Source: an uncultured Actinomycetes bacterium
GTDB taxonomy: Bacteria > Actinomycetota > Actinomycetes > S36-B12 > UBA10799
DNA: 64,000 nucleotides
Direction of reading: 5' to 3'
NCBI GenBank assembly: GCA_964547485.1
Contig: CAZJNU010000003.1
Span: 18,752-82,751 of the forward strand
Shown here: piece by piece, positions 1-64,000 of the stretch
How positions within the stretch are numbered: the first letter of the stretch is position 1
Layout: each line of letters begins with the position of its first letter
Translations under genes and position numbers: made by a program
The notes under the pieces: model-generated
The model's database searches: none
The model's input: only the letters and a program-made list of their open reading frames with translations
Told to the model about the DNA's origin: nothing

Positions 1-1097
1 TCCAGTCGGATGCGCTCACCGAACTCATCGGCAACGAGGCTGGCATAGAGGTGCTGCTCGTCGAGTGTGAGCCGAGCCAGGCGTGCCGCCGACGGTTGGG
101 CCTCCGTCACCCACCGATCGCGGTGAGCAATCAGCGTCTCGCGGTCCATAAGTGTCGAGCGAGCGTGCGGGAGGCCTACCCGGAGCCGGTCGAGAATTGC
201 AAAGCCGTGGGTGTCGATGTCGCCCCAATAGAGCACCGTGGCGTCGGCCAGCCAAGGCAGCCGCGCAACCCTGTCCACGGCGAACCCCTTGCCCCAAATC
301 ACCAATCCGTCCTCGGGGACATCGACGCTCAGGCAGGTGATCTCGTTCTCGATCACGATGGCGGTTGTCGGGGTCACCGGTAGCGCCATGAGTTCATCCG
401 GGCGAACAGCCATCTCAGTCAGCTGCGCTGGCAGGCCCAACGACGGGGCAGGTCGGAGCCGAACAAGTTCCGGCTTCGACCTCAACCCGAGGCCTGAGAG
501 GAAGCCGGAGCTCTTCGCAGGAACGTCGAGCATCCCCGCCAGCGCCACACGATGCCGTTCGGCAAACTTGGTGTCGACACCTGGAGCGCTGATCTCGCGC
601 AGATACCGGCCAGATTGACGATTGCGGTCCAGCCAGACGTAGGCGGCCAGCAGGTGCGGCATTTCGGACTCAACTGTGAGCGCGTTGTGCGGGTGCTCAA
701 CGATCCAGGCGCGGACTGCGCGATGGGCGCTGGCAAGCACGAGCAGCTCATCGAATCGACGCACCGAACTCGCAACCTTCAGTAACGCCCAAGCCTGCTC
801 GAACGAGGACACCAAGGCCCGCACCGGTAGCTGGTTGCGGCCGATGTCTCGCCCGCCGATGGCCTTCCATTCGAGGGTGTAAAGGCGGTCGTCATGACGC
901 CCCCGATCGAGCGCACCCACCCATTGGCGTGCGGCCGAGATGTCGTCGCCGATCTGGGACGGTTTGGGTCCGCGCAGGGGCACCGGGATCGACTCGAATG
1001 CATCACCTCTGGAATAGGTCCGCAACAGCGACCCATCATCCCAACGGCGCCTCACAGCGCCGGCAACGTCGGCAGGGGTGCTCCAATGGCTGCTCAC
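1..1097 (-). CDS. jetD: Wadjet nuclease JetD (DUF3322 + DUF2220, Toprim), runs off the left edge
   Basis: Not in the ORF track. Manual translation from GTG 1097 (GTGA overlap with the jetC stop) is open to base 1: MSSHWSTPADVAGAVRRRWDDG...GVDTKFAERH...IVIENEIT...WGKGF...LYWGDIDTHGFAIL, with Toprim E and DxD motifs. Confidence 0.9.
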   Translation of the reverse strand, partial: MSSHWSTPADVAGAVRRRWDDGSLLRTYSRGDAFESIPVPLRGPKPSQIGDDISAARQWVGALDRGRHDDRLYTLEWKAIGGRDIGRNQLPVRALVSSFEQAWALLKVASSVRRFDELLVLASAHRAVRAWIVEHPHNALTVESEMPHLLAAYVWLDRNRQSGRYLREISAPGVDTKFAERHRVALAGMLDVPAKSSGFLSGLGLRSKPELVRLRPAPSLGLPAQLTEMAVRPDELMALPVTPTTAIVIENEITCLSVDVPEDGLVIWGKGFAVDRVARLPWLADATVLYWGDIDTHGFAILDRLRVGLPHARSTLMDRETLIAHRDRWVTEAQPSAARLARLTLDEQHLYASLVADEFGERIRL

Positions 1098-3275
1098 GGA
1101 ACTCGCCCGTCGCGCTGCGCCCGGTACTCCTCGATCGTCATCGTCTGCAGCCGGGATCCAGTCCCGGAGGGATTGTCGACGAATCCGATCGCCTTGACAT
1201 ACGGCTCGATGACGTGAACCTTCTGCAGCGGCGTGACAATCAACAGTTGCAGGCCCAACTTGGCGAAGAGTTCCAGCGCGTAGCGGGTCGAGAGGTCCGA
1301 GCCTCGCCCGAATGCCTCGTCGATCACCGCGAAACGGAAGTCCCGTGACTTCTCCACCCCCCACTCGAGCCCGAATTGGTAGGCCAACGAGGCAGCCAGG
1401 ATCGTGTAGGCAAGCTTCTCCTTCTGGCCGCCAGATTTGCCATCCGAGTCGCTGTAGTGCTCCCACTCGACATCACTCTCGGCGTCCCGTTCGGAGGCCG
1501 AGAATACAAACCAATTGCGCACGTCGGTGACCCTGCGGGTCCACGCCCTATCTGCGTCGCCGTAGCCGTCGCGACCGCGGAACCGCTCAATGATCCGCTT
1601 GACGTCGAGGAATCGCTGCTCCGAGTACTGATCGCCGTCGACTGCCAGGCTGTCGTTGGTGAGGTTGCGCAAATCGGATCGGAACTGCGCAACCTCCTGA
1701 TTACTGGTGAGTTCCTTCTCCAGTCGGATGTAGCGGCCCGGGTTGTAGGCCACCGCTCCCAGCGCCTCGTTGATCCGAGCGACCCGCTCATCAATCGCTG
1801 ATGCCTGCCGGTTCAGCCAGTTGTTGAACCCGGCAAGTTCCTGGATCGCGTTCTTGTTGAGTTGCTCCTTGAACTCGTTCTCGAACCGCGGCAGATCATC
1901 CGTTGCGACGCGGTCGCGAAACGCCAGGAAGTCGCCCCGACTCTCGACGGCCGCGTCCATATCGGCCGCCAGTTCCGGCCACCGCCGCAGCACGTCGGCC
2001 ATGTACTGACCCAGGCTCTGTCCGTACCCGCCGAGTTCTCTGGTGAGGCGCTCAATACTCCGATGTAAGTCACCGAAAAGGCTGGCCTCGGCCTCGGCGC
2101 AGTCTGTCGCGCGGGCGGGAATCTTCGCTCCGAGGCGCAGGTTCAGAGCCTCGTAGACGGCGCGGGCACCTGCCAGCACGTCGTCCGTCTGTCCGGATAC
2201 AAACGTGTCGTCCCCGTTCCGGTCCTGCTCCGCCTTCTTCACTTCTTGAGCCGTCGTCGCGAGTTTGCCGGTGAGATGCTCAATCGACTTCTCCACTAAA
2301 GCGCCGAGGTCGGAATTTCGGGCTAAGGCTTTGGTGATCTCCTCCAACTTCGACGAACCCGCCTCCAATCGGGCTCGTTCGGAGTCATGACCTTGTGCGC
2401 GGGACTCGGCCTCGGCTGCATCGAGGTCGATCCAGGATCGGAACCCCTCCAACCGCGCAAGCGCTTCCTGTCCGCTCTGTACGGCGTCCCGCTCGGCGGT
2501 GAGCACCGCCAGCTCGCCAGTAGTCTCCTCCCGCTTGATGTTCAACTCGGCGAGATCTTCGCGCAGAGCGGTGATCTTGCGTTCGTTGGCCCACCCGAGC
2601 ACCCATCGCCGGGCGTCATCGATCGCGTGTCGGTCGTCCCTTTCGTGTCGATCACCGGATCTCACTTGGCCTTCGCGAGTGACCGCCTTCCGCTGGCTGC
2701 GGAACTCCTCGAGGTCTGCCGCACAGCGGTGATCGGCCCGTCTCATGAGTTCCTCAACCAGGTAGTCCCGGAACGGTCCGACCTTGACCTCCACGCAGTC
2801 TGCCAGCAGCAGCTCCCCATGGTGGTGTGACTGGAGCGGTACTCGCCTGCTCGGAACGCGCAGATAGGTGAGTTTCGCACCGACGGTACGACCGCCACGT
2901 CCGTGGAAGGTGAGTCGTCGACCATTCACCCATTCCGCAACGACGTCATAGTGCTGCTGCGGCACAAGCAGTGATATTGCGAACCCGCGCAACACCCGCT
3001 CGGCTGCCCCGCGCCACTCAGAGTACTCGTCATAGACATCGAGGAGTTCCCCTGCGTAAGGCAGGTCGTCAGGTGTCAACCCGAGATCCCCGCAGAGCTG
3101 AGCCCGCAGCTCCACTTGCTCAATCGGGAGGTTGCTGGTCCGCTGCTCGAGACTGGCAAGTTCGGCAGTGACGCGGTCGCAGTCGCGTTGAATCTCCCGT
3201 TCACGACCGATCCCGTCGACACTGGCCGCGTCGATGTCCCGCTTCCTGGTGGCGAGCCGGGGGCGCTCCACGGAG
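1094..3275 (-). pseudogene. jetC: Wadjet SMC-like ATPase JetC, C-terminal ~725 codons only
   Basis: SNLP...LPYAGELLDV...AAERVLRGFAISLLVP, coiled coils, KSGGQKEKLAYTILAA and Walker B IDEAF are present. No N-terminal Walker A lobe. The first ~135 aa of the tracked 862-aa ORF are an off-frame read of jetA. Confidence 0.85.
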
Positions 3276-3599
3276 CGGCGTGACTTCGTAGTGCACCTCG
3301 TCGTCGTCCGCCGGGTAGAACCGTCGCAGGTAACCGGCGTCGGTGGCAGCCCAGTCCTCCAAGTAGGCACGCGACTCCTTGGGAAACCGTAAGTCCCCGC
3401 TCTCCACCTGGATGTCGGCGTTGAGCGCGTAGAGCTGATCGTCCAATGCTGCCGCGACATCGCTCGCCGAGCACGCGCCGCGGTTGCCGTCAACGAAGTA
3501 GCCGCCGAGGAAGGACATAATGAGAGCGGAGTTGCCCGCACGCAGCAGTCGCCACGCTGGGTGGCGACCCCGCAGCGCCTCGATCTCGTCGTACTCCAT
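3276..3599 (-). pseudogene. jetA: Wadjet JetA (DUF3375) N-terminal fragment
   Basis: ATG 3599 gives MEYDEIEALRGRHPAWRLLRAGNSALIMSFL...YLEDWA...GYLRRFYP..DDEVHYEVTP, then abruptly joins jetC sequence out of frame (stop at 3201). Confidence 0.85.
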
Positions 3600-3726
3600 G
3601 CGGCAAGCCTGGAGAGGCCTCCCGACATTTTCGGCCGGGCTACCACATGGGCACGCCCGTCTTCCCCTTCTTCGGCGAGCACGTTCGCGCTCGCAAGCCA
3701 GAGCAGGACCTGGTATGAATCGAATC

Positions 3727-4041
3727 TCAGTCGAGACCAAGCACCAGCCGCAGCGCAGTCTCCACCTCAGCAAGCTCGTTGGCCGAAAGGCGCCCTGCGA
3801 ACTCCCCGAGCCGCTGCGGATCAGCCGCAAAGGACTGCTCCAGCATGACCTTGGTCCTCGTGCCCTGCATGTCTATCTCTGGCCGAAAGCTGGCGCTGCG
3901 AGCGCCGGTTGAGGTCGGGGCAACGATCAGAGTAGATAGCGGAAGCGCGTCAGTCTGCAGGACGACTGCGTACCTCACACCGCGCTGTTCATGTCCTATC
4001 GCATTCCTTCGCTCTGGCAGACGGTAGATGTCACCGCGCAC
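3727..4041 (-). CDS. mazF: MazF/PemK family endoribonuclease toxin
   Basis: VRGDIYRL...GHEQRGVRYAVVLQ...TLIVAPTST...LGEFAGRLS...LRLVLGL. The GTG start overlaps the antitoxin stop (alternative ATG at 4050). Confidence 0.9.
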   Translation of the reverse strand: MRGDIYRLPERRNAIGHEQRGVRYAVVLQTDALPLSTLIVAPTSTGARSASFRPEIDMQGTRTKVMLEQSFAADPQRLGEFAGRLSANELAEVETALRLVLGLD

Positions 4042-4279
4042 GAACGGCATCCATCTCACGCATGATCGCCCGAGCTTCGGCGAGGTCCTCCTCGTCAGCC
4101 ACCAGGGCGCGGGCCTCATCAGCTAGGCGAGCGTCTCGTTCAGCTCGGGCGGTTGCAATCAGCGCGCGCCGAATAGCAGCCGAAGCGCTGTCTCCGGTCC
4201 TGGTCAACTCTGCAAGAGCCGTCGCTGACTCGTCGTCGGGGCGAAACGTGATAACTCCTGAGTTCTTCGGATCTGCCAC
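4031..4279 (-). CDS. mazE: Cognate antitoxin (RHH/CopG-like)
   Basis: 82 aa directly upstream of and overlapping mazF. N-terminal ITFRPDDE..ALAEL..SAAIRRAL is RHH-like and the C-terminus is acidic. Confidence 0.75.
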   Translation of the reverse strand: MADPKNSGVITFRPDDESATALAELTRTGDSASAAIRRALIATARAERDARLADEARALVADEEDLAEARAIMREMDAVRAR

Positions 4280-4284
4280 CTGAT

Positions 4285-4311
4285 CAGTGTAACACTCCTT
4301 GTATTACACTG
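4285..4311. promoter_or_regulatory. Inverted-repeat operator upstream of mazEF
   Basis: CAGTGTAA-N11-TTACACTG, a perfect 8-bp inverted repeat 5 nt upstream of the antitoxin start. Confidence 0.7.
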
Positions 4312-4326
4312 TAAGCGGGAATTGCG

Positions 4327-7300
4327 CTACCTAGCCTGCCTGAAGGCGAAGGTGACCGGGGTTGAGTTGCCCTGCGTGTTTGCCGCAATGACCTGGACGC
4401 GGTAAAGGGCGCCCTTGCGCAAGTTCACCAGCGTCCTTGAGGTGGTCGTGTTGATGACCCACGCCCCGAATGTCGCGGAGTCGGGCCGGGTCACGCGTAT
4501 CAGGTACCGCACCACTGGCGTTCCACCCCTGGACGCCGGCAGGCTCCAGGCGATAGTCGTCCGGCCCGCCGTCGGCACGGCGGCAACCCGCAGTTCTCGC
4601 ACGGGAGAGGTCGTGGTGGCTTGTCGAAACGCCAAAGTCGTGGCTTGTGAGACTCCTGCCGCCGTGACCGCAGTCAGCTGAACCCGGTAGTTCGCACCGT
4701 TGGTCAGACCGGACAGGACACGACTGGTCGCCGACGTCGCGATCCACGGAGTGAAAACCGTGGCCGAATTCGGCGCCGACACCCGAAGGCGATAACCCGA
4801 CACCGGCGCGCCCCCGGTGCTCGTCGGCGATGTCCAGGCGACCGTGGCCTGGCGTCTCCCAGGGAAGGCCAGCAGGCGCGCACTCACCGGGGGGCCAGGA
4901 ACGCCGATGGCGTTCCCTGTCAAAGCCGTCTGGTCGGATGGCCGAACCCCATCGGGGTACGCCAGCGTCACCCAGGCGCCGGCGAGGGTTCCGACTTGGG
5001 TCGGAGTCCAGGACAGGATCAGGCTGCACGTACTGGACGAGGGGATCGCCGTGCCCTCGGCGCAGGTCCCACCGGTAACGGCAACCCCAGGCCCGGACGA
5101 AGTGATCGCCGATGGGGTCGCTGCCATGGCACCCGAGTTGGCAACGTTGACGGTCAACCGAGAGGTGGTTCCGACCTTTGTGGTAGCGAAGGCGCCGGTA
5201 CTGAACGTCAAGGGCCCAGCTGCCGTGACCTGGAACGAAGCCGTGACTCGAGTGGCCGGAGCCCACCCGACGTTGCCATCCTGATCGGCGTTGATGGTGC
5301 ACGTGCCAGCGGATGCCAGGAAGACTCGGGCATCGGCCACGGAGCAAGTGCCCGGGGTTGAGGTCGTGAAGGCGACCGGCAAGCCAGAGGTCGAGGTGGC
5401 AGCCAACTCCACTGACCCTGCCGACAGAGCCACGCTGGTCGGCGGTGTGAATGTGATCGTCTGCGGCGTCGGTCCCCAGATGCTGACACTCCAGGCGATG
5501 ATCGTCGCCGTGTCGCCGCTCGCGGCGTCGACGACCTTCAATCGCCAACTGCCGGTCGGGTCCTGGTAGTTCAAAGTGGCCAGTGAACCCTCCGGGCGGA
5601 ATCTGCCGGAGAACGGCGCCTGCCCACTCGTGATTGCGTCAGTTTCAGCATCGTCGAAGACGGTACCGACGTAGTTATCGCCGCTTTCGCCGTTGCGGTT
5701 GGACAGTGCCACTTCGGTGCCGGTCGGACTGATCAGGGAGATGATCAGGTCCTGGTCATACGTGGACTCGACTCTGCCTAGGGTTACCGTCACATTCGTG
5801 ATCGGGCCGAGTCCCGCTGGCACGGCAATCTCGCCGAATGTGCCAGCGCCACTGTCGTCCGGAACCGGAATTGCTGCACCCTGGTAGTTCGCGACATAGG
5901 AGCTGGGAACCGACGTCCCGGGTATCACTGGGCCGCTGGCCGGGCTGAAGCCGCCGGTGCCGATGGCGTTCCTGGCCGCCACCCGGAACACGTACCCGAC
6001 GCCGTTGGTCAAACCGGCGACAGTGCTGACGGTCGTCGTCGACACACCATCGGGGAAGGTCAACCACGATGAGCCCCCGTCGGCTGAGTACTGCACCAGG
6101 TAGTCGGTGATCGCGGCCGAACCGTCGGCCGGAGCAGTCCAGGCCACGGAAGCCTGTCCATTGCCCGGAAGGCCGGCGGGAGTCGCTGGCGCCAGCGGTG
6201 CAGTGGGGATGGGGATGATCTCCACCGCTTGCCCGGCCGTCGCCACCTCGACGCAATCGGCTTCGCTGATCCCACCGGTACCGATCAAGGAGGCGCACGA
6301 CGCCTGCAACGCCCGCCCGTACGCGGCGTAGTCACTGCTCGTCGTCAGCAGATTCGCAGCCCAGTAGATGATCGGCGCCGCCTTCGCCAGGCCCACGCCG
6401 GTGACCGTGCGACCGTTGAAGGTTCCGCCATCGGTGAGCAACGAGGTCAACTTGTTGCCGACGCCGCTGTTGCTATGGACACCCCCGTCGTCCGCCGTTC
6501 CGTTGTAGTAGAGCGGGCTACCCATTCGATCCGGGTCGTCGAACGCCGGCGGATTCGCCATGTCGCGAATAACTCCGACCCCTGGGATGTCCTCGCCCAA
6601 CTTCCACCGAACGTCGGGGGTGTCGGTGCCACCGGAGTTGGTCAGGTCGACGAATTCGCCGAAGGTGTCGCTGAGGGACTCGTTGATCGCCCCAGACTGA
6701 CCGTCATAGATGAGGTCGGACATGTGTGTGGTCACGCCGTGGGTGAGTTCGTGCCCGACCACATCGTCTGCCGCTGCATATCCGAGACCAAAGGCCATCT
6801 GGGAGCCGTCCCAAAAGGCATTTTCGAGCGGGCAGGAATCGGTCTCGCAGTATCGGACAGTGGAGATCAGCGGCGTTCCGCGGTTGTCCAGCGAGTCCCG
6901 ACCCACCGCCAGATAGAAGAAGTCGTAGGTGTCGCCGGAGTAGTCGTACGCGTCGTTGACATCGACAACGGTGCTGGCAGGCATGCCCTCGGTGCGCAGC
7001 GGCGCGACGCAGGGCACCTGACTCGCGGAGTTGGCCGCGTCGCAGATCCGACGGTCCTTGGCACTCTCGATCTGGTCGAGGTCCAACACAACGGACCCTG
7101 CGTTGGCGTCCACGAAAACGAGCCGATTGACGATGGCGCCTCTGACGCTGGTGACGTCCGTGCCCCACACCAACGTGGCCGCCGGAGTTCCGGTCCGGCC
7201 CAGGATCCGGGGGTCGTAGATCCACTGCTGCGCCGGCGAAGTCGTAAGTGATGCGCGATCTGCGCCGGTGCGCGCCACTACTTCTGCCAAAGCTGTCGCC

Positions 7301-7803
7301 GACGCCTGGGTGGGGCTGATTGAGGCGCGCAGATCGGGAGCCGGCCCCGGCAGGGATTCACTTGCCGCAGATCGGACGTCGCCGGACCTGTCAAGATCGA
7401 CCAGCACCTCAGCGCCGAAAACGGGCACGCCGCCGACCTTCTCCGCAAATCGCACCACGGTGCCGTTGGCCGCGGATGGCTGAACACTGGTCAACTCAAG
7501 TTCGGTGCCCGAATCCGACGGCCCGACCTGTGACCTCGGACCCGCCAGAAAGGCGCGGGCCAAGGTCTGTGGGGAAGCGTTCGACGGTACACCGGCCGCC
7601 CGCGAGGCCGGCTGCCCTGGCAGGAAGCTTTGGAACTTGGAAATGGCAGCGGCGGTGTCCGCAGAAGGGTCGACAGGTGCTGAGCTCGCCGCGCCGACTG
7701 CCGTAGGCGGCCAACCGAGGGACACCATCGCGAGACAACCGATGGCGAGAAGTGTCAATACTCGGAGTCCCCGCCGTGCCAGCTGCCGCATCATGAATAA
7801 CAC
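4327..7803 (-). CDS. Secreted M4 (thermolysin-like) metallopeptidase with FN3, P-domain and Ig-like modules
   Basis: Signal peptide, propeptide, NAFWDG, DVVGHELTHGV (HExxH), GAINESLSD, GGVHSNSG. These are followed by FN3, a proprotein-convertase P domain, Ig-like domains and two terminal FN3. Confidence 0.92.
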   Translation of the reverse strand: MLFMMRQLARRGLRVLTLLAIGCLAMVSLGWPPTAVGAASSAPVDPSADTAAAISKFQSFLPGQPASRAAGVPSNASPQTLARAFLAGPRSQVGPSDSGTELELTSVQPSAANGTVVRFAEKVGGVPVFGAEVLVDLDRSGDVRSAASESLPGPAPDLRASISPTQASATALAEVVARTGADRASLTTSPAQQWIYDPRILGRTGTPAATLVWGTDVTSVRGAIVNRLVFVDANAGSVVLDLDQIESAKDRRICDAANSASQVPCVAPLRTEGMPASTVVDVNDAYDYSGDTYDFFYLAVGRDSLDNRGTPLISTVRYCETDSCPLENAFWDGSQMAFGLGYAAADDVVGHELTHGVTTHMSDLIYDGQSGAINESLSDTFGEFVDLTNSGGTDTPDVRWKLGEDIPGVGVIRDMANPPAFDDPDRMGSPLYYNGTADDGGVHSNSGVGNKLTSLLTDGGTFNGRTVTGVGLAKAAPIIYWAANLLTTSSDYAAYGRALQASCASLIGTGGISEADCVEVATAGQAVEIIPIPTAPLAPATPAGLPGNGQASVAWTAPADGSAAITDYLVQYSADGGSSWLTFPDGVSTTTVSTVAGLTNGVGYVFRVAARNAIGTGGFSPASGPVIPGTSVPSSYVANYQGAAIPVPDDSGAGTFGEIAVPAGLGPITNVTVTLGRVESTYDQDLIISLISPTGTEVALSNRNGESGDNYVGTVFDDAETDAITSGQAPFSGRFRPEGSLATLNYQDPTGSWRLKVVDAASGDTATIIAWSVSIWGPTPQTITFTPPTSVALSAGSVELAATSTSGLPVAFTTSTPGTCSVADARVFLASAGTCTINADQDGNVGWAPATRVTASFQVTAAGPLTFSTGAFATTKVGTTSRLTVNVANSGAMAATPSAITSSGPGVAVTGGTCAEGTAIPSSSTCSLILSWTPTQVGTLAGAWVTLAYPDGVRPSDQTALTGNAIGVPGPPVSARLLAFPGRRQATVAWTSPTSTGGAPVSGYRLRVSAPNSATVFTPWIATSATSRVLSGLTNGANYRVQLTAVTAAGVSQATTLAFRQATTTSPVRELRVAAVPTAGRTTIAWSLPASRGGTPVVRYLIRVTRPDSATFGAWVINTTTSRTLVNLRKGALYRVQVIAANTQGNSTPVTFAFRQAR

Positions 7804-8049
7804 TCGCCCTGGCCGCGAGGCAGGCCCGAACCCAACTGATCAAGGGCGGCACGAAACCCTGCTGAGCCAATGACTTCAGCGGAAAGCGCCGGCGCGCGCG
7901 ACATCACAGGCCTCCGAGTAGCTGTATCGGCATCGCCCCCGGTCGACTTGATCGGGGGTGTGTCCGGCTGGGCTCGCTCGTCGCGAACTGGGCTCCCTGT
8001 TCTCATCGCGGGCATCGGCAGCAACGTGCACCCGACGTGCTTTGATGGG

Positions 8050-8625
8050 ATGGTGTCGCCCCCCGAATCCCGGTCGAGCATCCGCGCCCGGCGAACCCGT
8101 GGCGCGATCCTCACGGCGGGCGCGGAACTTCTGTCGGAAGAAGGAGTTCGCGGAATCACAGTTGAGGGTATTTCCAGGAGGACCGGGCTTGCGAAGACGA
8201 CCATCTACCGCTATTGGCCAACACGTGAACGGCTTGTCATCTCGGTACTTGAAGACGTCCGGTTCGACTTGCCCACACCCGATACGGGCAATTCCCGGAC
8301 GGATATTCGAATCGTTCTGAAGGCACTGTGGGACCTAGTCCGCGAACCCGGAAACAGAATGACGCTGGCGTCCATGATCGAAGCGCACCTCGATGATCCG
8401 GCATTGGAGGCGCTCCATGTTCAGTTCATGCTCGCGAGCGGCCAACCAATCTTCGACGTGCTGACGCGCGGACTCCAGCGTGGCGAGTTTGACGACGATC
8501 TGGATCTGGAGTTCGCCTTCCGGATGCTCACGGGACCGATAATCGCCGGCGCTCTCGTGCTGGGTGCGCCAGTAGATGAGGCATTTGTGGGCCATCTAAC
8601 CGTAGCGGCGCTCGGCGATGAATGA
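8050..8625 (+). CDS. TetR/AcrR family regulator
   Basis: RTRGAILTAGAELLSEEGVRGITVEGISRRTGLAKTTIYRYWPT HTH. Start is uncertain (track start 7870). Confidence 0.9.
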   Translation: MVSPPESRSSIRARRTRGAILTAGAELLSEEGVRGITVEGISRRTGLAKTTIYRYWPTRERLVISVLEDVRFDLPTPDTGNSRTDIRIVLKALWDLVREPGNRMTLASMIEAHLDDPALEALHVQFMLASGQPIFDVLTRGLQRGEFDDDLDLEFAFRMLTGPIIAGALVLGAPVDEAFVGHLTVAALGDE

Positions 8626-8643
8626 GGCGCCGAAAATGTCCGC

Positions 8644-8808
8644 ATGGCGACCTACTTCATCATTGCCGCAGTGTCGCTGCTGCTGCTTCCATGCAGCGCG
8701 ACCGCGAGCATCGTCGTGGCCGCCCTGCTGGCGATGCTCAATGCGCTGGATGGCGTGTTCAACCGGTGCGTTGGCTGCATGATCTACACCTATGTCGTGC
8801 TGCCCTAA
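8644..8808 (+). pseudogene. DUF4395-like membrane protein, C-terminal fragment (54 aa)
   Basis: MATYFIIAAVSLLLL...LNALDGVFNRCVGCMIYTYVVLP. The terminal CxGCxIY pattern recalls DUF4395, and the N-terminal half is missing. Confidence 0.45.
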
Positions 8809-9135
8809 GAGAACAAGAGTCTCGCCCCTGATTCAGTTTCCTGATAGCGGCCCGCGCTCGCGCTGAGGGAACTTTTGGCGCTTATGTCGCTCCCGCCGCC
8901 GCGGCCTGGTGGAACTGGGGTGATGCGAGCTCGAGGTCGAGGGGGCTGGTGGGTCGGATCTTGGAGTACCTCCTGCTGGTGTTGTAGAACCGAGTGTTTT
9001 CGGTGACGCCGACGCATCCCAGCTAGCTGTCACCGTACTGCGCAGAATTGCCATCGGTAACGAGCGAGCCGCCGAGATCGGCATTCGCCGCAGGAGCCAG
9101 GGGAACGAGCCGCGGAGTTGTCCAGTCGACCATCT

Positions 9136-10209
9136 TCAGCACCCGGGGATGTTTCCTGTGGTGGGGTTGGACCAGAAACTCATCCCCATGTACGTGACGA
9201 CTCGATTGCGCACGTCCACCTGCTGGCCAGCACAGTTGGTCGGCGCCCAGAAACCTCCAGCGCCACCTGAGGCGTTGACCGTGACGGGGATTTGCGACAG
9301 CGTGCACGCCTGTTCAGGATCATTGATGTTGGTGACGAGGCAGCGACCATATGTCGAGCGATAGCCCCCCCAAGGGGAGTGCCCGGCGTTCCCGGCATTC
9401 TGGGGCAGCGCCAGGATTCGCCTCCAACCGGAGGCGCCGACAGCCGGTCCACTGTAGTACGCCGATCCCCCGTTACTACTGGTGTCGACGCCTCCAGGGT
9501 CGACGAAGATGCTCCCGCCGCTCAATGAGGGATTGACACCGGGCGGGTCTGGCGCGCAGGCCCGCATCGCGGGCAGGTACACCCCCAGTTCGTCGGTGAC
9601 CGTCCCTGGGTTATCGAAGTCCTTCCAGGGGCCGGTTGAGCTCGCAACGTAGGCCGGAATGGTATTGCCCCACGGCTGCCATTGGGTACCTGTGGGCAGG
9701 TTAGTTCCGTTTGCACCCGTACCCGATGTGAGGTTGCGTTGGGTAGTCGTCACGTTGTAGTTGGTCGCGTCAAGGCCGCCCGTTTGGGTGTGCAGACAGG
9801 ATCCCGCGCCAACAGAAATCCCCACGTGATACGAGATGATCGGTTGATTACAGGTGAGTTGGTAGACGAACACGCCATCACTGGGGGACGAGTCGTCCAC
9901 CACGTAGTCGCTAACGCAGGTAGACCCGGGTCCGCTCGACGGCGTGACACCGGGGCTGAACTGGTTCAGGTCGCCGTCGGTGCTGTAATAACTCATCCGG
10001 GCCGATGGTGCATCACCGAGCGTGCCGACCCCGTAGGCAACTGTGCTGGTGGGATCCCCCGCCACGTAGATGGTGACGGTCAGCACATCGTCGGCCGCGG
10101 CGGCAGGCGATTGGTCGACGAAAACGCCCGCGGCCGCCAAGCCCATGGCTGCCATCGCACCAGCCGTGCGTCTCACACCGCCCCGTCCGAAAACTAACGA
10201 AGTTGTCAT
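9136..10209 (-). CDS. Secreted Cys/Gly/Ser-rich protein of unknown function
   Basis: 357 aa, signal peptide ending PAAAA-DD, eight Cys, coupled to the upstream gene by a 4-nt overlap. Confidence 0.7.
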   Translation of the reverse strand: MTTSLVFGRGGVRRTAGAMAAMGLAAAGVFVDQSPAAAADDVLTVTIYVAGDPTSTVAYGVGTLGDAPSARMSYYSTDGDLNQFSPGVTPSSGPGSTCVSDYVVDDSSPSDGVFVYQLTCNQPIISYHVGISVGAGSCLHTQTGGLDATNYNVTTTQRNLTSGTGANGTNLPTGTQWQPWGNTIPAYVASSTGPWKDFDNPGTVTDELGVYLPAMRACAPDPPGVNPSLSGGSIFVDPGGVDTSSNGGSAYYSGPAVGASGWRRILALPQNAGNAGHSPWGGYRSTYGRCLVTNINDPEQACTLSQIPVTVNASGGAGGFWAPTNCAGQQVDVRNRVVTYMGMSFWSNPTTGNIPGC

Positions 10210-10997
10210 CTGGTCACCTTCTTTCCCCGCAGCACCGCCGGCACATTCAAGTCAATCCGTATCCCCCGACCCGGCACAATCTTTGGAACAGCACCGCGGG
10301 CGACAAGCGGCAACGAGGAATGCCGCCGCTGGTCAAACATCGTGAAACTCTGAGGATGCGCTGGCACGCCGGTGAATGAGTAGCGTCCCTTCGCATCCGT
10401 CGTCGTCTGCGCACAATCCAGGAACGACCCGCCGCATCGGCGAATCGTCACCTTCGCCGCCGGCAACCGTCCCCGCGTTACGGTGCCGGTGATGGACGCC
10501 GACGGCCGAAGGCGGAAATCCACGCGGGCGGGCGCCCGGGACAACGTCACAACCCTGGCTTGCGTGAACACCACCGCGCCACCCGACCACACCGGAGCCC
10601 ATGGAGCCGTGCGCACCCGAACCGGCGACACCTTCAATCGATAGGGCCCCAACTGCATATTCGCCATCGAGTACACCCCCCTGGGACCGGTAAGGGCGTC
10701 CGCCATGAAGTTGCCATCGCTGTCAAACGCCTCGACCCGGTACCCCACGACTCCGGCGCTTGCCGGGTTCAGGACCCGACCTGTCAACGATGTTGACGAT
10801 TTGGCCTGCGCCCGCACTCTCCCCGCCCCCAATTCGGCCGCCCACACCTCCGGATCCGCCTGCGTCACAGTCGGGCCAGAGCCTCCGCCAACAGCTTCGG
10901 ACGACGCCGCAGCCACTGCAACCAGCCCTGAAACCGCAACCGCAACTCCTGCTGCAACCGCAACACTTCTGCCATCCACAACAGCCACCTCCCTCAC
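10206..10997 (-). CDS. Secreted protein with tandem carboxypeptidase-regulatory-like (Cna-B/prealbumin-type) domains
   Basis: Signal-like N-terminus and two repeats of the type SLTGRV...TGPRGVYS..L.LGPY and SITGTV...TTTDAKGRYSFTGVP. Confidence 0.75.
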   Translation of the reverse strand: MREVAVVDGRSVAVAAGVAVAVSGLVAVAAASSEAVGGGSGPTVTQADPEVWAAELGAGRVRAQAKSSTSLTGRVLNPASAGVVGYRVEAFDSDGNFMADALTGPRGVYSMANMQLGPYRLKVSPVRVRTAPWAPVWSGGAVVFTQARVVTLSRAPARVDFRLRPSASITGTVTRGRLPAAKVTIRRCGGSFLDCAQTTTDAKGRYSFTGVPAHPQSFTMFDQRRHSSLPLVARGAVPKIVPGRGIRIDLNVPAVLRGKKVTR

Positions 10998-11525
10998 GTG
11001 TGCCCATGACGCTCATCGGAACTCACACCTTGCGTCAGGCCAACGGGTCATAACACTACGGTGCCGTAGCGTTATCGTCAATCATGCGACGAGGCCTCGC
11101 TGTACGACATCTGGACCAGGTAGCCGCAGCGCTGAGGGACATTTTGGCTGCTGGCCTGTGCAGGGATCCGCTCAGCAGGTGGAGTTCATTCGCTGGGAGG
11201 GGTGCCAGTACATGTCCTTGTAGCCCGTGGCAATGTGAAGAGCCCACTGGTCCGCGGCGCTTTGGCACTGGAGACTTGTTCCGGAATCGAACCATGCCCC
11301 AGGGAAGGCAGTGTCGGTGCCGGCCATGATGATGTCAGGGTTCGCCTCCGACCGCGACCCGCGACGGCCGCTTTCACCGAAGTGCATACCTCCAACAGCT
11401 GTCCCGCCTGCGTCGCCAGTTGCAGCGGCGACCCCGTCGTCTCGACCGGGACGGGCGCAATCGGCACCAAGAGCCCGGCGCGGTTAGGTTTGGGAGTTGA
11501 GCATGTCTGCAACTTGGAGGCGACT

Positions 11526-13142
11526 ATGCGCCAGCTCGCAAGTTCGCGAATCCCACCACTCTTCGCGGCAACGATGGTGATGCTGGCCGTGACCAGCTGT
11601 GGCGATTCCACTGGTCCAACGGTGTCGTCCTCGGCTTCGCCAGCGACACCGGCCGCCGCTGCCGACCCGCTGTCGTGGTCAGCGGTGGACATTCCAAGTT
11701 CCCGCATCGACGCAGCGATCGACAGTCTCGACGGCATTGCCGAGAAGACCATGAAGGAGACGGGCATCCCCGGCATGTCGATCGCCGTTGTCCGTAACGG
11801 CGAGGTCGTCTACGCCAAGGGCCTCGGAGTTCGCAAGGTGGGCACCACGGATGGCGTCAACGCCGACACCATCTTTCAGGTGGCCTCCGTATCGAAGCCC
11901 ATCGGCGCCAGCGTGGTCGCCTCAGTCGTCGGCACCGGCAAAGTGGCCTGGACCGATCCGGTCAGCAAGTACCTTCCTGACTTCGCACTGTCGGACCCGT
12001 ACGTGACCAAGAACGCCACAATCGGAGACCTGTACGCGATGCGATCCGGGCTGCCTGCTGAGGCTGGCGACACCCTGGAGTGGATGGGCTACAACCGGGA
12101 ACAGGTACTGCAACGACTGCGATACCTGCCGCTGACGCCTTTCCGAGCCGAGTACCACTACACGAACTTCGGCCTCACCGCAGGCGCCCAGGCAGTCGCC
12201 AACGCAGTCGGCACCCCATGGGAAGCGCTATCCAAGCAGCGGCTGTACGAACCACTCGGGATGACGCGCACCAGCTCGAATTACGCGGAGTTCCTGACGT
12301 CCGACAATCGGGCGACCTTGCACAGCAAAGTAAACGGGGAGTACGGGGCCCACGAGATCCGCGACCCGCAGGCACAATCCCCCGCGGGCGGCGTGAGTAC
12401 CAGCGCCAATGACATGGCCAAGTGGATGATCATGGAGCTCGGTCAGGGCAAGTACCAGGGCAAGCAGGTGGTGTCCGCGGAGGCGCTACAGGAGTCGCTG
12501 GTACCGCGGATGACCACTCGGGCGGCGACTGAGCCGACGCAGCGATCCGGCCAGATCGGCTACGGAATCCTCGTCGACACGGACAGCACCGGTCGGATCC
12601 GATACTCCTTCAGCGGCGCCTTCGATGTCGGTGCCGCCACAACCTTCACGCTGTTGCCATCGGAGAACCTCGGGATCTCGGTGTTCACCAACGCGGCCCC
12701 GATCGGCGCCGCCGAGGCAGTCAGCTATGAATTCCTGGACCGGGCGGAAATCGGGAGCAGCAGCCAGGATTGGCTGGCGGTGATGGGGAAGGTGTACGAA
12801 TCCATGGACAGCATGCCGACGCCACCGCCTCCACCTGCTGCACCGGCTCCACCCGCGCCGCTCACCGACTACACCGGCGTCTACACCAACACCTTCTACG
12901 GTCCGGCGACGGTCACGGTTGAAGGAGCGGGTTTGGTTGCGAAGTTCGGGCCGGCTGCTCGCAGCTTCCCGTTGCGCCCCTACGACGGCAACACGTTCTC
13001 CGCACAAGTCCCCTATTCGGACGTCTGGCTACCTTCAGTCACCTTCACCGCGCCCGCGGGGGGTCCGGCCACCAGCGTGAAGTTCGATCAGTTCGGCGAC
13101 GCGGGTCAGGGCACCTTCACCCGCGCGGCACCGTCTCCGTGA
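11526..13142 (+). CDS. Serine hydrolase lipoprotein (class C beta-lactamase/PBP-like, with C-terminal DUF3471-like domain)
   Basis: Lipobox LAVTSC, SxxK (SVSK), YxN (YTN). ATG 11526 follows GGAGG, so the track start 11202 is too early. Confidence 0.88.
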   Translation: MRQLASSRIPPLFAATMVMLAVTSCGDSTGPTVSSSASPATPAAAADPLSWSAVDIPSSRIDAAIDSLDGIAEKTMKETGIPGMSIAVVRNGEVVYAKGLGVRKVGTTDGVNADTIFQVASVSKPIGASVVASVVGTGKVAWTDPVSKYLPDFALSDPYVTKNATIGDLYAMRSGLPAEAGDTLEWMGYNREQVLQRLRYLPLTPFRAEYHYTNFGLTAGAQAVANAVGTPWEALSKQRLYEPLGMTRTSSNYAEFLTSDNRATLHSKVNGEYGAHEIRDPQAQSPAGGVSTSANDMAKWMIMELGQGKYQGKQVVSAEALQESLVPRMTTRAATEPTQRSGQIGYGILVDTDSTGRIRYSFSGAFDVGAATTFTLLPSENLGISVFTNAAPIGAAEAVSYEFLDRAEIGSSSQDWLAVMGKVYESMDSMPTPPPPPAAPAPPAPLTDYTGVYTNTFYGPATVTVEGAGLVAKFGPAARSFPLRPYDGNTFSAQVPYSDVWLPSVTFTAPAGGPATSVKFDQFGDAGQGTFTRAAPSP

Positions 13143-13302
13143 CCGCCGCCATCAAGATGACAGCGGTGGCGGAGCGAAGTCCCCTTGAAGACGCGAGTTC
13201 GCCGACGGGCTGAGCCGGGCGCCTGACACCGCAACGCCGTTCCCCTGAATCCGCAGAACGCAGGAACTAGCGTGACTACCGGAAGCGAGGGGAGAAACGG
13301 CC

Positions 13303-14163
13303 ATGGACACGATCGTCGAGTGGGCGCAGGTGGCCGTCTCCTGGCTGCTGGTGCAGTTCGTCGACTTCTACGCGGCCATCTTCGGCCTGGCCAGTGGTCA
13401 TACCTGGACGCTCGCCTTCGTCTCAATGGCCCTGCTGGTGACCGTGCTGCTGGCCTATCCGACGCGACGCCAACTCGAGATGCAGAGGCTCACCTGGGAG
13501 ATCACCCCGGTCACGATGAAAGTCGCGAAGGCGTACAAACACGACAAGGCCAAGGGGAACGCGGAACGCCGCCGGATCCAGCGGCACTTCGGCTTCAGCA
13601 TTTGGTGGCAACTGGTGCCGACGTTCCTATCTCTTGCGGTGTTCCTCGCTCTCAACTCGGTGGTTGAGGGCCTGGCGACTGACTCTGCCGAGGGTGTCTT
13701 CACCTGGACGCAGTATGAGGGTTATGTGGACGCCGCACAGAAGGCCACCTTCCTGGGGGTGCCGTACCCAACCGGGCTGCAGACGATCGGGCAAAGCCCG
13801 ACGCCGTGGCTGTCCGTCGTGGTGATCTTGGCGCTGTTGGCGCTGATGATCCCTGTGAACGCGACCCTGCAACGGCAGATCAATGGACCGCTCGCCACGA
13901 ACAAGTGGATGCGCCGGCAGCAACGAATCTCGCTGTACGCGCAGCCATTCGTTCTGCTGATGCTGGTCGTCGCTTTCAACGTGGCTGTGGGAGTGATGGT
14001 GTTCCAACTCGCCGGTGACCTGTTCTCCCTGGGTATCCAGACGTGGCTCCTGCGTCGTCGCCCGATACCCCCGATCGATACCGAATGGCTGAATCGCGTG
14101 GTTGCCGAGCTACCTGATGCCAGCTCAGGTGTTGGTGGCGATCGCACTGGAGGAGGTCAATAG
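13303..14163 (+). CDS. Divergent YidC/Oxa1 family membrane insertase paralog
   Basis: W..A...L..LL..P..RQ...QR....I.P....V.K.YK.DK.K...E amphipathic hairpin, ATFLGVP, and five TM segments ending GVMVF...LFSLGIQ. Confidence 0.75.
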   Translation: MDTIVEWAQVAVSWLLVQFVDFYAAIFGLASGHTWTLAFVSMALLVTVLLAYPTRRQLEMQRLTWEITPVTMKVAKAYKHDKAKGNAERRRIQRHFGFSIWWQLVPTFLSLAVFLALNSVVEGLATDSAEGVFTWTQYEGYVDAAQKATFLGVPYPTGLQTIGQSPTPWLSVVVILALLALMIPVNATLQRQINGPLATNKWMRRQQRISLYAQPFVLLMLVVAFNVAVGVMVFQLAGDLFSLGIQTWLLRRRPIPPIDTEWLNRVVAELPDASSGVGGDRTGGGQ

Positions 14164-14173
14164 TCAAGGCGTT

Positions 14174-14217
14174 CCATGTCAGGTTTCTGCGCGGCCCATC
14201 TCAGGTTTCTGCGCGGC
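14174..14217 (+). repeat. 22-bp tandem direct repeat (2 copies, 1 mismatch)
   Basis: ccatgtcaggtttctgcgcggc / ccatctcaggtttctgcgcggc. Confidence 0.9.
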
Positions 14218-14290
14218 TGAATTCGACTGAGCCGGGTCCGGCGTGTCAACAGCCTTCTCGATGCGCTCGGCTGAACGCTGCTCACCCGAT

Positions 14291-14833
14291 CTAGGAACCG
14301 AAAGGCAGCGAGAACCTCTGCCGCCAACCCATGCCGGTGAGCAGGAACACGCTGACCTCGGTCAGCCGTGCACCGATAGGAAGTAGCGGTTCAAGTTCGT
14401 CCGCAATCTGGCGCACCGAGGCGTCGTCATCCCTGTGTACAAGCGTCAGGTGCGGAACGATGTCGACGTGATTACCTGCGTAGGGCCGCAATTGCGGCCA
14501 GATCTCGGTGACCCGTTCAGTCAGGACTCGTACCTTGTCCGCGGGGGACGGGGCGAGGTAGACAACGCCGGGAAACGTCGCGATCGAAGTGAACGAGACG
14601 TCGAATTTGCGCGTTCGCCCACACAGATCGGCAAGCTGGGAACGAACCTCAACCGTCACCTCCGAGCTGTTCAAAAAGGGGTACATGACAGTGAGGTGGG
14701 CGGGCATTCGCCCTGAAGTCGGACGATCGGGTCGATCGCGCCAGCGAGCGACGATGGGTTGCAGCGCAGGCACCGGGATGACGAGGGCGCACGTTAAGCC
14801 TCCGATGGTTTCACGTGCGATCCGGTGCTCCAC
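14291..14833 (-). CDS. 2H phosphoesterase (2'-5' RNA ligase family)
   Basis: Two HxT motifs: PAHLTV and PHLTL. Confidence 0.88.
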   Translation of the reverse strand: MEHRIARETIGGLTCALVIPVPALQPIVARWRDRPDRPTSGRMPAHLTVMYPFLNSSEVTVEVRSQLADLCGRTRKFDVSFTSIATFPGVVYLAPSPADKVRVLTERVTEIWPQLRPYAGNHVDIVPHLTLVHRDDDASVRQIADELEPLLPIGARLTEVSVFLLTGMGWRQRFSLPFGS

Positions 14834-14862
14834 GCTCTTACCCTCGCAGGTGACTGGGCTGC

Positions 14863-15009
14863 CTACTCATACGTGATTGCGCGCAGCACATCGAGTCGGG
14901 CGGGCTGGCGCGCCGGCAATGCGGCGGCCACCACTCCCGCAATCGCTGCGACAAGGATCCAACCGGCCATCTGGCCGATGGGTAGCGAGAAGGTGGCGAA
15001 GCGTCCTAC
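14863..15009 (-). pseudogene. C-terminal remnant of an FtsX-type ABC permease
   Basis: Manual translation FATFSLPIGQMAGWILVAAIAGVVAAALPARQPARLDVLRAITYE*, the typical FtsX permease end. An in-frame stop lies just upstream. Confidence 0.6.
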
Positions 15010-15476
15010 TCAGAGGCTAGGACGGACGAGTCGGACTCTGTCGAATTCGGACCGGTTCGGACCTGGATCCGCGCCGGACGATGGGCTGCGACCAGGGCAG
15101 ACAACTTGATCCGCAGGATGCCTTCCTGACAGTCGGCCTCGACAGCATCGGCGTCGATTCGCGTCCCGAGTTTGAATTCTCGTCGGAAGGTGCCCGAGCG
15201 CATCTCGTTGACTACGACCTTCTTCTCCTCACCGACATCGGTCATATCGCGCCGACCCGACACGACCAGCGTGTCGTCGAGAACCTCGACCGCGATGTCC
15301 TCGGGCTTCGTACCGCGCACCTCCACGTCGACGTAGACGTCGTCGCCGTCCTGGACGAAGCGAGCCGCCGGTGTCCAGGCGACAGCGAGTTGGTTTCCGA
15401 AGGCGTCACGGATCATGGCGTCGAATTGTGAGTCGAGCCGGTTGCGACGGACGGCGAACTGGGGGTGCATTGCCAT
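15006..15476 (-). CDS. Hsp20/alpha-crystallin small heat-shock protein
   Basis: VDVEVRGTKPEDIAVEVLDDTLVVSG...E.RSGTFRREFKL...IDADAVEADCQEGILRI. The likely start is ATG 15476. Confidence 0.9.
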   Translation of the reverse strand: MAMHPQFAVRRNRLDSQFDAMIRDAFGNQLAVAWTPAARFVQDGDDVYVDVEVRGTKPEDIAVEVLDDTLVVSGRRDMTDVGEEKKVVVNEMRSGTFRREFKLGTRIDADAVEADCQEGILRIKLSALVAAHRPARIQVRTGPNSTESDSSVLASE

Positions 15477-15497
15477 GTTTGGATCTCCTCTCAATGG

Positions 15498-15524
15498 TTG
15501 GCACTCTGTGCCTGAGAGTGCTAA
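15498..15524 (-). promoter_or_regulatory. CIRCE element (HrcA operator)
   Basis: Minus strand TTAGCACTC-N9-GAGTGCCAA, one mismatch from the TTAGCACTC-N9-GAGTGCTAA consensus, 21 nt upstream of the hsp20 ATG. Confidence 0.9.
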
Positions 15525-15805
15525 CACAGGCGCATTTCGTCGGCATTTCTGCCTCTGATGCGGGCACGACCCTTGTTCGCTGACAGCGAACATGTTCCCG
15601 CTAATGGGGGATACCGCGCAACGAAATTTTGTGATTCAAGGACGCTGGGCAGACAATAGTCACGATGTTGGGTCCCGGCGAGAAGAATCTTGCGGATCCT
15701 TGTGAGCGTGGGGATCGCCGCCACGAGCGTGGGGACGCAGAGTGGCGACGCGGACAAAGGCCAGAACAGGTGCTGCACGAGACAGCGGCCAATGCGAAAC
15801 GGGAG

Positions 15806-17995
15806 ATGACAACGGGTATGACCCACAGCAGTAGGAAGTTCAACAACGCAGGGAAAGCCTCTCTAGGGGTGCTGACAGCGATCGCGTTGGCCGGCACGGG
15901 ACTGCTCAGTCTCAGCCCCGCAGCTGCGGCCGACGACATCGTCTTGACGTGGCGCGTCACAGACTCCTGGACCGGCGGCGCGACCGTTGACGCCACACTC
16001 AGCAACCGTTCGGCTGCTGCCGTGTCCACCTGGAGCGTCGCCATCAGCGGAGGTCCGCAGTTCGTCTCCGCCTGGAATGCGACACGTTCCTCAGCCACCA
16101 CCGTCACCGCGCCAGGCTGGGCCAGCAACCTGCCCGCAGGGTCGTCGGTGGCGTTCGGCGCATCGATGAACTCCAATGCTGCGCCCACCGGCTGCAGCGT
16201 TCCGGGGCACGTGTGCCGGGTCGTCAGCACTGCCCCCACGCCCACGCCCACGCCGACCACCACTCCGGCTCCGACGCCCACGCAGACCCCCACCCCCACG
16301 CCCATGCCAACTCAGCCTCAGCCCGGCCCCGGGAACCTGCCGACACCGGTTCATTTCACTCCCACAAGCACCGCGAGCGGCACGTTGACCTATCACACCG
16401 CGTTGCCCTATCCGACCGGCACGAACGACAAGTTGGTGCTGTCGTCGAACTACACCGACCTGATCATCAGCAACTACGTCTCGGGCGCACTGCTGGCCAA
16501 GCTCTTGCGCGACAAGGAGCCCGGCCTGGCGCTCAACCGTGACTACATCTACGGCACCATGTTCGCCCAACTCCTGCAGGAGAACATCAACACGGGCGGC
16601 TACAACGCCACGACCGACTGGATCAACCCGACCGCAACCGAACGGACCCAGCTGCTGGCCTCAGGGCAGGGCGGCCCCTATCAGATCAACGACTACTCGA
16701 AGCGGTTGGAGACGCCAGCGGGGATCGGACTGATCAACTACGTCGCCCTCCAGAAGGGACTGGGCTACACCGTCGAGGATCAGGACAGCGGAAAGCAGAC
16801 GGCCAGCGTCGGTCCGTCCTCGCTGGACGAGAAGTACTTCGGTCCGATGGCCGCGGCCTACTTCCACCTCAACGACACCAACCGGCTGGCGATGAACAAT
16901 GCCGATTCCTGGGGTCCGCAATACGCCACGTATGGGCAGTGCATGACCAACCTGAAGAATGCCAAGTCCGAGCAGGCACCGTTCAACAACTACGACATGA
17001 TCCTCAACGCCGCCTACAACGCCGGCACCTACTCAAGGATCCTGGGCGACTACTTCAGGATCTGCGCCGGCCAATTCGGTACCGGCGCGGCGGCCACTCA
17101 GGTGAAGTCCCTGGCCGACTACTCGCTGAGCGACAAGGACTACCAGGCGGCCATCGGAACGGCGGAATCGGTGGGCTCGACCTTCATCCTCTACCCCCGA
17201 CAGGTGCGGCTGTACCTGGACCAGATGTACAACCAGAGTTCCTTCCCCTCCCCCGCCATCACGGGCGACACGAAGATCGATCTCTCGGTGACCGACATCC
17301 GCTACGTGTTTGCCAACGCCATGGGAACGCTCGCCTATCAAGGACCCAACAGCAGTTACTCCTACGTGGCGCTGGCCGATAGCAATGCAGCATTCCAGTC
17401 GGCGCTCACCGCAACCGGACTGACGTCCAGCTCCCGGCTGAACATCTCGACTGCCGCTGGACGGACCGCGTTCTTCAACCTGCTGGATGCAGCCATCGCC
17501 AATCTGTCGAGCCGGGTGGGTAGCAACTTCGGCGGCGTCACGCAGACAACGATCAACGGACCCACTCCGACTCCAACCCCGACGCCGACACCCACCCCGA
17601 CGCCCACGCCCACGCCCACCCCCACGCCGACGCCCACCCCGACGCCCACCCCGACGCCGACCTCGAACGGCGCAATCGGCGTGAGGCTGACCAACGTGTC
17701 CGATTGGGGCACTGGCCGGACCATGGACGTTGCCGTGACCAACACCGGTGGGACTGCGTCGACCTCATGGACGGTGTCCTTCGCTTGGCCGCGAGACATC
17801 TCACCGTGGAATGCCACCCGGCTGTCCTATGCCGGTGGACGAGTCACCCTGGGCAACGCTGCATGGAACGGAACATTGGCGCGCGGAGCGTCCACCACGT
17901 TCGGGTTCTCCGACTCGTCACCCAGTCAGCCGAAGCCGACCAGTTGCACCGCGACCATGAACGGCACCCCGGTGGCCTGCACCCTCACGCCGTAG
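15806..17995 (+). CDS. Secreted CBM2-(PT)n-lysozyme-like catalytic domain-(PT)n-CBM2 protein, putative chitinase/glycosidase
   Basis: Signal peptide and two CBM2 domains (DSWTGG..SAWNA..WASNL..FG..C; SDWGTG..PWNA..WNGTL..FGF..C). The central domain has QLLQEN, GPYQIN and AAYNAG. Start at 15806 or 15818. Confidence 0.75.
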   Translation: MTTGMTHSSRKFNNAGKASLGVLTAIALAGTGLLSLSPAAAADDIVLTWRVTDSWTGGATVDATLSNRSAAAVSTWSVAISGGPQFVSAWNATRSSATTVTAPGWASNLPAGSSVAFGASMNSNAAPTGCSVPGHVCRVVSTAPTPTPTPTTTPAPTPTQTPTPTPMPTQPQPGPGNLPTPVHFTPTSTASGTLTYHTALPYPTGTNDKLVLSSNYTDLIISNYVSGALLAKLLRDKEPGLALNRDYIYGTMFAQLLQENINTGGYNATTDWINPTATERTQLLASGQGGPYQINDYSKRLETPAGIGLINYVALQKGLGYTVEDQDSGKQTASVGPSSLDEKYFGPMAAAYFHLNDTNRLAMNNADSWGPQYATYGQCMTNLKNAKSEQAPFNNYDMILNAAYNAGTYSRILGDYFRICAGQFGTGAAATQVKSLADYSLSDKDYQAAIGTAESVGSTFILYPRQVRLYLDQMYNQSSFPSPAITGDTKIDLSVTDIRYVFANAMGTLAYQGPNSSYSYVALADSNAAFQSALTATGLTSSSRLNISTAAGRTAFFNLLDAAIANLSSRVGSNFGGVTQTTINGPTPTPTPTPTPTPTPTPTPTPTPTPTPTPTPTPTSNGAIGVRLTNVSDWGTGRTMDVAVTNTGGTASTSWTVSFAWPRDISPWNATRLSYAGGRVTLGNAAWNGTLARGASTTFGFSDSSPSQPKPTSCTATMNGTPVACTLTP
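16234..16315 (+). repeat. Pro-Thr linker repeat
   Basis: Encodes APTPTPTPTTTPAPTPTQTPTPTPMP. Confidence 0.85.
17561..17661 (+). repeat. Pro-Thr linker repeat, about 16 PT units
   Basis: Synonymously varied CCN-ACN hexamers. Confidence 0.9.
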
Positions 17996-18139
17996 CCGAG
18001 GGACCCCCTAAGGCGCGGCAACTGGTGAGGTGAGCGCGTCTACCACGCTCTCTCTGACCTAACTCGCCACCTCGGTAGCCTGACAAACCAGCCTGACTGC
18101 CGCCTGGCAAGTAGCCTCGCGGGGTGCACCACCCCTAGC

Positions 18140-18862
18140 ATGGAGTGCATGGCACAGCCTGAATCGCAAGCCGAACCGACCGAGAAGATCAAAGTCAAAG
18201 GCGTTTCGCCACTGATGATCTTCTACGGCTTCATTCCGTACATCATCATGTCGCTGTTCTCAGGACCGAACACTTTCCTGCTCGTCACCTCGATCTCCGT
18301 TCTGATGTCGGCGGCCTGGATGGTCTTCGGCCTGTTGCAGCACCGTGGCTTGCACCAACTCTCCACGGTGGGCACCATCGTGTTCGGGTCGATGCTGCTG
18401 CTGGCGTTCGTCAACCCTGCCTGGGACGCCTGGATTCGAAACTGGTCAGGCACCATCGCCGAGATCTCGCTGGTGTTGACGGCATTCATCGGCATCCTGG
18501 TGAAGAAGCCGTTCACCCTGTACTACGCCAAGCTCAGCGTCGACCAAGTCCAGTGGGAGAACAACCCCCTGTTCCGAGCCGGCGTCGTCAAGGTGAGCCA
18601 GACGATCACGGCGGTCTGGGGATTGTCCTTCCTCGTCGGAGTGGCCTGCGACTTCGCCCCCGGTGACCTCAAGAACAACATCATCTTCACCTGGATCATC
18701 CCGCTGCTTGCCATGTTCGGAGCCATCAGATTCACCACGTGGTACCCCGAATACCGTCGACAGAAGGCCTACGCCGAGCACCCGGAAATCGTCGAGCAAC
18801 ACCGCGCCATCGCCGAGCAGGCTCAGGCTGCGGCGACCGAGGAGCCCGACACCTCGAAGTAG
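18140..18862 (+). CDS. Membrane protein of unknown function
   Basis: 240 aa with about six hydrophobic segments and KKPFTLYYAK. Strong C/G third-position bias. Confidence 0.75.
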   Translation: MECMAQPESQAEPTEKIKVKGVSPLMIFYGFIPYIIMSLFSGPNTFLLVTSISVLMSAAWMVFGLLQHRGLHQLSTVGTIVFGSMLLLAFVNPAWDAWIRNWSGTIAEISLVLTAFIGILVKKPFTLYYAKLSVDQVQWENNPLFRAGVVKVSQTITAVWGLSFLVGVACDFAPGDLKNNIIFTWIIPLLAMFGAIRFTTWYPEYRRQKAYAEHPEIVEQHRAIAEQAQAAATEEPDTSK

Positions 18863-19042
18863 TGCCGAGGATCGCGCCGGGTCCGCGATGGTTCGGTGTC
18901 ACTGGGGCAGGTCGACGTGCTGCTTGACAGGCGAACCCCGAACTTCTGCTGCTACCGTCTGCGCCTACACCGTCGGAATGACCTTCCGGTCGTTCTGCGT
19001 GCTAGATGCTAGATCGGCCCAATCGGAGGCAACCGAATGCCA

Positions 19043-19864
19043 ATGTCGTCTTTGCCCGAGGACATCAGCCAGTTACGCCCAGCGATGCACCAGCTCAGGG
19101 ATTGGGTCTACGGCGACGAAGTCGATCACCGTCTCTTCGCGGCCTACATGAAGACCGCCCATGACGTTGGCGGCGAACCGGATGCGCCGGTGAAGTACGT
19201 GGAGAAGGAAGAGGAGATCTGGGAACTCAACACGTTCATCACGTGTGAGGTTCTCGGGTGGCGAGGCATCTGGACCTCGGAGGAGCGCAGAAGACTCGGC
19301 AACGTCGATCTCGGGAAGACGCAGTACAGCGGACTGCCGTACTACGGTCGCTGGGTGCTCGCCATGTGCCGACTCCTCGTCGAGAAGCACCACATCACGC
19401 TGCGCGAGTTGACGGACCGGGCCGACGAGGTTCACCAACGGATCGAAGGTGACGACGCCGTCGGCAACCTGCAGGCCGAGCCCTCAGGCACTGGCGATGG
19501 CGCCGGCGTGAGGCGGAATGAGCACCACACCGACGCGATCGGCAAAGGCGACCCGCAGTGCTTCGCCGGGATGGCGGGCGACCCGCGCTTCTCGGTTGGC
19601 GAGTCGGTGCGGGTACGGACGATGCCCGCCCTCTTCTACACGCGGACCCCGGAGTACATGCGAGGTGTCACCGGGACGGTGGTCAGTTTGACGTACGAGA
19701 GCCTCGCCGCCGAGGACGAGGCCTTCGATCGCGAGGATCAACCCCCCGAGTGGTTCTACATCGTTCGCTTCAAGATGGACGACCTCTGGGATGGCTATGC
19801 GGGACCTGCCATCGACACCCTGCAGGCGGAGTTGGAGGAGCACTGGCTTGAGCCGGTGACGTGA
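19043..19864 (+). CDS. scnB: Thiocyanate hydrolase beta-alpha fusion (NHase-beta-like)
   Basis: The N half matches ScnB (HDVGGEPD.P..Y.EKEEEIWELNTF.TCE.L.WRG.WT.EERRR...YYGRW). The C half matches ScnA (GDPQCF.GMAG..F.VG..V...FYTRT..Y.RG.TG...YES.AAEDEAF). Confidence 0.9.
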   Translation: MSSLPEDISQLRPAMHQLRDWVYGDEVDHRLFAAYMKTAHDVGGEPDAPVKYVEKEEEIWELNTFITCEVLGWRGIWTSEERRRLGNVDLGKTQYSGLPYYGRWVLAMCRLLVEKHHITLRELTDRADEVHQRIEGDDAVGNLQAEPSGTGDGAGVRRNEHHTDAIGKGDPQCFAGMAGDPRFSVGESVRVRTMPALFYTRTPEYMRGVTGTVVSLTYESLAAEDEAFDREDQPPEWFYIVRFKMDDLWDGYAGPAIDTLQAELEEHWLEPVT

Positions 19865-19935
19865 AGACCACCTGAGCAGACCACCTTCGTTCCTAATCCC
19901 GAAGCCCTTTCGCAATCCCAGAGAGAGAAGCGTAG

Positions 19936-20658
19936 ATGACCGACTCGGCCGCACCCCACAACCACGAACATCGACCGCCGGCGCCCCAGGTGCACGAAAT
20001 ATCAGACTTCGAGGTGCTCGAGATCGCCTTGCGTGAGTTGGCGATCGAGAAAGGCCTCTTCACTGCAGAGGACCACCGGCGGTACACGGAGTACTTCGAA
20101 ACCCTGGGTCCTGTACCCGCGTCTCGGCTAGTCGCCAAGGCGTGGGTTGACCCGGACTTCAAGGCGCTTGCCCTCGCCGATGGACTCGCGGCAAGCCGCG
20201 AGGTCGGAGCCGACTGGCTGGACGCACCTCCCACTGGCTTCGGCACCCCGAGCGACTTCACGGCGTTCGTGATCTTGGAGGACACCCCAAAGCTGCATCA
20301 CGTAATCGTGTGCACCCTGTGTTCGTGCTACCCGCGACCCATCCTGGGGAACTCACCCGAGTGGTACCGGACGCCGAACTACCGCCGTCGCATCGTGCGC
20401 ACCCCGCGGGCGGTACTCGCCGAGTTCGGTCTGTTCCTGCCCGAGGATGTCGAGATTCGGGTCGAGGATTCGAACTCGAAGAACAGGTTCATGGTGCTGC
20501 CGGTGCGCCCAGCTGGCACCGAGGGATGGAGCGAAGATCAACTCGCCGAAATCGTGACCCGTGACTGCTGCATCGGCATCGCACTGCCAAAGCCGGGCGT
20601 GACGAATGACGCTCCTCGAGACGTTCAACCCGCCGTCAATCCCATTTCAGCCCACTGA
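19936..20658 (+). CDS. scnC: Thiocyanate hydrolase gamma subunit (Co-binding)
   Basis: EISDFEVLEIALRELAIEKGLF, PPTGFGTPSD, and VCTLCSCYPRPILG.SPEWYR.PNYRRR, the Co-type cysteine cluster followed by YPR. Confidence 0.93.
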   Translation: MTDSAAPHNHEHRPPAPQVHEISDFEVLEIALRELAIEKGLFTAEDHRRYTEYFETLGPVPASRLVAKAWVDPDFKALALADGLAASREVGADWLDAPPTGFGTPSDFTAFVILEDTPKLHHVIVCTLCSCYPRPILGNSPEWYRTPNYRRRIVRTPRAVLAEFGLFLPEDVEIRVEDSNSKNRFMVLPVRPAGTEGWSEDQLAEIVTRDCCIGIALPKPGVTNDAPRDVQPAVNPISAH

Positions 20659-20678
20659 AGTTCTCTGAGGGAGACAGG

Positions 20679-21044
20679 ATGTCGACGGACCACAACCCGG
20701 CAAACGCGAAAGTGCCGACACTCGAGCGGATCGTTGAACACGGCCAGGTGTGGCCGGATCTGATGGAGCAGTACGGCGTCGTGAACCCCACCCCGCCCTG
20801 GAAGTCGAGCCTCGACGGCATGTGTGATGCGCTCGACAAGGAGGCAACCGCGCTCCCGCTACTGGAGCGACGCGACGAGGAAGACCTGCTGTCCCAGGGA
20901 GTCTACGAGTCGTTGCCGTACCCGGAGAGCCAACTTGTCTCGCTGGCCCACTCCATGGTGTCCAGGGATCTCATTGCCGAGGACGAGTTGACTCGGCGAA
21001 TGGAGGAGGTCCGTGCGCGGCTTGAGGTCATGGACACCTGCTGA
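20679..21044 (+). CDS. SCNase activator/accessory protein (P15K / NHase-beta N-terminal-like)
   Basis: Immediately follows scnC. VYESLPYPESQLVSLAHSMV..DLI.EDEL..RM..VRARL resembles NHase-type activators. Confidence 0.75.
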   Translation: MSTDHNPANAKVPTLERIVEHGQVWPDLMEQYGVVNPTPPWKSSLDGMCDALDKEATALPLLERRDEEDLLSQGVYESLPYPESQLVSLAHSMVSRDLIAEDELTRRMEEVRARLEVMDTC

Positions 21045-22092
21045 GGAAAGCGGTTCGCAGGCGCCGACCGCCCGACCCGAGCGCAGCCCCCGGTTCCGAC
21101 TCGTAGCCGTCGGCTCGACCGTTGTGCTGCTGAACCTGCTCGCTTGGGGCCTGTATGCGGTGGGGTTGGCAGGCTCAAGCTCATCGGCCGGGATGGCCGG
21201 AGTCGGCATCCTGGCATTCGTCCTCGGCGTTCGACATGCCTTTGATGCAGACCACATTGCCACCATCGATGACTGTTCCCGACTGCTGGTGCGACGCGGA
21301 GAGCGGCCCCTCGGGCTGGGCCTCTTCTTCGCCCTTGGCCATTCCGGCGTCGTGCTATTCCTCGCCATAGTGGTGATCCTGTTCGCCGGCGCCGCCACTT
21401 CCGAAACCATGAGCATCGTGGAGTCCTTCGGCGGGAACCTGTCGGCAGCGGTGGCAGCGACGTTTCTGCTGGTTGTCGGAATTCTCAACCTCAAGGTCTT
21501 TCGATCCCTCTGGCTGGTCCGGACGCAGGCGCGCGCCGGTGCAATACCGACTGCGGAAATGGACGCCATGCTCACAAGGCGGGGGGTGCTCAGTCGGGTC
21601 TTGGGTCCGAGGATGTCCTCGGCGCTGGTCTCCTCTCCTCAGATGATTCCCATCGGGTTCCTGTTTGGGCTCGGCTTGGGAACGGCTTCGGAAGTGGCGC
21701 TGCTGGGGTTGTCGGCGACCTCCGCTGCCCAGGGCTCGGTCTCGCTGGCGGGGCTGATTGCCCTCCCGCTCCTGTTCGCAGCTGGGATGGCTCTCTTCGA
21801 TACAGCTAACTCGCTGATGATGGTGCACATGTACGGTTCGGCGACCCAGGATCGCCGCAGGGTGCGGTTCAACCTGGCGACCACCCTCACCACCGGACTG
21901 ATCGGAATCGCGGTCGGGCTCGTCTACCTGGCGGGTCTTCTGGTGGACCATGCTGGTGCGCAACTGCTGGCGCCCGTCGCCGCCATCGGGGATCACTTCG
22001 AACTGCTGGGATACGCCATCGTCACTGCCTACCTCGTGGTGTGGGTCACCACCGTCTTCGCCGGCAGAGCCTCGGGCCGAGCAAGTCCCTGA
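21013..22092 (+). CDS. NiCoT (HoxN/HupN/NixA) Ni/Co permease
   Basis: Signatures RHAFDADHIATID and GLFFALGHS, about eight TM segments. Start is uncertain. Confidence 0.92.
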   Translation: MRGLRSWTPAEESGSQAPTARPERSPRFRLVAVGSTVVLLNLLAWGLYAVGLAGSSSSAGMAGVGILAFVLGVRHAFDADHIATIDDCSRLLVRRGERPLGLGLFFALGHSGVVLFLAIVVILFAGAATSETMSIVESFGGNLSAAVAATFLLVVGILNLKVFRSLWLVRTQARAGAIPTAEMDAMLTRRGVLSRVLGPRMSSALVSSPQMIPIGFLFGLGLGTASEVALLGLSATSAAQGSVSLAGLIALPLLFAAGMALFDTANSLMMVHMYGSATQDRRRVRFNLATTLTTGLIGIAVGLVYLAGLLVDHAGAQLLAPVAAIGDHFELLGYAIVTAYLVVWVTTVFAGRASGRASP

Positions 22093-22108
22093 CGGAATCG
22101 GCTGATTC

Positions 22109-23482
22109 TCAGGCCCACGATGCGGGGACCGTATTCGTCGCGTCAACCACGTTCACGCAGTCGCTGCGATGCACCGTCAGGGTTCCGTCTCGCAGGCCCC
22201 GAGCCACGATCGCAACCGGTGCCATCGGCGTCGGAGAGCAGCACTGCGCCATTCGATAGGGCATGGCTTCCGCACCGGGGATCGTGACCGTTGCCTGGGT
22301 GGCGCCTTCGGGTGCCGGTGACTTAGGTCGCACCGGGCCGGGCTGCCCGACCGCGGGCTCTGCAGCTCGGGGGGACAACTCCGCGACATCGCGGAGTTGT
22401 CGGCGGATCTTGGTGCGCACGCGCGGCGTGACCACCCACCGCAACCAGTCGGCATTCGGACCCGCCCGCCGACCAACGCGCACCTCCACCGTGTCGCCGT
22501 CGCCCAGCACCGTTGACAAGGCCGCACCCTGACCGTTGATCCTGGCCCCGACACAGGTCGCACCGACGTTGGAGTGGATGGCGTAGGCGAAGTCGATGAC
22601 GCAGGCGCCGCGCCGCAGCACGATCGCCTGACCAGCCGGGGTGTACACGGTCACGTTGTCTGGCACGTCGTTGCCGGCGAGGACCGTCGACAGCCAGGCG
22701 GGTTCACCGTCACTGCCAAGCTTGTAGGCCCAGTGCGCCGCACGGCCGAATCTGGCGTCGTGGTGCATGCTGTCGGTGCGGATCTGCACCTCGACGCGTC
22801 TGGCATCCTCCGTGACGACGATGTGCAGCGAGGAGTACCCCGAGGCCTTGGCGCGCGCCACGTAGTCACGCCAGCCGCTGGCATCGAAGTCATGGCGCGA
22901 CGCGATACCCGAGACGGCCTCGTAGCACGTCGGGGTGTCTGCGACGACAAGCCGGACACCCAGCAGGTCATGGAGGTTCAGCAGGCGAGCGAGGTCGCCG
23001 CCGGATTTCGCCCACGCGCTCTGTGGCGACTTCACCCGATGCTCCACCTGCGTCACCTCGACGCCGGTCTGCGCCGCGAGGCGCGCGGCCACGCCGGCAA
23101 GCCAGTGGGACATCGCCGGGTAGTCGACGACTGCGACGATGCGTTGGTAGTCCATTGGCCGTTGCAGTCGAAAACAATGCTCACCGATGGCCCGGCTCAG
23201 GTCGTCGTCTCCGAGACGCTCGGCCAGGATCGCGTGCACGCCGGTCGCTACGTCCACGAGGCTATCCATCGTCACACCTGCGTCGTCGAGCATCTCGCGC
23301 AGCGGGGTGGGTTCACCGGCAAGGGTCGACGCGACACGGCCCAAGTGCTCTCGCAACACGTGGGGATCGCCAGCTTTGGCGGCGATGCTGGCAAGCATGT
23401 CCGTGGCCGCGAGTCGATCTCTGTTGAGCAGCAGGGTGCACAACTGTGCGTCGAGTGCGTCCTGGCCCGAAGCTGCGTTCAA
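22109..23482 (-). CDS. RelA/SpoT homolog: synthetase + TGS + helical + Zn-finger, no HD hydrolase and no ACT
   Basis: RVKS..SAWAK, HDLLGVR, DY....K.SGY.SLH, EVQIRT..MH..A..G.AAHW.YK, TGS (VYTP.G...DFAYAIHSNVG), CC..P...VHR.DC. Confidence 0.85.
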   Translation of the reverse strand: MNAASGQDALDAQLCTLLLNRDRLAATDMLASIAAKAGDPHVLREHLGRVASTLAGEPTPLREMLDDAGVTMDSLVDVATGVHAILAERLGDDDLSRAIGEHCFRLQRPMDYQRIVAVVDYPAMSHWLAGVAARLAAQTGVEVTQVEHRVKSPQSAWAKSGGDLARLLNLHDLLGVRLVVADTPTCYEAVSGIASRHDFDASGWRDYVARAKASGYSSLHIVVTEDARRVEVQIRTDSMHHDARFGRAAHWAYKLGSDGEPAWLSTVLAGNDVPDNVTVYTPAGQAIVLRRGACVIDFAYAIHSNVGATCVGARINGQGAALSTVLGDGDTVEVRVGRRAGPNADWLRWVVTPRVRTKIRRQLRDVAELSPRAAEPAVGQPGPVRPKSPAPEGATQATVTIPGAEAMPYRMAQCCSPTPMAPVAIVARGLRDGTLTVHRSDCVNVVDATNTVPASWA

Positions 23483-23796
23483 CGGTCTCTCGTTTCGGCG
23501 CCGATCCGTGCGTACCCGCTGAGTCTATCGCGGTCGACGCGCTCGGATTCTGTTGCGGAGGTGCCGGCCCGCCTCCTTGGACGCGCCGCTGTAGTTGCGG
23601 AAATCGCTCGAAAGGCACGTCGTCGCCGACGGGTGGCCCTCCAGTCGGAGTCCAGGTTCGTTGACACTCCCCGCTGCGAATAGCAGACTCGAATTAAGGG
23701 ACGAGCGACACGCAGGCGGGATCGCACAATCGCGCCCAGGCCACCTCGGAGTCGAATCCGGCGTGGTCGTGACACACGGAGTGGGAGGTTCTGATC

Positions 23797-24255
23797 ATGG
23801 CTAAGAACGGAGGCGGGGTCATCTTGGTGGGGGTGGATGGCTCACCCGCCAGCCTGGAGGCGCTCACGTGGGCCGCTGAAGAGGCCAAGATTCGCCGAGC
23901 GGAATTGCATGTCCTCAGGGTCTGGTCGCTGCATCTGGGCGGCACCAGCGTCGGCGGCACGCCAGCGCCGTCGTACGCCGTTCAAGACAGCGGCAAGGCG
24001 GCCAAGGCAGCTTTGGAGCAGTCGATCCGGGAGACGCTGGGCAAAGCTCCGGGGCTTGACGTGCGTGCCTCGGTGGCGCACGGAAACCCGGCGAAAGTCT
24101 TGATCGACACCGCATCGAAGGAGCGGGCCAAAATGCTGGTGGTCGCCAGCCGCGGCATGGGAGGCTTCAAGAAGCTGCTGCTCGGCTCAGTGAGTTCGCA
24201 ATGCGTCGCGCATGCCGCGTGCCCCGTCACCGTCATCCACCCGCGGACCGGGTAG
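23797..24255 (+). CDS. Universal stress protein
   Basis: ILVGVDGSPAS..AL.WA..EA...MLVVASRGMGGFKKLLLGSVS..CV.HA.CPV.VI. Confidence 0.95.
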   Translation: MAKNGGGVILVGVDGSPASLEALTWAAEEAKIRRAELHVLRVWSLHLGGTSVGGTPAPSYAVQDSGKAAKAALEQSIRETLGKAPGLDVRASVAHGNPAKVLIDTASKERAKMLVVASRGMGGFKKLLLGSVSSQCVAHAACPVTVIHPRTG

Positions 24256-24269
24256 CCCACCCGACGTTT

Positions 24270-24536
24270 CCGTCCACGGCGGTCCGCAACAACTTCGCAG
24301 ACGAGGTCGACCAGACCCACGAACGTGTCTACGTCACCCGCAACGGCCGTGACTTCGTGGTCCTACTGTCCAAAGCCGACCTCGATTCACTCGAGGCAAC
24401 ACTCGAGTTGCTGACCGACCAGGCCGCGCAGCAAAGGCTGGCCGACGCCGAGCGAGCCGTGGTCACAGGCGATCTCACCAGTGCAGCGGAGATGGCCTCG
24501 TTGATGGAGGAGCGTCGGCGCGCCAGTGGGGTCTAA
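24270..24536 (+). pseudogene. Phd/YefM (RelB-type) antitoxin, 5'-damaged
   Basis: VRNNF.ADEVDQTHERVYVTRNGR..VVLLS..DLDSLEATLELL.D. There is no in-frame start codon between the usp stop and this region. Confidence 0.7.
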
Positions 24537-24664
24537 GACCGACTACCTCATCACCCTGTCCCCGGGAGCCAGGCGTGCCCTGACCGACGAATTGCCAGAG
24601 GCCGCAGCCTTCGCTGCCTGGGAGTTCATCTCAGGTGCCGGGTCATCGTGCTGGATATCGCCAG
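24526..24664 (+). pseudogene. RelE/ParE toxin remnant with internal deletion
   Basis: YLITLSPGARRAL..ELPEAAAFAAWEFISG joins in another frame directly to RVIVLDIA. The central catalytic region is missing. Confidence 0.7.
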
Positions 24665-26392
24665 TCAGCAGCACTTTGACCGAGTGGCGTGTTCCGGCAG
24701 GTCCTGATGTTTGGAGGGATCTATTTGCTCCACCTCAGCAATGAAGGAGTCGAGGTCGATCTTGTGACCGTGCAACCACGTTCCGAGTACCTGGACGTGG
24801 TTGGTGAGGGTGCCTACGTCGACCTTGTAGGGGTCAGCGGACAGCTCAACGAAGTCGGCGAGTTTGCCCACTGCGATTGAGCCGAGGTCGTGCTCGCGGC
24901 GCAGATGGTAGGCCGCGTTGATCGTGACCGCTTTCAGCGCATCATCCACTGTCACGGCCTGGTTTGGTCCGTGAAGTTCGCCGGCCAAAGTCCTGCGGGT
25001 GGCCATGCATTGGATGTCCAGTAGCGGGATGGCCGGTGCCACCGGACTGTCGGAGTGGAACGAAATCTTCGCACCCGCCCGCACCGCATCACCGGCGGCG
25101 CACACCTGACTGCCGATCTCGGTGGCGAACAGCGCCCCGTCGAAGATGTCGTCTTGGTAGATGAACTGGTAGGCCGCCAGGGGTGTTGCCACACCCAATG
25201 CCACTGCTCGCCCGAACTGGTCGGCTCGACCGGTGGTCCAATGCTCGAGGCGCCAGCGGTGATCCGTCCCAAGCAGGCCGTGTCGGGCCAGCGCAGCAGC
25301 GTATCCGTCGAGAACGAAGTCAACGGCCACGTCTCCGTGCGCGTGGACCGCGAGTTGCATTCCGGTGGTGGCGAAGGTGTCTAGCGCCGCGTCGAACTGC
25401 ACCCTGGTGTAGTTCATGACTGAATCACCGCTTGGCCCAAGCGGAATCTGGGCGGCCTTCGTGGTGGCGTTGTCGAGGTAGGGGAACGACGCCGCCAGCG
25501 TGCCATTGAACGGCGTGCCATCGGACCACATCTTGATGCCGACTTTCCAGAGCCGGTCCTCGGCTACCTCCGACGTGAATGACTCCGTGCAGCTCGGTTC
25601 GGTGGCGGCGTGGTACAGCCCGACGCGGATGGGGCTATCGACGAGAGCTCCGAGGGCTTCGTAGGCCGGCGACATTGCTGAGGAGAAGGCGTGTTCGCTC
25701 GTGGTCGTGATGCCCGCCTCGGCCAGCTTTCGGTACCACCGGGCCGCTGACAGGAGTGGGTGCGGAATCGCCGCCGACTGCACCTTTCCCGCCGCCGCTA
25801 GCACTGCAGCCGGCTCATAGGCGCGTCCGTTCGAAGTGCCGTCGGCGTTCCTCCCGTAGCGCGCCGCTTCCGGATCGGCGGGCGGCTTACCGTCCGCCCA
25901 ACCGTTGAACGCGATCGTCGCAGAGTTGAAGTAGATCTCGTGCCCAGATATATCCATCACGACAGCCGGACGAGTCGGGAAGAACTCGTCCAGATCCGTG
26001 TTCGTCAGTTCGGGAGCACCCTGACCGGGGCGCTCCAGTCCGTAACACACGACGGGTTGACCCGCTGGCAGGGTCCGATCCAGGGTGCGCCACAACGCCT
26101 GGACGTCGGCGTAGGTGGGGTAGCCCTGGCTCCGAGCAATCCAGTTCGAAGGATCCTGGGTGTAGATGCCCGACAGCACCGGATGGCTGTGGGCCTCGAT
26201 GAACCCCGGCATTAGCACCGTGTCGCCAAGGTCGGTGACCTCTACGCCCGGTGCCGCGGACTGGCATTCGGCGAGCGTGCCAACCGCCACGATGGAGCCG
26301 GTCAGGGTGTCCACAGCTACCGCCTCGGCGCGCGGGCTAGCGGGCTCCATGGTGATGATGGAGGAAGCCTTCAGGATCAGGTCAGCGGTCAC
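24665..26392 (-). CDS. Amidohydrolase-3 (YtcJ-like) family metallohydrolase
   Basis: PGFIEAHSH, IKMWSDG, VHAHGD, RLEH, FHSDSPV, GSIAVGKLADFV. Confidence 0.92.
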   Translation of the reverse strand: MTADLILKASSIITMEPASPRAEAVAVDTLTGSIVAVGTLAECQSAAPGVEVTDLGDTVLMPGFIEAHSHPVLSGIYTQDPSNWIARSQGYPTYADVQALWRTLDRTLPAGQPVVCYGLERPGQGAPELTNTDLDEFFPTRPAVVMDISGHEIYFNSATIAFNGWADGKPPADPEAARYGRNADGTSNGRAYEPAAVLAAAGKVQSAAIPHPLLSAARWYRKLAEAGITTTSEHAFSSAMSPAYEALGALVDSPIRVGLYHAATEPSCTESFTSEVAEDRLWKVGIKMWSDGTPFNGTLAASFPYLDNATTKAAQIPLGPSGDSVMNYTRVQFDAALDTFATTGMQLAVHAHGDVAVDFVLDGYAAALARHGLLGTDHRWRLEHWTTGRADQFGRAVALGVATPLAAYQFIYQDDIFDGALFATEIGSQVCAAGDAVRAGAKISFHSDSPVAPAIPLLDIQCMATRRTLAGELHGPNQAVTVDDALKAVTINAAYHLRREHDLGSIAVGKLADFVELSADPYKVDVGTLTNHVQVLGTWLHGHKIDLDSFIAEVEQIDPSKHQDLPEHATRSKCC

Positions 26393-26445
26393 GCGCGGCT
26401 CCTAGTCGTCTCCCCGTTCACTTCTGGCGACACTACGGCAGCCGC

Positions 26446-26859
26446 CTACCGACCAACGTCCAGCGTGACGACCGTGACGGATTCGATCCCGGCGAAGTCG
26501 TCAGGGTTGCGAGTGAACACCGGAAGGTCGTTGGCCACCGCGGTCGCAGCGATGAGCGCGTCATACGCCCGGGCGCTGCTCTTACGGCCCGCAGCCCGCA
26601 GTTGCGCGGCGACACGACCAAAGGCCCGGGCGGCCCGATCGTCGAAAGGGATGGGGTCGAAGTCGGCCTCCACCTGTTGTAACACGCTCTGGCGCGCGAC
26701 TCGCTCCGCGGCCGTTCTCGCCACCAGCGGACCGACAGAGAGCTCGGCCAAAGTGATCGCAGACACGAAACACCGAGCGGGGAGCCCCCTCAAGTCGGTG
26801 AGCCCGCCGAGGCTAACGACGACGCTTGTGTCCAACAAGCCACGTTCGTGCGGGCTCAC
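26446..26859 (-). CDS. vapC: VapC PIN-domain toxin
   Basis: LLDTSV, ITLAEL, AYDALIAATA, TRNPDDF, with the acidic tetrad intact. Confidence 0.93.
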   Translation of the reverse strand: MSPHERGLLDTSVVVSLGGLTDLRGLPARCFVSAITLAELSVGPLVARTAAERVARQSVLQQVEADFDPIPFDDRAARAFGRVAAQLRAAGRKSSARAYDALIAATAVANDLPVFTRNPDDFAGIESVTVVTLDVGR

Positions 26860-27092
26860 AGATTGGGGTCCAGGATGTTATCGAGGTCGGTCCGCAGGTC
26901 CGCCAGATCGATCACAGGGATGGTGTGCCAACGCTCAACCAGAACGGTCGCCGGAGTCCCGCCTCCTGCGACGGGGCGCAGCTCGGCGACGGGCTTGCCC
27001 TGGCGCGTCACCGTCACACTCTCGCCGCGCATCACCGAATCAAGTACGTCACCGCCGTGATTGCGGAGGTCGCGAACGCTCACTTCAGTCAT
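26856..27092 (-). CDS. vapB: Phd-type VapB antitoxin
   Basis: MTEVSVRDLRNHGGDVLDSV.RGE.V.VTR.GKPVAEL, with a GTGA overlap with vapC. Confidence 0.92.
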   Translation of the reverse strand: MTEVSVRDLRNHGGDVLDSVMRGESVTVTRQGKPVAELRPVAGGGTPATVLVERWHTIPVIDLADLRTDLDNILDPNL

Positions 27093-27093
27093 A

Positions 27094-27123
27094 CTTTAAT
27101 GTCTCACGCGTGAGACATTAAAG
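27094..27123. promoter_or_regulatory. Perfect 30-bp palindrome abutting the vapB start (candidate operator)
   Basis: CTTTAATGTCTCACG|CGTGAGACATTAAAG. Confidence 0.8.
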
Positions 27124-27236
27124 CAATCTGGCGACGTGACTCACCAGACAGTGGGCTCTGCGGCGTTGCGGAACCGGACCGATGGGGCTTGATCTTCGCT
27201 ACTGTCGGGGTCCATGCGAGATCGCCAGCGCGACTG

Positions 27237-28781
27237 ATGCCCCAGCAGCGACTCACCTCCGACCAGCGTCGCCTACTGGTCGGCGTCTGCACCGTCATCG
27301 GTGCGGTTGCGGTCGTTCCAGCGACCTACAACTTCGTACTCAATCCGATGCTGCAGGATCTGGCAGGCTCTGACGCCGAGCAGTCACTCTTGCGGGAGTT
27401 GCCGAACATCGGCGCACTCGTGGTGGTGTTCTTGGCGGCAACCCTTGGTCGCCGCATCGGTCAGCGGCGCCTGATCGTCGGCGGTTCGGTGTTGTTCACC
27501 GCGGGTTGCGCGCTCGTCGCTATTGCACCGGTGCTGGCCGTCGCGACTGTGGGGCTTGTCATTCTCAGTGCAGCATCCTCGTCGATCGTGATCGTCGCGC
27601 TGGGCTTGCTGAGTGGACGCGTCATTGACCCGGCAGCGCGCGTCACGGCGTTCACGTACTTCGCGATCGCAGCACCACTGATCTTCATGGTGACGCCGGT
27701 CTTGGCTGGCGTGATGATCGACAGTTGGTCCTGGCGTCTGGTGCCCACCATGTGGTCGCTTGGTGGAGCCGTGATGATCTGGGCGGCCTGGAAGATGATC
27801 CCAGGTGACACAGAGGCCCGCGAGCGTGCGGAGTTGCTCACCCCGGTACTTGCTGGCGTTGTGTTGGCGGCTGGAGTGCAAACCATCACCTCGATAAGCC
27901 AACACGGGTTGATCTCGACGGCAACGCTGGTACGCGCGGGCGCGGCTACAACCTGCTTGGTCGTGTTGGTCTGGTGCTATCGCCGAATCGACCGGGCGTC
28001 CTTGTCGCTGGCCGCTTTGCATAGCGGCGGAATGCTGATTCTGCTAGCCGTTGTCCTGATCGTTCCGTTTGTCGACTTGTGGTTCTACCTGACGATCGGC
28101 TACCAGTCCGTCTACGACATGACCGCCCTGCAGACAGCACTACTGATGGTTCCCGCCCAACTCGCCGGCGTCATCGGCGGATTGGTGGCCCGCAAGATCA
28201 TTCAGGCTCGCGGAATCACCTTCACCGGCATCCTCCTGCTGATTGTGCTCTCCGCCAGCGTCTTGACGACGCTCGCGGTCACCGTGGAGTCGCCGATTTG
28301 GTTCCTCGTTGCCGTCATGTCGCTCTACGCTGCCGCATCTGTCGGCGCTGCGGTGCCCGTCACCAACTCGATCATGAATGCCGCGCCCGCGGGCGAGGAG
28401 GGAAACGCTTCGGCATTTCGAGGAGCATCGATCTACATTGGCACAGCCCTCGGAATAGTCGTGATGTCCACGATTGTGTATGCGACCAGCGCCGCGGCTC
28501 TCGGAGATTCACTCGAGAGTCAAGGCCTAGAGTCGCAGCAGTCTGCTGAGATCGCGGAGAGTCTTCGCGCCGGGGCCAGCCCTGACGATGTCAGCACGGC
28601 CTATGCCGTTCCAGTCAGCGACGTCAACGTCATCGACCAGGCACAAAAGGGGGCAATGGTCGACGGCCTTCACGCGTTCGGCGCTTCCGGAGCCCTCTTC
28701 ATTGCCGTCGCTGCCGGCACCTTCTGGCTCGGTCGTCGCCGGCAGGTGCGCGGAGTCAGATCAATCGCACAATCCGCGTAG
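27237..28781 (+). CDS. MFS transporter (DHA2-like, 14 TM)
   Basis: Motif A-like LGRRIGQRR and a late extracytoplasmic loop. Start is uncertain (27189 or 27237). Confidence 0.85.
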   Translation: MPQQRLTSDQRRLLVGVCTVIGAVAVVPATYNFVLNPMLQDLAGSDAEQSLLRELPNIGALVVVFLAATLGRRIGQRRLIVGGSVLFTAGCALVAIAPVLAVATVGLVILSAASSSIVIVALGLLSGRVIDPAARVTAFTYFAIAAPLIFMVTPVLAGVMIDSWSWRLVPTMWSLGGAVMIWAAWKMIPGDTEARERAELLTPVLAGVVLAAGVQTITSISQHGLISTATLVRAGAATTCLVVLVWCYRRIDRASLSLAALHSGGMLILLAVVLIVPFVDLWFYLTIGYQSVYDMTALQTALLMVPAQLAGVIGGLVARKIIQARGITFTGILLLIVLSASVLTTLAVTVESPIWFLVAVMSLYAAASVGAAVPVTNSIMNAAPAGEEGNASAFRGASIYIGTALGIVVMSTIVYATSAAALGDSLESQGLESQQSAEIAESLRAGASPDDVSTAYAVPVSDVNVIDQAQKGAMVDGLHAFGASGALFIAVAAGTFWLGRRRQVRGVRSIAQSA

Positions 28782-28899
28782 TCGGCTCCGGGCGTCATAT
28801 TCCCTGCGGGTTCGCACCAGTCGGCCCATCCTCAGCTTTGCCAAGTGTTGCCAAACGGACGGTCCGGACGAGCGGGTCCCGCGACGTCCCGCCCCTGTT

Positions 28900-29769
28900 C
28901 TACATCTCGCGATTGAGCCAGGCGATAACGTCACCGATGACAACGTCGCGCTCCGGTTCGTTGTAGATCTCGTGCCAGAGACCGTCGTAGATCTTCAACG
29001 TCTTGTCCGTGGAGCCCACCTTCTCGGCGATCATCCGACTGCCGTCCGGCGGGGTCACCGCATCGTCACCGCCATGCATTATCAGAATCGGCACCGTCAG
29101 CGCCGGGAGTGCCTGCTCGGTCTCCTCCATCGCCCAAAGGACCTGCGCGCCCATCCGGGCCCGCACCTTCGCTTTGGTGACCAGCGGATCATTGTTGTAG
29201 TCGATGACGACCTGCGGATCGCGACTGATCTTGTCGAGTTGGAGCGAAGCCACACCCACATCGGGAGCAACCTTCGCAAGCAAGTTGCCGACCGCGATGG
29301 TGAAGCCGGAGATGTCCTCGGGTTTGGCCGCGGCGGCGCCGGACAGCACCAAGCCAGCGACTTCCGGCCGATCGCGGGTCAGGTATCGAAGACTCACGAG
29401 GCCCCCCATGCTGTGCCCCAGCACGAACATCGGCAAGGGACTCGGGTAGCGCTCCCGCATCAGGTCGGCAAACGTCGCCAGATCGTCGACCAGGTCGTCG
29501 AATCGCGCGACCTGGACCCGCTTCCCGCCGGAGCGGCCATGTCCCCGATGGTCCAACGCGCCTACGGCGAAGCCGGCCCGCACCAAGTCTGCTGCGAGTG
29601 CTTCGTATCGCCCACTGTGTTCAGCGATCCCGTGCACGATCAGCACCACCGCACGGACCGGATCCTCCGTTGACGACCACTCCCGGTAGTAGATCGTCGT
29701 TCCACCGACCCCGATGAACTCGCCGGTGGTGTGATCAATGCCGGGTGTGTCCCGATGCTCAGCCGTCAT
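28900..29769 (-). CDS. Monoglyceride lipase / lysophospholipase (alpha/beta hydrolase)
   Basis: VHGIAEHSGRY, DHRGHGRSGG, GHSMGG, HG..D, HEI.NE. Confidence 0.92.
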   Translation of the reverse strand: MTAEHRDTPGIDHTTGEFIGVGGTTIYYREWSSTEDPVRAVVLIVHGIAEHSGRYEALAADLVRAGFAVGALDHRGHGRSGGKRVQVARFDDLVDDLATFADLMRERYPSPLPMFVLGHSMGGLVSLRYLTRDRPEVAGLVLSGAAAAKPEDISGFTIAVGNLLAKVAPDVGVASLQLDKISRDPQVVIDYNNDPLVTKAKVRARMGAQVLWAMEETEQALPALTVPILIMHGGDDAVTPPDGSRMIAEKVGSTDKTLKIYDGLWHEIYNEPERDVVIGDVIAWLNREM

Positions 29770-31064
29770 GCCGCATCAATATACGTGGGAACGCTCGCCT
29801 GCGTAGCAGTGAGCCGCCCGGCGAGCAGTGCCACGAGGCACACCACGACGCTGGCGACGATCGAACCCCAACCGAGCCGGAGTTGGTCGATCAGTACGAG
29901 CACGACTAGGGCCACGCCCGTCGACACCACGCCCGCGATGACACCTGCGGCGGACCGGGCTGCGCTCAACTGCGCCCCGACCAAGCCACCTGCCAGCAGA
30001 CTCACGGCGACCACCAACTGCTGCGATCCTGGATCGACCAAGGCCATGACGATGGCGACGGCCGCACCGATCCAGACCCAGGCGGGCGCGGTCGGCACTT
30101 TCCCTTCGTCATCATCGGGCGCGGCCGCTAGGTCGCTGGCTTCGTTCCCGACCTCGTTCCCGAGCCGCCCCCACAACCCGGGTAGAGCCCCAACCCCCGC
30201 CAGTACACCCGCGACCAGCGCCGCAAAAATCACGGTCAGGACGGCCAGTAGGACCCCTGCCAGTCCGGGGAGTGCATCGATGTTCGCTGGCACAACGAAG
30301 AACTCCATCGATGGCGCGAAGATGACGCCGCCGAGGAACATCAGCAAACCGAGGATGACAGCGAGGATGACCACGGCAACCCAGCTCAGAACACGCAGCG
30401 GTGACCAGCGTCCTACCTCGTTCGTAGCCTGCAGCCCGGCATCGACCCAACCGAGGGCGAAGATCGCCACGGCGACCGCCAGGATTGCCGCGAACGGACT
30501 GTCCACACCGATCCGAATCGGGCTTACCACTGCGGATAGGTCACCGAGAAGGAAGCCGATGGCCAGCGAGATGACGATCGGAACGATCATCAGCCACATC
30601 GCCACCGATCCGATCCTGCCACTGGCGGCCAGTCCCTGACCCGCCACGAGGACCGCGACCACTACGCCCAGCACAAGGACCAGCACCCGCGGGTCCACTC
30701 GACTAATCAGGGACAGAGTCTGCGCAGCCGCGATCAGCAGGACGGCCGCCACACCGCTGCCCACGAGGCCCTGGACATATCTGTGCGCTGGGCCCCCGGA
30801 TCCCGACGCAAACCTGCGCGACAGTACTGACCCGGCCAGCGCCAGGGCCACGATCACGACCAGCGCGATCATGCCCACAAACGTCATGCCGGACACCGTC
30901 AGGACCGGCGCCGCGATGATGGCATAGGTGAAGAGTCCCAACATCGCCGCGCGACGCGTCACACCCGGCCTTGGCGGCCGTCGACTACGAAAGGCCGTCA
31001 GCACGACCACCAGCAGACCGACAGTCAGGCCGATGCTCGCCTCCAGCAGAACTTCCCGATTCAT
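29766..31064 (-). CDS. Polytopic membrane protein, possibly an SSS/APC-fold permease
   Basis: 432 aa from ATG 31064, about 12 hydrophobic segments, ATGA overlaps at both ends. Confidence 0.65.
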   Translation of the reverse strand: MNREVLLEASIGLTVGLLVVVLTAFRSRRPPRPGVTRRAAMLGLFTYAIIAAPVLTVSGMTFVGMIALVVIVALALAGSVLSRRFASGSGGPAHRYVQGLVGSGVAAVLLIAAAQTLSLISRVDPRVLVLVLGVVVAVLVAGQGLAASGRIGSVAMWLMIVPIVISLAIGFLLGDLSAVVSPIRIGVDSPFAAILAVAVAIFALGWVDAGLQATNEVGRWSPLRVLSWVAVVILAVILGLLMFLGGVIFAPSMEFFVVPANIDALPGLAGVLLAVLTVIFAALVAGVLAGVGALPGLWGRLGNEVGNEASDLAAAPDDDEGKVPTAPAWVWIGAAVAIVMALVDPGSQQLVVAVSLLAGGLVGAQLSAARSAAGVIAGVVSTGVALVVLVLIDQLRLGWGSIVASVVVCLVALLAGRLTATQASVPTYIDAA

Positions 31065-32395
31065 GAGGTCACGCTCGTCGTCGTGTCGGTGGTTCCAAGT
31101 AGTTGATTCGCGCAATTCGACGGCGCCGGTTCATCCGCCCAGCGGGCTTCCATCCAGTCGATGACGGACGGCTTATGCAGGCGGGCCTGGTAATTCAAGG
31201 ACGGATGGTCGTCGAACGGGTAGCGAACGTAGAAGACCGTTGTTCCCACGGCGCACTGCGACATCACCTGGGCATGCGTGAACTGCGGCAGGATCGTCTT
31301 GTCCTTGAGCCCCTGCACCACCATGATCGGCGCGTCGAGTTTCTCCCTTCCTGGCATACCCTCGCCGAGGGCCGTGATCAGACCGGGCGCGACCGGGTAG
31401 TTGATCAGTTGACTCAATGGCACATCGGAAACCCGATCGGCGAGATCACTACCGCACGTGCTGTCCAGGAACTTGACCTTCTCCATTCCCAGCGGGCTGA
31501 GGATCTCGTCCAGCGAGACGAGTTCCGGGTAATTCTGGGCGTACGACTGAGCGATCAGCATCACGAACATGTTCTGGGAGGTGCTAGTCGGATTCTTGGC
31601 CACCGCATTGAGAATGCCCGCGATGGGCGGGGTGAACCCCGGCGCCAAAATTGCGCCGCCGTCGATGGCCAACTCGGGGGCGTACTCAGGTGCCAGCTGC
31701 AACGCTGACATCGCCGCTTCCCCACCCTGCGACTTGCCGTAGACGCCCAACTTGGCGCTGTTGATGGGGACGGATCCGATCGACGGAGCGGGCTGTTGCA
31801 CCGCCCGCAGCGCATCAAGGATTCCTCGTGCCTCAAGTGGTCCGACCAGGTAGGAGGAAGGCCCGGGGGCGCCCATCCCTGAGTAGTCGCTGGCTACTAC
31901 CGCCCACCCCTGCCTGACCAGCGGCTCGATGTGCGGAATCCAGTTGCTGTTCCCGGGGGTATCCGGTTGCGTGGGTGTCTGGCTCATGCCGCACATTCGG
32001 CCCACGCCGGTAGTTCCGTGAGCAAAGGAGACCAGCGGGTAGCCGCCGGCGGGCGCCGGTGCCGCCGGTGCGGCAAACAGGCCCGTCACCGGAATCGAGT
32101 GGCCCTGTAGATCCGTCGATTGGTACATGATTCGGTACAACTTGATCCCCGGGGGCGCACCCGAGACGGGCTCCGCCTTCACGAGTTCGCCCGGAGTGCC
32201 GCGCTGCCAGTTCGTCACGTCATAGAAACTCGACAACTTTGGCGTGACTTTGGTGTCGATGGTCTCCCCGACGCTGGCACCTTCCGCACTGATCGGCGCG
32301 TCCACCAGCGAGGTCCCAGGTGCGGTCAGGTACAGCAGTACCCCACCCACAAGGGCTACGGCCAGCGATACCAGAAACTTCCCCATGCGCGACAT
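31061..32395 (-). CDS. Secreted/anchored lipase (LIP secretory lipase family)
   Basis: N-terminal TM, VSFAHGTTG, VVASDY.G.G..G, nucleophile elbow GKSQGG, QGLKD, DH. Confidence 0.85.
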   Translation of the reverse strand: MSRMGKFLVSLAVALVGGVLLYLTAPGTSLVDAPISAEGASVGETIDTKVTPKLSSFYDVTNWQRGTPGELVKAEPVSGAPPGIKLYRIMYQSTDLQGHSIPVTGLFAAPAAPAPAGGYPLVSFAHGTTGVGRMCGMSQTPTQPDTPGNSNWIPHIEPLVRQGWAVVASDYSGMGAPGPSSYLVGPLEARGILDALRAVQQPAPSIGSVPINSAKLGVYGKSQGGEAAMSALQLAPEYAPELAIDGGAILAPGFTPPIAGILNAVAKNPTSTSQNMFVMLIAQSYAQNYPELVSLDEILSPLGMEKVKFLDSTCGSDLADRVSDVPLSQLINYPVAPGLITALGEGMPGREKLDAPIMVVQGLKDKTILPQFTHAQVMSQCAVGTTVFYVRYPFDDHPSLNYQARLHKPSVIDWMEARWADEPAPSNCANQLLGTTDTTTSVTS

Positions 32396-32532
32396 CCACT
32401 ACGCCTTCCAAGACATGCCCGGAAGCAGCACGGCCGGGTCGCCGTCAGCCTAGCCACATCGGGCAGTGTCCGGCCCGAAGAACGTCGATGCGGTCCGTCT
32501 GATCTCACCCCCGGAGCCTCGCCAACAATGGC

Positions 32533-33426
32533 CTAGAGCCGACCAATCGCTGGGACGACGTGTTCACCAAGACCTCGAATGAAGTCGACCGGATCCTGGA
32601 ACGGCATGACATGAACCTCGGTGATGCCAACATCGGCGTAGCCCTTCATCAGTTCGACGAAATCGACGCCTCCCGCGGCCGTGGTCGGATCCAACGGCGC
32701 GGCCCACAGAATGGTTTTCCGGATTTGCGTCACGTCGGTACCGGCGTCCGCGCAGTGACCGGCCAGTACTTCGAGTTTCGCCTTCACAGCATCCGGACCT
32801 GTGTCAGGCCGGGCAAACAAGTTGCACGCGTCGGCATACCGAGCAACCAGCCGCAGAGTCTTTCGCTCACCGGATCCACCGATCATGACGGGAGGATGAG
32901 GACGAGTCAGCGGTGGTGGCGAGCAGATGGTTTCGGCCAGCTGATAGTGATTCCCATCGTAGGGTCCGCTGTCGTCACTCCACATTTGCAGCACGATCTG
33001 CAGCGTCTCCTCAAGCCGCTCGAAGCGCTCGGACAGTGACGGGAAGGGCACGCCCAGTCCCAAGTGTTCGCGTTCGTACCATGCCGCGCCGATTCCGAGC
33101 ATCGCGCGACCGCCCGACAGGACGTCAAGGGTGGTGACGATCTTCGCGAGCAGGCCCGGGTGACGGTAGGTCACTCCGGTGACCAGCGCCTGCAGTTCGA
33201 CGCTTCTGGTGTGGCCGGCGAGGAATCCCAACGTGGTGTACGCCTCAAGCATTGGAGCTGACGCATCACCGAGACCCATGCCCTCCATCTGGAAGTAGTG
33301 ATCCATCACGGACAGATTGTCCAGACCCGCCTCCTCCGCCGCGCTTCCCACCGCGGCGAGGGTCGCTCCGATCGCAGCGGCGCCCCCGGGGAAAGCAAAG
33401 TTCACCAAGTGAACGCCAATTCGCAT
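32533..33426 (-). CDS. LLM-class F420-dependent oxidoreductase
   Basis: VMDHYFQM, EAYTTLGFLA..T, VTGVTYRHPGLLAK..TTLDVLSGGRA.LGIGAAW. Confidence 0.93.
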   Translation of the reverse strand: MRIGVHLVNFAFPGGAAAIGATLAAVGSAAEEAGLDNLSVMDHYFQMEGMGLGDASAPMLEAYTTLGFLAGHTRSVELQALVTGVTYRHPGLLAKIVTTLDVLSGGRAMLGIGAAWYEREHLGLGVPFPSLSERFERLEETLQIVLQMWSDDSGPYDGNHYQLAETICSPPPLTRPHPPVMIGGSGERKTLRLVARYADACNLFARPDTGPDAVKAKLEVLAGHCADAGTDVTQIRKTILWAAPLDPTTAAGGVDFVELMKGYADVGITEVHVMPFQDPVDFIRGLGEHVVPAIGRL

Positions 33427-33740
33427 GCCGACTCCTCCGATCGCAGCGCCGCGCCCTGGGGCGGCGCCCGTGTGGGCTCAACTTCGCAGATTCGGTGCAT
33501 CGACGACAAGAGCTTGCGGATGACTTCGGCGGATGTGCCTGCCACCCACCCGAAAGTGTTCCGAAACAGTTGTACCGGCTACCGGCGAGGTGTCGAGTAA
33601 CTGGTACTCCCTGGTCAGGCACGCCGGCGTCGACGATCCTTCCGCCAGGGCGGGTGGACCACCCATGCCCCAAGGACTACCTCCCAGGCGGTACCCCACC
33701 CGAGTGCCAGAAACCACCAATACTCGGACCGGTAGTTCTC

Positions 33741-34205
33741 ATGATTGGCACTACCCGTATCGCTCACCGCACCATCGTCCTTATCCTCGCCACCTGGCTG
33801 GCACTCGTAGGTGTTGCCTCGGCAGTCGCCCCGGCTCATGCCGCGACACCGCGCAACGGCAATGCGGCGAGCGTCAGGGTTGAACCCAGGCCGACCACGA
33901 TGTTCATCTACAACCACTCCCGCCAGACGCTCCAGGTCAGCGTCTTTGCCCGAATCGAGACGATGCACTCGCAGACGCTGGAGCCGGGACAGGTGTGGGA
34001 ACTACCGGAGACCTTCTCGTCGATGAACGAGCTCTACGTGCGTTCCCCGAATGACCCCAATACCGCGTTCCTCGGGCATTTCGCCTACGACTCGGGCGCC
34101 TTCCACTTCCTCGACGCCCGCGCCAATCACTTGTCCTACAGCGTCATCGGCGGCGGAAGCCATAGGGTGGCCTTCACCACGCCGCACAGAGCCGGGGTGC
34201 GCTGA
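33741..34205 (+). CDS. Small secreted protein of unknown function
   Basis: Signal peptide ending PAHA-AT and a beta-rich mature region. The track ORF from 33252 over-extends. Confidence 0.65.
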   Translation: MIGTTRIAHRTIVLILATWLALVGVASAVAPAHAATPRNGNAASVRVEPRPTTMFIYNHSRQTLQVSVFARIETMHSQTLEPGQVWELPETFSSMNELYVRSPNDPNTAFLGHFAYDSGAFHFLDARANHLSYSVIGGGSHRVAFTTPHRAGVR

Positions 34206-34557
34206 GAGGACCAGACCCGGGACCGGCGCAGCAGGCGCAGTCCCAAGCCGGGTCAGTGAACACGGCAGCGATCGGCGGATCTGTCGGGCCTGGCAGCAAC
34301 TTCCGGACTCGATGGCGAAGGCCCATTCATTGCCGCATCGGTTGTGTTCGACCGAAGAATGCCTAGGTCGGTGCGACGCGATCGGCAACTCGTCTTGAAC
34401 CCCTCACCAAGTGTCGCCGCCGGCGTGGGGCAATACGGTCATGCGCGGCCCCGCAGGGCCCTGCAACATGTCCTGCAGCTACCCCATCCAGGTGGGCTTC
34501 GCGGCCTCACGTTGGGACATGGGAGAATTGGGCACACGATCACCACTTCGAGGACAC

Positions 34558-35082
34558 ATGACTGACCTGCCCGCGACCCCGGGTGCGCCCGACCCCGACC
34601 GGATCAGCCAACCGGAGTTGGCTCGCCTTGCCCAAGCCGCCGCCGACAGGTTCGCCCCGCACCTCCGCTCCGCCGAAGATGTGGTCCGGGCGTCTGAGCA
34701 GAGCCTGGCGGATGCGCGCGAGGCGCTGGCCCGCGCCGAGCACGCGGCCGCCAACAAGAGTTACCAATCCGACCCTCTGGTATTCATGCGCGTCACGGTG
34801 AGCGAGGAGTTGGATGCCCTAGCGCGCAAGACCACTCCCAAGAAGATCCGGGCGAACTTTCGTTATCTACTCGACCGCGCCGTGGAACTTGCCGAGGGCG
34901 AGGTGGCCGGCTACCGGACCGACCTGGAGGCAGCCCGCCGGGAACGAGATCACGGAGTGGAGTCCTGCAGGCAGGCCGAGCAGGCGGCGCAGGTCGAGCT
35001 CGAGGCCGCTCGGGCCCTGCAGCAACGGGTGTGCGACGCGGAGCGCGCGGCCCGTGAAGGCCTCGCCCTGCTCCGCGAGTAG
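34558..35082 (+). CDS. Coiled-coil protein of unknown function
   Basis: ATG 34558 after AGGA, with an Ala/Glu/Arg-rich helical sequence. Confidence 0.65.
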   Translation: MTDLPATPGAPDPDRISQPELARLAQAAADRFAPHLRSAEDVVRASEQSLADAREALARAEHAAANKSYQSDPLVFMRVTVSEELDALARKTTPKKIRANFRYLLDRAVELAEGEVAGYRTDLEAARRERDHGVESCRQAEQAAQVELEAARALQQRVCDAERAAREGLALLRE

Positions 35083-35289
35083 ACGCGCCCCAGCCCCACA
35101 CATCGAGGACGATTCGAAGTCGACGTTTCACCCCCGGGGACAACGCGTGCACCGTCTGCGGCTATGACGCCACCCTCGGAGGCGCACCCGTTGGGTCTGG
35201 GCGGCGCGGCGCCGATCGACACAGCATGAGATGTCGACGCTGCACTCGTGGCGCGGCTTGCGGCTCAGTACGCGGATGCGGTCAGCGCC

Positions 35290-35666
35290 TGACGCCACGG
35301 GAGTCGCCCCGGCAGGGGCCGCCCGAGAATGTCGACCACCCGTTCCCCTCCTTCCCGGCTGGACCGGCCAACTGGTACCGCGCCCATCGGGTGCGTTCGG
35401 ACTGCCTCGATGGGGGCTGCTGGTTCTTCGCCAGTGCCCCGTGCCTCGGCAACTGTGGCCGCTTCGGTCTGTCGGCACCTGATGGGACGTGCTGCTGGGC
35501 CGACAGCGAGATAGCCGCGGCCCGGAAGCGCCTGGGCCGGCCTGGCGACCTGGTGGCGCACGACGAGGTGGCGGGCATCGAGGTTTCCACAGCCGAAGTG
35601 CGTCCGGGCAACCTGGCTGACGTAATGGCCGGGGGACGCGGTGGTGTCGCACCGGCCAGCGGCTGA
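35290..35666 (+). pseudogene. RES-domain toxin fragment
   Basis: WYRAHR...GCWFFAS...GRFGLSAPDGTC.WADSE.AAARKRL resembles RES toxins (GRFDL...GTCY...AALRE). It is 3'-truncated and has no clear start. Confidence 0.55.
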
Positions 35667-35889
35667 AGTGTTTCGAGAGTGTGGCTATCCAGTCCTTGAC
35701 GTTCCCCGTGCGGACGAGTTGTCCATCATCCCTGAGTAGCGGGGATGGGGTTGCCACCACCTTGGTCGTACGACACGTGACGCTCGCCGCGTCGAAAAGG
35801 AGTCGCAGTCCGCCGCTTCGAGCAGCGGGACGTCAACGACGTCTGTCGAAACCGCCCACAAACGCAGCGAGGGGTCCCGGCGCGGAAAA

Positions 35890-36642
35890 TCACAGCATCA
35901 GCCTCGAAAGGTCAGCAAGCGGACATTCCGCAAGGAGGGCGGGAACCCCACTGTTAGCAGTCAGCCACGAGCTCAGGTCGTCGTTCAGATAGCCCGCCAG
36001 GTTAAGCAGGGTCGCGTGGGCACTGCGGACCGGTATGCGGCGCGGTGAGCCATCTTGGTTTCGCTGACCGTACGCCGGTATTCCCCAGATGACGTGCTCG
36101 TGATGAGCGATTCGGTTCCTGATCTTCAGGACATCCTCGGCTGCGCGTTCGACCTTGCTGCGTTCAAGGTGTCCGGCGTTCGGGAAGGCTTTAGATAGGG
36201 TCGGCTTCCACAACGCTTCGTCGTAAAACCGGCGCGCTCGCATCGGCTGACGCCCCGCGAAGGAGCCCCTGCCCAGCAGTCTCACCCAGAATCCAAAGGT
36301 GAGACTGGCGACGAACGTTCCGTGCACGACTTCCCGCGGGGCCCCTCCCTCGACGAGTTTCTGCAATCGACCCTGACCCCAGGCCACTGACATCGCTTTG
36401 GCCGCGCCATCATCGAACAAGTCGGCACTACGGAACCAGTCGTCACCATGATCTGCGCTGAGGTGGTGCGACATCTGGGTGCGCATGACAACCTCAACAT
36501 TGCCAACATCGTCGAAGAGTGCCAACGACAGGGCGCTGTTCCAGCGGTAGAGGTCTATCGCATCAGCATGCTGAACGGAGGCCTCACGCAGGTACGGTGC
36601 CAGTCGCGCTGCAGGGATCACCGCCCGTAGCCTATGGTTCAT
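35890..36642 (-). CDS. Abi-family (Abi_2/AbiD-F-like) HEPN protein
   Basis: RLAPYL...LYRWN..LS......VEVVMR, LTFGFWVRLL, HEPN RNRIAHHE. Confidence 0.88.
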   Translation of the reverse strand: MNHRLRAVIPAARLAPYLREASVQHADAIDLYRWNSALSLALFDDVGNVEVVMRTQMSHHLSADHGDDWFRSADLFDDGAAKAMSVAWGQGRLQKLVEGGAPREVVHGTFVASLTFGFWVRLLGRGSFAGRQPMRARRFYDEALWKPTLSKAFPNAGHLERSKVERAAEDVLKIRNRIAHHEHVIWGIPAYGQRNQDGSPRRIPVRSAHATLLNLAGYLNDDLSSWLTANSGVPALLAECPLADLSRLML

Positions 36643-36700
36643 CCCGGCATGCTAACCATCTTGATCCTGGACCGCCCCTGGCCTATGCTTGGGACGTAGC

Positions 36701-36735
36701 CCCCGACGCAGCGTGCCTAGGCATGACGGTCGGGG
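36701..36735 (-). other. Hairpin upstream of the Abi gene (candidate cis-regulatory or antitoxin RNA)
   Basis: CCCCGAC...GTCGGGG stem enclosing the palindrome TGCCTAGGCA, about 60-90 nt upstream of the ATG. Confidence 0.5.
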
Positions 36736-36819
36736 TTTCCATTTGTGGCAGCTAACGCAAGCGAATCCTTCGCCACGGAATCTCGGCATCCCTACAGTCG
36801 CTCAGACCCCCAGAAAGCA

Positions 36820-36858
36820 TCAGGTGTGCCCCGGACGATGAATCCGGGGCACACCTGA
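36820..36858 (-). terminator. Strong hairpin, probable terminator for the fic transcript
   Basis: Perfect 16-bp stem TCAGGTGTGCCCCGGA / TCCGGGGCACACCTGA with a 7-nt loop, followed by TGCTTTCT on the minus strand. Confidence 0.7.
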
Positions 36859-37181
36859 CCGCAGTAGGGGGGGCTGGAGCCGTCGGCCGCTTCGCGGCCT
36901 CCTCCCAAATCCTGGCGGCGCTCCCGGACGTCATAGGGGTGCGGGTGAAGGTTTGGCAGGTGCCGAAGACGGGTCTGATGCGGTACGTGCGCGGCGACGT
37001 TCGCGCCATGTCTGCCGCCATCATCAGAGCCCTCCGCGGTACGTCGAGATCGCCTCAAGATGCACTCCGTCACCCGAGGACGTGGTGTTCGACAACTCCA
37101 TATGCGCATATGTCTCGCCTGATTTTGAGGGGCTCAACGGAGATATCTCTAGCGTCCGCCTCGCGAGAAGGACAGCAAGAC

Positions 37182-38666
37182 CTACGGCATGCGCAACTTG
37201 ACGTCCTCCCCCACGACGGCAGGATCGTCGTAGGCGTGTGTGCGGCGAAGCATGGCGTCGGCGCCGTCGAACGTTCGCCAGTCGATCACTCTGGTCCATC
37301 GCTGGGCGAAGTCCAGCACGGCCAGGAGAGCCTGGCCGTGGCCGTTGGCGTTGCTGACGCCGCGCAGCCCTCGGAGGTAGTCGTTGCGGTAGATGCTGGG
37401 AATGACGATGCGGACCTGGCCAGCAGCGGACAGTGCAGCATTCGAGATGAGGCGCGCGGTGCGGCCATTGCCGTCGTAGAACGGGTGGCACTCGGTGATG
37501 ACCAGCATCAGCGCTGCGGCACGCTGGAAGGCATCGGTGACAGGCGCGAAGGTGTCGAACCCGCGCAAGAGGGTCCCTTCGAGCAGGTCGGCCTCGACGA
37601 ACTTGTGGGCGCCGAAGCAATTGTCGACGTCCGTGAACAGGCCGGGTCGCATGTCGGGCCGCGCAGCCATGAGGACGCGGTGGACGTCTCGCAGCTGCTC
37701 GAGGAACTCCTCGCCGGACCGCGAAGCGTGCGCGCGCATCATCGGATCGACAGCGATGCGGTAGGTGGCCTGTACATCGTGGGCGTCTGCGGGCCGCGCC
37801 GGTGAGACTTCGCCGTCGATGGCGATGCGGACGGCCTCCTTCACATCGAACTTGGTGCCCTCGATGAAGTTCGAGAAGTAGGCCTCGAAGAACGGCAGCC
37901 ACTCCCACCGGTCGCCTTCCGAGTTGCGCGGGGTGGGTGCGGTGTCAAGTAGAAGGTCACGGAAGCGGGAGAACAGCACGATGCGCCGCTGGTCGAACGG
38001 TGCACCGGCCATCCGCGCCTTCAAACGAGCATGCCTGGGGCCCTTTCCGCGGTAGGTGCCCAGCAATGCCGCAAGCAACTCCCTGACCGTCTCAGCCGGC
38101 GCCGACGGCAGGGAGGGCCGGATGAGGTCGAGCTCAGCGAGCAGGGCGGCCAGGTGTCCGGTGCCGCCCGACTGCGCCTCGGAGTCGATCCGCGACTCGA
38201 CGGCTTCACGCCCCGCCGGCCGGGCCGGTCGGCCCACGACCGGGCGGCCAGGGGTGGGAAGGTTCTCGACAAGGCTGCGGACCGTGCCCGATAGGTGGAG
38301 CCCCTCGAGGAACGGCAGGTCTCCGGGCAGTGGTCCCGCTCCGACGCGTGCCGAGACGGTGAGACCCGGCAGGACCAGATCCGCCTTGCGACCCGGCTCC
38401 GAGTGGCAGACGAACAGCAAGCCGTCCACGAGTTCGCCGCGGGTGAAGGCCGACCGATCGCAGATCACGGCATCAGGCCAGTAGCGGGCCGCCAGCTCGA
38501 AGCGATGCTTGCGGATGGCGTCCGGAACCGGCAGGGAAGCACCGGACAGGTAGATTCCCCTGCCGACCTGCGTGATGCGACCCGCCTTCGCCTGGCGGGA
38601 CAGGCTCGCCCGGTTGCCCTTGGTCGCGTAAAGAAGCTTGCCGGCGGGGTTCGGAGCACCGTTCAT
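37182..38666 (-). CDS. Fic-domain protein with an N-terminal AbiEi-like (wHTH) region
   Basis: Canonical HPFYDGNGRTAR, FFEAYFSNFIEGT, and N-terminal LSRQAKAGRI.QVGRGIY. The likely start is ATG 38666. Confidence 0.88.
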   Translation of the reverse strand: MNGAPNPAGKLLYATKGNRASLSRQAKAGRITQVGRGIYLSGASLPVPDAIRKHRFELAARYWPDAVICDRSAFTRGELVDGLLFVCHSEPGRKADLVLPGLTVSARVGAGPLPGDLPFLEGLHLSGTVRSLVENLPTPGRPVVGRPARPAGREAVESRIDSEAQSGGTGHLAALLAELDLIRPSLPSAPAETVRELLAALLGTYRGKGPRHARLKARMAGAPFDQRRIVLFSRFRDLLLDTAPTPRNSEGDRWEWLPFFEAYFSNFIEGTKFDVKEAVRIAIDGEVSPARPADAHDVQATYRIAVDPMMRAHASRSGEEFLEQLRDVHRVLMAARPDMRPGLFTDVDNCFGAHKFVEADLLEGTLLRGFDTFAPVTDAFQRAAALMLVITECHPFYDGNGRTARLISNAALSAAGQVRIVIPSIYRNDYLRGLRGVSNANGHGQALLAVLDFAQRWTRVIDWRTFDGADAMLRRTHAYDDPAVVGEDVKLRMP

Positions 38667-38915
38667 GCCGAAACTCGCTCCCCTCCAGGGCCGGGTGGCA
38701 ACATCTACACCGATATTAGCCCCGTGGAGCAACAACTTCGGCCATATCGACGCCGGGCTTTCGGTGCGGCTAGGCAGACTCTTCGGGCCCAAGTGTTGCT
38801 CGCAAACGGGCCTTTGAGGCTCACGTCTTGCCAACGATGGGCGCGCCCCCAAGGGTTCGCCGGTTCATGTTGCTCGGCGGCACAGTACGTGGTGGAGGGA
38901 CCTGACGCGTTCGAC

Positions 38916-39330
38916 TCAGGACGGGATCAGCGCCCGCAGCAGCACCCCACTGTTGAGGAAGCGGGCATCGCGGTCGCTCGACCCGGCGAGCCGGCCCAGA
39001 AACCCTCGAGCACGCCCGGGATGGGCAGGCTCGGGAAGGTGCGGCCCTCGGCGCGCCTTGGCCCGCAGGTCGCCGTAGGCCCAGCCTGCTGGGTATCACA
39101 GGAGACGGTCGCGAAGGACCTGCAGGACCGGGCATCACGGCTGTGTGCCCGTGGGGCCCACAGACGGCGAGTGCGAGCAGCTCCCAAGGCCGCGCGATGA
39201 GCCCGCCAGCCAGAGGCGCAAGGCGGCGATCACGAGGTCCCGGTCGGTCGAAGTTCGCGGATTGAACACGTCGACGATCGAACGTGCAGCGCCGTACGGG
39301 CCGATCCTGGCGGCGGGCCGGCACCGTCGG
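38916..39330 (-). pseudogene. Decayed AbiEi/AbiEii (type IV TA) remnants
   Basis: Frameshifted pieces: IGPYGAARSIVDVFNPR..DRDLVIAALRLWL / WELLALA (AbiEi C-terminus), then AGWAYGDLRAKARR / VLEGF / LGRLAGS..FLNSGVLL (AbiEii N-terminus). Confidence 0.5.
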
Positions 39331-39381
39331 GAAAGGGTCGGGAAACTCCGACCCGGGTTCTACATGTCATACCCGGAAACG

Positions 39382-39410
39382 CGGAAACCCCCCAAATAGG
39401 GGGGTTTCCG
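39382..39410 (-). terminator. Hairpin downstream of the tRNA
   Basis: CGGAAACCCCCC-aaata-GGGGGGTTTCCG, a perfect 12-bp stem. Confidence 0.8.
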
Positions 39411-39433
39411 GACAGCACGTGGCTGCTGAAAAG

Positions 39434-39507
39434 TAGCGGGGGCAGGATTTGAACCTGCGACCTCTGGGTTATGAGCCCAGCGAGCTACCGAGCTGCTCCA
39501 CCCCGCG
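39434..39507 (-). tRNA. Initiator tRNA-Met (CAT)
   Basis: CGCGGGGTGGAGCAGCTCGGTAGCTCGCTGGGCTCATAACCCAGAGGTCGCAGGTTCAAATCCTGCCCCCGCTA. C1:U72 mismatch, three G-C pairs in the anticodon stem, CCA not encoded. Confidence 0.98.
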
Positions 39508-39595
39508 TCGGACCTTGCGGTCAGGGACGAGCATACCTGTCAGTCGCGGGCTCCAACTCACCTGGGTCCAGGGCGTCGGTGCGACGACCGCGATA

Positions 39596-41608
39596 TCACC
39601 GCCGCGCGGGCAGCCGGACCGCAGTGGCAAGCGACGCAATCCCATCACCACGCGCAGTCACCGCACGCAGCTTGATCAGGTACCTTCGGCCGTTCAGGAG
39701 GCCGCGCACCACGACAGGACTTGTCGCGTCCGCCGGTGACAGGGCGCGCCAGGTTGTCCAGGATCGCCCGCCGTTGAGTGACGTCGCGTACTTGTAATTG
39801 CGAATGGTTCCTGTTGCCGCCGCAGGCGCCCGGAACGAGAGGATTGCCGATCGGTCGCGGGCGCTGGCCACGAGCCGAGTAGGGGCGGACGGCAGTCGGA
39901 CGGGAGGCGTCGGGGTGACGGTCAACGTCGGAGTCGGCGTCGGCGTCGGGGTTGGCGTCGGGGTTGGCGTCGGAGCGGGCGTAGGCGTTGGCGTCGGCGA
40001 GCCGCCGGCGAACTCCACCAGCTCGGCATACTTCGGGCTCGTGCCTTGGTCGGGAAACTCCAGCGCACCCCACGAGCCGAACCGGGAGTACGGTCCAGAG
40101 TCGCTGAAATGCATGAACAGGGCGTTGTCGGTGCCAGCCTGCCACCGCCGGAGATACACCCGGTAGGCGTCGCCCATGGCAGCAGAACGATTGGCCCGGG
40201 TGAATAGCGAAGTCAACGCGGCGTTGCCGGGATCGCCGGCGAGATGCTGGCCACCCTCGTAGCCGACCAGACGCTTACCCCGCTGCCGGGCCAGGGCCGC
40301 ATGGTTCGCCGTCCAGACATCGACTTCGGACGTCTGGGAAACAGCCAGCCGAGTGAACACTTCAGCTTCAGTCCAGCGGGAGATAGTCGCCGCTTCCGCA
40401 GGGTCGAATGGATTCGCCCTCGGCACTCCCAGATAGGGCGCGATCGCCACCTCGTCGGTGGCGTCCGTCGCCCCAGCCGCATTGAGCCGCTGCTCCAACA
40501 CCCAGGCGTTGGCCGCCTGACCCGCCAGCACTCGGACGAAGGGTCGACCGGACGATGCGAATCCCTGCGCGACCGCCGCCATCGCCGAGACGTGTCGTTG
40601 ACCCACCCGCAGCTGAAGGCCGAGGAAGGCGTCCCCGCCGCCTAGCCCAAGTCGCTGACCCTCTGCGGCGAGATCGTGGAAGGACCGGAAAATCGGGTTC
40701 CACGTCTCGTTGGAGAACTCGTAGCGAGGGGTAAGTCCCGGGGCGAGCGACGCGGCGACCACCCTCGCGTGGCAGGTCACCCACTCCTGTGACGCCTCAT
40801 GGGGGATGGTGAACCACGGGTCAGCACCGAGGGTGTTGGCCAGCTGGACCATCCTCTCCACGCTGACACCGCTGGCAGTTCCCTGCGAGTAGGAGGACGG
40901 CAGCGTCCGGTTTTCGCAGCTGAACGTTCGAATGGGGTCGGCGAAGGTGGAATTCGTTCGCTGCCAGTCCATCAGGCGAATGGCACGGTAGGGCGCGAGT
41001 TGACGAAGGTAGGCCGCGCGGAAGGTGGCGGTCGGCGACTCCCCTGGGACGGTGACCCGCACCGCCCGCACTGGGTCCGCCGGATCGGTGGCCCGCAGGT
41101 TGAGCAGCACCAGCGAATGTCCGTCCAGCGTCACCTGTCCGACGCCGCCGCTGCTGCCACCGGAGCCATCGCCAAACGTGGTGCCGTTGATGTCGAACGA
41201 GCCACGACCACTCCAACTCACCGCGTAGGTCCCGGCCGGGTAACGCACTTCCGCGAGCACCGAGCTCCCGAATTGGCCGGGGGCGAGTTGGGCCGGCCAG
41301 CCATCGCGGCGCAACACCAGCGCACGGCCGGATCCCCAGGCACCGCCGACCTGCTGAGGGACCCAATCACCGGCCTGGTCCATCAGGTTGGCAAACGGCA
41401 CGAGGCCGTCGTAGTAGGTAACCGCACCGAGATTGGTGCCGAGGTTCCCCGCTACCGTCGAGGTCACAGCGGGCTCCGCTGCAGTCGCGACCGGTGGCGA
41501 CGGGTCTATGGCACCTACCGGACCTACCGCGGCGAGGGTCAGCACCAGCCCACCAACCACCGCACCAACCGCTGCGGCGAGCCGAGTGGACCTCGCCATG
41601 CTTGCCAC
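39596..41608 (-). CDS. Secreted putative glycoside hydrolase (cellulose-binding-protein-like family) + PT linker + FN3
   Basis: Signal peptide, LGTNL..V.YY...PFANLM, RLMDWQRTN, DPWFTIPH, EFSNETWN, GYEGGQHL, then (PT)n and a basic FN3. Confidence 0.75.
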   Translation of the reverse strand: MASMARSTRLAAAVGAVVGGLVLTLAAVGPVGAIDPSPPVATAAEPAVTSTVAGNLGTNLGAVTYYDGLVPFANLMDQAGDWVPQQVGGAWGSGRALVLRRDGWPAQLAPGQFGSSVLAEVRYPAGTYAVSWSGRGSFDINGTTFGDGSGGSSGGVGQVTLDGHSLVLLNLRATDPADPVRAVRVTVPGESPTATFRAAYLRQLAPYRAIRLMDWQRTNSTFADPIRTFSCENRTLPSSYSQGTASGVSVERMVQLANTLGADPWFTIPHEASQEWVTCHARVVAASLAPGLTPRYEFSNETWNPIFRSFHDLAAEGQRLGLGGGDAFLGLQLRVGQRHVSAMAAVAQGFASSGRPFVRVLAGQAANAWVLEQRLNAAGATDATDEVAIAPYLGVPRANPFDPAEAATISRWTEAEVFTRLAVSQTSEVDVWTANHAALARQRGKRLVGYEGGQHLAGDPGNAALTSLFTRANRSAAMGDAYRVYLRRWQAGTDNALFMHFSDSGPYSRFGSWGALEFPDQGTSPKYAELVEFAGGSPTPTPTPAPTPTPTPTPTPTPTPTLTVTPTPPVRLPSAPTRLVASARDRSAILSFRAPAAATGTIRNYKYATSLNGGRSWTTWRALSPADATSPVVVRGLLNGRRYLIKLRAVTARGDGIASLATAVRLPARR
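39926..39996 (-). repeat. Pro-Thr linker repeat
   Basis: Encodes SPTPTPTPAPTPTPTPTPTPTPT. Confidence 0.85.
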
Positions 41609-41641
41609 CTCCCGCGCAGTCGGCTCGATCGGGAAGGCGAG

Positions 41642-42673
41642 CTACAACTGCTCTGACGGTAGTTGCACCGATCGCGCGACGGAATCGGCAAATCGGTCGA
41701 ACTGGTGGGTCTTCGCGGCCAACTCGGCCCGGGCATGTTCGTACTGAGCGGCCAACCGGTCGATGAACTCCGCCGCAGACGGGATGTCATTTACCGCCCC
41801 GATCCCCTGCCCGCACCCCCAGATGTCCGCCCAGGCCTTGGCGCTCTGGTTACCGCCGGAGCCGAAGTCCATCGCGGACGGATCTGCCTCGGGCAGGTTG
41901 TCGGGGTCCATTCCGGCGGCGATGATCGAGGCCCGCAGGTAGTTGCCGTGGATGCCGGTGAACAGGTTGGAGTTGACGATGTCCTCTGCACCCGACGCCA
42001 CGATTGCAGCTTTGTAGGCGGCCGAGGCACGGGCCTCACGGGTGGCGATGAAGGCAGAGCCGATGTAGGCGAGGTCGGCGCCCAGAGCCTGCGCGGACAG
42101 CACTGCCCGGCCGGTGGCAATCGCCCCGGACAACACCACCGGTCCGTCGAACCAGGCGCGGATCTCCTGCACGAGTGCGAACGGTGACAGCGAACCCGCG
42201 TGCCCACCTGCCCCGGCGGCGACCGGGATCAGTCCATCAGCACCCTTCTCAATCGCCTTGTGGGCGTGCCGGCTGTTGATGATGTCGTGGAACACCAGAC
42301 CGCCGTAGGAATGCGCGGCGGCGTTGACGTCTTCCGTGGCGCCGAGGGAGGTGATCACCACCGGAACCCGATACTTCACCATCAACTCGACGTCCTGCTC
42401 GAGCCGGGTGTTCGACCGATGGACGATCTGGTTGACCGCGAACGGGGCCGCAGGCTGGTCGGGATGCTCGCGATCCCACTGCGCCAATTCCTCGACGATC
42501 CGCGCGAGCCACTCGTCGAGTTGGCTCACCGGACGGGCGTTCAACGCAGGGAATGATCCGACGATGCCGGCGGTGCACTGGGCGATGACGAGGTCCGGGT
42601 TTGACACCAGGAACATCGGCGACGCCACGACCGGCAGTCGCAGCCGGTCGGCCAACGACGACGGCAGCGTCAC
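41642..42673 (-). CDS. Nitronate monooxygenase family flavoprotein
   Basis: LPVVASPMFLVS, GIVGSFPALNAR, GAGGHAG, GADLAYIGSAFIAT.EA, WGCGQG. Confidence 0.93.
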   Translation of the reverse strand: MTLPSSLADRLRLPVVASPMFLVSNPDLVIAQCTAGIVGSFPALNARPVSQLDEWLARIVEELAQWDREHPDQPAAPFAVNQIVHRSNTRLEQDVELMVKYRVPVVITSLGATEDVNAAAHSYGGLVFHDIINSRHAHKAIEKGADGLIPVAAGAGGHAGSLSPFALVQEIRAWFDGPVVLSGAIATGRAVLSAQALGADLAYIGSAFIATREARASAAYKAAIVASGAEDIVNSNLFTGIHGNYLRASIIAAGMDPDNLPEADPSAMDFGSGGNQSAKAWADIWGCGQGIGAVNDIPSAAEFIDRLAAQYEHARAELAAKTHQFDRFADSVARSVQLPSEQL

Positions 42674-45660
42674 GGCGACTCCCCCATCAACGACGCCGCC
42701 TGCGCGCTGGGAGTTGGCGCTGGCACGGCGGTGGCCGAAGGAGCAGGCGCGACCGCGCCCTGAGCCAGTGCCTGGGCCTTCTTGATCGCCTCGGCGAGTC
42801 GCTTCTGGGCCTCTCCGTAGGCGGCGAAGTCACCGTTGCGCAAGGCGGTCTCACCCTCGTCGAACGCCCGCTGGACGTCGGCCAACGCCTTCTCCAACTC
42901 GGTGTTGGGCGCAGGCTGTGGGGTGTTGCCGTCGGCGGCCCCGTTGTCCGGTTGGGTGCTATCGGTACCCGCCGCGGTCCCAAACACCGTGGCCAGAGAC
43001 GCCGACAAGGTGTCCTCAAAGCCGACCTTGTTACCGAACGACACCAGCACCTTGCGCAGCAGCGGATAGCCACCGGTGGACGCCTGGACGTACACCGGCT
43101 CCACGTACAACATGCCGCCGCCAACCGGCAAAGACAGCAGGTTGCCCAGTTCCACCTCGGATCCGCCTCGTCTCAACAACGACAACTGGGAGGCGACTTC
43201 GGGGTCGGATTCGAAGGTGTTCTGCACCTGCACCGGACCAGGAATCGTGGTGTTGCGAGGGAGCTGCAGGACCCGGAAAACCCCATAACCCTCCCCCGGA
43301 GCCGAGTCCACCGCCATGAAGGCGGCAAGTGTCTGCCGTTTCGCCGGCGAGTAGGCCGTCGTCAGCGAGAACGCCGAATCCTTCTGCCCAGGCATCCGCA
43401 GCGTCAGATAGTAGGGCGGCTGGTACTGGTTCGACTGCCGATCGGTCGGGTCGTTCGGGATGATCCAGAAGTCCTGGCCGTTGTAGAAGGCCGCCGGATC
43501 AGAGACGTGGTAGCGGCTGTAGATGAGCCGCTGCACCTTGAACAGATCCTCCGGGTAGCGCACGTGCGCGACCAGTTCGGCGTTCATTTCCGACTTCGGT
43601 TTCACCACGCCAGGAAACGCCTTCTGCCAGGTCTTGAGAATCGGGTCCGACTCGTCCCAGGCATACAGGTTGACGGTGCCGTCGTAGGCATCGACCACCG
43701 CCTTGACCGAGTTGCGCATGTAGTTCACATAGTTCTGCGGCTGCACGAAGACATTGGTGGCGGTCGCATTGATGGAGTCCGAGGTGGCGTCGTTGAGGTT
43801 CACCAGAGTGGCGTAGGGGTACTGGTCGGTATCGGTGTAGGCGTCCAGAATCCAGACGATCCGGCCGTTGACCACCGCCGAATACGGGTCGCCATCGGGC
43901 ACCAGCCAGGGCGCGACCTTGGCCAACCGCTCCCGCGGGGTGCGGTCCCACATGATTCGAGAATCTTGGTTGACCAGGTCGGACAGCAGAATGTTTGGTT
44001 CGCCGAACTTGGCCGCGAACAGCAGCTTGTTCAACGGCGACCCGACCGGAACCCCGCCCTTGCCTTGATAGGTGTTGTTCCGCTGCCCGGTCGGGGAGGT
44101 GTCGTCGGGGTAGTCCAACTCCCGCGGCGTCGAGTCCGCCGGACCGCCGACGATCGAGTAGTCCGGGGACTTCTCACCGAAATACACCCGCGGTTGGTCG
44201 ATCGTCAGCTTGCCGCGCGGCGGGATGTCCTCCTCGAAGAAGGCTGGCGTTCCACTCGAAGTGGCGGTGTTGTCGTAGGCCGCTACGAAGCCATAGCCGT
44301 GGGTGTAGACGACGTGGTCATTGGCCCAGTTCCGTTGCGAATCCGGGATCCCGGCAAGGTCCAATTCCCGGACCGATACGACCGCTCCGCGCTGCTGGTC
44401 GTTGACCTGTCCGGCCTCATTCTTCTCGCCCAATTGGTAGCGGTCGATGTCCAACGTGTCGGGGAAGGAATAGAACCCGCGGATTTGTTGCAGTGCCCGG
44501 TAGGTCGGCGAGACGATCGACGGGTCCAGCAGCCGCACGTTCGCAATCGTGCCGCGATCCTTTGCGATCGCCGCAGCGTTCGGCTCGGCTGTCGCGGCGT
44601 AGTCCTGCGTCTGGACGTTTTCGAGTCCGTAGGCCTGCCTGGTGGCGGCGATATTGCGTGAGATGTACTCCTGCTCCCGCACCAACTCGCTCGGCTTCAC
44701 CTGGAACTGCTGCACCACTGCCGGGTAGATCCCACCGATGACCAGCGCCGAGACCACCATCAGTCCGAGACCGGCCATCGCGACTGTCCAGATCTTGCGG
44801 AACATGTTGACGAAGAACAGCAGTGCCACGATCAGTGCAACGAACATCAGGATCGTCTTGGCCGGCAACAGAGCATTGACATCGCGGTACTTCAACCCGG
44901 TGAAACCGAGCAGCAAGTCGTCGTCCTTGACCGCCAGGCCGAACCTGTCCAGGAAGTAGTCACCTGCCTTGACCAGCATCATCAGGCCGAGGATCAGCGA
45001 CACCTGCACCCGCGCGGCCCGCGACATCCGGTCGCCCGGTGACTGCAGCCGAATGCCGCCGTAGAGATAGTTCACGACCAGGTTGACCAGCAGCATCACG
45101 AACAGCACGGCGAACAGGAAACCGAGCACGAATCTGATGAAAGGGTAGGTGAAGACCCAGAAGCCGACGTCAATGCCGAAATGCTGGTCAGCGACGTTGA
45201 ACGGCGTGGCGTTACGCCAGAGCAGCCACAGTTTCCACTGGCCGGCGGCAGAGATCCCGGCTAGCAACCCGAGCACGATCGAGACCACCAGCAGGATCGC
45301 CTTGCGCAGCGGCTCCAGACCGAGCCGGTAGCGATCCAAACCCTGCTGCTCCAGCGTGTCGGCGGGGAAGAAAGGCCGCTGCCGGTAGGCGAACCACATG
45401 GACAGCGCGACCGCTAGCGCCATGGCCAGACCGAAGCCCACGAACATCACGACTTTGGTGACCAACTGGGTGGTGAACACCGTCGACTGATCCACCGACT
45501 GGAACCAGAGCAGGTCGGTGTAGAAGCCGGTGAAGATCATGAACAGCACCGCCAGCACGCCCAAAACCAACACAGTCGGGAGCAGGACCCGACCCCGACC
45601 TCGGGGGGCTGGTTCCTGCGGCTCGGAGGCGGCGGCGGAGGAGGGGGTGGCGAACGTCAC
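42670..45660 (-). CDS. UPF0182 family membrane protein (Rv3193c homolog)
   Basis: YTDLLWF, D..FG.DVGF.VF.YP, NVRLLDP, YTHGYG, PR.YFGE, NYMRNSVKAVVDAYDGTV, RYPEDLFKVQR, GNLL.LP..GG.LYVEPVY. Confidence 0.96.
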   Translation of the reverse strand: MTFATPSSAAASEPQEPAPRGRGRVLLPTVLVLGVLAVLFMIFTGFYTDLLWFQSVDQSTVFTTQLVTKVVMFVGFGLAMALAVALSMWFAYRQRPFFPADTLEQQGLDRYRLGLEPLRKAILLVVSIVLGLLAGISAAGQWKLWLLWRNATPFNVADQHFGIDVGFWVFTYPFIRFVLGFLFAVLFVMLLVNLVVNYLYGGIRLQSPGDRMSRAARVQVSLILGLMMLVKAGDYFLDRFGLAVKDDDLLLGFTGLKYRDVNALLPAKTILMFVALIVALLFFVNMFRKIWTVAMAGLGLMVVSALVIGGIYPAVVQQFQVKPSELVREQEYISRNIAATRQAYGLENVQTQDYAATAEPNAAAIAKDRGTIANVRLLDPSIVSPTYRALQQIRGFYSFPDTLDIDRYQLGEKNEAGQVNDQQRGAVVSVRELDLAGIPDSQRNWANDHVVYTHGYGFVAAYDNTATSSGTPAFFEEDIPPRGKLTIDQPRVYFGEKSPDYSIVGGPADSTPRELDYPDDTSPTGQRNNTYQGKGGVPVGSPLNKLLFAAKFGEPNILLSDLVNQDSRIMWDRTPRERLAKVAPWLVPDGDPYSAVVNGRIVWILDAYTDTDQYPYATLVNLNDATSDSINATATNVFVQPQNYVNYMRNSVKAVVDAYDGTVNLYAWDESDPILKTWQKAFPGVVKPKSEMNAELVAHVRYPEDLFKVQRLIYSRYHVSDPAAFYNGQDFWIIPNDPTDRQSNQYQPPYYLTLRMPGQKDSAFSLTTAYSPAKRQTLAAFMAVDSAPGEGYGVFRVLQLPRNTTIPGPVQVQNTFESDPEVASQLSLLRRGGSEVELGNLLSLPVGGGMLYVEPVYVQASTGGYPLLRKVLVSFGNKVGFEDTLSASLATVFGTAAGTDSTQPDNGAADGNTPQPAPNTELEKALADVQRAFDEGETALRNGDFAAYGEAQKRLAEAIKKAQALAQGAVAPAPSATAVPAPTPSAQAASLMGESP

Positions 45661-45687
45661 CGCCCCACCCTACGAGAGGGTGACGAC

Positions 45688-46206
45688 ATGCGCCCGAAGG
45701 TACCCGCTTCCCAACTCCCCGAAATCGTGGCCGAACTCGAGGAATACGTCTCCCAGGCGGGCTGGGACCAGCCTGCGCGCCTGTTCGCGCTGGTGGCGAC
45801 CGACGAGATCATCTCCGAGGAGCCTGCCATTGCCGCTGCCCTCGGACTCACACCAGGCGGGGTCACTCCCGTCGAACAGGACGAATTCGATATTCAGTCC
45901 CCTCTGGACGAGGCACTGGCGTCGATCGCCTGGCCCGAGAAGGTGCGCGGCGCCGCCCTCGCACTCGAACGGGTACTGCTGCCTCCGGAGGCGGAACAGG
46001 ACCTACCGGACGGCGGTGACACTGACGCCCTAGTGTCAGCAGTCGATGCAGACCCGCGGCGCCAGGAGGTCCGGATCGTCGTGGCGGTGAATCCAGCGGG
46101 GGAGCACTTCTGTCTACTCCGGCTCCGAGCGCACCCCGACGATCTACTGACCGGTCAGGACCTCGTGCCGCAGTTGGCCGAGGCGCTGGCCAGCACGTTC
46201 GCCTGA
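45688..46206 (+). CDS. PPA1309-family conserved actinobacterial protein
   Basis: GWDQPARLFALV.T, LA.IAWPE.V.G.AL..ER..LPP.AE. Syntenic position. Confidence 0.85.
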   Translation: MRPKVPASQLPEIVAELEEYVSQAGWDQPARLFALVATDEIISEEPAIAAALGLTPGGVTPVEQDEFDIQSPLDEALASIAWPEKVRGAALALERVLLPPEAEQDLPDGGDTDALVSAVDADPRRQEVRIVVAVNPAGEHFCLLRLRAHPDDLLTGQDLVPQLAEALASTFA

Positions 46207-46225
46207 CCGAGCTCCGCCCACGCTC

Positions 46226-47329
46226 TCAGGCAACCGATTCCTCGGGCGGCGTGGCCGCGGCAGCCGGACAAGCTGGCAGCGCCCGCCCGGCTCGGTAGTC
46301 GTCGATCGCGGCAACCGCGCCCGCCAAATCCGCAACAGCGGCCACCGCCAGGCCCTCCGGCACGTTGCCGACGACCTCGTCGCAGTTGTCCTTCGGTGCC
46401 AGGAACAGCGTGGCGCCGTCCTCTCGCGCGCCTTCCATCTTCTGCCGGATTCCCCCGATCGGACCGACTTTGCCATCCGCCCCGATCGTTCCGGTGCCGG
46501 CGATCTGCTTGCCACCGGTCAATTCCCCCGGCGTCAGCTGATCGACCGTCCCGAGAGCGAACATCAGCCCTGCACTGGGCCCACCGACCCCGTCCAATGT
46601 GAAGTCGACCTCGAACGGCCCGCGATAGGAGGTTTCGAGGCTGATCCCGAGAAATCCCCACTCCGGATTCTTGGGGTTGGCGCCGACTTTGAGTTGCACC
46701 GGCAGGTCCTTGCCATCGCGCACCACCACGGCCGGGACGGTACTGCCCACCGGGGTCGCGCGGACATCGGCCACCAACTGCTCACGGCTCGTCACTGGCT
46801 TGCCGTTGAAGGATTTGATCACATCACCGTTCGAAACTGCGTCGGCGTTGGCGGAGTCCTCGGTCACTTCGGCAACCACGACCGACTCGGTCACCGGGAT
46901 CTTCAGGTAGCGCAGGGCCGCCGCGATGGCATTCGACTGGGAGCTAGAGAAGGCAGAGGCACTCTCCTTCTTGGAGTCCTCCGCCGACTCCTCAGCGGGG
47001 AACAGCAACTCCCGGGGTAGCACCGCGACTTGATCGTCGAAATATGCCAACACGGCCTCGACTGCCGTCAGTGGTCCGTAGGGTCCGCCTCGCTCCCGAA
47101 CGGTGGTCATGTTCAGCTGGCCGGTGGTCGGGTAGGTGCGGGTCCCGCTGATCTCGATCACCGGCTGGCCGTCGTATTCCCCGATGGTGTTGAACACCGG
47201 TCCGGGCGACACGATCACATAGGGCACGGGCAACACCAACCCTGCGATCAAAAGCAGCAGTGCCGCGAGCACCGAAGTCAACAGCAGCCGGCCGTAGCCG
47301 CTGGCGGGAAGAAGCCGTGGCCGCTTCAC
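46226..47329 (-). CDS. PDZ-domain Lon-type (S16) protease YlbL/Rv3194c
   Basis: PVPYV..SPGP, GQLNMTTV, GGPSAGLMFAL, AGTGTI..DG.VGPIGGI.QK. Confidence 0.95.
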   Translation of the reverse strand: MKRPRLLPASGYGRLLLTSVLAALLLLIAGLVLPVPYVIVSPGPVFNTIGEYDGQPVIEISGTRTYPTTGQLNMTTVRERGGPYGPLTAVEAVLAYFDDQVAVLPRELLFPAEESAEDSKKESASAFSSSQSNAIAAALRYLKIPVTESVVVAEVTEDSANADAVSNGDVIKSFNGKPVTSREQLVADVRATPVGSTVPAVVVRDGKDLPVQLKVGANPKNPEWGFLGISLETSYRGPFEVDFTLDGVGGPSAGLMFALGTVDQLTPGELTGGKQIAGTGTIGADGKVGPIGGIRQKMEGAREDGATLFLAPKDNCDEVVGNVPEGLAVAAVADLAGAVAAIDDYRAGRALPACPAAAATPPEESVA

Positions 47330-47583
47330 TCGCTGTCACCCGATCTGTGTCCGTCCACGGGTTGCCGACTCGAAGCCCGCGACGGCCGACCCTGCCCGGT
47401 CGGCTTCCGCCCGCCCGAAGCCCGCCCGACCGAGTCCGTCAACAGGTGCCCCACCTCTGCGAGTCGCTGGGCCCGCCACTTCGGGGAGTTTCGGCGACGT
47501 TCACGGCGGGCGAGCACCGACGTCCAGATCACCGCCACGACACCGCTGACGAGCGGGATCAGCCACCACACCAACGCCTCCAC
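47326..47583 (-). CDS. Small membrane protein
   Basis: GTG 47583 gives VEALVWWLIPLVSGVVAVIWTSVLARR, a single TM plus basic tail, overlapping the pdz-lon start. Confidence 0.6.
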   Translation of the reverse strand: MEALVWWLIPLVSGVVAVIWTSVLARRERRRNSPKWRAQRLAEVGHLLTDSVGRASGGRKPTGQGRPSRASSRQPVDGHRSGDSE

Positions 47584-47791
47584 GCGGGTCAGCCTACGTG
47601 GCTTGCGGGATATCTCCGACAAGGCCGCGAACCTTCGGTCGACCATCATTTCGCGAATGGCGAAGCCGCAACGATGGTCATCGTCGGTCGGCATGGCTAG
47701 CGTGGATACCCGGAACCGCCTCCACCCACGTCCGCGCGGCATTGCCGCATCCTCCCCGGACGAAGGCGGACCAAGAGGAGCGTGGCTAGCA

Positions 47792-49165
47792 GTGGCCGAC
47801 AACATGCCTTTCGGATTCACACCCGGTGACCCCGAGGGTCAGCCGAACTTCGACGTCAACCAGCTCGGCGCCATGCTCCAGCAGCTCGGACAGATGATGC
47901 AACAGTCTGGGGCTGGCCAGGGAGCCGACGTCGGCCCGGTCAACTGGACGATGGTCAAAGACAACGCCCGCCAACTCCTCGCCACCGAAGGCGACCCCAG
48001 CGTCACCGACGGTGAGCGGTCAGCCACCGAGACTGCCGTTGACCTGGCTGAACTCTGGCTGGATGCCGCCACCGAGTTCCCCGCCACCGGCGGCCGGCCT
48101 GCCACCTGGTGCCGAAGCGAGTGGTTGGAGGGGACGCTGCCGGCGTGGCAGCGGATCATCGACCCCGTCGCGGCCCGGGTGCAGGATTCGATGGCGGTGT
48201 TGATGCCAGGCGGGGCCGGCGGGGACGAACAAGCGGGTCTTCCCGCCGGACTGCCCCCGGAAATGGCGCAACTACTCGGTCCGCTGATGGGGATGGCCAA
48301 GCAGATGGGGGCCACCATGTTCAGCTCCCAGGTGGCACAGGCGCTGGCAGCGCTGGCCGGTGAAGTGGTCTCTGCCGGTGACGTTGGGATCCCGCTGACC
48401 TCAGACGGGCGACCGGCGCTGCTGCCGGGCAATGCCCGTGCCTTCGGTGCGGGCCTCGATGTGCCCGAGCGCGACGTCCTGCTGTATCTCGCGCTGCGCG
48501 AAGCGGCCCACCAGCGACTCTTCGCGCACGTGGGCTGGCTGCGCTCCAGGCTGGAATCGGCTGTGGAGGAGTACGCCCGCGGGATCACGGTGGACACCGA
48601 GCGGATCACCTCCGCGGTCGAGCAGGCCGACCTGTCCAACCCCGAGAACCTGCAGGAGATCCTCGGATCGGGAGTTCTGGTGCCGGAGGATTCCCCGGAA
48701 CAGCGAGCAGCCTTGGAACGGCTGGAAACCCTACTTGCACTGGTGGAGGGCTGGGTGGATGCGGTCGTGACAGCTGCGGCCGCGGACCGACTGCCGAACA
48801 TCGCCAAACTGCAGGAGGCGCTTCGGCGACGTCGAGCGGCGGGCGGACCTGCGGAGAAGACCTTTGCCACCCTGGTCGGGTTGGAGTTGCGTCCCCGCAG
48901 GCTTCGGGAGGCTGCGGCCCTGTGGGCGGCGTTGGCAGAGTCACGCGGGCAGGAGGGACGCGATCAGGTCTGGGCACACCCGGACCTGCTGCCCACGACT
49001 GAGGACCTTCAGCATCCCGAGGCGTTCGTGGTGTCCAGCGATCCGCAATCCGCGGTGTCGCTGGATGCGGAGTTGGAGGCCCTTGGGGACGCCGGCGACT
49101 CGCCCGAACCGCCGTCGGATGCCCACCGGCCTCCTGACGACGAGCCGAACCCTTCCGGCAATTGA
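47792..49165 (+). CDS. Zinc-dependent metalloprotease (Zincin_2/DUF2342, Rv3195-like)
   Basis: MPFGF, W.RSEWLEGTLP.W, LALREAAHQRLF.HV.WL, LETLLALVEGWVD, LRRRRA.GGPAE.TF.TLVGLELRPR.LR. Confidence 0.93.
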   Translation: MADNMPFGFTPGDPEGQPNFDVNQLGAMLQQLGQMMQQSGAGQGADVGPVNWTMVKDNARQLLATEGDPSVTDGERSATETAVDLAELWLDAATEFPATGGRPATWCRSEWLEGTLPAWQRIIDPVAARVQDSMAVLMPGGAGGDEQAGLPAGLPPEMAQLLGPLMGMAKQMGATMFSSQVAQALAALAGEVVSAGDVGIPLTSDGRPALLPGNARAFGAGLDVPERDVLLYLALREAAHQRLFAHVGWLRSRLESAVEEYARGITVDTERITSAVEQADLSNPENLQEILGSGVLVPEDSPEQRAALERLETLLALVEGWVDAVVTAAAADRLPNIAKLQEALRRRRAAGGPAEKTFATLVGLELRPRRLREAAALWAALAESRGQEGRDQVWAHPDLLPTTEDLQHPEAFVVSSDPQSAVSLDAELEALGDAGDSPEPPSDAHRPPDDEPNPSGN

Positions 49166-49229
49166 GAGCTGTCCACATGTTCCCCGCCGCGCCTGTCAGG
49201 AGCGGCGGGGACGATCTAGGTTTGTCGGC

Positions 49230-49787
49230 ATGACGATCACGCCCATCCAGCTCGCAGGTCTACCGGACGGCGTTGAAGTCCGGCGCAGCAGTCGCCGCCG
49301 GAAAACCGTCTCGGCCTTCCGGGAGGACGGTCGGACTGTGGTGGTGGTGCCGCAACGGATGCCGGCCGACCAAATTCGCAACCACGTGTCTGAGCTGGTC
49401 GGCCGTCTCAGCCGACGGACCAGCACGCCGCTGCGGTCCGATACTGCCCTGCTTGCCCATGCTGAGCGGTTGCGGACCCGCTATCTGCCGGAGGCGCCAC
49501 CGCCGGCCAGTGTCACGTGGAGCACCCGACAACGCCGACGGTGGGGGTCCTGCACCACTGCCGAACGAACGATCCGGGTGTCGACGTTGCTGGCCGAGAT
49601 GCCCAACTTCGTGTTGGACTACATCCTCGTGCACGAACTGGCTCATCTGATCCGCTCGGATCACGGCCCTGAATTTTCGGCGTTGGTCGCACGATTCCCG
49701 CAGACCGAGCTTGCCGAGGGCTTCCTGCAGGGCTTTGACCACGCGCGAACGATCGGCTCGGGCGCGGAGCCATCGGGACCGCATTAG
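49230..49787 (+). CDS. M48/YgjP-like (DUF45) metal-dependent hydrolase
   Basis: VEVRRS.RRRKTVSA, RWGSCT, DYILVHELAHL...H. Confidence 0.9.
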   Translation: MTITPIQLAGLPDGVEVRRSSRRRKTVSAFREDGRTVVVVPQRMPADQIRNHVSELVGRLSRRTSTPLRSDTALLAHAERLRTRYLPEAPPPASVTWSTRQRRRWGSCTTAERTIRVSTLLAEMPNFVLDYILVHELAHLIRSDHGPEFSALVARFPQTELAEGFLQGFDHARTIGSGAEPSGPH

Positions 49788-50555
49788 CGAGGGCTCCCAC
49801 ACCCTCGCGCACAGGTCCCAGCGGGAACCCGAACGTGACTGTGACGTGTCCCCCGGGTGAACGTAAGGTCACTCCGACACGCGCCGGAACTTTTTCTCCT
49901 GCACAGGCCAATCGTGAGATACGCGCAGGTCAGGACCACCTTCTCCGTGCTCGACCGCGCCCCATCCACAAGTGATCCCCAGGGCCGTCAACAGGTATTC
50001 CCGGCCAATCCCCAAGTTGTCCCCAACTCCATCCACAGCTGGTTCAAGAAGGTCCGCCGCTGGGGTTGTGCGCAGCACCTGCCGAGTGGCAAGTTCATCC
50101 CTGGGAGCGGGGCCCCAGGTAAAACGGGTTGAAACGCAAGGGGAAGGCGTTTCGGCTGCGCGCACCTCGGGTCCCGCCCCGCAACTCGCGACCACGGATG
50201 ACCGGGGAGGCCCACGGGGCGTTCCGGCAGCAAGGTCCAAGTTGCCAGCGTGACTGCGAGACCGGACTTCCCACTGGGGACAACCCCAGCGATGCCGCAC
50301 CCCTGCCGGGGTGTATCCGGTAGACGGCGCGAAGAACGGCAACGCCACGGCTGGGGCCAAGGTCCCGGCCGTGGCTTCTTGCTTGGCGCACCGGCCCCTG
50401 CCGCCGTTCCTCCGACCCCGACTCGACCGTCACCCAGGCGTGGCCTAGCCCATGGTGACGTCCCGATCAGCGGCGGGGTGTCACCCGAATCCCAGCCAGG
50501 GGGCACGTAGGCTGAAACTGCTCAGATCCACCACATACCCAAACCAGGAGGAAAA

Positions 50556-50732
50556 ATGGCTGAGACCTACAGTGGCGAGGTTTACTGCGTGAAGTGTCGC
50601 GAGAAGCGTCAGGTCACCGACGCCGTGGTCGAGGAAAACGACAAGGGTCGTCGGTTCGCCAAGGGCACTTGCCCAGTGTGCGGCACCAAGGTGACGCGCA
50701 TCATGGGCAAGAAGAAGGAAACCACCGACTAG
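50556..50732 (+). CDS. DUF5679-like zinc-ribbon small protein (58 aa)
   Basis: Not in the track. AGGAGG RBS, then MAETYSGEVYCVKCREKR...GRRFAKGTCPVCGTKVTRIMGKK. Confidence 0.85.
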   Translation: MAETYSGEVYCVKCREKRQVTDAVVEENDKGRRFAKGTCPVCGTKVTRIMGKKKETTD

Positions 50733-50790
50733 TAACTCCCCCCAGTGCCGGGCGCGAGCCACAGGGATGCGCGAAACGCGATAGCCGTGG

Positions 50791-52164
50791 ATGATGGACG
50801 ATGTGAGCGAGCCGCCGTCCGACTCCCGCCCGGCCCGTGGGGTGATTCCGACAACTGCTCTGCGCAGAAGTGCCCGGATGGCGGCCCTGCCGATGGGCTA
50901 CGCCGGCCGTACCGCGCTCGGCTTCGGTAAGCGAGTGGGTGGACGGCCCGCCGAAGTCGTGGCACAGGAGATGCAGTCGCGCACCGCCGATCAAGTCTTC
51001 CGCGTGCTGGGCGAACTCAAGGGCGGGGCGATGAAATTCGGCCAGGCCATGAGCATCTTTGAGGCCGCACTGCCGGAAGAGGTTGCCGGGCCGTATCGCG
51101 CGACGTTGACAAAGCTGCAGGACGCCGCCCCCGCGTTGCCCGCCAGCAGCGTGCACGCGGTGCTAGCGGAGAATCTCGGTCACGATTGGCGACGACGGTT
51201 CGCCGAGTTCGACGACCACCCCGCGGCAGCCGCCTCGATCGGGCAAGTGCACCGCGCCGTCGCCCGAGACGGCCGAATCGTCGCGGTGAAGATTCAATAC
51301 CCAGGCGCGGGCAAGGCACTGATCTCCGACCTCAACCAACTCACTCGGCTCGCGCGACTGTTCGGAACAATGGTTCCCGGACTGGATGTCAAACCCCTGA
51401 TCGCCGAGCTGAAGGCGCGGGTCGCCGAGGAACTGGACTACCTGGCGGAGTCCGAGACCCAGCGGGACTTTGCGGTCGCCTACGAGGGCGATCCGGACTA
51501 TCTCATTCCGCACGTACTGGCAGCCTCCCCGCAGGTGCTTGTCAGCGAATGGCTGGACGGCACGTCGCTGGCTCAGGTGATTCGAGACGGTAGCCGGGAA
51601 GAGCGCGATCACTTTGGAACCCTGTACCTGCGGTTCCTGCTCGGCGGACCTGCCCGCGCCGGTCGGCTGCACGCCGATCCGCACCCGGGTAACTTCCGGG
51701 CGATGCCCGATGGTCGGCTCGGGGTGTTGGACTTCGGAGCAGCCGCCAGCCTGCCCGACGGGCTTCCGCCCGCAATGGGCGAACTGTTGCGGATCGCCGA
51801 GTCAGACGATGCCGCCGGCGTGATGGCAGGCCTGCGGGCCGAGGGGTTCATCAAACCGGGAATCGAGATCAACCCTGAGGATCTGCTCGGCTACCTGGAG
51901 CCGTTGGTGGAACCAGCTCGTCACGAGTCCTTCCACTACTCCCGGCACTGGCTGCGTGGTCAGTACAACCGGTTGAACGATCCCCGCGCTCGGGACTTCT
52001 CGATCGGGATGAAGTTGAACCTGCCGCCGGAGTACCTGCTGATCCACCGAGTGTGGCTGGGCTGCACCGGAGTGCTGTGCCAGTTGGACGCCAACGTCCG
52101 CACCCGGGACGAACTCGAAGCCTGGGTTCCCGGCTTTGCCGAACCGCCGGACCCCCAGGCGTAG
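50791..52164 (+). CDS. ABC1/AarF/UbiB atypical kinase (Rv3197 homolog)
   Basis: LKGGAMKFGQ, AAASIGQVH, VAVKIQYPG, HADPHPGNF, LDFG. Confidence 0.95.
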   Translation: MMDDVSEPPSDSRPARGVIPTTALRRSARMAALPMGYAGRTALGFGKRVGGRPAEVVAQEMQSRTADQVFRVLGELKGGAMKFGQAMSIFEAALPEEVAGPYRATLTKLQDAAPALPASSVHAVLAENLGHDWRRRFAEFDDHPAAAASIGQVHRAVARDGRIVAVKIQYPGAGKALISDLNQLTRLARLFGTMVPGLDVKPLIAELKARVAEELDYLAESETQRDFAVAYEGDPDYLIPHVLAASPQVLVSEWLDGTSLAQVIRDGSREERDHFGTLYLRFLLGGPARAGRLHADPHPGNFRAMPDGRLGVLDFGAAASLPDGLPPAMGELLRIAESDDAAGVMAGLRAEGFIKPGIEINPEDLLGYLEPLVEPARHESFHYSRHWLRGQYNRLNDPRARDFSIGMKLNLPPEYLLIHRVWLGCTGVLCQLDANVRTRDELEAWVPGFAEPPDPQA

Positions 52165-52176
52165 CAGTAGCTGAGG

Positions 52177-54261
52177 TCACTCCGCGACGAGCAGAGCCAG
52201 CAGCGAGGGGCCGTAGTCTGCGATTTTTCGCGGCCCGATCCCGGGTATCTCTGCCAGTTCCGCCAGCGTCTTGGGATGCTGCTCCGCGATGGCCTGCAGG
52301 GTCGCGTCAGTCGCCACGACGTAGGCGGGCATCCGCGTTCCTCGCTCGGCGGACAGCGCCTCGGCCGTCGTCGTTCGCCAGGCGCGGAGACCGTCCAGCA
52401 ACTCCACGTCGGCGTCGCCGGGGCAGGTTCGACATCGGCCCAAGGTGCGCTCGGCGCCGGTGCTCAGCCCGGCCCCGCACACCCGACAGGCAGCCAGCTT
52501 CGCAGTGCGCGCCCTCGACTGGCCCTTGCTCGGGACCTTCGATTTGGTTCTCGACCCGGGGCTGGCCGATTCGATCGCGTCCAGAAAACGGGAGCGTTTG
52601 CGACGACGACCTGACGACGCTCGAGCCTCGGCATAGGAGAGTTCCAGATGCCGGGAGGCACGCGTCACCCCGACGTAGAGCAGTCGCTTCTCCTCGGAGA
52701 TCTCGGCCTCCGAGTTGGCCGCGCCATGCGGCAATACGCCCTCATTGAGTCCGACCAAGAACACCGCCTGCCACTCCATCCCCTTGGCCGCGTGCAGCGA
52801 TGCCAGGGTCACCCCTGCCGCCACCGGCACGTCCTGCTGGGCCGCACGATCCATCAACTCCGCCACGAAGTCGGCGAGCCCGGCCCCCGGATGTGTTCGC
52901 TGGAAGTCCCTGGCTGCCTCAACCATCGCCGACAACGCCTCCCACCGCTCGCGTTGGGCGCCGGTACCGGCCGGCGGCGCCGGCGCCCAGCCCATCCCAC
53001 CCACGATGCCCGACACCGCGGTCACCAGCTCGCCACCGCTGTCAGCGGCCTTCGCCGCCCCGCGGAACAGGGTCATCGCATCGCGAACTTCCTTCCGAGA
53101 GAAGTAGCGGGTGCCGCCGGCGACCTGGTACCCGATACCTGCCTCGGCCAGCGCCGCCTCCACCCGCTCGGTCATGGCATTCATCCTGACCAGCACCGCG
53201 ATCTCCGCCGGCGGCACACCATCGGCGATCAGCCCGGAGATCCGCCGGGCAACTCCGGCCGCCTCGGCATCCTCGTCGGCGTATCCGACGACCCGCACTG
53301 CCGGTCCGGATTCCCGCTGCGACACCAGCCGGACCCCAGCCCCGCCGGTCAGGGCCAGCACCTTGTTGGCAGTGGCGGAAATCTCGGGGCTGCATCGGTA
53401 GGTCCGCTCCAGCCGGACCACGCAGGCATCCGAATAGCGTCCGGCGAACCCGGTGAGGAAGCCGGGATCGGCGCCGGCGAACGTGTAGATGGTCTGCGCT
53501 GCATCCCCAACGACGCAGAGGTTCCGGTTGTCGCCGAGCCACAGCTCAAGCAGGCGCTGCTGCAGCGGCGACACATCCTGATACTCATCCACTGTCAGGT
53601 GCTTCAAACCGGGTCGCAGATGTGCGCCTACCCCGGGTTCGCGCTCCAACAGCGCCACCATGAACAGCAGGACATCCTCGAAGTCGAGCCTACCGGCGGC
53701 ATCTTTGGCCTGTTCGTAGCCGGCGAACACCTCCGCGACCTGGGCCGGGGTCAACCCGGAGGGCATATCCCGATTCCGCTTAGACGCGGCCGCGGCGTAG
53801 TCGGACGGGTGCAGTTGACTCACCTTGGCCCACTCGATCTCGGCAGACAGGTCGCGCACGGCGGTCGGGGCGGTGGGGAATCCGCGCCTCGACGCGGCGC
53901 CCCCGACCAGCGCCAACTTGCTCGCGGTGAGCTCGGGGAAGTCGCCGCCGATGTAGCTGGGCCAGTAGTAGCGCAGTTGTCGAAGGGCCGCCGCGTGGAA
54001 GGTGCGCACCCGGACTTCGGGCACCCCCAACGCCCGCAGCCGCCGGGACATTTCGCCGGCCGCCTTCGTGGTGAACGTGACCGCGACCGATCGGCGCGGG
54101 TCATGCTGACCGCTGAGGACGCCGTAGGCGATCCGGTGGGTTATCGCCCGGGTCTTGCCGGAGCCCGCCCCCGCCAACACCACGACGGGTCCGTCCAGGG
54201 CTAGCGCCACCAACCGCTGGTCGGGATCCAACCCGGCAAGCACCTCGTCCGCATTCGCCAT
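52177..54261 (-). CDS. uvrD2: ATP-dependent helicase UvrD2 (tetracysteine + HRDC)
   Basis: AGAGSGKT, VDEYQD, VGD.AQTIY.F.GA, LH.AKG.EW, CxxC-x14-CxxC, and HRDC (PAYVV.TDATL..IAE). Confidence 0.95.
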   Translation of the reverse strand: MANADEVLAGLDPDQRLVALALDGPVVVLAGAGSGKTRAITHRIAYGVLSGQHDPRRSVAVTFTTKAAGEMSRRLRALGVPEVRVRTFHAAALRQLRYYWPSYIGGDFPELTASKLALVGGAASRRGFPTAPTAVRDLSAEIEWAKVSQLHPSDYAAAASKRNRDMPSGLTPAQVAEVFAGYEQAKDAAGRLDFEDVLLFMVALLEREPGVGAHLRPGLKHLTVDEYQDVSPLQQRLLELWLGDNRNLCVVGDAAQTIYTFAGADPGFLTGFAGRYSDACVVRLERTYRCSPEISATANKVLALTGGAGVRLVSQRESGPAVRVVGYADEDAEAAGVARRISGLIADGVPPAEIAVLVRMNAMTERVEAALAEAGIGYQVAGGTRYFSRKEVRDAMTLFRGAAKAADSGGELVTAVSGIVGGMGWAPAPPAGTGAQRERWEALSAMVEAARDFQRTHPGAGLADFVAELMDRAAQQDVPVAAGVTLASLHAAKGMEWQAVFLVGLNEGVLPHGAANSEAEISEEKRLLYVGVTRASRHLELSYAEARASSGRRRKRSRFLDAIESASPGSRTKSKVPSKGQSRARTAKLAACRVCGAGLSTGAERTLGRCRTCPGDADVELLDGLRAWRTTTAEALSAERGTRMPAYVVATDATLQAIAEQHPKTLAELAEIPGIGPRKIADYGPSLLALLVAE

Positions 54262-54444
54262 GTCCGTGAGTCTGTCACCCGAGGGCGGTCTCGCCCCAGC
54301 CGCGGGCACCCCGCCGTGGACAGCCGACGTCCGAGCTTGCGGCCGCACAGGTGGATGCTCGGGTGTGTCGAGGGATCTGGGTCGTCGGCCGTGGGGGCAG
54401 CGCAGGAACTGCGAGGCCCACGCACTCTCGGGCTAGCTGAATGG

Positions 54445-55340
54445 TTACGGACCAAGGAGCCCAAGGGGAACCACCGCAATGCCGTCCTGCCGACGGTAGG
54501 CATCCGAGCCTGTGTTCACCACAACTGCATCGAGAAGCTTGTCTCCGAGCTTGCCCTTGAGTCAGGCGAGATGCGCAACATGGTCAGCGCGAACCGTGCT
54601 ACCAAGCTTCGCTTCCATGGCCACGACCTTGCCCCCCGGCAGCCAATGCAGGGTCCGCCAAGAACCGCTTGGGGGACTGACCGAGCCGGGACAGGTGGTG
54701 GTCACCTGGCAGCCACGGCGGTGTACTTCGTCGAGGATGCGGAGCCGGAATGGGGTTTCGGTGTAGCGGCTTGAAGTCTTCTTGTCGGGCTTCTCGCTCT
54801 CACCGGCGGACGCCCCATCTCGTACCTTTCCCCACGCGGTCGTGGATGCGACGGTGGCGGCGTAGGACCGGAGCCAACGCATCAAGGTCTCTGGCTGCCG
54901 GATTACAGCGCCCGCTTCCTTCATGTCGACGTTGACTAGCCGTTCGAGGTAGGTGTCGAGTTACTTGTTCAGCGTTCTCACTGAAAGGTCCTGGGAACCC
55001 TGGGAACCCTGGGAACCCTGAGCGGAGGATGAAGTCGGTGTACTCCTCGAGCCCGAAGCTGGACGGGCCCGAGATAGGCGGCCTCTCCCCTGAAAGGAGG
55101 GACCTGAGGCTCACTGTCGGGGTACAGACCAGACGCTCTGGGAGTGTTAGCGGCCGCATTCTGACAGAAGGGATACGCCCCGCCCCCGAGTGACTGCCTT
55201 CATGGGGGGGGCTAAGCCAGTCAGAATGAACCGAGCTGCCGTGACCAGCTGAAGTTCTCGCTCGCGGTTAAGCCTGACAACGGTTTGGGCTCGCTGCTTC
55301 GCCGCTTCCGTCTTACCCATTGCCTCGGGTCCGTCCATGG
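54445..55340 (-). pseudogene. AAA_14/DUF4143 ATP-binding protein, multiply disrupted
   Basis: Pieces in several frames: DGPEAMGKT, RFILTG, MRPLTLPER, SGFPG, WLRSYAA, MEAKL..V...HLA-stop-LKGKLGD.LLDAVVVNTG.DAYRR.DGIAVVPL.LLGP. Confidence 0.8.
54990..55020 (+). repeat. 9-bp tandem repeat, 3.4 copies
   Basis: cctgggaac x3 + cctg, encoding GFPGFPGFPG in the pseudogene. Confidence 0.9.
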
Positions 55341-55487
55341 TCCGTATCCCCTCAGTGAACTCCCCCATTTCGCAGCCCTCTACTCCCCCATTTCGCAGCC
55401 CTCAGCTCGGTCGTCCACAGCTAGTGGACGGCCGCAGTCCGACCGGCACCAGAGGCGTGGGGTGTATCGCGGTGAGACACTTGGGCC

Positions 55488-55736
55488 ATGGCAGAGACGC
55501 GGGACCCGCTGACGATGTACACGACCACCTGGTGCGGCTACTGCCGTCGGCTGAAGTCACAGATGATGCGCGAGGATATTCCGTTCGTCGAAGTCGATAT
55601 CGAGCACGACCCGGCCGCGGCCGCGTTTGTGGAAAGTGCCAACGGCGGTAACCAGACCGTGCCCACGGTGAAGTTTCCGGATGGCAGTGTGGCGACAAAC
55701 CCGCCGATCGCCCTGGTCCGCGAGCGGATGGCCTGA
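55488..55736 (+). CDS. mrx1: Mycoredoxin
   Basis: MYTT.WCGYC.RLK, NGGNQTVPTV.F.DGS..TNP. Confidence 0.95.
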   Translation: MAETRDPLTMYTTTWCGYCRRLKSQMMREDIPFVEVDIEHDPAAAAFVESANGGNQTVPTVKFPDGSVATNPPIALVRERMA

Positions 55737-55817
55737 CCGGGTCGGTTGGGGCACCGCACGCGACTGCTCGCTTCGGCCCCAAAGTGGTGCCGAAGCGAGC
55801 AGTTGGCTAGCCCTCGG

Positions 55818-56462
55818 CTATTCGGCTAGCAGCGCGTAGATCTCCTTGCGGGTCCGATCGAGGAGTTCTTCGGCCTTGCCGATCTGTTCCTCGGTGCCCA
55901 CCCTTGCGAGTTGGCTGACTGCCGCCGCCAGGCTGCGGCCCGCTTCGCCGAGCCGACGTCCGGACTGGCGGCCGTCGGTGGCCGCGTCCTTCCACGGCTC
56001 GCCCCATTCCGCCCGGTGCTCGTCCACGTAGGCGCGACCCTCGGCGGTGAGACTGAACGACCGTCGGCCGTCCTCAGACTCGTTGGGCTCCACCAGACCC
56101 TTGACACTCAGTCGACGCAGCATCGGGTAGATCGCGCCGGGCGAAGGGCTCCATGCGCCGTCGCTGCGGTCGGTCAGTTCGGCGATCAGGTCGTAGCCAT
56201 GTCGTGGCTTCTCAGCGAGCAGCAGCAGGACCGCGGCGCGCAGTTGACCGCGGGCGGCGCGTCCCATGCCACGGCCGCGAGGGCCGGCGAAGTGCCCGTG
56301 TGGTCCACGACGACCCGAACCTCTGGACTGGCCGTGGTCGGCATCCTCTGTTGGGTCGTGATGATGGCGGGCGCAACTGCCGGCGTCGCCGGTGGCGGGG
56401 CAGCCCGTTGTGGGAGATGAGGACCGGAATGGTGTCCGGTGATTGTGTTTGGTGCGTGACAT
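55818..56462 (-). CDS. PadR family regulator
   Basis: GGAGG RBS, RAAVLLLLAEKPRHGYDLI...WSPSPGAIYP.L.RL...F.LT.EG. Confidence 0.92.
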   Translation of the reverse strand: MSRTKHNHRTPFRSSSPTTGCPATGDAGSCARHHHDPTEDADHGQSRGSGRRGPHGHFAGPRGRGMGRAARGQLRAAVLLLLAEKPRHGYDLIAELTDRSDGAWSPSPGAIYPMLRRLSVKGLVEPNESEDGRRSFSLTAEGRAYVDEHRAEWGEPWKDAATDGRQSGRRLGEAGRSLAAAVSQLARVGTEEQIGKAEELLDRTRKEIYALLAE

Positions 56463-56631
56463 TGATTCCTCCAGGAGTCAGTTCGGGCGGCATTTCCGCC
56501 CGGGTGCGCGCGTCGCAGATGTCCTGCGTTGGGGACCACGCCTCGCCGATGCGGTGGGCTGGTCTGTTGCGTGCACTACTTACAGTATGCACACTATCGC
56601 GACATAACGCAATAGTACGTGTTCCGGTCTG

Positions 56632-57462
56632 TCAGAGGTCCAGCGTCGCCCGCACCGCACAGTGGTCACTGACCGGTAGGGCCAGAACTTCGGCGCCAGC
56701 CCGCGCGGCCGCAACCTGCTCAATCGTGAGCCCGTCGGCAAGGATGTGATCGAACTGCACTTTGGGGCCGAACGACGGGTAGCTGGCGGCCCGGATCAAC
56801 TCGGGCCAGCCAGTGAACCAACCGGGCAGTCGGCCGGGCAGGTTGAAATCACCCATCAGCACCACCGGCCTCGGGAACTGCCGGAGCCACAACTTGATCA
56901 GGCGCAGTTGCCGGATGTTGTACCCAGGGACGAACGACAGGTGGGCCGCGGCAACGGTCATCGGACCGCTGGGCCCGTCGATCACGGCGGCGATCACCCC
57001 GCGGGGTTCATCCGGCACCTGCAGCACTCGAGGCCCCCGATCCCCTGGGACCAGCAGCGGTAGCGACAGCGGGGCCGCCGGGTAGACAGCGTGGTGCCAA
57101 CTGATTACCGGTACCCGGGAGACCAGGCCGACCCCGTACATCGGACCCACCGGGCAACTGGTTGCGGCCTCCAGTCGCGCCGCGTGATCGGCGGGCACGA
57201 AGTCACCTCGGTTGCCCGGTGTGCCTCGAACCGTCGGCAGAAACCGCCAATGTCGGGCGCCGGAGGCTTCTGCGGCGATCAGGACCTGGTCGACCTCACC
57301 GGACCTTGGTTGACAAACGTCGACTTCCTGAATGCCGAGCACGTCCGCATCCAACTCCCGGACCGCGGCGGCCAGGCCATCCGCGGTGGGATCGGGCACA
57401 CGGCCGGGGTCCACCCCAACCACCGGCTGGGAGTGGAGCAGGTTGAAAGTCGCAAGCCGCAC
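56632..57462 (-). CDS. Endonuclease/exonuclease/phosphatase (EEP) family protein
   Basis: LATFNL, DVLGIQEVD, AHLS, MGDFN, FDHIL, SDH. Confidence 0.92.
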   Translation of the reverse strand: MRLATFNLLHSQPVVGVDPGRVPDPTADGLAAAVRELDADVLGIQEVDVCQPRSGEVDQVLIAAEASGARHWRFLPTVRGTPGNRGDFVPADHAARLEAATSCPVGPMYGVGLVSRVPVISWHHAVYPAAPLSLPLLVPGDRGPRVLQVPDEPRGVIAAVIDGPSGPMTVAAAHLSFVPGYNIRQLRLIKLWLRQFPRPVVLMGDFNLPGRLPGWFTGWPELIRAASYPSFGPKVQFDHILADGLTIEQVAAARAGAEVLALPVSDHCAVRATLDL

Positions 57463-57618
57463 CCAACAGACGCTACCTTCCCCGGTGCCCCGGATAGTCG
57501 GCCGCCGGTACACCATCGGCGGCGCTCCCTAGGATGACCACGACCACCGGACCCGTCACCGACTTCGCCACCGCAGCCGCCAGACCACCCACACCGCCAG
57601 CCCACCCACGGGGGTTCA

Positions 57619-58560
57619 ATGACCACACCACAACGCAGGCTGATGCTGCTCGACACCGCCTCGCTCTACTTCCGGGCGTTCTTCGGGGTGCCGGATTCGA
57701 TCGTCGCCCCCGACGGCACGCCGGTGAATGCGGTCCGCGGACTGCTCGACTTCATCTCTCGACTGGTCACTGACTACTCCCCGACCGACCTGGTGGCCTG
57801 CTGGGACGACGACTGGCGACCGGAATTCCGGGTCGCGGCGATCCCGAGCTACAAGGCGCACCGGGTAGCCGAAGACTCGGCCGCCGACGAGGAGGAGGTG
57901 CCTGACCTGCTGTCACCGCAGGTGCCGATCATCGCCGACTGCCTCGCCGCGCTGGGGATAGCACGGGTGGGGGCACCTGGGTTCGAAGCCGACGATGTGA
58001 TTGCCACCCTGACTCAGCGGGCGGCCGGCCCGGTGCTGATCGTGACCGGGGACCGCGACCTGTTCCAGTTGGTCGACGATGCCCGCCCGGTCGGCGTCCT
58101 CTACACCGCAGCCCGCGGAGTCGGCCGGGCGGAACTGGTCAACGAGGCGTGGATTGAGCAGAAGTACGAAATCCCCGGCAACCGGTACGCGGACTTTGCG
58201 ACCCTGCGCGGTGATCCCTCCGACGGCCTGCCCGGTGTTCGCGGGATCGGCGCGAAGACGGCGGCCGATCTGCTCAATCGGTTCGGAACAATCGCCGGGA
58301 TCCAGGCGGCGGCGGCCGATCCGGAGACGAAATTGACCCCTTCGGTGAGGCGCAAGATAATCGAGGGGGCCGACTACCTGCAGATTGCACCTGAAGTGGT
58401 GGAGGTGGTGCGCACGGCGCCGCTGCCGGGGATGGATTCCGCCCTTCCCGAGCGCCCGGCCGACCCCGATCGGCTGGCCGAACTTGCGCAGCGATGGGGG
58501 CTGCAATCGCCGCTCAGCACGCTGGCAGCCGCGCTAGGCCAACGGACGGAGACCTCATGA
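57619..58560 (+). CDS. Stand-alone 5'-3' exonuclease / flap endonuclease (FenA-like)
   Basis: LLDTASLYFRAF.G, PSYKAHR, EADDVIAT, TGDRDL.QL, H3TH LRGDPSD.LPGV.GIG.KTA. Confidence 0.93.
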   Translation: MTTPQRRLMLLDTASLYFRAFFGVPDSIVAPDGTPVNAVRGLLDFISRLVTDYSPTDLVACWDDDWRPEFRVAAIPSYKAHRVAEDSAADEEEVPDLLSPQVPIIADCLAALGIARVGAPGFEADDVIATLTQRAAGPVLIVTGDRDLFQLVDDARPVGVLYTAARGVGRAELVNEAWIEQKYEIPGNRYADFATLRGDPSDGLPGVRGIGAKTAADLLNRFGTIAGIQAAAADPETKLTPSVRRKIIEGADYLQIAPEVVEVVRTAPLPGMDSALPERPADPDRLAELAQRWGLQSPLSTLAAALGQRTETS

Positions 58561-59468
58561 CCCGGCAACTCTTGACCGGGTTGGCGCTGGCCAGAGTAGG
58601 CTGCCGAGCTCCGCTAGCGCTGAAGGCCGACCCGGACTGGTGGGACACGGCACTGGCTGCCGGGGTGCTGGGGGTGGCCGTCGCCGGCGACCGGATCGAC
58701 GCCGACGGTGACGGTGACGGTGACGCGCAATTGAACTGGCTGCCGGTGACGGCGAACGACAGCCACCGGGCTGTGCTGCTCTCCGAGTCCGAACAGGGCA
58801 TCCGCGTTGCCCTGCTGGCGGACCAGGCCGGACCCTGGCCAAGTCTGAGAGTCATCGGCGCGGAGTTATCGGACTCCGATGCCGCAGACGCGACCGCAGC
58901 GGTCGCGCTTGCCACGTGGCACGCCCGCCATCCCCGCTGCCCAAGCTGCGGCGGGGCCACCGAGATGCATGAAGCTGGCTGGGCTCGGATCTGTCTGCAG
59001 GATGCGAGTGTGCACTATCCGCGGACCGACCCTGCGGTGATCGTGCTGGTCCGGGACGCCGATGACCGGGCGTTGCTCGGCCGGCGCGCCGACTGGCCAA
59101 CCAACTGGTTCTCCACCCTTGCTGGATTTGTCGAGGCGGGTGAATCCGCGGAGCAGGCCGTCGCCCGGGAGATCGCAGAGGAGGCAGGCGTCCACGTTCT
59201 GCCCGAGTCGCTGGTCTATCGAGGGAGTCAACCTTGGCCGTTTCCCTCGTCGCTGATGCTCGGTTACCACGCCTGGGTCGCAGGCTCTGCGCCGACAACA
59301 ACACCCGATCTGGACGAGATCGCCGAGGTGCGCTGGCTGACCCGGGCGGAACTTGCCGCCGGTGCCGCCGACGGCACGGTCCGAGTGCCGCCACCGGTGT
59401 CGATCGCCCGCCACCTGATCGAGGACTGGTTCGGTGACCGCCTACCCAGCGACTGGTCCCGACCATAG
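58557..59468 (+). CDS. nudC: NAD(H) diphosphatase NudC
   Basis: CPSCG...C...HYPRTDPAVI, Nudix box GFVEAGES.E.AVAREI.EE.G, SQPWPFPSSLM. Confidence 0.95.
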   Translation: MTRQLLTGLALARVGCRAPLALKADPDWWDTALAAGVLGVAVAGDRIDADGDGDGDAQLNWLPVTANDSHRAVLLSESEQGIRVALLADQAGPWPSLRVIGAELSDSDAADATAAVALATWHARHPRCPSCGGATEMHEAGWARICLQDASVHYPRTDPAVIVLVRDADDRALLGRRADWPTNWFSTLAGFVEAGESAEQAVAREIAEEAGVHVLPESLVYRGSQPWPFPSSLMLGYHAWVAGSAPTTTPDLDEIAEVRWLTRAELAAGAADGTVRVPPPVSIARHLIEDWFGDRLPSDWSRP

Positions 59469-59517
59469 CCTCGCGCCCTGTTCACCACCGGCGGGTCGTG
59501 GCTTCAATCGACGACGG

Positions 59518-62500
59518 TCAGCCGAGCTCGCCACGTAGCATTGCCGCCACTTCATCCGGGCCCGGCAAGTCCACCTGCGGCACCCTGCTGGACAGCGCCA
59601 CGTAGTAGAAGGAGGCCGAGACCTGGGCGAGCGGAACCCGCTGCAGTCGCGCCCAGGCGATCCGGTAGATGGCCAACTGCAGTGGGTCCGCCGAGGGTGA
59701 GCGACCCGTCTTCCAATCGACCACCTCCCACTGGTCGCCAGCTCGGTAGACCGCATCAATCTGGCCGGTGACCGGGATCCCGCCCAACGTGATGGTGAAC
59801 GGAAACTCGATCGCGAACGGCGCCCTGTCCGCGAATTCGGACAGCTCGAATGCCGCCTGTAGCTCCTGCAGTTCCGGTCCGTCGATGGGGCTCAGTTCAG
59901 CATCCGCGGCACCCTCGAGAGAATCGATCAGCGGTCGCTGTTGCCATCGTCGGGCAACCCAGTCATGGAACTGCGTTCCGAGCGCAGCAGCCGCGGCGGG
60001 GGGTCGGGGCATCGGTCGGCGAAGTGCCATTGCGAACCTGGCAGGGTCTGCCAGCAACAACTGGGCGGCCGTGACCGACAGGTGATCCGGCATGTCCACC
60101 TCGGTGGTGCGGGTATCCGCAGCGAGCCGTTCCCGCTCCAACGCCGCGAGGTCCGAGTCCCAGTGGGCCACCAGCGCCAACTCGTCCGCTGAGTACGCCG
60201 GAGTCGTGAGCTCCGCGGCGCCGTCGCCAGGCCCGGGCGATTCGGACCCCCGCGGACCGGCCTCGGCCGCATGCCAGACGGCTTGTGCGGCGGCCGTCAG
60301 CCTCCCCGTGGCAGCGTCGTCCATCGCGGGGAACTCCGCAGCGGCTGCGACTTCCTGGTGGGGGTTCGATTCGGAGGGATCCTGCTGCCAATGCGGGATG
60401 TCGACACCCCTGCCCGCCTCGAGCACCGCCAGATGCCGGGACACCTTGGACGTCGTGGCTCGGCCTGGCGCCCAGTGGTGCGAGGAGACGACCAGCCTGG
60501 ATCCCGCGCGGGTGATTGCGACATAGGTGAGACGCGACTTCTCCTGCTTCAGCAGCGCGCGCAGAGCGTCCAGGTGCGCCTCCAACTCCTTATTCGAAGT
60601 CGGCGCGAGATCGGGGCCGGGCGGCCGATCCCCTCGCACATCGTCCGGAATTGCCGCCGGATTCGTCGGCCACGGACCGTTCAGCTTCCCGGTATCGAAC
60701 TGGTCGGCCGTCATCCCCGGCAGGAATACCACCTCGGCCTCGAGACCCTTGGCCTTGTGCACGGTCATCACCCGCACCGCCCCCTGGGGATCTGGCGGTT
60801 CGAACCCCAGCCGCAACTCCGAGGCCCGCGCGATCCGAATAGCGCGCAGGAAGCCGGACAGGCCTGCCTGCGGATCCAGTGCGGAGTAGTCCGCGGCCAA
60901 CGAGATCAGCGCCGCTACCGCCGCTGCTCGCAGGCCAGCGCGCTGACCGAGCAGCAGTTCGACATCCAGACCGGTCTCCCGCACGACCCGCGCGACAAGC
61001 TCAGGCAGCGGATCGCCAAGGTGGCCGGCGATCCGATCGAGTTCCTGCCGCAGTAGCTGGAACCTCGAGAGCGCCTCCGCGGAGTAGGGCAGGTCGCCGG
61101 GGCTCACCACAGCGGCCAACAGCGACGGTAACTCGACCGGGTCGCTGCCCGCCACGGCCCGCTCAAGAGCGGACCGCATCCCGTCGGGGGTTGCCGGCCT
61201 CACCCCGTCGTCGACAAGTTCCTTGGCCCGCTGCCCGAGCAGGGCCAGGTCACGCAATCCGATCCGCCAGCGCGGGCCCACCAACAACCTGAGCAGGTCG
61301 GTATTGGCCGATGGGTCGGCCAGGGTCGCCAGTTGGGCCAACACATCCTGTACCTCAGGAACCTCCCAGAGCCCTGCCACATCAGAGGCTGACACGGGAA
61401 TCCCGGCAGCAGTCAGCGCTGACGCAAGGCGGCGCACGTCGGCATTTCGGCTCGCCAATACCAGGATCTCTTCGGGAGCCCGACCAGCGGCCAGCTCGAG
61501 GCCAACCTCGGCGACGAGGCGCTCCTCCTCGTCCGGTCGGGTATCGAACAGCAGCGCCTCGACGGTACCTGCCGACCTCTCCGAACCGGCGACGAGTTGC
61601 ACCGATTCCGAGATGCCCGCGGCGGCCGCCAGCTCGTTCGCCGAGGCCAGGATTCGGTCGCCGGAACGATAATTCGCGGAGAGTGCGTGAACCTGTGCTG
61701 GCGCCGCCGATCGGGCAGGAAAGTGCTCCGGAAAACGGGTGATGTTACCCGCCGCTGCACCGCGGAACGAGTAGATGGATTGTTTGGGATCACCCACGGC
61801 CAGCACTGGGTGACCGTCGCCGAATAGCCGCTGCAGGATGTCGCGCTGCACCACCGAGGTGTCCTGATACTCGTCGAGCAAGACCGCGGCGTAGCTGTCG
61901 CGGTAGATCGAGACGACTTCCGGCGAGGTCCTGGTGATGGTGTCGGCGAATCGCATCAGGTCGGCGAAGTCCATCACCCCCTCGCTGTCCTTGGCGGCCC
62001 GGTAGGCATCCACTGCGTGGCTGATCATCATTCGCTCTTGGGTGGCGGCGATTACTCGCTCGATATTGCGAGTGGGACGCACCGCGGCCGTCAACGTACG
62101 CAGCCGTCGCGCGTCCGCGGCGCGCAGCCGATCTGTGCCGACGGCGTGTTCGGCGAGTTCTGCGTCGAGCCGGACCACGGCGGAGACGGCGGTCGACGGG
62201 GTCAGTCGATGTCGCGTCTCGCCGAATTCCGGCACCCCCGACACCGTTCGGTAGGCGAGCGGACGGAGGGTGAACTCGGTCTCCAACCGGCGGTCGGGGT
62301 CGATCCCTGCCCGGAGGCCGTGTTCCCGGACAAGTCGCTGCGCGAAGGAGTGGTAGGTGGACACCTCTGGCAGCGCGGAACCCGGCGGGATATACCCCAA
62401 TCGACGTGCCTGCCGCAACCAGCGATCAATTCGGGCCGCCAACTCCGAGGCCGCCTTCCGGGTGAACGTCAGCCCGAGGATTTCCTCGGGCTCGGCAACC

Positions 62501-62688
62501 CCCCGCGCGATCAGGGTCACCATCCGGGCCGCCATCAAGGTGGTCTTGCCCGAACCCGCACCGGCAATCACCACAGCCGGGTCGGTCAGCGGTCCGAGCA
62601 CTATCGGCAACTGCTCGGCGGACATTGCGAACCCCATCAGGGTCTCGAGTTCCCGATGCCCGAAGGCGGCGGCTTTGGGTGCTGTCAC
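59518..62688 (-). CDS. adnB: Helicase-nuclease AdnB
   Basis: AGAGSGKT, LLDEYQDTS, VGDPKQSIY.FRGA, TVHKAKGLE, and a C-terminal RecB-type nuclease (GQIDAV..DWKTG..QL.IY). Confidence 0.92.
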   Translation of the reverse strand: MTAPKAAAFGHRELETLMGFAMSAEQLPIVLGPLTDPAVVIAGAGSGKTTLMAARMVTLIARGVAEPEEILGLTFTRKAASELAARIDRWLRQARRLGYIPPGSALPEVSTYHSFAQRLVREHGLRAGIDPDRRLETEFTLRPLAYRTVSGVPEFGETRHRLTPSTAVSAVVRLDAELAEHAVGTDRLRAADARRLRTLTAAVRPTRNIERVIAATQERMMISHAVDAYRAAKDSEGVMDFADLMRFADTITRTSPEVVSIYRDSYAAVLLDEYQDTSVVQRDILQRLFGDGHPVLAVGDPKQSIYSFRGAAAGNITRFPEHFPARSAAPAQVHALSANYRSGDRILASANELAAAAGISESVQLVAGSERSAGTVEALLFDTRPDEEERLVAEVGLELAAGRAPEEILVLASRNADVRRLASALTAAGIPVSASDVAGLWEVPEVQDVLAQLATLADPSANTDLLRLLVGPRWRIGLRDLALLGQRAKELVDDGVRPATPDGMRSALERAVAGSDPVELPSLLAAVVSPGDLPYSAEALSRFQLLRQELDRIAGHLGDPLPELVARVVRETGLDVELLLGQRAGLRAAAVAALISLAADYSALDPQAGLSGFLRAIRIARASELRLGFEPPDPQGAVRVMTVHKAKGLEAEVVFLPGMTADQFDTGKLNGPWPTNPAAIPDDVRGDRPPGPDLAPTSNKELEAHLDALRALLKQEKSRLTYVAITRAGSRLVVSSHHWAPGRATTSKVSRHLAVLEAGRGVDIPHWQQDPSESNPHQEVAAAAEFPAMDDAATGRLTAAAQAVWHAAEAGPRGSESPGPGDGAAELTTPAYSADELALVAHWDSDLAALERERLAADTRTTEVDMPDHLSVTAAQLLLADPARFAMALRRPMPRPPAAAAALGTQFHDWVARRWQQRPLIDSLEGAADAELSPIDGPELQELQAAFELSEFADRAPFAIEFPFTITLGGIPVTGQIDAVYRAGDQWEVVDWKTGRSPSADPLQLAIYRIAWARLQRVPLAQVSASFYYVALSSRVPQVDLPGPDEVAAMLRGELG

Positions 62689-64000
62689 GATCCGCCCCCG
62701 ACCTCGGCGCCACGGCCCGCCGGCATTGCCGGGCAGACGCGGCTAAACGCACAGGTCCGGCAGGCGGGACCGGGCAGCGCGACGACTCCCTCGGCACGGA
62801 TCACATCCTCAACCTGATGGATCTGCTCGCGCAACGGCTCCGAGTCCTGCAGCTTGGACTGGCCGCGCACCTTCGGCAGTGCCGAACCCTTACCGCCCTC
62901 GACGCCGAGATAGACCAGCTGGCCGCCAGCTGGCGTGATCTCGTCGGCCCCATCGAGCTCTAGCGCCAACTGGTACACCCCCAACTGCACATTTGACTCA
63001 GCCTCGGCAACACCCGTCACCGTGGCACCGGTCTTGAAATCGACGACGTGCCCACCCCCGGTGGAGTCGGTGACTACCAGGTCGATCGAACCGCGCATCT
63101 CCACCCCGCCGTCGGGTGAGCCAAGTTGGAAGGTGAAGGGCCGTTCCGTCTCGGTTCGACCAGTGATCGACTGGGCTCGCCAGGCGAGGAACCGATCCAA
63201 CGCCTCGACCGCGCGTTGCCGATCCTGATCGGACTGCCAGCCGGCCTCGAACGGCAACTCGTCCCACACCTCGTCGAGCACCGCCACCGTTGCCGCGGTG
63301 TCCGGCTCAACCTCACCGTCGATGACACCGGCGACGACAGCGTGCAGGATAGAACCGAACCCGAGCCGGGAATCACGACGCTCGCCCGCGGCAGCGCGAC
63401 GGTCCAGGAACCACCGCAGCGGACACTCGCGCGCTGCGGTGACCGCAGTCGCCGACAGCGTCACAGGTTCGGCTGCGGCCACCAGCGGCTGCGGAGCCAC
63501 GGTCAGTGAGCGGATTCCCCACCACCTGCGCGGGTCTGCCGCAGCTGTCAGCCCCCGCTCGCCGTCGAGACCTGCGAGCCTTACCAACCGTTCGGCCGCG
63601 GCGGCCCTGAGGTCAGGCGAGGACTCAGGGTCCATCAGGGCAGTGCGCAAGGATGCCGTCAGTGCGGCCGGGGTGAGGCGGCTGGGCGCGTGATGGGCCG
63701 ACAGCGCCTCCGCCGCGACAACGATGTCATACTCCTCGGGCTCCGAACCAGCTCTGACTTCGTCGATGAAGAGCGAAGGTTGCGGCTGGTCGGGTAACTG
63801 CGACTCGACACAGCTGATGACCAATCGATTGCGGGCCCTGGTCGCGGCAACGAATGCCAGCCGCCGCTCATCGTCAAGGACCTGGCGGCGGGTCAGCGGC
63901 TCCTCCACTCCACCGACACCCAGCCGATCGGCTTGCAGCAGAGAGCTGGACGTCCGCAGATCCGGCCACAGGTCCTGCTGCATCCCGACAAGCACCACCA
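62685..64000 (-). CDS. adnA: Helicase-nuclease AdnA, C-terminal part (runs off the right edge)
   Basis: RRLAFVAATRAR, CPLRWFL, G.ID..DFKTG, Q...YQLA, CRTC.F..VCP (1+3 Cys Fe-S pattern). GTGA overlap with adnB. Confidence 0.9.
   Translation of the reverse strand, partial: VVLVGMQQDLWPDLRTSSSLLQADRLGVGGVEEPLTRRQVLDDERRLAFVAATRARNRLVISCVESQLPDQPQPSLFIDEVRAGSEPEEYDIVVAAEALSAHHAPSRLTPAALTASLRTALMDPESSPDLRAAAAERLVRLAGLDGERGLTAAADPRRWWGIRSLTVAPQPLVAAAEPVTLSATAVTAARECPLRWFLDRRAAAGERRDSRLGFGSILHAVVAGVIDGEVEPDTAATVAVLDEVWDELPFEAGWQSDQDRQRAVEALDRFLAWRAQSITGRTETERPFTFQLGSPDGGVEMRGSIDLVVTDSTGGGHVVDFKTGATVTGVAEAESNVQLGVYQLALELDGADEITPAGGQLVYLGVEGGKGSALPKVRGQSKLQDSEPLREQIHQVEDVIRAEGVVALPGPACRTCAFSRVCPAMPAGRGAEVGGGS

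What the first reader, a model, noticed from the sequence alone, without database searches (positions are those of the whole stretch)
15806..17995. Secreted enzyme with a cryptic lysozyme/SLT-like core between two CBM2 modules
Seen: CBM2-(PT)n-~420 aa domain-(PT)n-CBM2. The core has no GH18 (DxDxE) or GH19 signature that I can see, but it has, in order, QLLQEN, GPYQIN and ILNAAYNAG. Known: these match the order of the lytic-transglycosylase/GH23 motifs (catalytic E; GLMQ-like; AYNAG), and some GH23-fold enzymes are chitinases. Inference: this is an uncharacterised lysozyme-fold glycosidase tethered to chitin or cellulose, possibly acting on fungal walls or biofilm peptidoglycan.
Basis: partly seen in the sequence, partly recalled or inferred. 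Interest (0 to 1): 0.75.

Follow-up and report, generated by a model that had tools for sequence, protein, structure and literature searches.

The report
Unclassified chitin-linked enzyme between two CBM2s
A wastewater actinobacterium secretes and transcribes a protein with two chitin/cellulose anchors around a 410-residue domain from a small, unnamed family. That domain looks like an enzyme and is repeatedly fused to chitinases, but it matches no known family or solved structure, so it is a good candidate for a new chitin-degrading enzyme family.

Summary
Gene 15806-17995 (+) encodes a 729-aa protein: Sec signal, CBM2, PT linker, about 410-aa core, (PT)17 linker, CBM2.

These three blocks are the most conserved parts of a sharply bounded family. 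Only 166 clusters were found among 1.84 billion representative proteins. Glu259, GGP-Q-N (289-295) and Y-N-x-G (404-407) are invariant in 102 members.

The lysozyme/SLT reading is not established:
- Pfam, NCBIfam and PHROGs give no match to the core. PDB sequence and profile searches find no lysozyme-type relative.
- hhalign against SLT gives P about 0.1, and against GH19 P = 0.78.
- Two confident AlphaFold models (pLDDT 95.5 and 93.7) have no Foldseek match in PDB or BFVD (best E 0.24, TM 0.2 or less).
- The three-motif SLT score is reached by about 0.3-0.6% of null sequences.

The "glycan-active enzyme tethered to chitin" reading is supported. Family members carry CBM5/12, CBM2, CBM3, fn3 and ChitinaseA_N, and several are fused to GH18 domains with an intact catalytic motif. 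One Vibrio copy follows a ChiC chitinase. RNA contigs from four sludge metatranscriptomes cover the gene.

Best reading: a new CBM-tethered, probably chitin-cleaving enzyme family that uses Glu259 as the catalytic acid. Its ancestry is unresolved.

The parts
15806..17995 (+). Complete gene, 729 aa plus stop codon (P0001)
   Evidence: RNA contigs from 4 metatranscriptome runs cover it. Orthologues at 51-79% identity occur in 4 other genomes of the same genus.
15806..15931 (+). Sec-type signal peptide, aa 1-42: basic n-region (RK), hydrophobic core, then AAAA before DD
   Evidence: Read directly from the sequence. No signal-peptide predictor was run.
15938..16216 (+). N-terminal CBM2, aa about 45-137
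   Evidence: One of the two CBM_2 stretches, and a CBM49 hit at aa 51-118. Genome scan PF00553 at C3:34698-34967, E = 2.7e-12.
16235..16318 (+). Pro/Thr linker 1, aa 144-171. A strain variant carries 12 extra nucleotides behind 16254.
16328..17560 (+). Core domain, aa 175-585, of an unnamed family. Mostly helical, with an N-terminal beta hairpin and a C-terminal alpha/beta part.
   Evidence: No Pfam, NCBIfam, PHROGs or PDB hit. 281 homologues. 166 representative clusters. AF2 pLDDT 95.5 and pTM 0.95.
16568..16585 (+). Motif 1, QLLQEN (aa 255-260). The invariant Glu259 (codon 16580-16582) is at the C-terminal end of a helix and is the proposed catalytic acid.
   Evidence: Glu259 is identical in 102 of 102 members.
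16670..16690 (+). Motif 2, GGPYQIN (aa 289-295). G, G, P, Q and N are invariant.
17012..17026 (+). Motif 3, AYNAG (aa 403-407). Y404, N405 and G407 are invariant. Asp397 (91% conserved) lies just upstream.
17195..17227 (+). Conserved block YPRQVRLYLDQ (aa 464-474; Tyr463, the residue just before it, is also 96-99% conserved) with Gln466, Tyr470 and Asp472 (96-98% conserved). Asp472 is the second candidate carboxylate.
17561..17668 (+). (PT)17 linker 2, aa 586-619, plus SN
17669..17992 (+). C-terminal CBM2, aa about 622-729. The closest solved relative is the CBM2 of Streptomyces chitinase C.
   Evidence: Pfam 628-720. PDB 2rtt ChiC E = 4.2e-10 and 1exg Cex E = 3.8e-9.

Best explanation
The gene encodes a secreted, modular carbohydrate-active enzyme. 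After Sec export, two CBM2 modules on flexible Pro/Thr linkers hold a 410-residue catalytic-type domain on insoluble chitin. Cellulose cannot be excluded for this particular copy.

The core belongs to a small, sharply delimited family with no name, no solved structure and no characterised member. Its predicted fold has no detectable counterpart among solved structures.

Proposed mechanism (inferred):
- The only invariant carboxylate, Glu259, sits at the end of a helix and acts as general acid on a beta-1,4 glycosidic bond.
- The invariant GGPYQIN loop, the Y-N-x-G segment and the many conserved Tyr, Asn and Gln residues form the sugar-binding site.
- Either a water activated by Asp472 or Asp397 completes an inverting hydrolysis, or the substrate's N-acetyl group assists catalysis.

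Because several relatives are fused to GH18 chitinases that keep their catalytic motif, the domain probably adds an activity that complements GH18 rather than duplicating it.

Shown: the architecture, the family and its conservation, the absence of any family or fold match, the chitin-related fusion partners, and transcription in situ. Inferred: catalysis, the role of Glu259, and the substrate.
For: - Architecture.
- Family size and sharp boundary: 281 hits; 166 clusters with E <= 0.001 in 1.84 billion representatives, with only fragments in the tail.
- Conservation typical of an active site: 12 positions are identical in 102 members, including a single Glu, plus near-invariant Asp397 and Asp472 and many Tyr, Asn and Gln. 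Two near-invariant Cys fit an extracellular protein.
- Confident models: pLDDT 95.5 and 93.7.
- Partners across the family: CBM5/12 in 11 of 55 and 3 of 51 members, CBM2, CBM3, CBM6, CBM35, fn3, ChitinaseA_N, CHB_HEX_C, and GH18 in 4 of 51. Five fusion proteins keep the GH18 motif DGxDxDxE.
- The Vibrio ostreicida copy lies directly after a GH18/ChiC chitinase.
- The window's own genome has 4 GH18 matches, two of them in CBM2-bearing frames.
- The gene is covered by contigs of 4 metatranscriptomes.
Against: - No activity has been measured for any member. No literature on the family was found.
- Only 1 of 9 examined neighbourhoods has an adjacent chitinase. Most copies stand alone.
- In this genome CBM2 also flanks a GH5 cellulase with the same CBM2-X-CBM2 layout. 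The anchors alone therefore do not separate chitin from cellulose.
- I could not read the model's coordinates, so it is untested whether Glu259, the GGPYQIN loop and YNAG line one cleft.
- A second strictly invariant carboxylate is missing.
Confidence: 0.5

Rival explanations
1. One reading: the core is a highly derived member of the lysozyme superfamily (GH23/SLT-like, or GH19- or GH22-like). Glu259 would be equivalent to the catalytic Glu of Slt70 or goose lysozyme. GGPYQ would correspond to GLMQ, and AYNAG would be the SLT motif III. Large insertions would hide the fold from search tools.
For: - The best collinear path of three SLT motif matrices picks exactly MFAQLLQEN, GQGGPYQIN and LNAAYNAGT.
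- hhalign's only local hit puts Glu259 on the SLT Glu-Ser pair. A greedy alignment lines up all three motifs.
- Glu259 ends a helix.
- One SLT-like protein from a relative has YGLFQIND, close to GPYQIND.
- The hhalign negative is weak at superfamily level, because the SLT versus GH19 control also fails.
- From memory only, not tested here: hen lysozyme (FESNFNT ... GILQIN) and GH19 (HET.GG ... GRGPIQL) show similar strings.
Against: - PF01464 and all lysozyme-clan Pfam models miss the core at E <= 10. The genome scan with PF01464 and PF00182 does not ring on it.
- hhalign gives P about 0.1 against SLT and 0.78 against GH19, whereas divergent SLT subgroups find each other at probability 90%.
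- The alignment is not stable.
- The motif score is reached by 0.3-0.6% of null sequences. Most of it (15.8 of 21.9 bits) comes from AYNAG alone, and the GLMQ block adds only 1 bit.
- Foldseek finds no lysozyme-type structure for either model in PDB or BFVD.
Confidence: 0.25
2. The domain is an enzyme, but its substrate is not chitin. The CBMs only deliver it to a composite material such as a fungal wall, arthropod cuticle, amoebal cyst wall or sludge floc. There it would cut another polymer: cellulose, beta-glucan, chitosan, peptidoglycan or a glycoprotein.
For: - CBM2 in this genome also decorates a GH5 cellulase.
- Some relatives carry CBM3, CBM6, CBM35 or F5/8-type C modules, and one carries a subtilase.
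- Stand-alone copies occur in Legionella and Aquicella, genera that, from general knowledge, associate with amoebae. The Legionella copy lies near a CE4 deacetylase and polysaccharide O-acetylation genes.
- Chitin-binding proteases and other non-chitinase proteins are known in chitin secretomes (PMC8802321).
Against: - The commonest partner is CBM5/12. The only glycoside-hydrolase domain found fused to it in these scans is GH18 (a single member carries a subtilase peptidase), and ChitinaseA_N and the chitobiase C-terminal domain also occur.
- The C-terminal CBM2 is closest to that of a Streptomyces chitinase.
Confidence: 0.15
3. The core is not catalytic. It would be a chitin- or cellulose-binding or disrupting accessory protein, or an adhesin, and its conserved polar residues would serve binding only.
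For: - No second invariant carboxylate.
- No known catalytic family matches.
- Some members sit in giant proteins rich in Ig, cadherin and fn3 domains, which look like adhesins.
Against: - Twelve positions are strictly invariant over 23-70% overall identity, including a lone Glu at a helix end and a Gly-Gly-Pro loop. That pattern is more typical of an active site than of a binding surface.
- The protein already has two dedicated binding modules.
- Fusion to active GH18 domains resembles known two-enzyme fusions.
Confidence: 0.08

Closest known systems
GH23 / SLT-domain lytic transglycosylases and goose-type lysozymes (Pfam PF01464), including the GH23 chitinase of Ralstonia sp. A-471
   Same: - A Glu at the end of a helix, then a G-x-x-Q-[IV] segment, then an exact AYNAG, in the same order.
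- A single dominant carboxylate.
- Some GH23 enzymes are CBM-tethered chitinases (from general knowledge).
   Different: - No profile match.
- No Foldseek match.
- The domain is about 410 aa against about 150. Motif spacing is 30 and 110 residues, against about 15 and 55 in E. coli Slt70 (spacings recalled from memory).
- Asn replaces Ser after the Glu.
- The alignment is unstable.
GH19 chitinases (Pfam PF00182)
   Same: - Short strings look alike: [HQ]-E-[TN]..GG after a hydrophobic helix, and G-[RQ]-G-(G)P-x-Q-[LI] (actinobacterial GH19 sequences).
- Chitin-directed, and often carry a CBM2 or CBM5/12.
   Different: - hhalign P = 0.78.
- PF00182 does not ring on the gene.
- No GH19 structure appears in the Foldseek lists.
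- No equivalent of the second catalytic Glu of GH19.
Modular actinobacterial chitinases and cellulases of the CBM2-linker-catalytic domain type, such as Streptomyces ChiC or Cellulomonas Cex, and the CBM2-GH5-CBM2 and CBM2-CBM2-GH18 proteins of this same genome
   Same: Sec signal, CBM2 modules, Pro/Thr linkers and one central catalytic-size domain.
   Different: The central domain belongs to no CAZy or Pfam family that the tools can recognise.
Proteins of unknown function with CBM5/12 that are induced on chitin in chitinolytic secretomes (Andreprevotia ripae IGB42_00302 and others, PMC8802321)
   Same: Secreted, carry a chitin-binding module and have no recognisable catalytic domain. Their homologues occur mainly in chitinolytic bacteria.
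   Different: Whether any of them belongs to this family is untested.

Membership tests
CBM2 (PF00553) | Match to the CBM_2 profile above the gathering score | tested here: met
   E = 1.3e-26, 93.3 bits against a cut-off of 24, with two stretches. Both copies are found again in the genome scan. PDB relatives are 2rtt, 1exg and 6qfs.
GH23 / SLT (PF01464) | Match to the SLT profile | tested here: not met
   No Pfam family for the core at E <= 10. The PF01464 scan of the own genome gives 0 matches. hhalign against 21 SLT domains gives probability 0.6% and P about 0.1. Positive control between SLT subgroups: probability 90%.
GH23 / SLT (PF01464) | Motif I: catalytic Glu-Ser at the C-terminal end of a helix | tested here: inconclusive
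   An invariant Glu259 ends helix 77-85 of the model, but it is followed by Asn, not Ser. The block scores only 5.1 bits.
GH23 / SLT (PF01464) | Motif II: G-L-M-Q | tested here: inconclusive
   GGPYQ shares only the G and the Q and scores 1.0 bit.
GH23 / SLT (PF01464) | Motif III: A-Y-N-A-G | tested here: met
   Exact AYNAG at aa 403-407, scoring 15.8 bits. Y, N and G are invariant in the family.
GH23 / SLT and the lysozyme superfamily | Lysozyme-like fold, with the Glu in the cleft between two lobes | tested here: not met
   Foldseek on the full core and on residues 38-305 against PDB and BFVD gives no hit at E <= 0.001. Best E is 0.24-1.8 and TM is 0.2 or less. No lysozyme-type chain is in the top 50 of either PDB search; in BFVD, only chance-level hits named lytic transglycosylase/transglycosylase appear (E 4-7). 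Cleft geometry could not be examined because no coordinates were available.
GH19 (PF00182) | Match to the GH19 profile, and two catalytic Glu residues | tested here: not met
   The PF00182 scan gives 0 matches in the own genome. hhalign P = 0.78. Only one invariant Glu is present.
GH18 (PF00704) | DxxDxDxE catalytic motif and a profile match | tested here: not met
   No D.D.E anywhere in the protein and no Pfam hit. GH18 occurs only as a separate fused domain in some relatives.
Unnamed family of the core domain | Full-length match to the family profile, with the invariant residues Glu, GGP-Q-N and Y-N-x-G | tested here: met
   E = 1.4e-169 over profile positions 20-416. All invariant residues are present.

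The most novel reading that the evidence does not exclude
The core founds a new carbohydrate-active enzyme family with a fold not seen in any solved structure. It would cleave chitin with a single catalytic Glu, possibly by a substrate-assisted or lytic (non-hydrolytic, 1,6-anhydro-forming) route that complements GH18 chitinases. That would explain why it is repeatedly fused to active GH18 domains.
Probability: 0.3. Interest if true: 0.85.

Novelty: new variant of a known kind. Interest (0 to 1): 0.66.

Why it matters
[quoted passage not shown] This domain is tethered by chitin or cellulose anchors and fused in several lineages to active GH18 chitinases. It is present in Vibrio, Shewanella, Francisella, Legionella and sludge actinobacteria, and it is transcribed in wastewater communities. 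It is therefore a concrete, testable candidate for an additional family.

If it is active, it would add a new CAZy family and probably a new fold. It could be useful in chitin valorisation, and it would assign a function to roughly 170 clusters of "hypothetical" proteins, including some in pathogen-related genera. If it turns out to be a much-altered lysozyme fold, it would extend the known limits of that superfamily.

Tried and rejected
- **Sequence searches of the core.** Pfam, NCBIfam and PHROGs gave nothing. PDB searches with the whole core, with the 75-residue motif region and with the family profile found only CBM73/CBM5 tails of some relatives.
- **GH19 idea.** I raised it myself because the strings HET.GG and GRGPIQL look like QEN..GG and GQGGPYQI. 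I rejected it as unsupported: hhalign P = 0.78 and PF00182 is silent.
- **Profile comparison with SLT.** It is not significant. With the AYNAG-class SLTs alone it anchors on AYNAG (P = 0.014) but misplaces the catalytic Glu.
- **Foldseek.** I ran the full model against PDB and BFVD, and a trimmed model (residues 38-305) against PDB in case the flanking parts hid a lysozyme core. All three were negative.
- **Conserved gene neighbourhood.** Nine contexts were examined and there is no recurrent operon. One copy is adjacent to a GH18/ChiC chitinase and one has a CE4 deacetylase nearby.
- **Local operon.** The neighbours are Hsp20, an unknown membrane protein and nitrile-hydratase genes, which are functionally unrelated.
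- **Promoter and terminator scan.** No sites found.
- **Literature.** Searches for the motifs and for a described family found nothing specific.
- **Model coordinates.** They are not available in the Python box, so I could not measure residue distances.
Full report
**What is there**

Translation from ATG 15806 gives a 729-residue protein. Its N-terminus reads as a Sec signal peptide: basic residues, a hydrophobic stretch, then AAAA before DD (read from the sequence).

Pfam finds CBM_2 at E = 1.3e-26 with two stretches, one at each end. A whole-genome scan sees both copies again. The C-terminal copy is closest to the CBM2 of Streptomyces chitinase C (2rtt, E = 4.2e-10) and to Cex (1exg). The Pro/Thr linkers span aa 144-171 and 586-619. 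The protein has no GH18 D.D.E motif.

The gene is real and used. Contigs from four metatranscriptome runs of wastewater or activated sludge cover it. In two runs they begin at 15709/15710, about 97 nt before the ATG and downstream of the alternative ATG at 15665. Contigs show presence, not expression level, and some DNA carry-over cannot be excluded.

**The core belongs to a discrete, unnamed family**

Residues 175-585 match nothing in Pfam (E up to 10), NCBIfam, PHROGs or PDB sequences. A word-indexed search found 281 relatives at 32-71% identity. A full HMMER profile search of 1.84 billion representative proteins found only 166 clusters at E <= 0.001. The low-scoring tail consists of fragments, so there is no gradient towards another family.

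Members occur in:
- actinobacterial MAGs;
- Legionella, Aquicella, Francisella, Cysteiniphilum, Vibrio and Shewanella;
- a Lentisphaeria MAG and others.

Within the window's own order the gene occurs in 5 of 9 genomes of its genus and in none of 30 genomes of 21 other genera. It is therefore an accessory gene, probably acquired horizontally. Four same-genus orthologues are 51-79% identical.

**Conservation**

In 102 aligned core domains, 12 positions are identical in every member: Gly227, Glu259, Gly289, Gly290, Pro291, Gln293, Asn295, Asn311, Pro337, Tyr404, Asn405 and Gly407. A further set is 90-99% conserved: His197, Tyr247, Gln255, Gln258, Tyr292, Tyr297, Asp397, Tyr463, Gln466, Tyr470, Asp472 and Arg553. 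Two near-invariant cysteines suggest a disulfide.

The motifs are therefore the functional heart of the family.

**Is it a lysozyme/SLT fold?**

I tested this in four ways.

1. *Profiles.* PF01464 does not detect the protein. I built an SLT alignment from 21 SLT domains of related genomes and compared it with the family by hhalign.
   - The only local hit is 10 columns that place Glu259 on the SLT Glu-Ser pair, at probability 0.6% and P about 0.1.
   - A greedy extension lines up all three motifs.
   - With the AYNAG-class SLTs alone, the alignment anchors on AYNAG (P = 0.014) and then puts the SLT Glu-Ser on QDSG instead. The alignment is therefore not stable.
   - Controls: two divergent SLT subgroups find each other at probability 90%, while SLT versus GH19, which share a superfamily, is not detected (P = 0.18).
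   - Conclusion: the protein is not a detectable GH23 member, but this test cannot exclude a superfamily-level link.

2. *Motif statistics.* Three 9-column matrices from the SLT alignment, required to match in order, pick exactly MFAQLLQEN, GQGGPYQIN and LNAAYNAGT. The total is 21.9 bits, of which 15.8 come from AYNAG and only 1.0 from the GLMQ-like block. That score is reached by 12 of 3493 long six-frame ORFs of the same genome and by 12 of 2000 shuffles. This is unusual, but not compelling for a motif spotted by eye among about 60 genes.

3. *Fold.* AlphaFold2 with a 55-sequence alignment gives a very confident model (pLDDT 95.5, pTM 0.95). It is mostly helical, and Glu259 lies at the C-terminal end of a helix. 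A model trimmed to the motif-bearing part has pLDDT 93.7.
   - Foldseek against PDB (both models) and BFVD gives no hit at E <= 0.001.
   - The best hits are unrelated helical proteins at E 0.24-1.8 and TM 0.2 or less.
   - No lysozyme, SLT, GH19, GH46 or GH124 entry is listed in either PDB search; in BFVD, two proteins named lytic transglycosylase or transglycosylase appear only at chance level (E 4-7).

4. *GH19.* I noticed GH19-like strings and tested that idea too. It failed, with hhalign P = 0.78 and PF00182 silent.

**What does it act on?**

Across the family the fused modules are those of secreted polysaccharide degraders:
- CBM5/12 in 11 of 55 and 3 of 51 members;
- CBM2, fn3, CBM3, CBM6, CBM35, ChitinaseA_N and the chitobiase C-terminal domain;
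- GH18 in 4 of 51 representatives.

Five fusion proteins keep an intact GH18 DGxDxDxE motif, and one 2850-residue protein has two GH18 domains plus this core. In Vibrio ostreicida the gene directly follows a 1046-residue GH18/ChiC chitinase.

Eight other neighbourhoods show no conserved partner. The local neighbours in the window are also unrelated.

The host genome has four GH18 matches and no AA10, GH19 or SLT. It also has a CBM2-GH5-CBM2 protein with the same layout. So in this organism CBM2 alone does not distinguish chitin from cellulose. The family-wide partners point to chitin.

**Mechanism proposed**

What is shown:
- a secreted, modular, transcribed protein;
- a discrete family with active-site-like conservation centred on one Glu;
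- chitin-related fusion partners.

What is inferred:
- the CBM2 pair docks the protein on crystalline chitin;
- the core binds a chain through its conserved Tyr, Asn and Gln residues and the GGPYQIN loop;
- Glu259 protonates the glycosidic oxygen;
- Asp472 or Asp397 activates water for inversion, or the N-acetyl group participates;
- fusion to active GH18 domains suggests a complementary activity.

I put 0.5 on [quoted passage not shown]. I put 0.25 on a genuinely lysozyme-type fold, 0.15 on another substrate and 0.08 on a non-catalytic role.

**Known or new?**

No paper describing the family or its motifs was found. Chitin secretome studies report CBM5/12 proteins of unknown function (PMC8802321), but I could not link them to this family.

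My tests were done independently and agree with it.

The overall kind, a CBM-tethered secreted enzyme, is familiar. The catalytic-type domain is not assigned to any family or fold. I therefore rate it a new variant of a known kind, with about a 0.3 chance of being a truly new enzyme family and fold acting on chitin.

Noticed in passing
window 15709-15806: RNA-derived contigs from two independent metatranscriptome runs (X19, X20) start at 15709/15710. This may be the transcript 5' end, giving a leader of about 97 nt. No RNA contigs cover the divergent Hsp20 gene (15006-15593, minus strand).
   Followed up: partly
window 16254: A strain variant in run X8 carries 12 extra bases (GACGCCCACGCA) in the first Pro/Thr linker. 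That is 4 extra residues, so linker length varies between strains.
   Followed up: no
window 18140-18862 (+): A 240-aa multi-pass membrane protein with no Pfam match lies 145 nt downstream. RNA contigs run from the enzyme gene into it in some runs, so co-transcription is possible.
   Followed up: no
window 19037-22092 (+): Nitrile-hydratase beta and alpha subunit genes (the alpha subunit carries VCTLCSC) followed by a NicO nickel/cobalt transporter. Another first-stage note reads this as a thiocyanate hydrolase module.
   Followed up: no
G000 contig C33:1541-3457 (-): The same genome encodes a CBM2-GH5-CBM2 protein (756-aa open frame) with the same two-anchor layout as the finding. It also encodes CBM2-CBM2-GH18 (C56) and CBM2 plus a GH18-like domain (C186). 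The organism has a small set of CBM2-tagged secreted enzymes.
   Followed up: partly
P0122 (2850 aa), P0123 (2680 aa), P0163 (1885 aa): Some family members are embedded in giant multidomain proteins. P0122 has two intact GH18 catalytic motifs (at aa 1230 and 2581) flanking the core (GGPYQ at aa 1655).
   Followed up: partly
L021 (G010:C329:3604-3771): An SLT-like protein from a related genome has the block HDYGLFQIND, unusually close to the family's GGPYQIND. It is the nearest string-level bridge I saw, but profile comparison with its subgroup gave nothing (P = 0.75).
   Followed up: yes
window 13303-14163 and 11202-13142: A YidC/60KD_IMP-like membrane protein, and a beta-lactamase-fold protein with DUF3471, lie upstream. 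They appear unrelated to the finding.
   Followed up: no

What the first reader, a model, noticed from the sequence alone, without database searches (positions are those of the whole stretch)
19043..22092. Complete cobalt thiocyanate hydrolase module with fused beta-alpha subunit and a Ni/Co importer
Seen: four co-oriented genes (scnB-scnA fusion, scnC, activator, NiCoT). Known: Thiobacillus thioparus SCNase has separate beta and alpha chains that together correspond to the single NHase beta chain. CTLCSC marks Co-type enzymes, and YPR (versus YPW in NHase) carries an Arg implicated in thiocyanate selectivity. Inference: this actinobacterium hydrolyses SCN- to COS + NH3 using an NHase-like two-chain architecture, a possible evolutionary intermediate. 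No COS hydrolase gene is visible in the window.
Basis: partly seen in the sequence, partly recalled or inferred. Interest (0 to 1): 0.7.

Follow-up and report, generated by a model that had tools for sequence, protein, structure and literature searches.

The report
Two-chain thiocyanate hydrolase cassette with metal importer

Summary
Window 19037-22092 (+) carries four tightly packed genes:
- a 275-aa chain collinear with T. thioparus SCNase beta, then alpha;
- a 240-aa gamma chain, above the curated thiocyanate-hydrolase cut-off and about 70% identical to PDB 2DD4_C;
- a 121-aa P15K-type activator;
- a 359-aa NiCoT permease.

Both arginines I recall as setting thiocyanate selectivity are present.

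The fusion is not rare. It occurs in 69 of the 80 best gamma loci from species-level genomes (Mycobacterium, Nocardia, Actinomycetospora, Kitasatospora and others), and M. smegmatis MSMEG_6266/6267 has long been annotated this way. I found no biochemical study of a two-chain enzyme.

The YPR motif is not diagnostic, because split-beta nitrile hydratases also carry it. EERRR in the beta half discriminates better.

A rooted concatenated tree favours the single chain as the ancestral state and the three-subunit Thiobacillus form as a later fission. This is a weak parsimony result (2 changes against 3).

The NiCoT link is unusual. It is kept in a second genus of the same family, there next to resolvase and transposase genes, so the cassette looks mobile and self-sufficient.

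One Cab/Rv1284-type beta-carbonic anhydrase elsewhere in the genome could hydrolyse COS.

Verdict: new member of a known kind, modest interest.

The parts
18863..19036 (+). Upstream intergenic region with a GGAGG ribosome-binding site 7 nt before the ATG at 19037. Promoter not identified.
   Evidence: Sequence read. The consensus promoter scan found nothing.
19037..19864 (+). Fused SCNase beta-alpha chain, 275 aa. It corresponds to the single beta chain of nitrile hydratases.
   Evidence: PF21006 + PF02211. 2dd4_B E 4.6e-46 and 2dd4_A E 1e-33, collinear. Same protein on 12 contigs.
19064..19468 (+). Beta-type N-domain (residues 10-144). It includes EERRR at 19280-19294, whose first Arg matches T. 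thioparus betaArg90.
   Evidence: EERRR is in 83/83 SCN-clade rows and 0/32 NHase relatives.
19469..19513 (+). Linker (residues about 145-159) joining the beta-type and alpha-type halves. It is the least conserved internal stretch.
   Evidence: Column conservation 0.55-0.62 against 0.8-0.93 in the domain cores, with some length variation among fused proteins.
19514..19855 (+). Alpha-type C-domain (residues 160-273; the SH3-like NHase_beta_C fold family).
19936..20658 (+). SCNase gamma chain, 240 aa, the metal-binding catalytic subunit (homologue of NHase alpha).
   Evidence: TIGR03887 368.8 bits, above its cut-off; TIGR01323 210 bits, below its cut-off. 2dd4_C E 1.3e-108.
20311..20337 (+). Metal claw and selectivity Arg: C126-T-L-C129-S130-C131-Y-P-R134, matching T. 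thioparus C128...C131 S132 C133...R136.
   Evidence: Alignment. The PDB entry 3vyg chain differs from 2dd4_C only by W at this Arg. Coordinates.
20230..20256 (+). Gamma insertion PTGFGTPSD (residues 99-107), shared by all SCN-clade rows and absent from the nearest NHase relatives.
20679..21044 (+). P15K/NhlE-type activator, a putative self-subunit-swapping chaperone: 121 aa, 13.7 kDa, pI 4.4.
   Evidence: No Pfam or NCBIfam family. Present directly downstream of gamma in 79/80 loci. Its family profile matches the beta N-domain profile at 97.4% probability, E 9.8e-12.
21013..22092 (+). NiCoT-family Ni/Co permease, 359 aa. Its GTG start lies after GGAGGAGG and overlaps the activator gene by 32 nt. 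Signature HAFDADHI at 21235-21258.
   Evidence: PF03824 E 4.5e-56. TIGR00802 266 bits, below the 333 cut-off. N-terminus conserved from residue 1 in the G010 copies. Coordinates.

Best explanation
The four genes form one translationally coupled cassette that makes a cobalt-type thiocyanate hydrolase with two kinds of chain instead of three. The gamma chain binds Co through the CTLCSC claw. The fused beta-alpha chain supplies the second-shell arginines and the second selectivity arginine. The 13.7-kDa beta-like protein loads Co into gamma and swaps it into the apoenzyme, as NhlE, P14K and P15K do. The NiCoT permease imports the Co(II) that this requires. The enzyme would convert SCN- to COS + NH3. 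The ammonia is assimilated, a nitrogen-scavenging role. The COS could be hydrolysed by the genome's single Cab/Rv1284-type beta-carbonic anhydrase. Shown here: gene content, homology, clade membership, motif conservation and the linkage of the four genes in two genera. Inferred: the metal, the substrate, the chaperone mechanism, the physiological role and the fate of COS. The single beta-alpha chain is probably the ancestral NHase-like state, and the cassette is probably acquired horizontally.
For: - Homology. Gamma exceeds the curated SCNase equivalog cut-off and fails the NHase one. It is about 70% identical to 2DD4_C over 232 residues.
- Fusion. The fused chain is collinear with 2DD4_B, then 2DD4_A.
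- Selectivity residues. Equivalents of both arginines are present.
- SCN signature. The window shares 76 of the 110 alignment columns that separate T. thioparus-type SCNases from all NHase relatives, including a 9-residue gamma insertion.
- Tree. In the concatenated careful tree the window falls inside the SCNase clade (100/100), within the fused clade (95/99).
- Activator. It meets the published criteria for self-subunit-swapping chaperones (PMC3511329): directly downstream, under 17 kDa, weakly beta-like.
- Conserved linkage. Gamma-activator-NiCoT is kept in the same order in a second genus of the same family, at 90%, 78% and 76-79% identity, while the flanking genes differ.
- Physiology. 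In M. smegmatis the annotated homologues MSMEG_6266/6267 rise 3.4-3.7-fold under nitrogen limitation (PMC4617892).
- Mobility. Only the window's genome and G010 among 59 relatives have the gamma gene. An IS66 transposase, or a resolvase plus a DDE transposase, flank related copies.
- COS handling. One Cab/Rv1284-type beta-CA is present in the genome. COSases and CS2 hydrolases all belong to clade D beta-CAs (PMC8209446).
Against: - No two-chain SCNase has been assayed in any paper I could search, so SCN- as the substrate rests on homology of 51-65% identity per domain to the T. thioparus enzyme.
- The window differs from the T. thioparus-type consensus at 34 of the 110 signature columns.
- The NiCoT's metal preference cannot be read from sequence. 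Its nearest relatives (50% identity or less) sit beside [NiFe] hydrogenase genes as well as cobalamin genes (CbiX, CbiG fusions), and none sits beside an NHase-family gene.
- The beta-CA is unlinked, and it may be only the housekeeping carbonic anhydrase.
- No promoter or nitrogen-regulator site was found upstream.
Confidence: 0.75

Rival explanations
1. The enzyme is a nitrile hydratase, or it hydrolyses some other C-N triple-bond compound such as organic thiocyanates or cyanamide-like compounds. It only resembles SCNase.
For: No two-chain SCNase has been assayed. Thirty-four of the 110 SCN-signature columns differ in the window.
Against: Gamma fails TIGR01323 (210 against 249.85) and the fused chain fails TIGR03888 (87.7 against 152.2), while gamma passes TIGR03887. 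The clade with T. thioparus SCNase has 100/100 support on a long stem. Both selectivity arginines and the SCN-specific gamma insertion are kept.
Confidence: 0.12
2. It is not an ancestral state.
For: The first outgroup I sampled, 9 actinobacterial NHases closest to SCNase, has a split beta. Without further taxa, fission and re-fusion then cost the same. Junctions in split loci are only a few bases wide, so a one-base change could fuse them.
Against: With the Gram-negative fused lineage L294 and the single-chain relatives L298 and L300 added, the rooted tree is ((L294 fused,(split SCN, fused SCN)),((single-chain),split NHase)) with classical single-chain NHases outside. An ancestral single chain needs 2 fissions; re-fusion needs at least 3 changes. 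In the beta-only tree L294's protein is sister to the split clade, which gives the same polarity.
Confidence: 0.3
3. The NiCoT gene is a nickel importer placed here by chance or serving another enzyme. It does not serve the SCNase.
For: Only 2 of 80 other SCNase loci have a NiCoT within 5 kb, and only one of those (L083) directly adjacent. Relatives of this NiCoT lie next to [NiFe] hydrogenases in 3 loci. It scores below the TIGR00802 and NicT cut-offs.
Against: Its start overlaps the activator gene by 32 nt behind a strong ribosome-binding site. The gamma-activator-NiCoT order is conserved in two copies in another genus, although everything beyond it differs. An unrelated Ni/Co carrier family (HupE/UreJ) occupies the same position after the activator in the L294 lineage. 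Two close relatives follow cobalamin-synthesis genes.
Confidence: 0.15

Closest known systems
Thiocyanate hydrolase of Thiobacillus thioparus THI115 (scnB-scnA-scnC plus activator P15K; PDB 2DD4)
   Same: Same family and same gene order (beta part, alpha part, gamma, activator). Gamma is about 70% identical. It has the same CTLCSCYPR claw, the same EERRR in the beta part, and the same SCN-specific gamma insertion.
   Different: Beta and alpha are one 275-aa chain here, against 157 + 126 aa there. The host is an actinobacterium and not a sulfur-oxidising proteobacterium, so the likely role is nitrogen scavenging and not energy supply. A NiCoT permease is appended. The window's cassette has not been assayed.
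Annotated two-gene 'thiocyanate hydrolase' of mycobacteria (M. smegmatis MSMEG_6266 beta / MSMEG_6267 gamma; the same layout in M. fortuitum, M. szulgai, Nocardia, Kitasatospora and others)
   Same: Same fused beta-alpha + gamma + activator layout, at 62-70% (fused chain) and 72-80% (gamma) identity. The M. smegmatis genes are induced under nitrogen limitation.
   Different: Those loci lack an adjacent NiCoT, with one exception (L083). I did not read the MSMEG_6266 sequence itself; its fusion is inferred from there being only two annotated subunit genes and from the 274-aa M. fortuitum homologue.
Low-molecular-mass Co-NHase cluster of Rhodococcus rhodochrous J1 with the NiCoT cobalt transporter NhlF (recalled from Komeda et al. 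1997; not checked here)
   Same: An NHase-family Co enzyme, its small beta-like activator and a NiCoT-family cobalt importer encoded together.
   Different: That enzyme is a nitrile hydratase (YPW type).
Split-beta three-subunit nitrile hydratases
   Same: They are among the nearest NHase relatives of the SCNase clade in the tree, and they share CTLCSCYPR.
   Different: They lack EERRR and the gamma insertion, they pass the NHase alpha cut-off, and their beta is split at the same domain boundary, apparently independently.

Membership tests
Thiocyanate hydrolase (SCNase, NHase superfamily) | Catalytic subunit matches the curated equivalog model TIGR03887 above its cut-off | tested here: met
   368.8 bits against a cut-off of 291.45; same result in the whole-genome search.
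Thiocyanate hydrolase (SCNase, NHase superfamily) | Cys-X-Leu-Cys-Ser-Cys metal claw with Thr at X (cobalt type) | tested here: met
   C126-T-L-C129-S130-C131. That Thr marks Co enzymes is established knowledge and was not tested here.
Thiocyanate hydrolase (SCNase, NHase superfamily) | Arg equivalent to gammaArg136 (YPR) | tested here: met
   R134 aligns with R136. It is not exclusive to SCNases: 9/9 split-beta NHases and L298/L300 also have YPR.
Thiocyanate hydrolase (SCNase, NHase superfamily) | Arg equivalent to betaArg90 (first Arg of EERRR) | tested here: met
   R84 of the fused chain. EERRR is in 83/83 SCN-clade rows and 0/32 NHase relatives. Its role in selectivity is recalled from Yamanaka et al. 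2013 and was not checked here.
Thiocyanate hydrolase (SCNase, NHase superfamily) | Falls in one clade with the biochemically characterised T. thioparus enzyme, apart from NHases | tested here: met
   SCN clade supported 100/100 in two concatenated careful trees.
Thiocyanate hydrolase (SCNase, NHase superfamily) | Three separate subunits alpha, beta and gamma (architecture of the type enzyme) | tested here: not met
   Beta and alpha are one ORF. This describes the type enzyme and not the family: 69 of 80 family loci are fused.
Thiocyanate hydrolase (SCNase, NHase superfamily) | Hydrolyses SCN- to COS + NH3; Co(III) centre with Cys-SO2H and Cys-SOH | not testable with these tools
   Needs enzyme assays, metal analysis and mass spectrometry.
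Nitrile hydratase (EC 4.2.1.84) | Alpha and beta chains pass the equivalog models TIGR01323 and TIGR03888 | tested here: not met
   210 against 249.85 and 87.7 against 152.2 bits.
Self-subunit-swapping chaperones of Co-NHase-family enzymes (NhlE, NhhG, P14K, P15K) | Gene directly downstream of structural genes in beta-then-alpha order; under 17 kDa; weak similarity to the beta subunit (criteria of PMC3511329) | tested here: met
   20-nt gap after gamma; 13.7 kDa; profile-profile match to the beta N-domain at 97.4% probability, E 9.8e-12; criteria read.
NiCoT nickel/cobalt permeases (TC 2.A.52) | NicO domain, with the His-X4-Asp-His signature in an early transmembrane helix | tested here: met
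   PF03824 190.7 bits against a cut-off of 27.7; HAFDADHI at residues 75-82. The subfamily model TIGR00802 is below its cut-off (266 against 333).
NiCoT nickel/cobalt permeases (TC 2.A.52) | Preference for cobalt over nickel | tested here: inconclusive
   Neighbours of the 80 nearest relatives are mixed: NiFe hydrogenase 3, CbiX 2, CbiG fusions 2.
COS hydrolase / clade D beta-carbonic anhydrase | A clade D beta-CA in the genome able to take the COS | tested here: inconclusive
   One beta-CA in the genome. Its best solved relatives are 3las, 6jqd, Rv1284 and Cab. COSase 3vqj matches at E 2e-13 over 70 residues only. Activity on COS is unknown.

The most novel reading that the evidence does not exclude
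The two-chain (beta-alpha + gamma) enzyme is the ancestral form of thiocyanate hydrolase, and the textbook three-subunit Thiobacillus enzyme is a late fission. Two-chain enzymes occur in hundreds of soil and water Actinomycetota species and are nitrogen-regulated in M. smegmatis. They would then be a widespread, unmeasured route of thiocyanate-nitrogen scavenging and biological COS production. This window shows the route packaged as a mobile, self-sufficient cassette with its own cobalt importer.
Probability: 0.4. Interest if true: 0.5.

Novelty: new member of a known kind. Interest (0 to 1): 0.3.

Why it matters
[quoted passage not shown] All biochemical knowledge of SCNase that I know of, or found in the searched literature, comes from three-subunit proteobacterial enzymes. 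Yet most genomic SCNase loci sampled here are of the untested two-chain actinobacterial type. A single expression experiment on a compact four-gene cassette such as this one would show three things: whether the majority form really makes COS from SCN-, whether it needs its own cobalt importer, and whether it is easier to produce than the three-subunit enzyme. The specific locus adds little beyond that. The fusion is ordinary for the phylum, and only the NiCoT coupling and the mobile context are uncommon.

Tried and rejected
1. A gamma-only quick tree placed the window at the base of all SCNases. I rejected this after the concatenated careful trees nested it, with its 88%-identical sister L125, inside the fused clade.

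2. I first took P0139, P0147, P0169 and P0186 (37-43% identity, about 280 aa or longer) for deep fused lineages. Their sequences are frameshift-ridden, so I dropped them.

3. I tried to infer Co or Ni preference from the gene neighbours of the 80 nearest NiCoT homologues. The result was mixed, and no NHase genes were found.

4. I looked for a promoter, a terminator or a GlnR-type box upstream. The scans found nothing, and reading 18863-19036 by eye gave only a weak GTCAC-n6-AGGTC and a GCTAGAT direct repeat. I make no claim from these.

5. I tested whether the upstream 240-aa membrane protein (18140-18862) belongs to the module. It has no homologue in the 80 SCNase loci or in the L125 copy, whose upstream region is readable, so I excluded it. 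G010's contigs end inside gamma, so their upstream side is unknown.

6. I looked for an ortholog of the neighbouring 457-aa RelA-like gene to define an insertion site. No ortholog exists in the genus, so the boundaries remain undefined.

7. Four literature searches for a characterised fused or actinobacterial SCNase found only annotations (details in 11-14, 73, 74).

Full report
**Observation**

The window holds four co-oriented ORFs on the + strand:
- 19037-19864, 275 aa;
- 19936-20658, 240 aa;
- 20679-21044, 121 aa;
- 21013-22092, 359 aa.

The spacings are 71 nt and 20 nt, followed by a 32-nt overlap. Ribosome-binding sites precede the first and the last gene.

Family assignments:
- the first ORF carries NHase_beta_N plus NHase_beta_C;
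- the second carries NHase_alpha and scores 368.8 bits on TIGR03887 (thiocyanate hydrolase gamma; cut-off 291.45), but only 210 bits on the nitrile hydratase alpha model (cut-off 249.85);
- the third matches no family;
- the fourth carries NicO.

Against solved structures, the 275-aa chain aligns first to T. thioparus SCNase beta (2dd4_B residues 16-150, E 4.6e-46). It then aligns to SCNase alpha (2dd4_A residues 12-125, E 1e-33). Ordinary NHase beta chains span both halves. Gamma matches 2dd4_C at E 1.3e-108 over 232 residues and reads CTLCSCYPR at residues 126-134.

The identical fused protein is called on 12 contigs from at least 8 independent samples, each with the same four genes wherever the contig is long enough.

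**Is the fusion unusual?**

It is not.
- A search of 5.8 billion proteins gave 789 relatives. The best 120 are all 266-305 aa and cover both halves. They come from Nocardia, Streptacidiphilus, Kitasatospora, Streptomyces, Mycobacterium, Mycolicibacterium, Rhodococcus, Prescottella, Pseudonocardia, Baekduia and Thermoleophilaceae. Several are already named thiocyanate hydrolase subunit beta, or alpha/beta.
- Among the 80 best gamma loci in one-genome-per-species collections, 69 have the two halves in one frame and 11 have them split.
- Ten of the split loci are MAGs labelled Proteobacteria or Gemmatimonas. The eleventh (L048, Mycolicibacterium sp. CBMA 247) sits deep inside the fused clade, so it is probably a recent frameshift or a sequencing error.
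- M. smegmatis MSMEG_6266/6267 are annotated as SCNase beta and gamma, and they rise 3.4-3.7-fold under nitrogen limitation (PMC4617892; also PMC11001197).
- Four literature searches found no assay of a two-chain enzyme.

The fusion is ubiquitous, but I found no sign that it has been characterised.

**Is it an SCNase or a nitrile hydratase?**

Classical NHases sampled here read mostly YPW. However, all nine split-beta NHases (L112, L116-L123) also read CTLCSCYPR. Seven of those nine were listed above the NHase cut-off; the other two were drawn from the same list. The two single-chain relatives L298 and L300 read CTLCSCYPR as well. YPR therefore marks a larger clade, not SCNases.

The beta half discriminates better. 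EERRR occurs in 83 of 83 intact SCN-clade N-domains and in 0 of 32 NHase relatives. Its first Arg aligns with T. thioparus betaArg90. From memory (Yamanaka et al. 2013, J Biosci Bioeng), betaArg90 and gammaArg136 are the two residues that control SCN- selectivity. I could not read that paper here. The PDB does hold a gamma chain that differs from wild type only by Trp at position 136 (3vyg).

More broadly, 110 alignment columns are at least 90% conserved in the T. thioparus-type clade and nearly absent from NHase relatives. The window shares 76 of them, among them a nine-residue gamma insertion (PTGFGTPSD, residues 99-107) that the nearest NHases lack.

In two concatenated (beta N-domain + C-domain + gamma) maximum-likelihood trees, the SCNase clade has 100/100 support. 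The window, with its 88%-identical sister L125, lies within the fused clade.

I therefore file the enzyme as an SCNase-family member. Activity on SCN- remains an inference.

**The activator**

The 121-aa protein has no family in Pfam or NCBIfam. A homologue follows gamma directly in 79 of 80 loci, fused and split alike.

A profile of these proteins matches the profile of the beta N-domain at 97.4% probability (E 9.8e-12, 81 columns), and the protein weighs 13.7 kDa. These are the published hallmarks of self-subunit-swapping chaperones of Co-type NHases and SCNase: a position just downstream, beta-then-alpha gene order, a mass under 17 kDa, and weak beta similarity (PMC3511329).

**The permease**

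The fourth protein is a NiCoT with the HAFDADHI signature. Its linkage to SCNase is uncommon.
- Only L083 has an adjacent NiCoT among the 80 loci, and only L038 has one within 5 kb.
- None of the 80 nearest NiCoT homologues (50% identity or less) has a convincing NHase-family gene within 4 kb.
- Their neighbours point to both metals: [NiFe] hydrogenase in three loci, CbiX in two, CbiG-methylase fusions in two. Metal preference is therefore unresolved by sequence.

Three things argue that the link is functional here.
- The start codon overlaps the activator gene behind GGAGGAGG.
- Genome G010, another genus of the same family, has two copies of gamma-activator-NiCoT in the same order, at 90%, 78% and 76-79% identity, with unrelated flanks.
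- In the Gram-negative L294 lineage, an unrelated Ni/Co carrier (HupE/UreJ) takes the same place after the activator.

From memory, the R. rhodochrous J1 L-NHase cluster with the NiCoT NhlF is the precedent.

**Mobility**

Of 59 related genomes (same genus, family and order), only the window's own genome passes the gamma cut-off. G010's two hits are cut by contig ends.
- One G010 copy is followed by a Fic protein, a serine resolvase, an HTH_17 protein and a DDE transposase.
- The 84%-identical P0002 locus is preceded by an IS66 transposase.
- The adjacent 457-aa RelA-like gene has no ortholog in eight genomes of the same genus.

The cassette is an accessory, probably horizontally moved unit.

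The host is an uncultured member of class Actinomycetes. Its UvrD2-like helicase is at most 53% identical to anything outside the left-out near relatives, and the best labelled hits are Actinomycetes and Candidatus Nanopelagicales MAGs.

**Ancestral or re-fused?**

I tested that conclusion here.

With 30 actinobacterial NHase loci as outgroups, the nearest NHases turned out to have a split beta. The rooted tree was (classical NHases, (split NHases, (split SCN, fused SCN))). That topology costs two changes under either reading.

A scan of 1.84 billion representatives then gave three further lineages.
- A divergent, clean fused chain (P0126). Its locus L294 encodes a TonB-dependent receptor, the fused chain, gamma, the activator and HupE/UreJ.
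- Two single-chain beta relatives, each with the alpha gene directly downstream (L298 and L300).

With these added, the careful tree is ((L294, (split SCN 100/99, fused SCN 95/99) 92/85) 100/100, ((L298, L300), split NHases) 82/65) 100/100, with classical NHases outside. An ancestral single chain with two independent fissions needs two changes. Any re-fusion scenario needs at least three. The beta-only tree places P0126 as sister to the split clade, which gives the same polarity.

The margin is small and the sampling is thin. I put about 0.65 on 'ancestral single chain, Thiobacillus form derived'.

The linker (residues about 145-159) is the least conserved internal stretch, and the span that contains it varies in length among fused proteins, as expected of a passive tether.

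**Fate of COS**

The window has no beta-carbonic anhydrase. The genome (3.2 Mb, 91% complete) has exactly one, on another contig.

It is a 178-aa Cab/Rv1284-type protein. T. thioparus COSase matches it only over the zinc-site region, at E 2e-13. Known COSases and CS2 hydrolases all fall in clade D beta-CAs, and clade D enzymes are common in Actinobacteria (PMC8209446).

The enzyme could take the COS. This is unproven, and COS may instead escape.

**Verdict**

This is a real, complete and compact SCNase-type cassette. It is a new member of a known kind. The fused subunit is the normal actinobacterial form. The uncommon features are the coupled NiCoT and the mobile context.

Its main value is as a convenient four-gene construct for the first biochemical test of the majority, two-chain SCNase type.

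Noticed in passing
window 22109-23482 (-): A 457-aa protein with a RelA/SpoT synthetase domain and a TGS domain but no hydrolase domain lies convergent with the permease, 16 nt apart. Eight genomes of the same genus have only the canonical Rel of about 770 aa (one open frame is 621 aa), at 36-38% identity, so this short alarmone-synthetase-like gene is accessory too.
   Followed up: partly
L294:1668-8849: In a Gram-negative lineage (P0126) the order is TonB-dependent receptor, fused beta-alpha (282 aa), gamma (254 aa), 126-aa activator, HupE/UreJ metal carrier, TauE-family exporter and CLC channel. This is a second, independent case of a Ni/Co carrier placed after an SCNase activator, here with possible sulfur-anion handling.
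   Followed up: partly
L112, L116-L123 (gamma/alpha claw region): Actinobacterial three-subunit (split-beta) nitrile hydratases read CTLCSCYPR like SCNases, while their alpha chains pass the NHase model cut-off (shown for seven of the nine). The Arg after the claw is therefore not SCNase-specific.
   Followed up: yes
L071, L072, L075, L076, L078, L081, L083, L085, L087, L091, L092: One fused subclade (Nocardia, Hoyosella, some Mycobacterium) has Ala in place of Thr in the claw (CALCSCYPR). This is neither the Thr of cobalt enzymes nor the Ser of iron enzymes.
   Followed up: no
L048:4418-4952: In Mycolicibacterium sp. CBMA 247 the beta and alpha halves are in different, overlapping frames, although the locus sits deep inside the fused clade. 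This is a recent frameshift, a pseudogene or a sequencing error.
   Followed up: no
L070 and L072: A MAG labelled Nitrososphaeraceae archaeon and one labelled Methylocystaceae carry actinobacterial-type fused SCNase loci nested among actinobacterial sequences. This is either binning contamination or recent transfer.
   Followed up: no
L310 and L311 (G010:C230 and G010:C139): A second genus of the same family has two 93-94% identical copies of gamma-activator-NiCoT, both cut by contig ends. One lies next to Fic, resolvase, HTH_17 and DDE transposase genes; the other lies near PrsW-protease and ice-binding-like genes.
   Followed up: yes
L002:1369-1905 (G000 contig C2): The genome's only beta-carbonic anhydrase reads HTDCR after the zinc-ligand Cys, where its three best solved relatives read HTDCG.
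   Followed up: no
window 19936-19995: Gamma starts with a His-rich stretch (APHNHEH) that aligns with the HDHDHDH tail of T. thioparus gamma. It may be a metal-binding tail.
   Followed up: no
window 23797-24536: A universal stress protein gene and an overlapping Phd/YefM-type antitoxin ORF, with no obvious toxin partner seen in the ORF list, lie just beyond the RelA-like gene.
   Followed up: no

What the first reader, a model, noticed from the sequence alone, without database searches (positions are those of the whole stretch)
22109..23482. Intermediate-length RelA/SpoT homolog: SYNTH-TGS-AH-ZFD without HD or ACT
Seen: synthetase motifs are nearly intact (one change, A-R-F-G where AExG is usual). 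TGS, the helical domain and the CC Zn-finger are present. The protein stops right where ACT would begin, and the ~115-aa N-terminus keeps only the hydrolase-distal helix (LAERLG) with no HD motif. An in-frame stop upstream rules out a longer N-terminus. It is divergent from usp in an accessory region. Known: long RSHs have HD+SYNTH+TGS+AH+ZFD+ACT, while small alarmone synthetases lack TGS. Inference: a synthetase-only alarmone enzyme that may still sense ribosome/tRNA state, or a trimmed toxic or defence RSH.
Basis: partly seen in the sequence, partly recalled or inferred. Interest (0 to 1): 0.7.

Follow-up and report, generated by a model that had tools for sequence, protein, structure and literature searches.

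The report
Trimmed RelA/SpoT enzyme: synthetase, TGS, zinc finger
An uncultured wastewater actinobacterium carries an intact, selectively maintained extra stress-alarmone synthetase that keeps two of the ribosome/tRNA-sensing modules of the classical stringent factor but has lost the hydrolase, the helical domain and the C-terminal regulatory domain; it belongs to a very rare, undescribed RelA/SpoT subfamily and has not been tested experimentally.

Summary
The ORF at 22109..23482 (minus strand, 457 aa, TTG start) is real. It encodes a RelA_SpoT synthetase domain (Pfam 2e-25), a TGS domain (1e-19) and a C-terminal Zn-finger/RIS domain. There is no HD hydrolase domain and no ACT/RRM.

The alpha-helical (AH) domain is absent. 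Only its first helix remains, followed by a roughly 25-aa disordered Pro-rich linker.

It is not a pseudogene. About ten homologues (46-98% identity, 454-495 aa) share both boundaries, and dN/dS against an 85%-identical homologue is 0.14.

The family is very rare. It forms one 50%-identity cluster among 1.84 billion representatives and occurs in one other GTDB species genome. It is absent from all 8 congeners and present in 1 of 26 genomes of the same family. It sits on a very long branch that an AU test cannot separate from actinobacterial Rel. The host also has a canonical Rel with an intact HD motif and a small synthetase.

All core catalytic residues are kept, as are the tRNA-CCA-stacking His and the four Zn ligands. 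Two residues at or beside the reported guanosine contacts are changed family-wide (N306S; E336 to R/Q/K).

The gene is monocistronic with no conserved partner and lies in variable, often defence-rich regions.

Best reading: a monofunctional alarmone synthetase regulated through TGS and ZFD.

Verdict: a new variant of a known kind, of moderate interest.

The parts
22109..23482 (-). Complete CDS of the trimmed RSH (457 aa, TTG start at 23482, TGA stop at 22109-22111)
   Evidence: ORF list and translation. The in-frame stop lies 14 codons upstream. Homologues start at the same point.
23267..23482 (-). Residues 1-72: family-specific helical N-terminal region (helices 6-19, 26-37, 40-54, 60-68). 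The invariant 'AQLCTLLLN..RL' motif lies here. There are no HD catalytic residues.
   Evidence: Conserved across the family. dN/dS is 0.22. There is no significant profile similarity to the HD domain (hhalign E 0.27) and no Pfam hit. AlphaFold pLDDT is 83-97 from residue 11.
22703..23266 (-). Residues 73-260: junction helices (LAERLG = APLAxRLG of long RSHs) plus the SYNTH (pyrophosphokinase) domain. Catalytic D172 and E231 lie here.
   Evidence: Pfam RelA_SpoT 148-256. hhalign to long-RSH columns 176 onward. Residue conservation table. dN/dS is 0.08. Foldseek matches RelA, Rel and SpoT structures.
22376..22660 (-). Residues 275-369: TGS domain (277-334) with invariant H303 (= E. coli RelA H432), plus the single retained helix (353-369) that starts the AH domain in long RSHs
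   Evidence: Pfam TGS 1.1e-19. Alignment to RelA 457-547 and 379-497. AlphaFold pLDDT is 82-96. dN/dS is 0.12 for residues 261-366.
22298..22375 (-). Residues 370-395: Pro/Ala-rich disordered linker that takes the place of the alpha-helical (AH) domain
   Evidence: hhalign gap opposite the long-RSH AH region. pLDDT is below 50 for residues 371-395. Length and sequence vary among homologues.
22112..22297 (-). Residues 396-457: Zn-finger / ribosome-intersubunit (ZFD/RIS/CC) domain with ligands C414, C415, H438 and C442. The protein ends at W456-A457, where the ACT/RRM would begin.
   Evidence: phmmer alignment to the ZFD of M. smegmatis Rel (648-696) and E. coli RelA. hhalign. Precomputed PF28438 RelA_RIS hits on homologues P0005-P0007. 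pLDDT is 88-94 from residue 401. Ligand conservation.
23483..23796 (.). 314-bp divergent intergenic region shared with usp. It presumably holds the promoter and the weak purine-rich RBS (GAGAG) of the RSH gene. This assignment is inferred only.
   Evidence: Sequence. The consensus scan found one sigma-70-like site, which faces usp, and none for the RSH gene.

Best explanation
This gene encodes a functional, stand-alone member of a small, undescribed RelA/SpoT-homologue subfamily found in uncultured Actinomycetota.

Its architecture is a family-specific helical N-terminus, junction helices, SYNTH, TGS, one helix, a disordered Pro-rich linker and a Zn-finger (ZFD/RIS) domain. Compared with a long RSH it lacks the recognisable HD hydrolase domain, nearly all of the alpha-helical domain and the whole ACT/RRM domain.

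It most likely acts as a monofunctional pyrophosphokinase that transfers pyrophosphate from ATP to GDP/GTP to make (p)ppGpp. Its activity is probably gated by the two retained sensor modules. The TGS domain would read the 3'-CCA of deacylated tRNA, and the ZFD would anchor the protein at the ribosomal A-site finger. The flexible linker would bridge the distance normally spanned by the AH domain. Degradation of the product would fall to the HD domain of the host's canonical Rel.

What is shown: the gene is intact, its boundaries are conserved and it is under purifying selection. The domain content is established, and the catalytic, CCA-stacking and Zn-ligand residues are conserved. The distribution is accessory and patchy.

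What is inferred: the enzymatic activity, the identity of the product, and regulation by the ribosome or tRNA.

The confidence of 0.6 refers to the functional reading. That this is a real, conserved gene of a distinct trimmed RSH subfamily I hold at about 0.95.
For: - Real, conserved gene. Nine protein clusters plus L007 and G010 share 46-98% identity and lengths of 454-495 aa, with the same N- and C-terminal boundaries.
- Purifying selection. dN/dS is 0.14 overall against the 85%-identical L004 gene, and 0.08-0.22 in every segment including the N-terminus and the ZFD.
- Synthetase competence. These residues are invariant in the family: R149, K151, K159, D172, R177, K212, Y216, H220, E231, Q233 and R235. 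With the window+92 offset they equal RelSeq R241, D264, R269, Y308 and E323. PMC7983052 lists D264 and E323 as catalytic, R241 and R269 as sandwiching adenine, and Y308 as stacking guanine. D172 and E231 also map to E. coli RelA D275 and E335 when counted on the alignment.
- Sensor modules. H303 equals E. coli RelA H432, counted on the alignment. That His stacks on the CCA end and is required for activation by tRNA (PMC7797070). C414/C415 equal C612/C613, and H438 and C442 are conserved. CC-to-AA and H432E substitutions abolish ribosome-dependent activity in RelA and Rel (PMC7058999).
- Precedent. F. tularensis RelA naturally lacks the RRM and is still activated by ribosomes (PMC7058999).
- Fold. 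The AlphaFold model has mean pLDDT 87.5, and only residues 1-4 and 371-395 are disordered. Its best Foldseek hits are ribosome-bound RelA, B. subtilis Rel and SpoT.
- A hydrolase is available in trans. The host's canonical Rel has an intact HDTVEDT motif next to secF and is cut only by a contig end.
Against:
- The AH domain is missing. In B. subtilis Rel the TGS domain alone did not bind tRNA, while TGS-Helical did (PMC7797070), so tRNA sensing may be weak or lost.
- The position of E. coli RelA R629 (B. subtilis R619), which is important for the A-site-finger contact, is G433 in the family. Only the neighbouring R431 is conserved (my reading).
- Family-wide replacements occur at residues that are near-invariant in long RSHs. 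N306 becomes S at a residue listed as contacting the guanosine. E336 becomes R/Q/K next to A335, another listed contact. Changes at H194, P199, P211 and T221 add to this. The acceptor nucleotide may therefore differ.
- The score against the NCBIfam spoT_relA model is 218 bits, against a cut-off of 499.
- An unbalanced synthetase lacking both HD and RRM would be expected to be toxic, by analogy with the deltaRRM mutants. This fits the defence/toxin rival as well as it fits this reading.
Confidence: 0.6

Rival explanations
1. It is a toxic or defence-type RSH. In this reading the protein is a naturally 'deregulated' synthetase, lacking the RRM, the HD and the AH. It would be kept silent until phage infection or another insult, then shut down growth by overproducing alarmone or by modifying tRNA, in an abortive-infection-like manner.
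For: - The gene is accessory and patchily distributed. It is absent from 8 of 8 congeners and present in 1 of 26 genomes of the same family.
- Its neighbourhood changes between homologues and is often rich in defence or mobile genes. A complete Wadjet jetABCD lies one gene away in L004. An IS607-like resolvase/TnpB pair and a PsyrT-like helicase occur in L005. The window itself holds Phd/YefM and VapBC modules. Earlier, unchecked notes also report a Wadjet remnant and Abi and Fic genes in the window.
- The family sits on a very long stem branch.
Against: - There is no conserved adjacent small gene or overlapping bicistron of the kind that marks toxSAS modules (PMC7229694). The gene is monocistronic in the window, L004 and L006.
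- PADLOC gives only a weak hit confined to the SYNTH core, to candidate PDC-S33.
- No copy was found on plasmids or phages.
- Co-location with defence genes is loose, at kilobase scale, and was not tested statistically.
Confidence: 0.17
2. It is an RSH with altered chemistry. The SYNTH domain would pyrophosphorylate a different acceptor, either adenine nucleotides to give (p)ppApp or the 3'-CCA end of tRNA presented by its own TGS domain, instead of GDP/GTP.
For: - Two replacements are fixed across the family at the acceptor pocket. RelSeq N306 becomes S214, and the Glu after A335 becomes R/Q/K244. N306 and A335 are listed among the residues that contact the guanosine.
- Other sites near-invariant in long RSHs are also changed (H194, P199, P211, T221).
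- The TGS domain, with its CCA-stacking His, is retained beside the catalytic domain.
Against: - The stacking Tyr (Y216), K212, H220 and Q233 are unchanged.
- Ser for Asn is a conservative change.
- No comparison was made with bona fide (p)ppApp synthetases or tRNA pyrophosphokinases. The best structural matches are (p)ppGpp-making long RSHs, and CapRel matched only weakly.
Confidence: 0.1
3. It is a decaying remnant of a duplicated rel gene, a pseudogene or gene fragment with no function.
For: Three of the six long-RSH domains are missing. The gene lies in an accessory region next to other degraded elements, including a Phd antitoxin followed by a 72-aa ORF with no family hit.
Against: - dN/dS is 0.14, and every segment is under constraint.
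- The boundaries are identical in homologues that have diverged to 46% identity and from 37% to 68% GC.
- There are no internal stops or frameshifts, and catalytic and ligand residues are invariant.
- The AlphaFold model is confident.
Confidence: 0.02

Closest known systems
Long RSHs: Rel / RelA / SpoT (e.g. M. smegmatis Rel 8fr8, E. coli RelA 5iqr, B. subtilis Rel 6yxa)
   Same: The SYNTH, TGS and ZFD/RIS domains are homologous and colinear. The catalytic D/E, the ATP-sandwiching Arg residues, the acceptor-stacking Tyr, the CCA-stacking His and the CC..H..C Zn ligands are all conserved. An AU test cannot separate the family from the actinobacterial Rel clade.
   Different: There is no HD domain, and the first 72 residues have no detectable similarity to it. 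The AH domain is absent apart from its first helix, and there is no ACT/RRM. Identity is only 36-38% to the Rel of related genomes. The score is 218 bits against the 499-bit cut-off of TIGR00691. The stem branch is very long.
Engineered deltaRRM Rel/RelA and the natural RRM-less RelA of Francisella tularensis (PMC7058999)
   Same: The protein ends right after the ZFD. TGS and ZFD are retained, and these are the elements that make deltaRRM variants ribosome-dependent.
   Different: Those proteins keep the HD or pseudo-HD domain and the AH domain. This family has lost both.
Small alarmone synthetases (RelQ/RelP/actRel etc.) and toxSAS (FaRel, FaRel2, PhRel, CapRel)
   Same: It is a synthetase-only RSH without a hydrolase. 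It is an extra, accessory copy alongside the housekeeping Rel.
   Different: SASs lack the C-terminal regulatory domains of long RSHs (PMC7229694), whereas this protein has TGS and ZFD. There is no conserved antitoxin-like neighbour. Its sequence and fold are closer to long RSHs than to SASs.
Other naturally trimmed RSHs seen here. These include Patescibacteria-type SYNTH-TGS-AH-RIS proteins (P0123, P0131, P0291, P0303, P0305), HD-SYNTH-TGS-ZFD proteins (P0015, P0126, P0134, P0137, P0140), and AH-less actinobacterial proteins (P0248 and a 721-aa Streptomyces protein that may be RshA-like, L080). Published cases are RshC, Salinispora RshA and H. ducreyi SpoT (PMC3153485).
   Same: Each shows independent loss of one or more of HD, AH and ACT. 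Several of them also end just after the ZFD.
   Different: None of those examined combines all three losses with an intact SYNTH. The Patescibacteria-type forms keep the AH (PF19296 hits). An exclusive grouping of the family with the AH-less actinobacterial forms is weakly rejected (post-hoc AU test, p = 0.018). The family forms its own clade with 100% support.

Membership tests
RSH superfamily (RelA/SpoT homologues) | Presence of the RelA_SpoT (SYNTH) nucleotidyltransferase domain, or the HD domain, above the family threshold | tested here: met
   PF04607 scores 89.5 bits against a cut-off of 27. The fold matches Rel, RelA and SpoT.
Long RSH (Rel/RelA/SpoT/RshA-D) | HD (or pseudo-HD) domain N-terminal to SYNTH. 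Atkinson 2011 treats long RSHs as carrying at least SYNTH and HD. | tested here: not met
   There is no HD or HD_4 hit at E <= 1. hhalign of residues 1-80 against the HD region gives E 0.27. The in-frame stop 14 codons upstream excludes a longer N-terminus.
Long RSH (Rel/RelA/SpoT/RshA-D) | TGS domain after SYNTH | tested here: met
   PF02824 scores 70.7 bits against a cut-off of 22.2.
Long RSH (Rel/RelA/SpoT/RshA-D) | Alpha-helical (Helical/AH) domain between TGS and ZFD | tested here: not met
   hhalign leaves a gap opposite the long-RSH AH region. There is no PF19296 hit. Residues 371-395 are disordered in the model.
Long RSH (Rel/RelA/SpoT/RshA-D) | ZFD/CC/RIS domain with conserved Cys-Cys...His...Cys | tested here: met
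   Searches support this. PF28438 is precomputed on homologues.
Long RSH (Rel/RelA/SpoT/RshA-D) | C-terminal ACT/RRM domain | tested here: not met
   The protein ends 2 residues after the Trp that closes the ZFD. There are no PF13291 or PF01842 hits.
NCBIfam TIGR00691 spoT_relA | Whole-protein score above the curated cut-off | tested here: not met
   217.6 bits against a cut-off of 499.2.
Small alarmone synthetase (SAS) | SYNTH domain without an HD domain | tested here: met
Small alarmone synthetase (SAS) | Lacks the regulatory C-terminal domains of long RSHs (PMC7229694) | tested here: not met
   TGS and ZFD are present.
toxSAS toxin-antitoxin modules | Conserved, often overlapping bi- or tricistronic arrangement with an antitoxin gene | tested here: not met
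   The neighbours differ in the window, L004, L005 and L006. The gene is flanked by divergent and convergent genes in the window, in L004 and, on its downstream side, in L006.
toxSAS toxin-antitoxin modules | Toxicity on expression that depends on the SYNTH active site | not testable with these tools
   This needs an expression experiment.
RshA (actinobacterial Rel paralogue, Atkinson 2011) | Membership of the RshA[HS] clade, with HD and SYNTH domains | tested here: inconclusive
   The HD domain is absent. No verified RshA sequence was available. An exclusive clade with an unverified, possibly RshA-like Streptomyces protein (L080) and P0248 is weakly rejected (post-hoc AU test, p = 0.018). Grouping with the whole actinobacterial-type Rel clade is not rejected (p = 0.49).

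The most novel reading that the evidence does not exclude
This could be a natural 'minimal stringent factor', in which TGS is tethered to a Zn-finger by a flexible linker and drives a hydrolase-free synthetase. Its acceptor pocket has been remodelled (N306S; E336 to a basic residue or Gln). On sensing uncharged tRNA or stalled ribosomes, for example during phage takeover, it might make a non-canonical product. That product could be (p)ppApp, or a pyrophosphorylated CCA end on the very tRNA that its TGS domain holds. If so, it would be a single-gene, ribosome-gated growth-arrest or defence effector, and a new functional class of RSH between the long RSHs and the toxSASs.
Probability: 0.08. Interest if true: 0.85.

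Novelty: new variant of a known kind. Interest (0 to 1): 0.5.

Why it matters
RSH enzymes are usually sorted into two classes. Multi-domain 'long' factors read the ribosome, and single-domain 'small' synthetases or hydrolases do not. This family shows that selection can maintain an intermediate form. It is a hydrolase-free synthetase that keeps only TGS and the Zn-finger, joined by a flexible linker.

If it is active, it provides a natural test of which C-terminal modules are sufficient for ribosome or tRNA control of (p)ppGpp synthesis. That question has so far been addressed mainly with engineered truncations, some of which are toxic.

The family also shows how a cell tolerates a synthetase that has neither an HD nor an RRM domain in cis. 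The fixed changes beside the acceptor-base pocket raise a testable question about product specificity.

The session also found that loss of HD, AH or ACT has happened repeatedly in uncultured lineages. At least one such protein, P0131, is auto-annotated in NCBI as a 'bifunctional' synthetase/hydrolase.

Two limits apply. The family is very rare and known only from metagenomes, and every functional statement here is an inference.

Tried and rejected
- Pseudogene or decay was rejected on three grounds: dN/dS of 0.14, boundaries conserved down to 46% identity, and invariant catalytic and ligand residues.
- N-terminus as a recognisable HD remnant was not supported. A global MAFFT alignment and my own reading suggested colinearity with the C-terminal HD helices. 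However, hhalign of residues 1-80 against the HD region gives E 0.27, and Pfam HD_4 gives nothing. A few HMMER alignments do run back to residues 24-26.
- A toxSAS-type TA module was rejected because there is no conserved partner.
- Plasmid or phage carriage was not found. Only generic long-RSH matches below 34% identity appeared, and the viral fold library gave only SYNTH-core matches.
- A recent truncation of the host's own rel is unlikely. Identity to the Rel of related genomes is only 36-38%, and the free tree places the family on a long branch outside the own-order Rel clade. The AU test for grouping it with that clade is borderline (p = 0.06).
- Descent from AH-less actinobacterial (possibly RshA-like) RSHs was weakly rejected (post-hoc AU test, p = 0.018).
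- The first AlphaFold run used a 9-sequence alignment and gave a poor C-terminal half (pLDDT 64). It was superseded by the 113-sequence run.
- The promoter/terminator scan was uninformative for this gene.
Full report
**Observation.** The window carries an uninterrupted ORF at 22109..23482 on the minus strand. It is 457 aa long with a TTG start. The open frame extends only 14 codons further upstream (471 aa), so a longer N-terminus is impossible.

Pfam finds RelA_SpoT at residues 148-256 (E 2.3e-25) and TGS at 277-334 (E 1.1e-19). It finds no HD, HD_4, AH_RIS or ACT, even at E <= 1. NCBIfam's long-RSH model spoT_relA scores 218 bits against a cut-off of 499.

A phmmer search of PDB sequences aligns the protein colinearly to M. 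smegmatis Rel in three pieces: 230-409, 457-547 and 648-696. It also aligns to E. coli RelA. The third piece is the Zn-finger/RIS domain and includes the Cys-Cys pair and the His..Cys pair.

The neighbours are as follows.
- Downstream and convergent lie a nitrile-hydratase-type cluster and a NicO Ni/Co transporter.
- Upstream and divergent lies a universal stress protein gene (23797..24255).
- Beyond that lie a Phd/YefM antitoxin, an amidohydrolase and a VapBC pair.

The alpha-helical domain is not there.
- Profile-profile alignment of the family against 28 long RSHs matches window residues 73-448 to long-RSH columns 176-641. It leaves the AH region of the long RSHs unmatched.
- In a joint alignment, the family has 37-42 residues between the helix after TGS and the ZFD.
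- A 113-sequence AlphaFold model has mean pLDDT 87.5. It shows confident N-terminal helices, SYNTH, TGS, one helix (353-369) and the ZFD (from about residue 401, pLDDT 88-94). Residues 371-395 are disordered.
- The architecture is therefore N-terminal helices, SYNTH, TGS, linker, ZFD.

The first 72 residues are helical and conserved within the family, with an invariant AQLCTLLLN..RL motif. They show no significant similarity to the HD domain (hhalign E 0.27). Homology to long RSHs begins at the 'LAERLG' helix, which corresponds to APLAxRLG.

**Is it a real gene?** Yes, on three lines of evidence.
- A word-indexed search of 5.8 billion proteins found nine related clusters (P0002-P0010). They share 46-98% identity and, apart from two partial sequences, are 454-495 aa long. 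All come from metagenomes or MAGs labelled Actinomycetes or Actinomycetota. After them the score drops sharply to ordinary long RSHs of about 750 aa, from at least 319 bits to 173 bits.
- Their alignment shows the same start and the same end in every complete sequence.
- Against the gene of the 85%-identical homologue (L004), dN/dS is 0.14. By segment it is 0.22 for the N-terminus, 0.08 for SYNTH, 0.12 for TGS, 0.13 for the linker and 0.22 for the ZFD.

The homologues range from 37% to 68% GC, so the family has been maintained across substantial divergence.

**How rare is it, and where is it found?**
- An exhaustive HMM search of 1.84 billion cluster representatives found one family cluster (800 bits) and one fragment. 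Everything else scored at most 255 bits.
- Among one genome for each of 185,579 GTDB species, only one other genome has it. That is L007, at 94% identity, from an Actinomycetota MAG.
- Among 58 relatives of the host, none of the 8 congeners has it, and one of 26 genomes of the same family does (G010, 55% identity). All genomes of adequate completeness carry an ordinary Rel of about 770 aa that is only 36-38% identical to this protein.
- A DNA scan shows the block from the hydratase genes to usp is missing from all 8 congeners.
- No copy occurs on plasmids or phages.

The host MAG is 3.2 Mb and 91% complete. It also encodes a small synthetase (L002) and a canonical rel next to secF, with an intact HDTVEDT motif, that is cut only by a contig end. 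This gene is therefore an accessory third RSH.

**Phylogeny.** In maximum-likelihood trees of the shared region, the family is monophyletic with 100% support. It sits on a stem of about 1.6-1.7 substitutions per site, outside every sampled long-RSH clade. The AU tests gave these results.
- Joining it to the actinobacterial-type Rel clade is not rejected (p 0.56 and 0.49).
- Joining it only to the own-order Rel sequences is borderline (p 0.06).
- Joining it exclusively to two AH-less actinobacterial RSHs is weakly rejected (p 0.018). Those two are P0248 and a 721-aa Streptomyces protein that may be RshA-like. This grouping was chosen after the first trees had been seen, so the test is post hoc.

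The most economical reading is an old duplication of an actinobacterial-type Rel, followed by domain loss, fast divergence and lateral spread. The long branch makes this uncertain.

**Residue-level reading.** I used a constant offset of window+92 to RelSeq numbering. I checked it against the spacings R241-D264-R269-Y308-E323-A335 and, independently, against E. coli RelA D275/E335 on the alignment.
- The family keeps R149, K151, K159, D172, R177, K212, Y216, H220, E231, Q233 and R235. PMC7983052 names D264 and E323 as catalytic, R241 and R269 as sandwiching the ATP adenine, and Y308 as stacking on guanine. It lists Y308, N306, K305 and A335 as key residues at the guanosine.
- Two of the family-wide replacements lie exactly there. 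N306 becomes Ser214. The Glu after A335, which is 99% conserved in long RSHs, becomes R, Q or K at position 244.
- Other near-invariant long-RSH residues are also replaced in every member (G148, H152, G191, H194, P199, P211, T221). These are fixed differences, not random lesions.
- In the C-terminal half, H303 corresponds to E. coli RelA H432. That His stacks on the tRNA CCA end, and its mutation abolishes activation by tRNA (PMC7797070).
- C414/C415, H438 and C442 correspond to C612/C613, H634 and C638. The position of R629 is Gly in the family, with a conserved Arg two residues earlier. This last point is my reading.

**Mechanism.** The best-supported reading is a monofunctional alarmone synthetase whose activity is controlled through TGS and ZFD.

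The literature gives the frame for this. Rel or RelA lacking only the RRM still depends on the ribosome and tRNA, and becomes toxic through (p)ppGpp overproduction. That toxicity is relieved by H432E/H420E, by R629E/R619E or by CC-to-AA substitutions. F. tularensis RelA naturally lacks the RRM and is still activated by the ribosome (PMC7058999).

There is also evidence against a simple transfer of that model. Isolated TGS did not bind tRNA, whereas TGS-Helical did (PMC7797070), and this family has no Helical domain. A flexible linker of 25 to about 50 residues could span the gap, but that is inference.

Because the protein has no HD domain, alarmone removal must rely on the host Rel. This fits the gene's status as an add-on to a complete stringent system.

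**Rivals.**
- Toxic or defence role. The gene is accessory, and its neighbourhood differs in each homologue. It is often near defence or mobile genes. Wadjet lies one gene away in L004. IS607-type genes and a PsyrT-like helicase occur in L005. TA modules lie in the window, and earlier unchecked notes also report a Wadjet remnant and Abi and Fic genes there. There is, however, no conserved partner gene, and PADLOC gives only a weak SYNTH-core hit to a candidate family.
- Altered acceptor specificity. The two pocket changes allow this possibility, but nothing further supports it.
- Decay. This is excluded.

**Comparison with what is known.** Atkinson et al. 2011 (PMC3153485) list several exceptions to the six-domain long-RSH plan.
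- Francisella and a few other RelA or Rel proteins lack the ACT domain.
- Salinispora RshA lacks the CC and ACT domains.
- H. ducreyi SpoT lacks the helical and CC domains.

None of these is a hydrolase-less SYNTH-TGS-ZFD protein. Jimmy et al. 2020 (PMC7229694) describe SASs as lacking both the HD domain and the regulatory C-terminal domains. This protein fits neither class.

The session also turned up other trimmed RSHs in uncultured lineages.
- Patescibacteria-type SYNTH-TGS-AH-RIS proteins of 487-515 aa keep the AH domain. One of them, P0131, is annotated in NCBI as 'bifunctional'.
- HD-SYNTH-TGS-ZFD proteins of about 570-600 aa also occur.
- Several lineages are AH-less.

Domain trimming of long RSHs is therefore recurrent. 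This family is the most reduced form seen here that still has an intact synthetase and both the TGS and ZFD domains.

**Verdict.** The feature is real. It is a new variant, in effect an undescribed subfamily and architecture, of a well-known enzyme superfamily. Interest is moderate. It would appeal to specialists as a natural minimal construct and for its possible change in specificity. It is limited by extreme rarity, uncultured hosts and the absence of any functional data.

**Limits.**
- No verified RshA sequence or published RSH subfamily HMM was available.
- The trees used the quick search, and the family sits on a long branch.

Noticed in passing
L002:1297-2298 (G000 contig C4, minus strand): A second synthetase-only RSH occurs in the same genome. 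Its ORF is up to 333 aa, with RelA_SpoT at residues 170-266 (E 8e-17) and a long, Arg-rich N-terminal extension that may reflect an over-called start. It is probably an actinobacterial small alarmone synthetase.
   Followed up: partly
L003:1276-2025 (G000 contig C58 end): The canonical rel gene lies next to secF, with an intact HD motif (HDTVEDT). The contig end cuts it after 250 aa, so the assembly lacks its SYNTH and C-terminal part. That is why only two RelA_SpoT hits appear in the genome.
   Followed up: partly
window:24201-24744: A Phd/YefM antitoxin gene (24201-24536) is followed by an overlapping 72-aa ORF (24526-24744). That ORF has no family hit and runs into the convergent amidohydrolase gene. 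It may be a truncated toxin remnant of a type II TA pair.
   Followed up: no
window:26446-27092 (minus strand): An apparently intact VapBC-type pair is present: a PIN-domain toxin (26446-26859) preceded by a Phd/YefM-like antitoxin (26856-27092).
   Followed up: no
window:17560-17670: A stretch of about 100 nt inside the gene ending near 18000 matches dozens of places in this genome and in all congeners at 72-88% identity. It is probably a repeated linker or CBM-coding module and not a mobile element.
   Followed up: no
L004:1-7864: In the activated-sludge contig carrying the 85%-identical homologue, a complete Wadjet-like jetABCD set (DUF3375, MksE/JetB, SbcC-like ATPase, JetD) and a beta-lactamase-family gene lie directly upstream of the RSH gene. 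Earlier notes report a degraded Wadjet operon at 1-3599 of the window.
   Followed up: partly
L005:9271-16394: Downstream of the 50%-identical homologue lie an IS607-like serine resolvase with a TnpB (Cas12f-like) pair and a helicase that matches the PADLOC PsyrT model at E 1e-171.
   Followed up: partly
P0123, P0131, P0291, P0303, P0305 (proteins): These are candidate-phylum (Patescibacteria-type) RSHs of 487-515 aa with SYNTH, TGS, AH and RIS but no HD or ACT domain. P0131 is annotated in NCBI as a 'bifunctional (p)ppGpp synthetase/hydrolase', which its domain content does not support.
   Followed up: partly
L080:3395-5560 (Streptomyces sp. BHT-5-2 record NZ_CP081497.1): An unannotated 721-aa RSH has an intact HD motif, a degenerate SYNTH (AETLIRT in place of EVQIRT), a Pro-rich linker instead of the AH domain, and ZFD and ACT domains. 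It may be an RshA-type paralogue. The 2.8-Mb 'plasmid' record carries only one annotated feature.
   Followed up: partly
L011, L013, L015, L016, L019, L049: MAGs labelled Woesearchaeota, Nanoarchaeota or 'archaeon' encode RSHs in open frames of 641-670 aa. The spacer between TGS and ZFD is only about 27 residues, so they also lack the AH domain.
   Followed up: no
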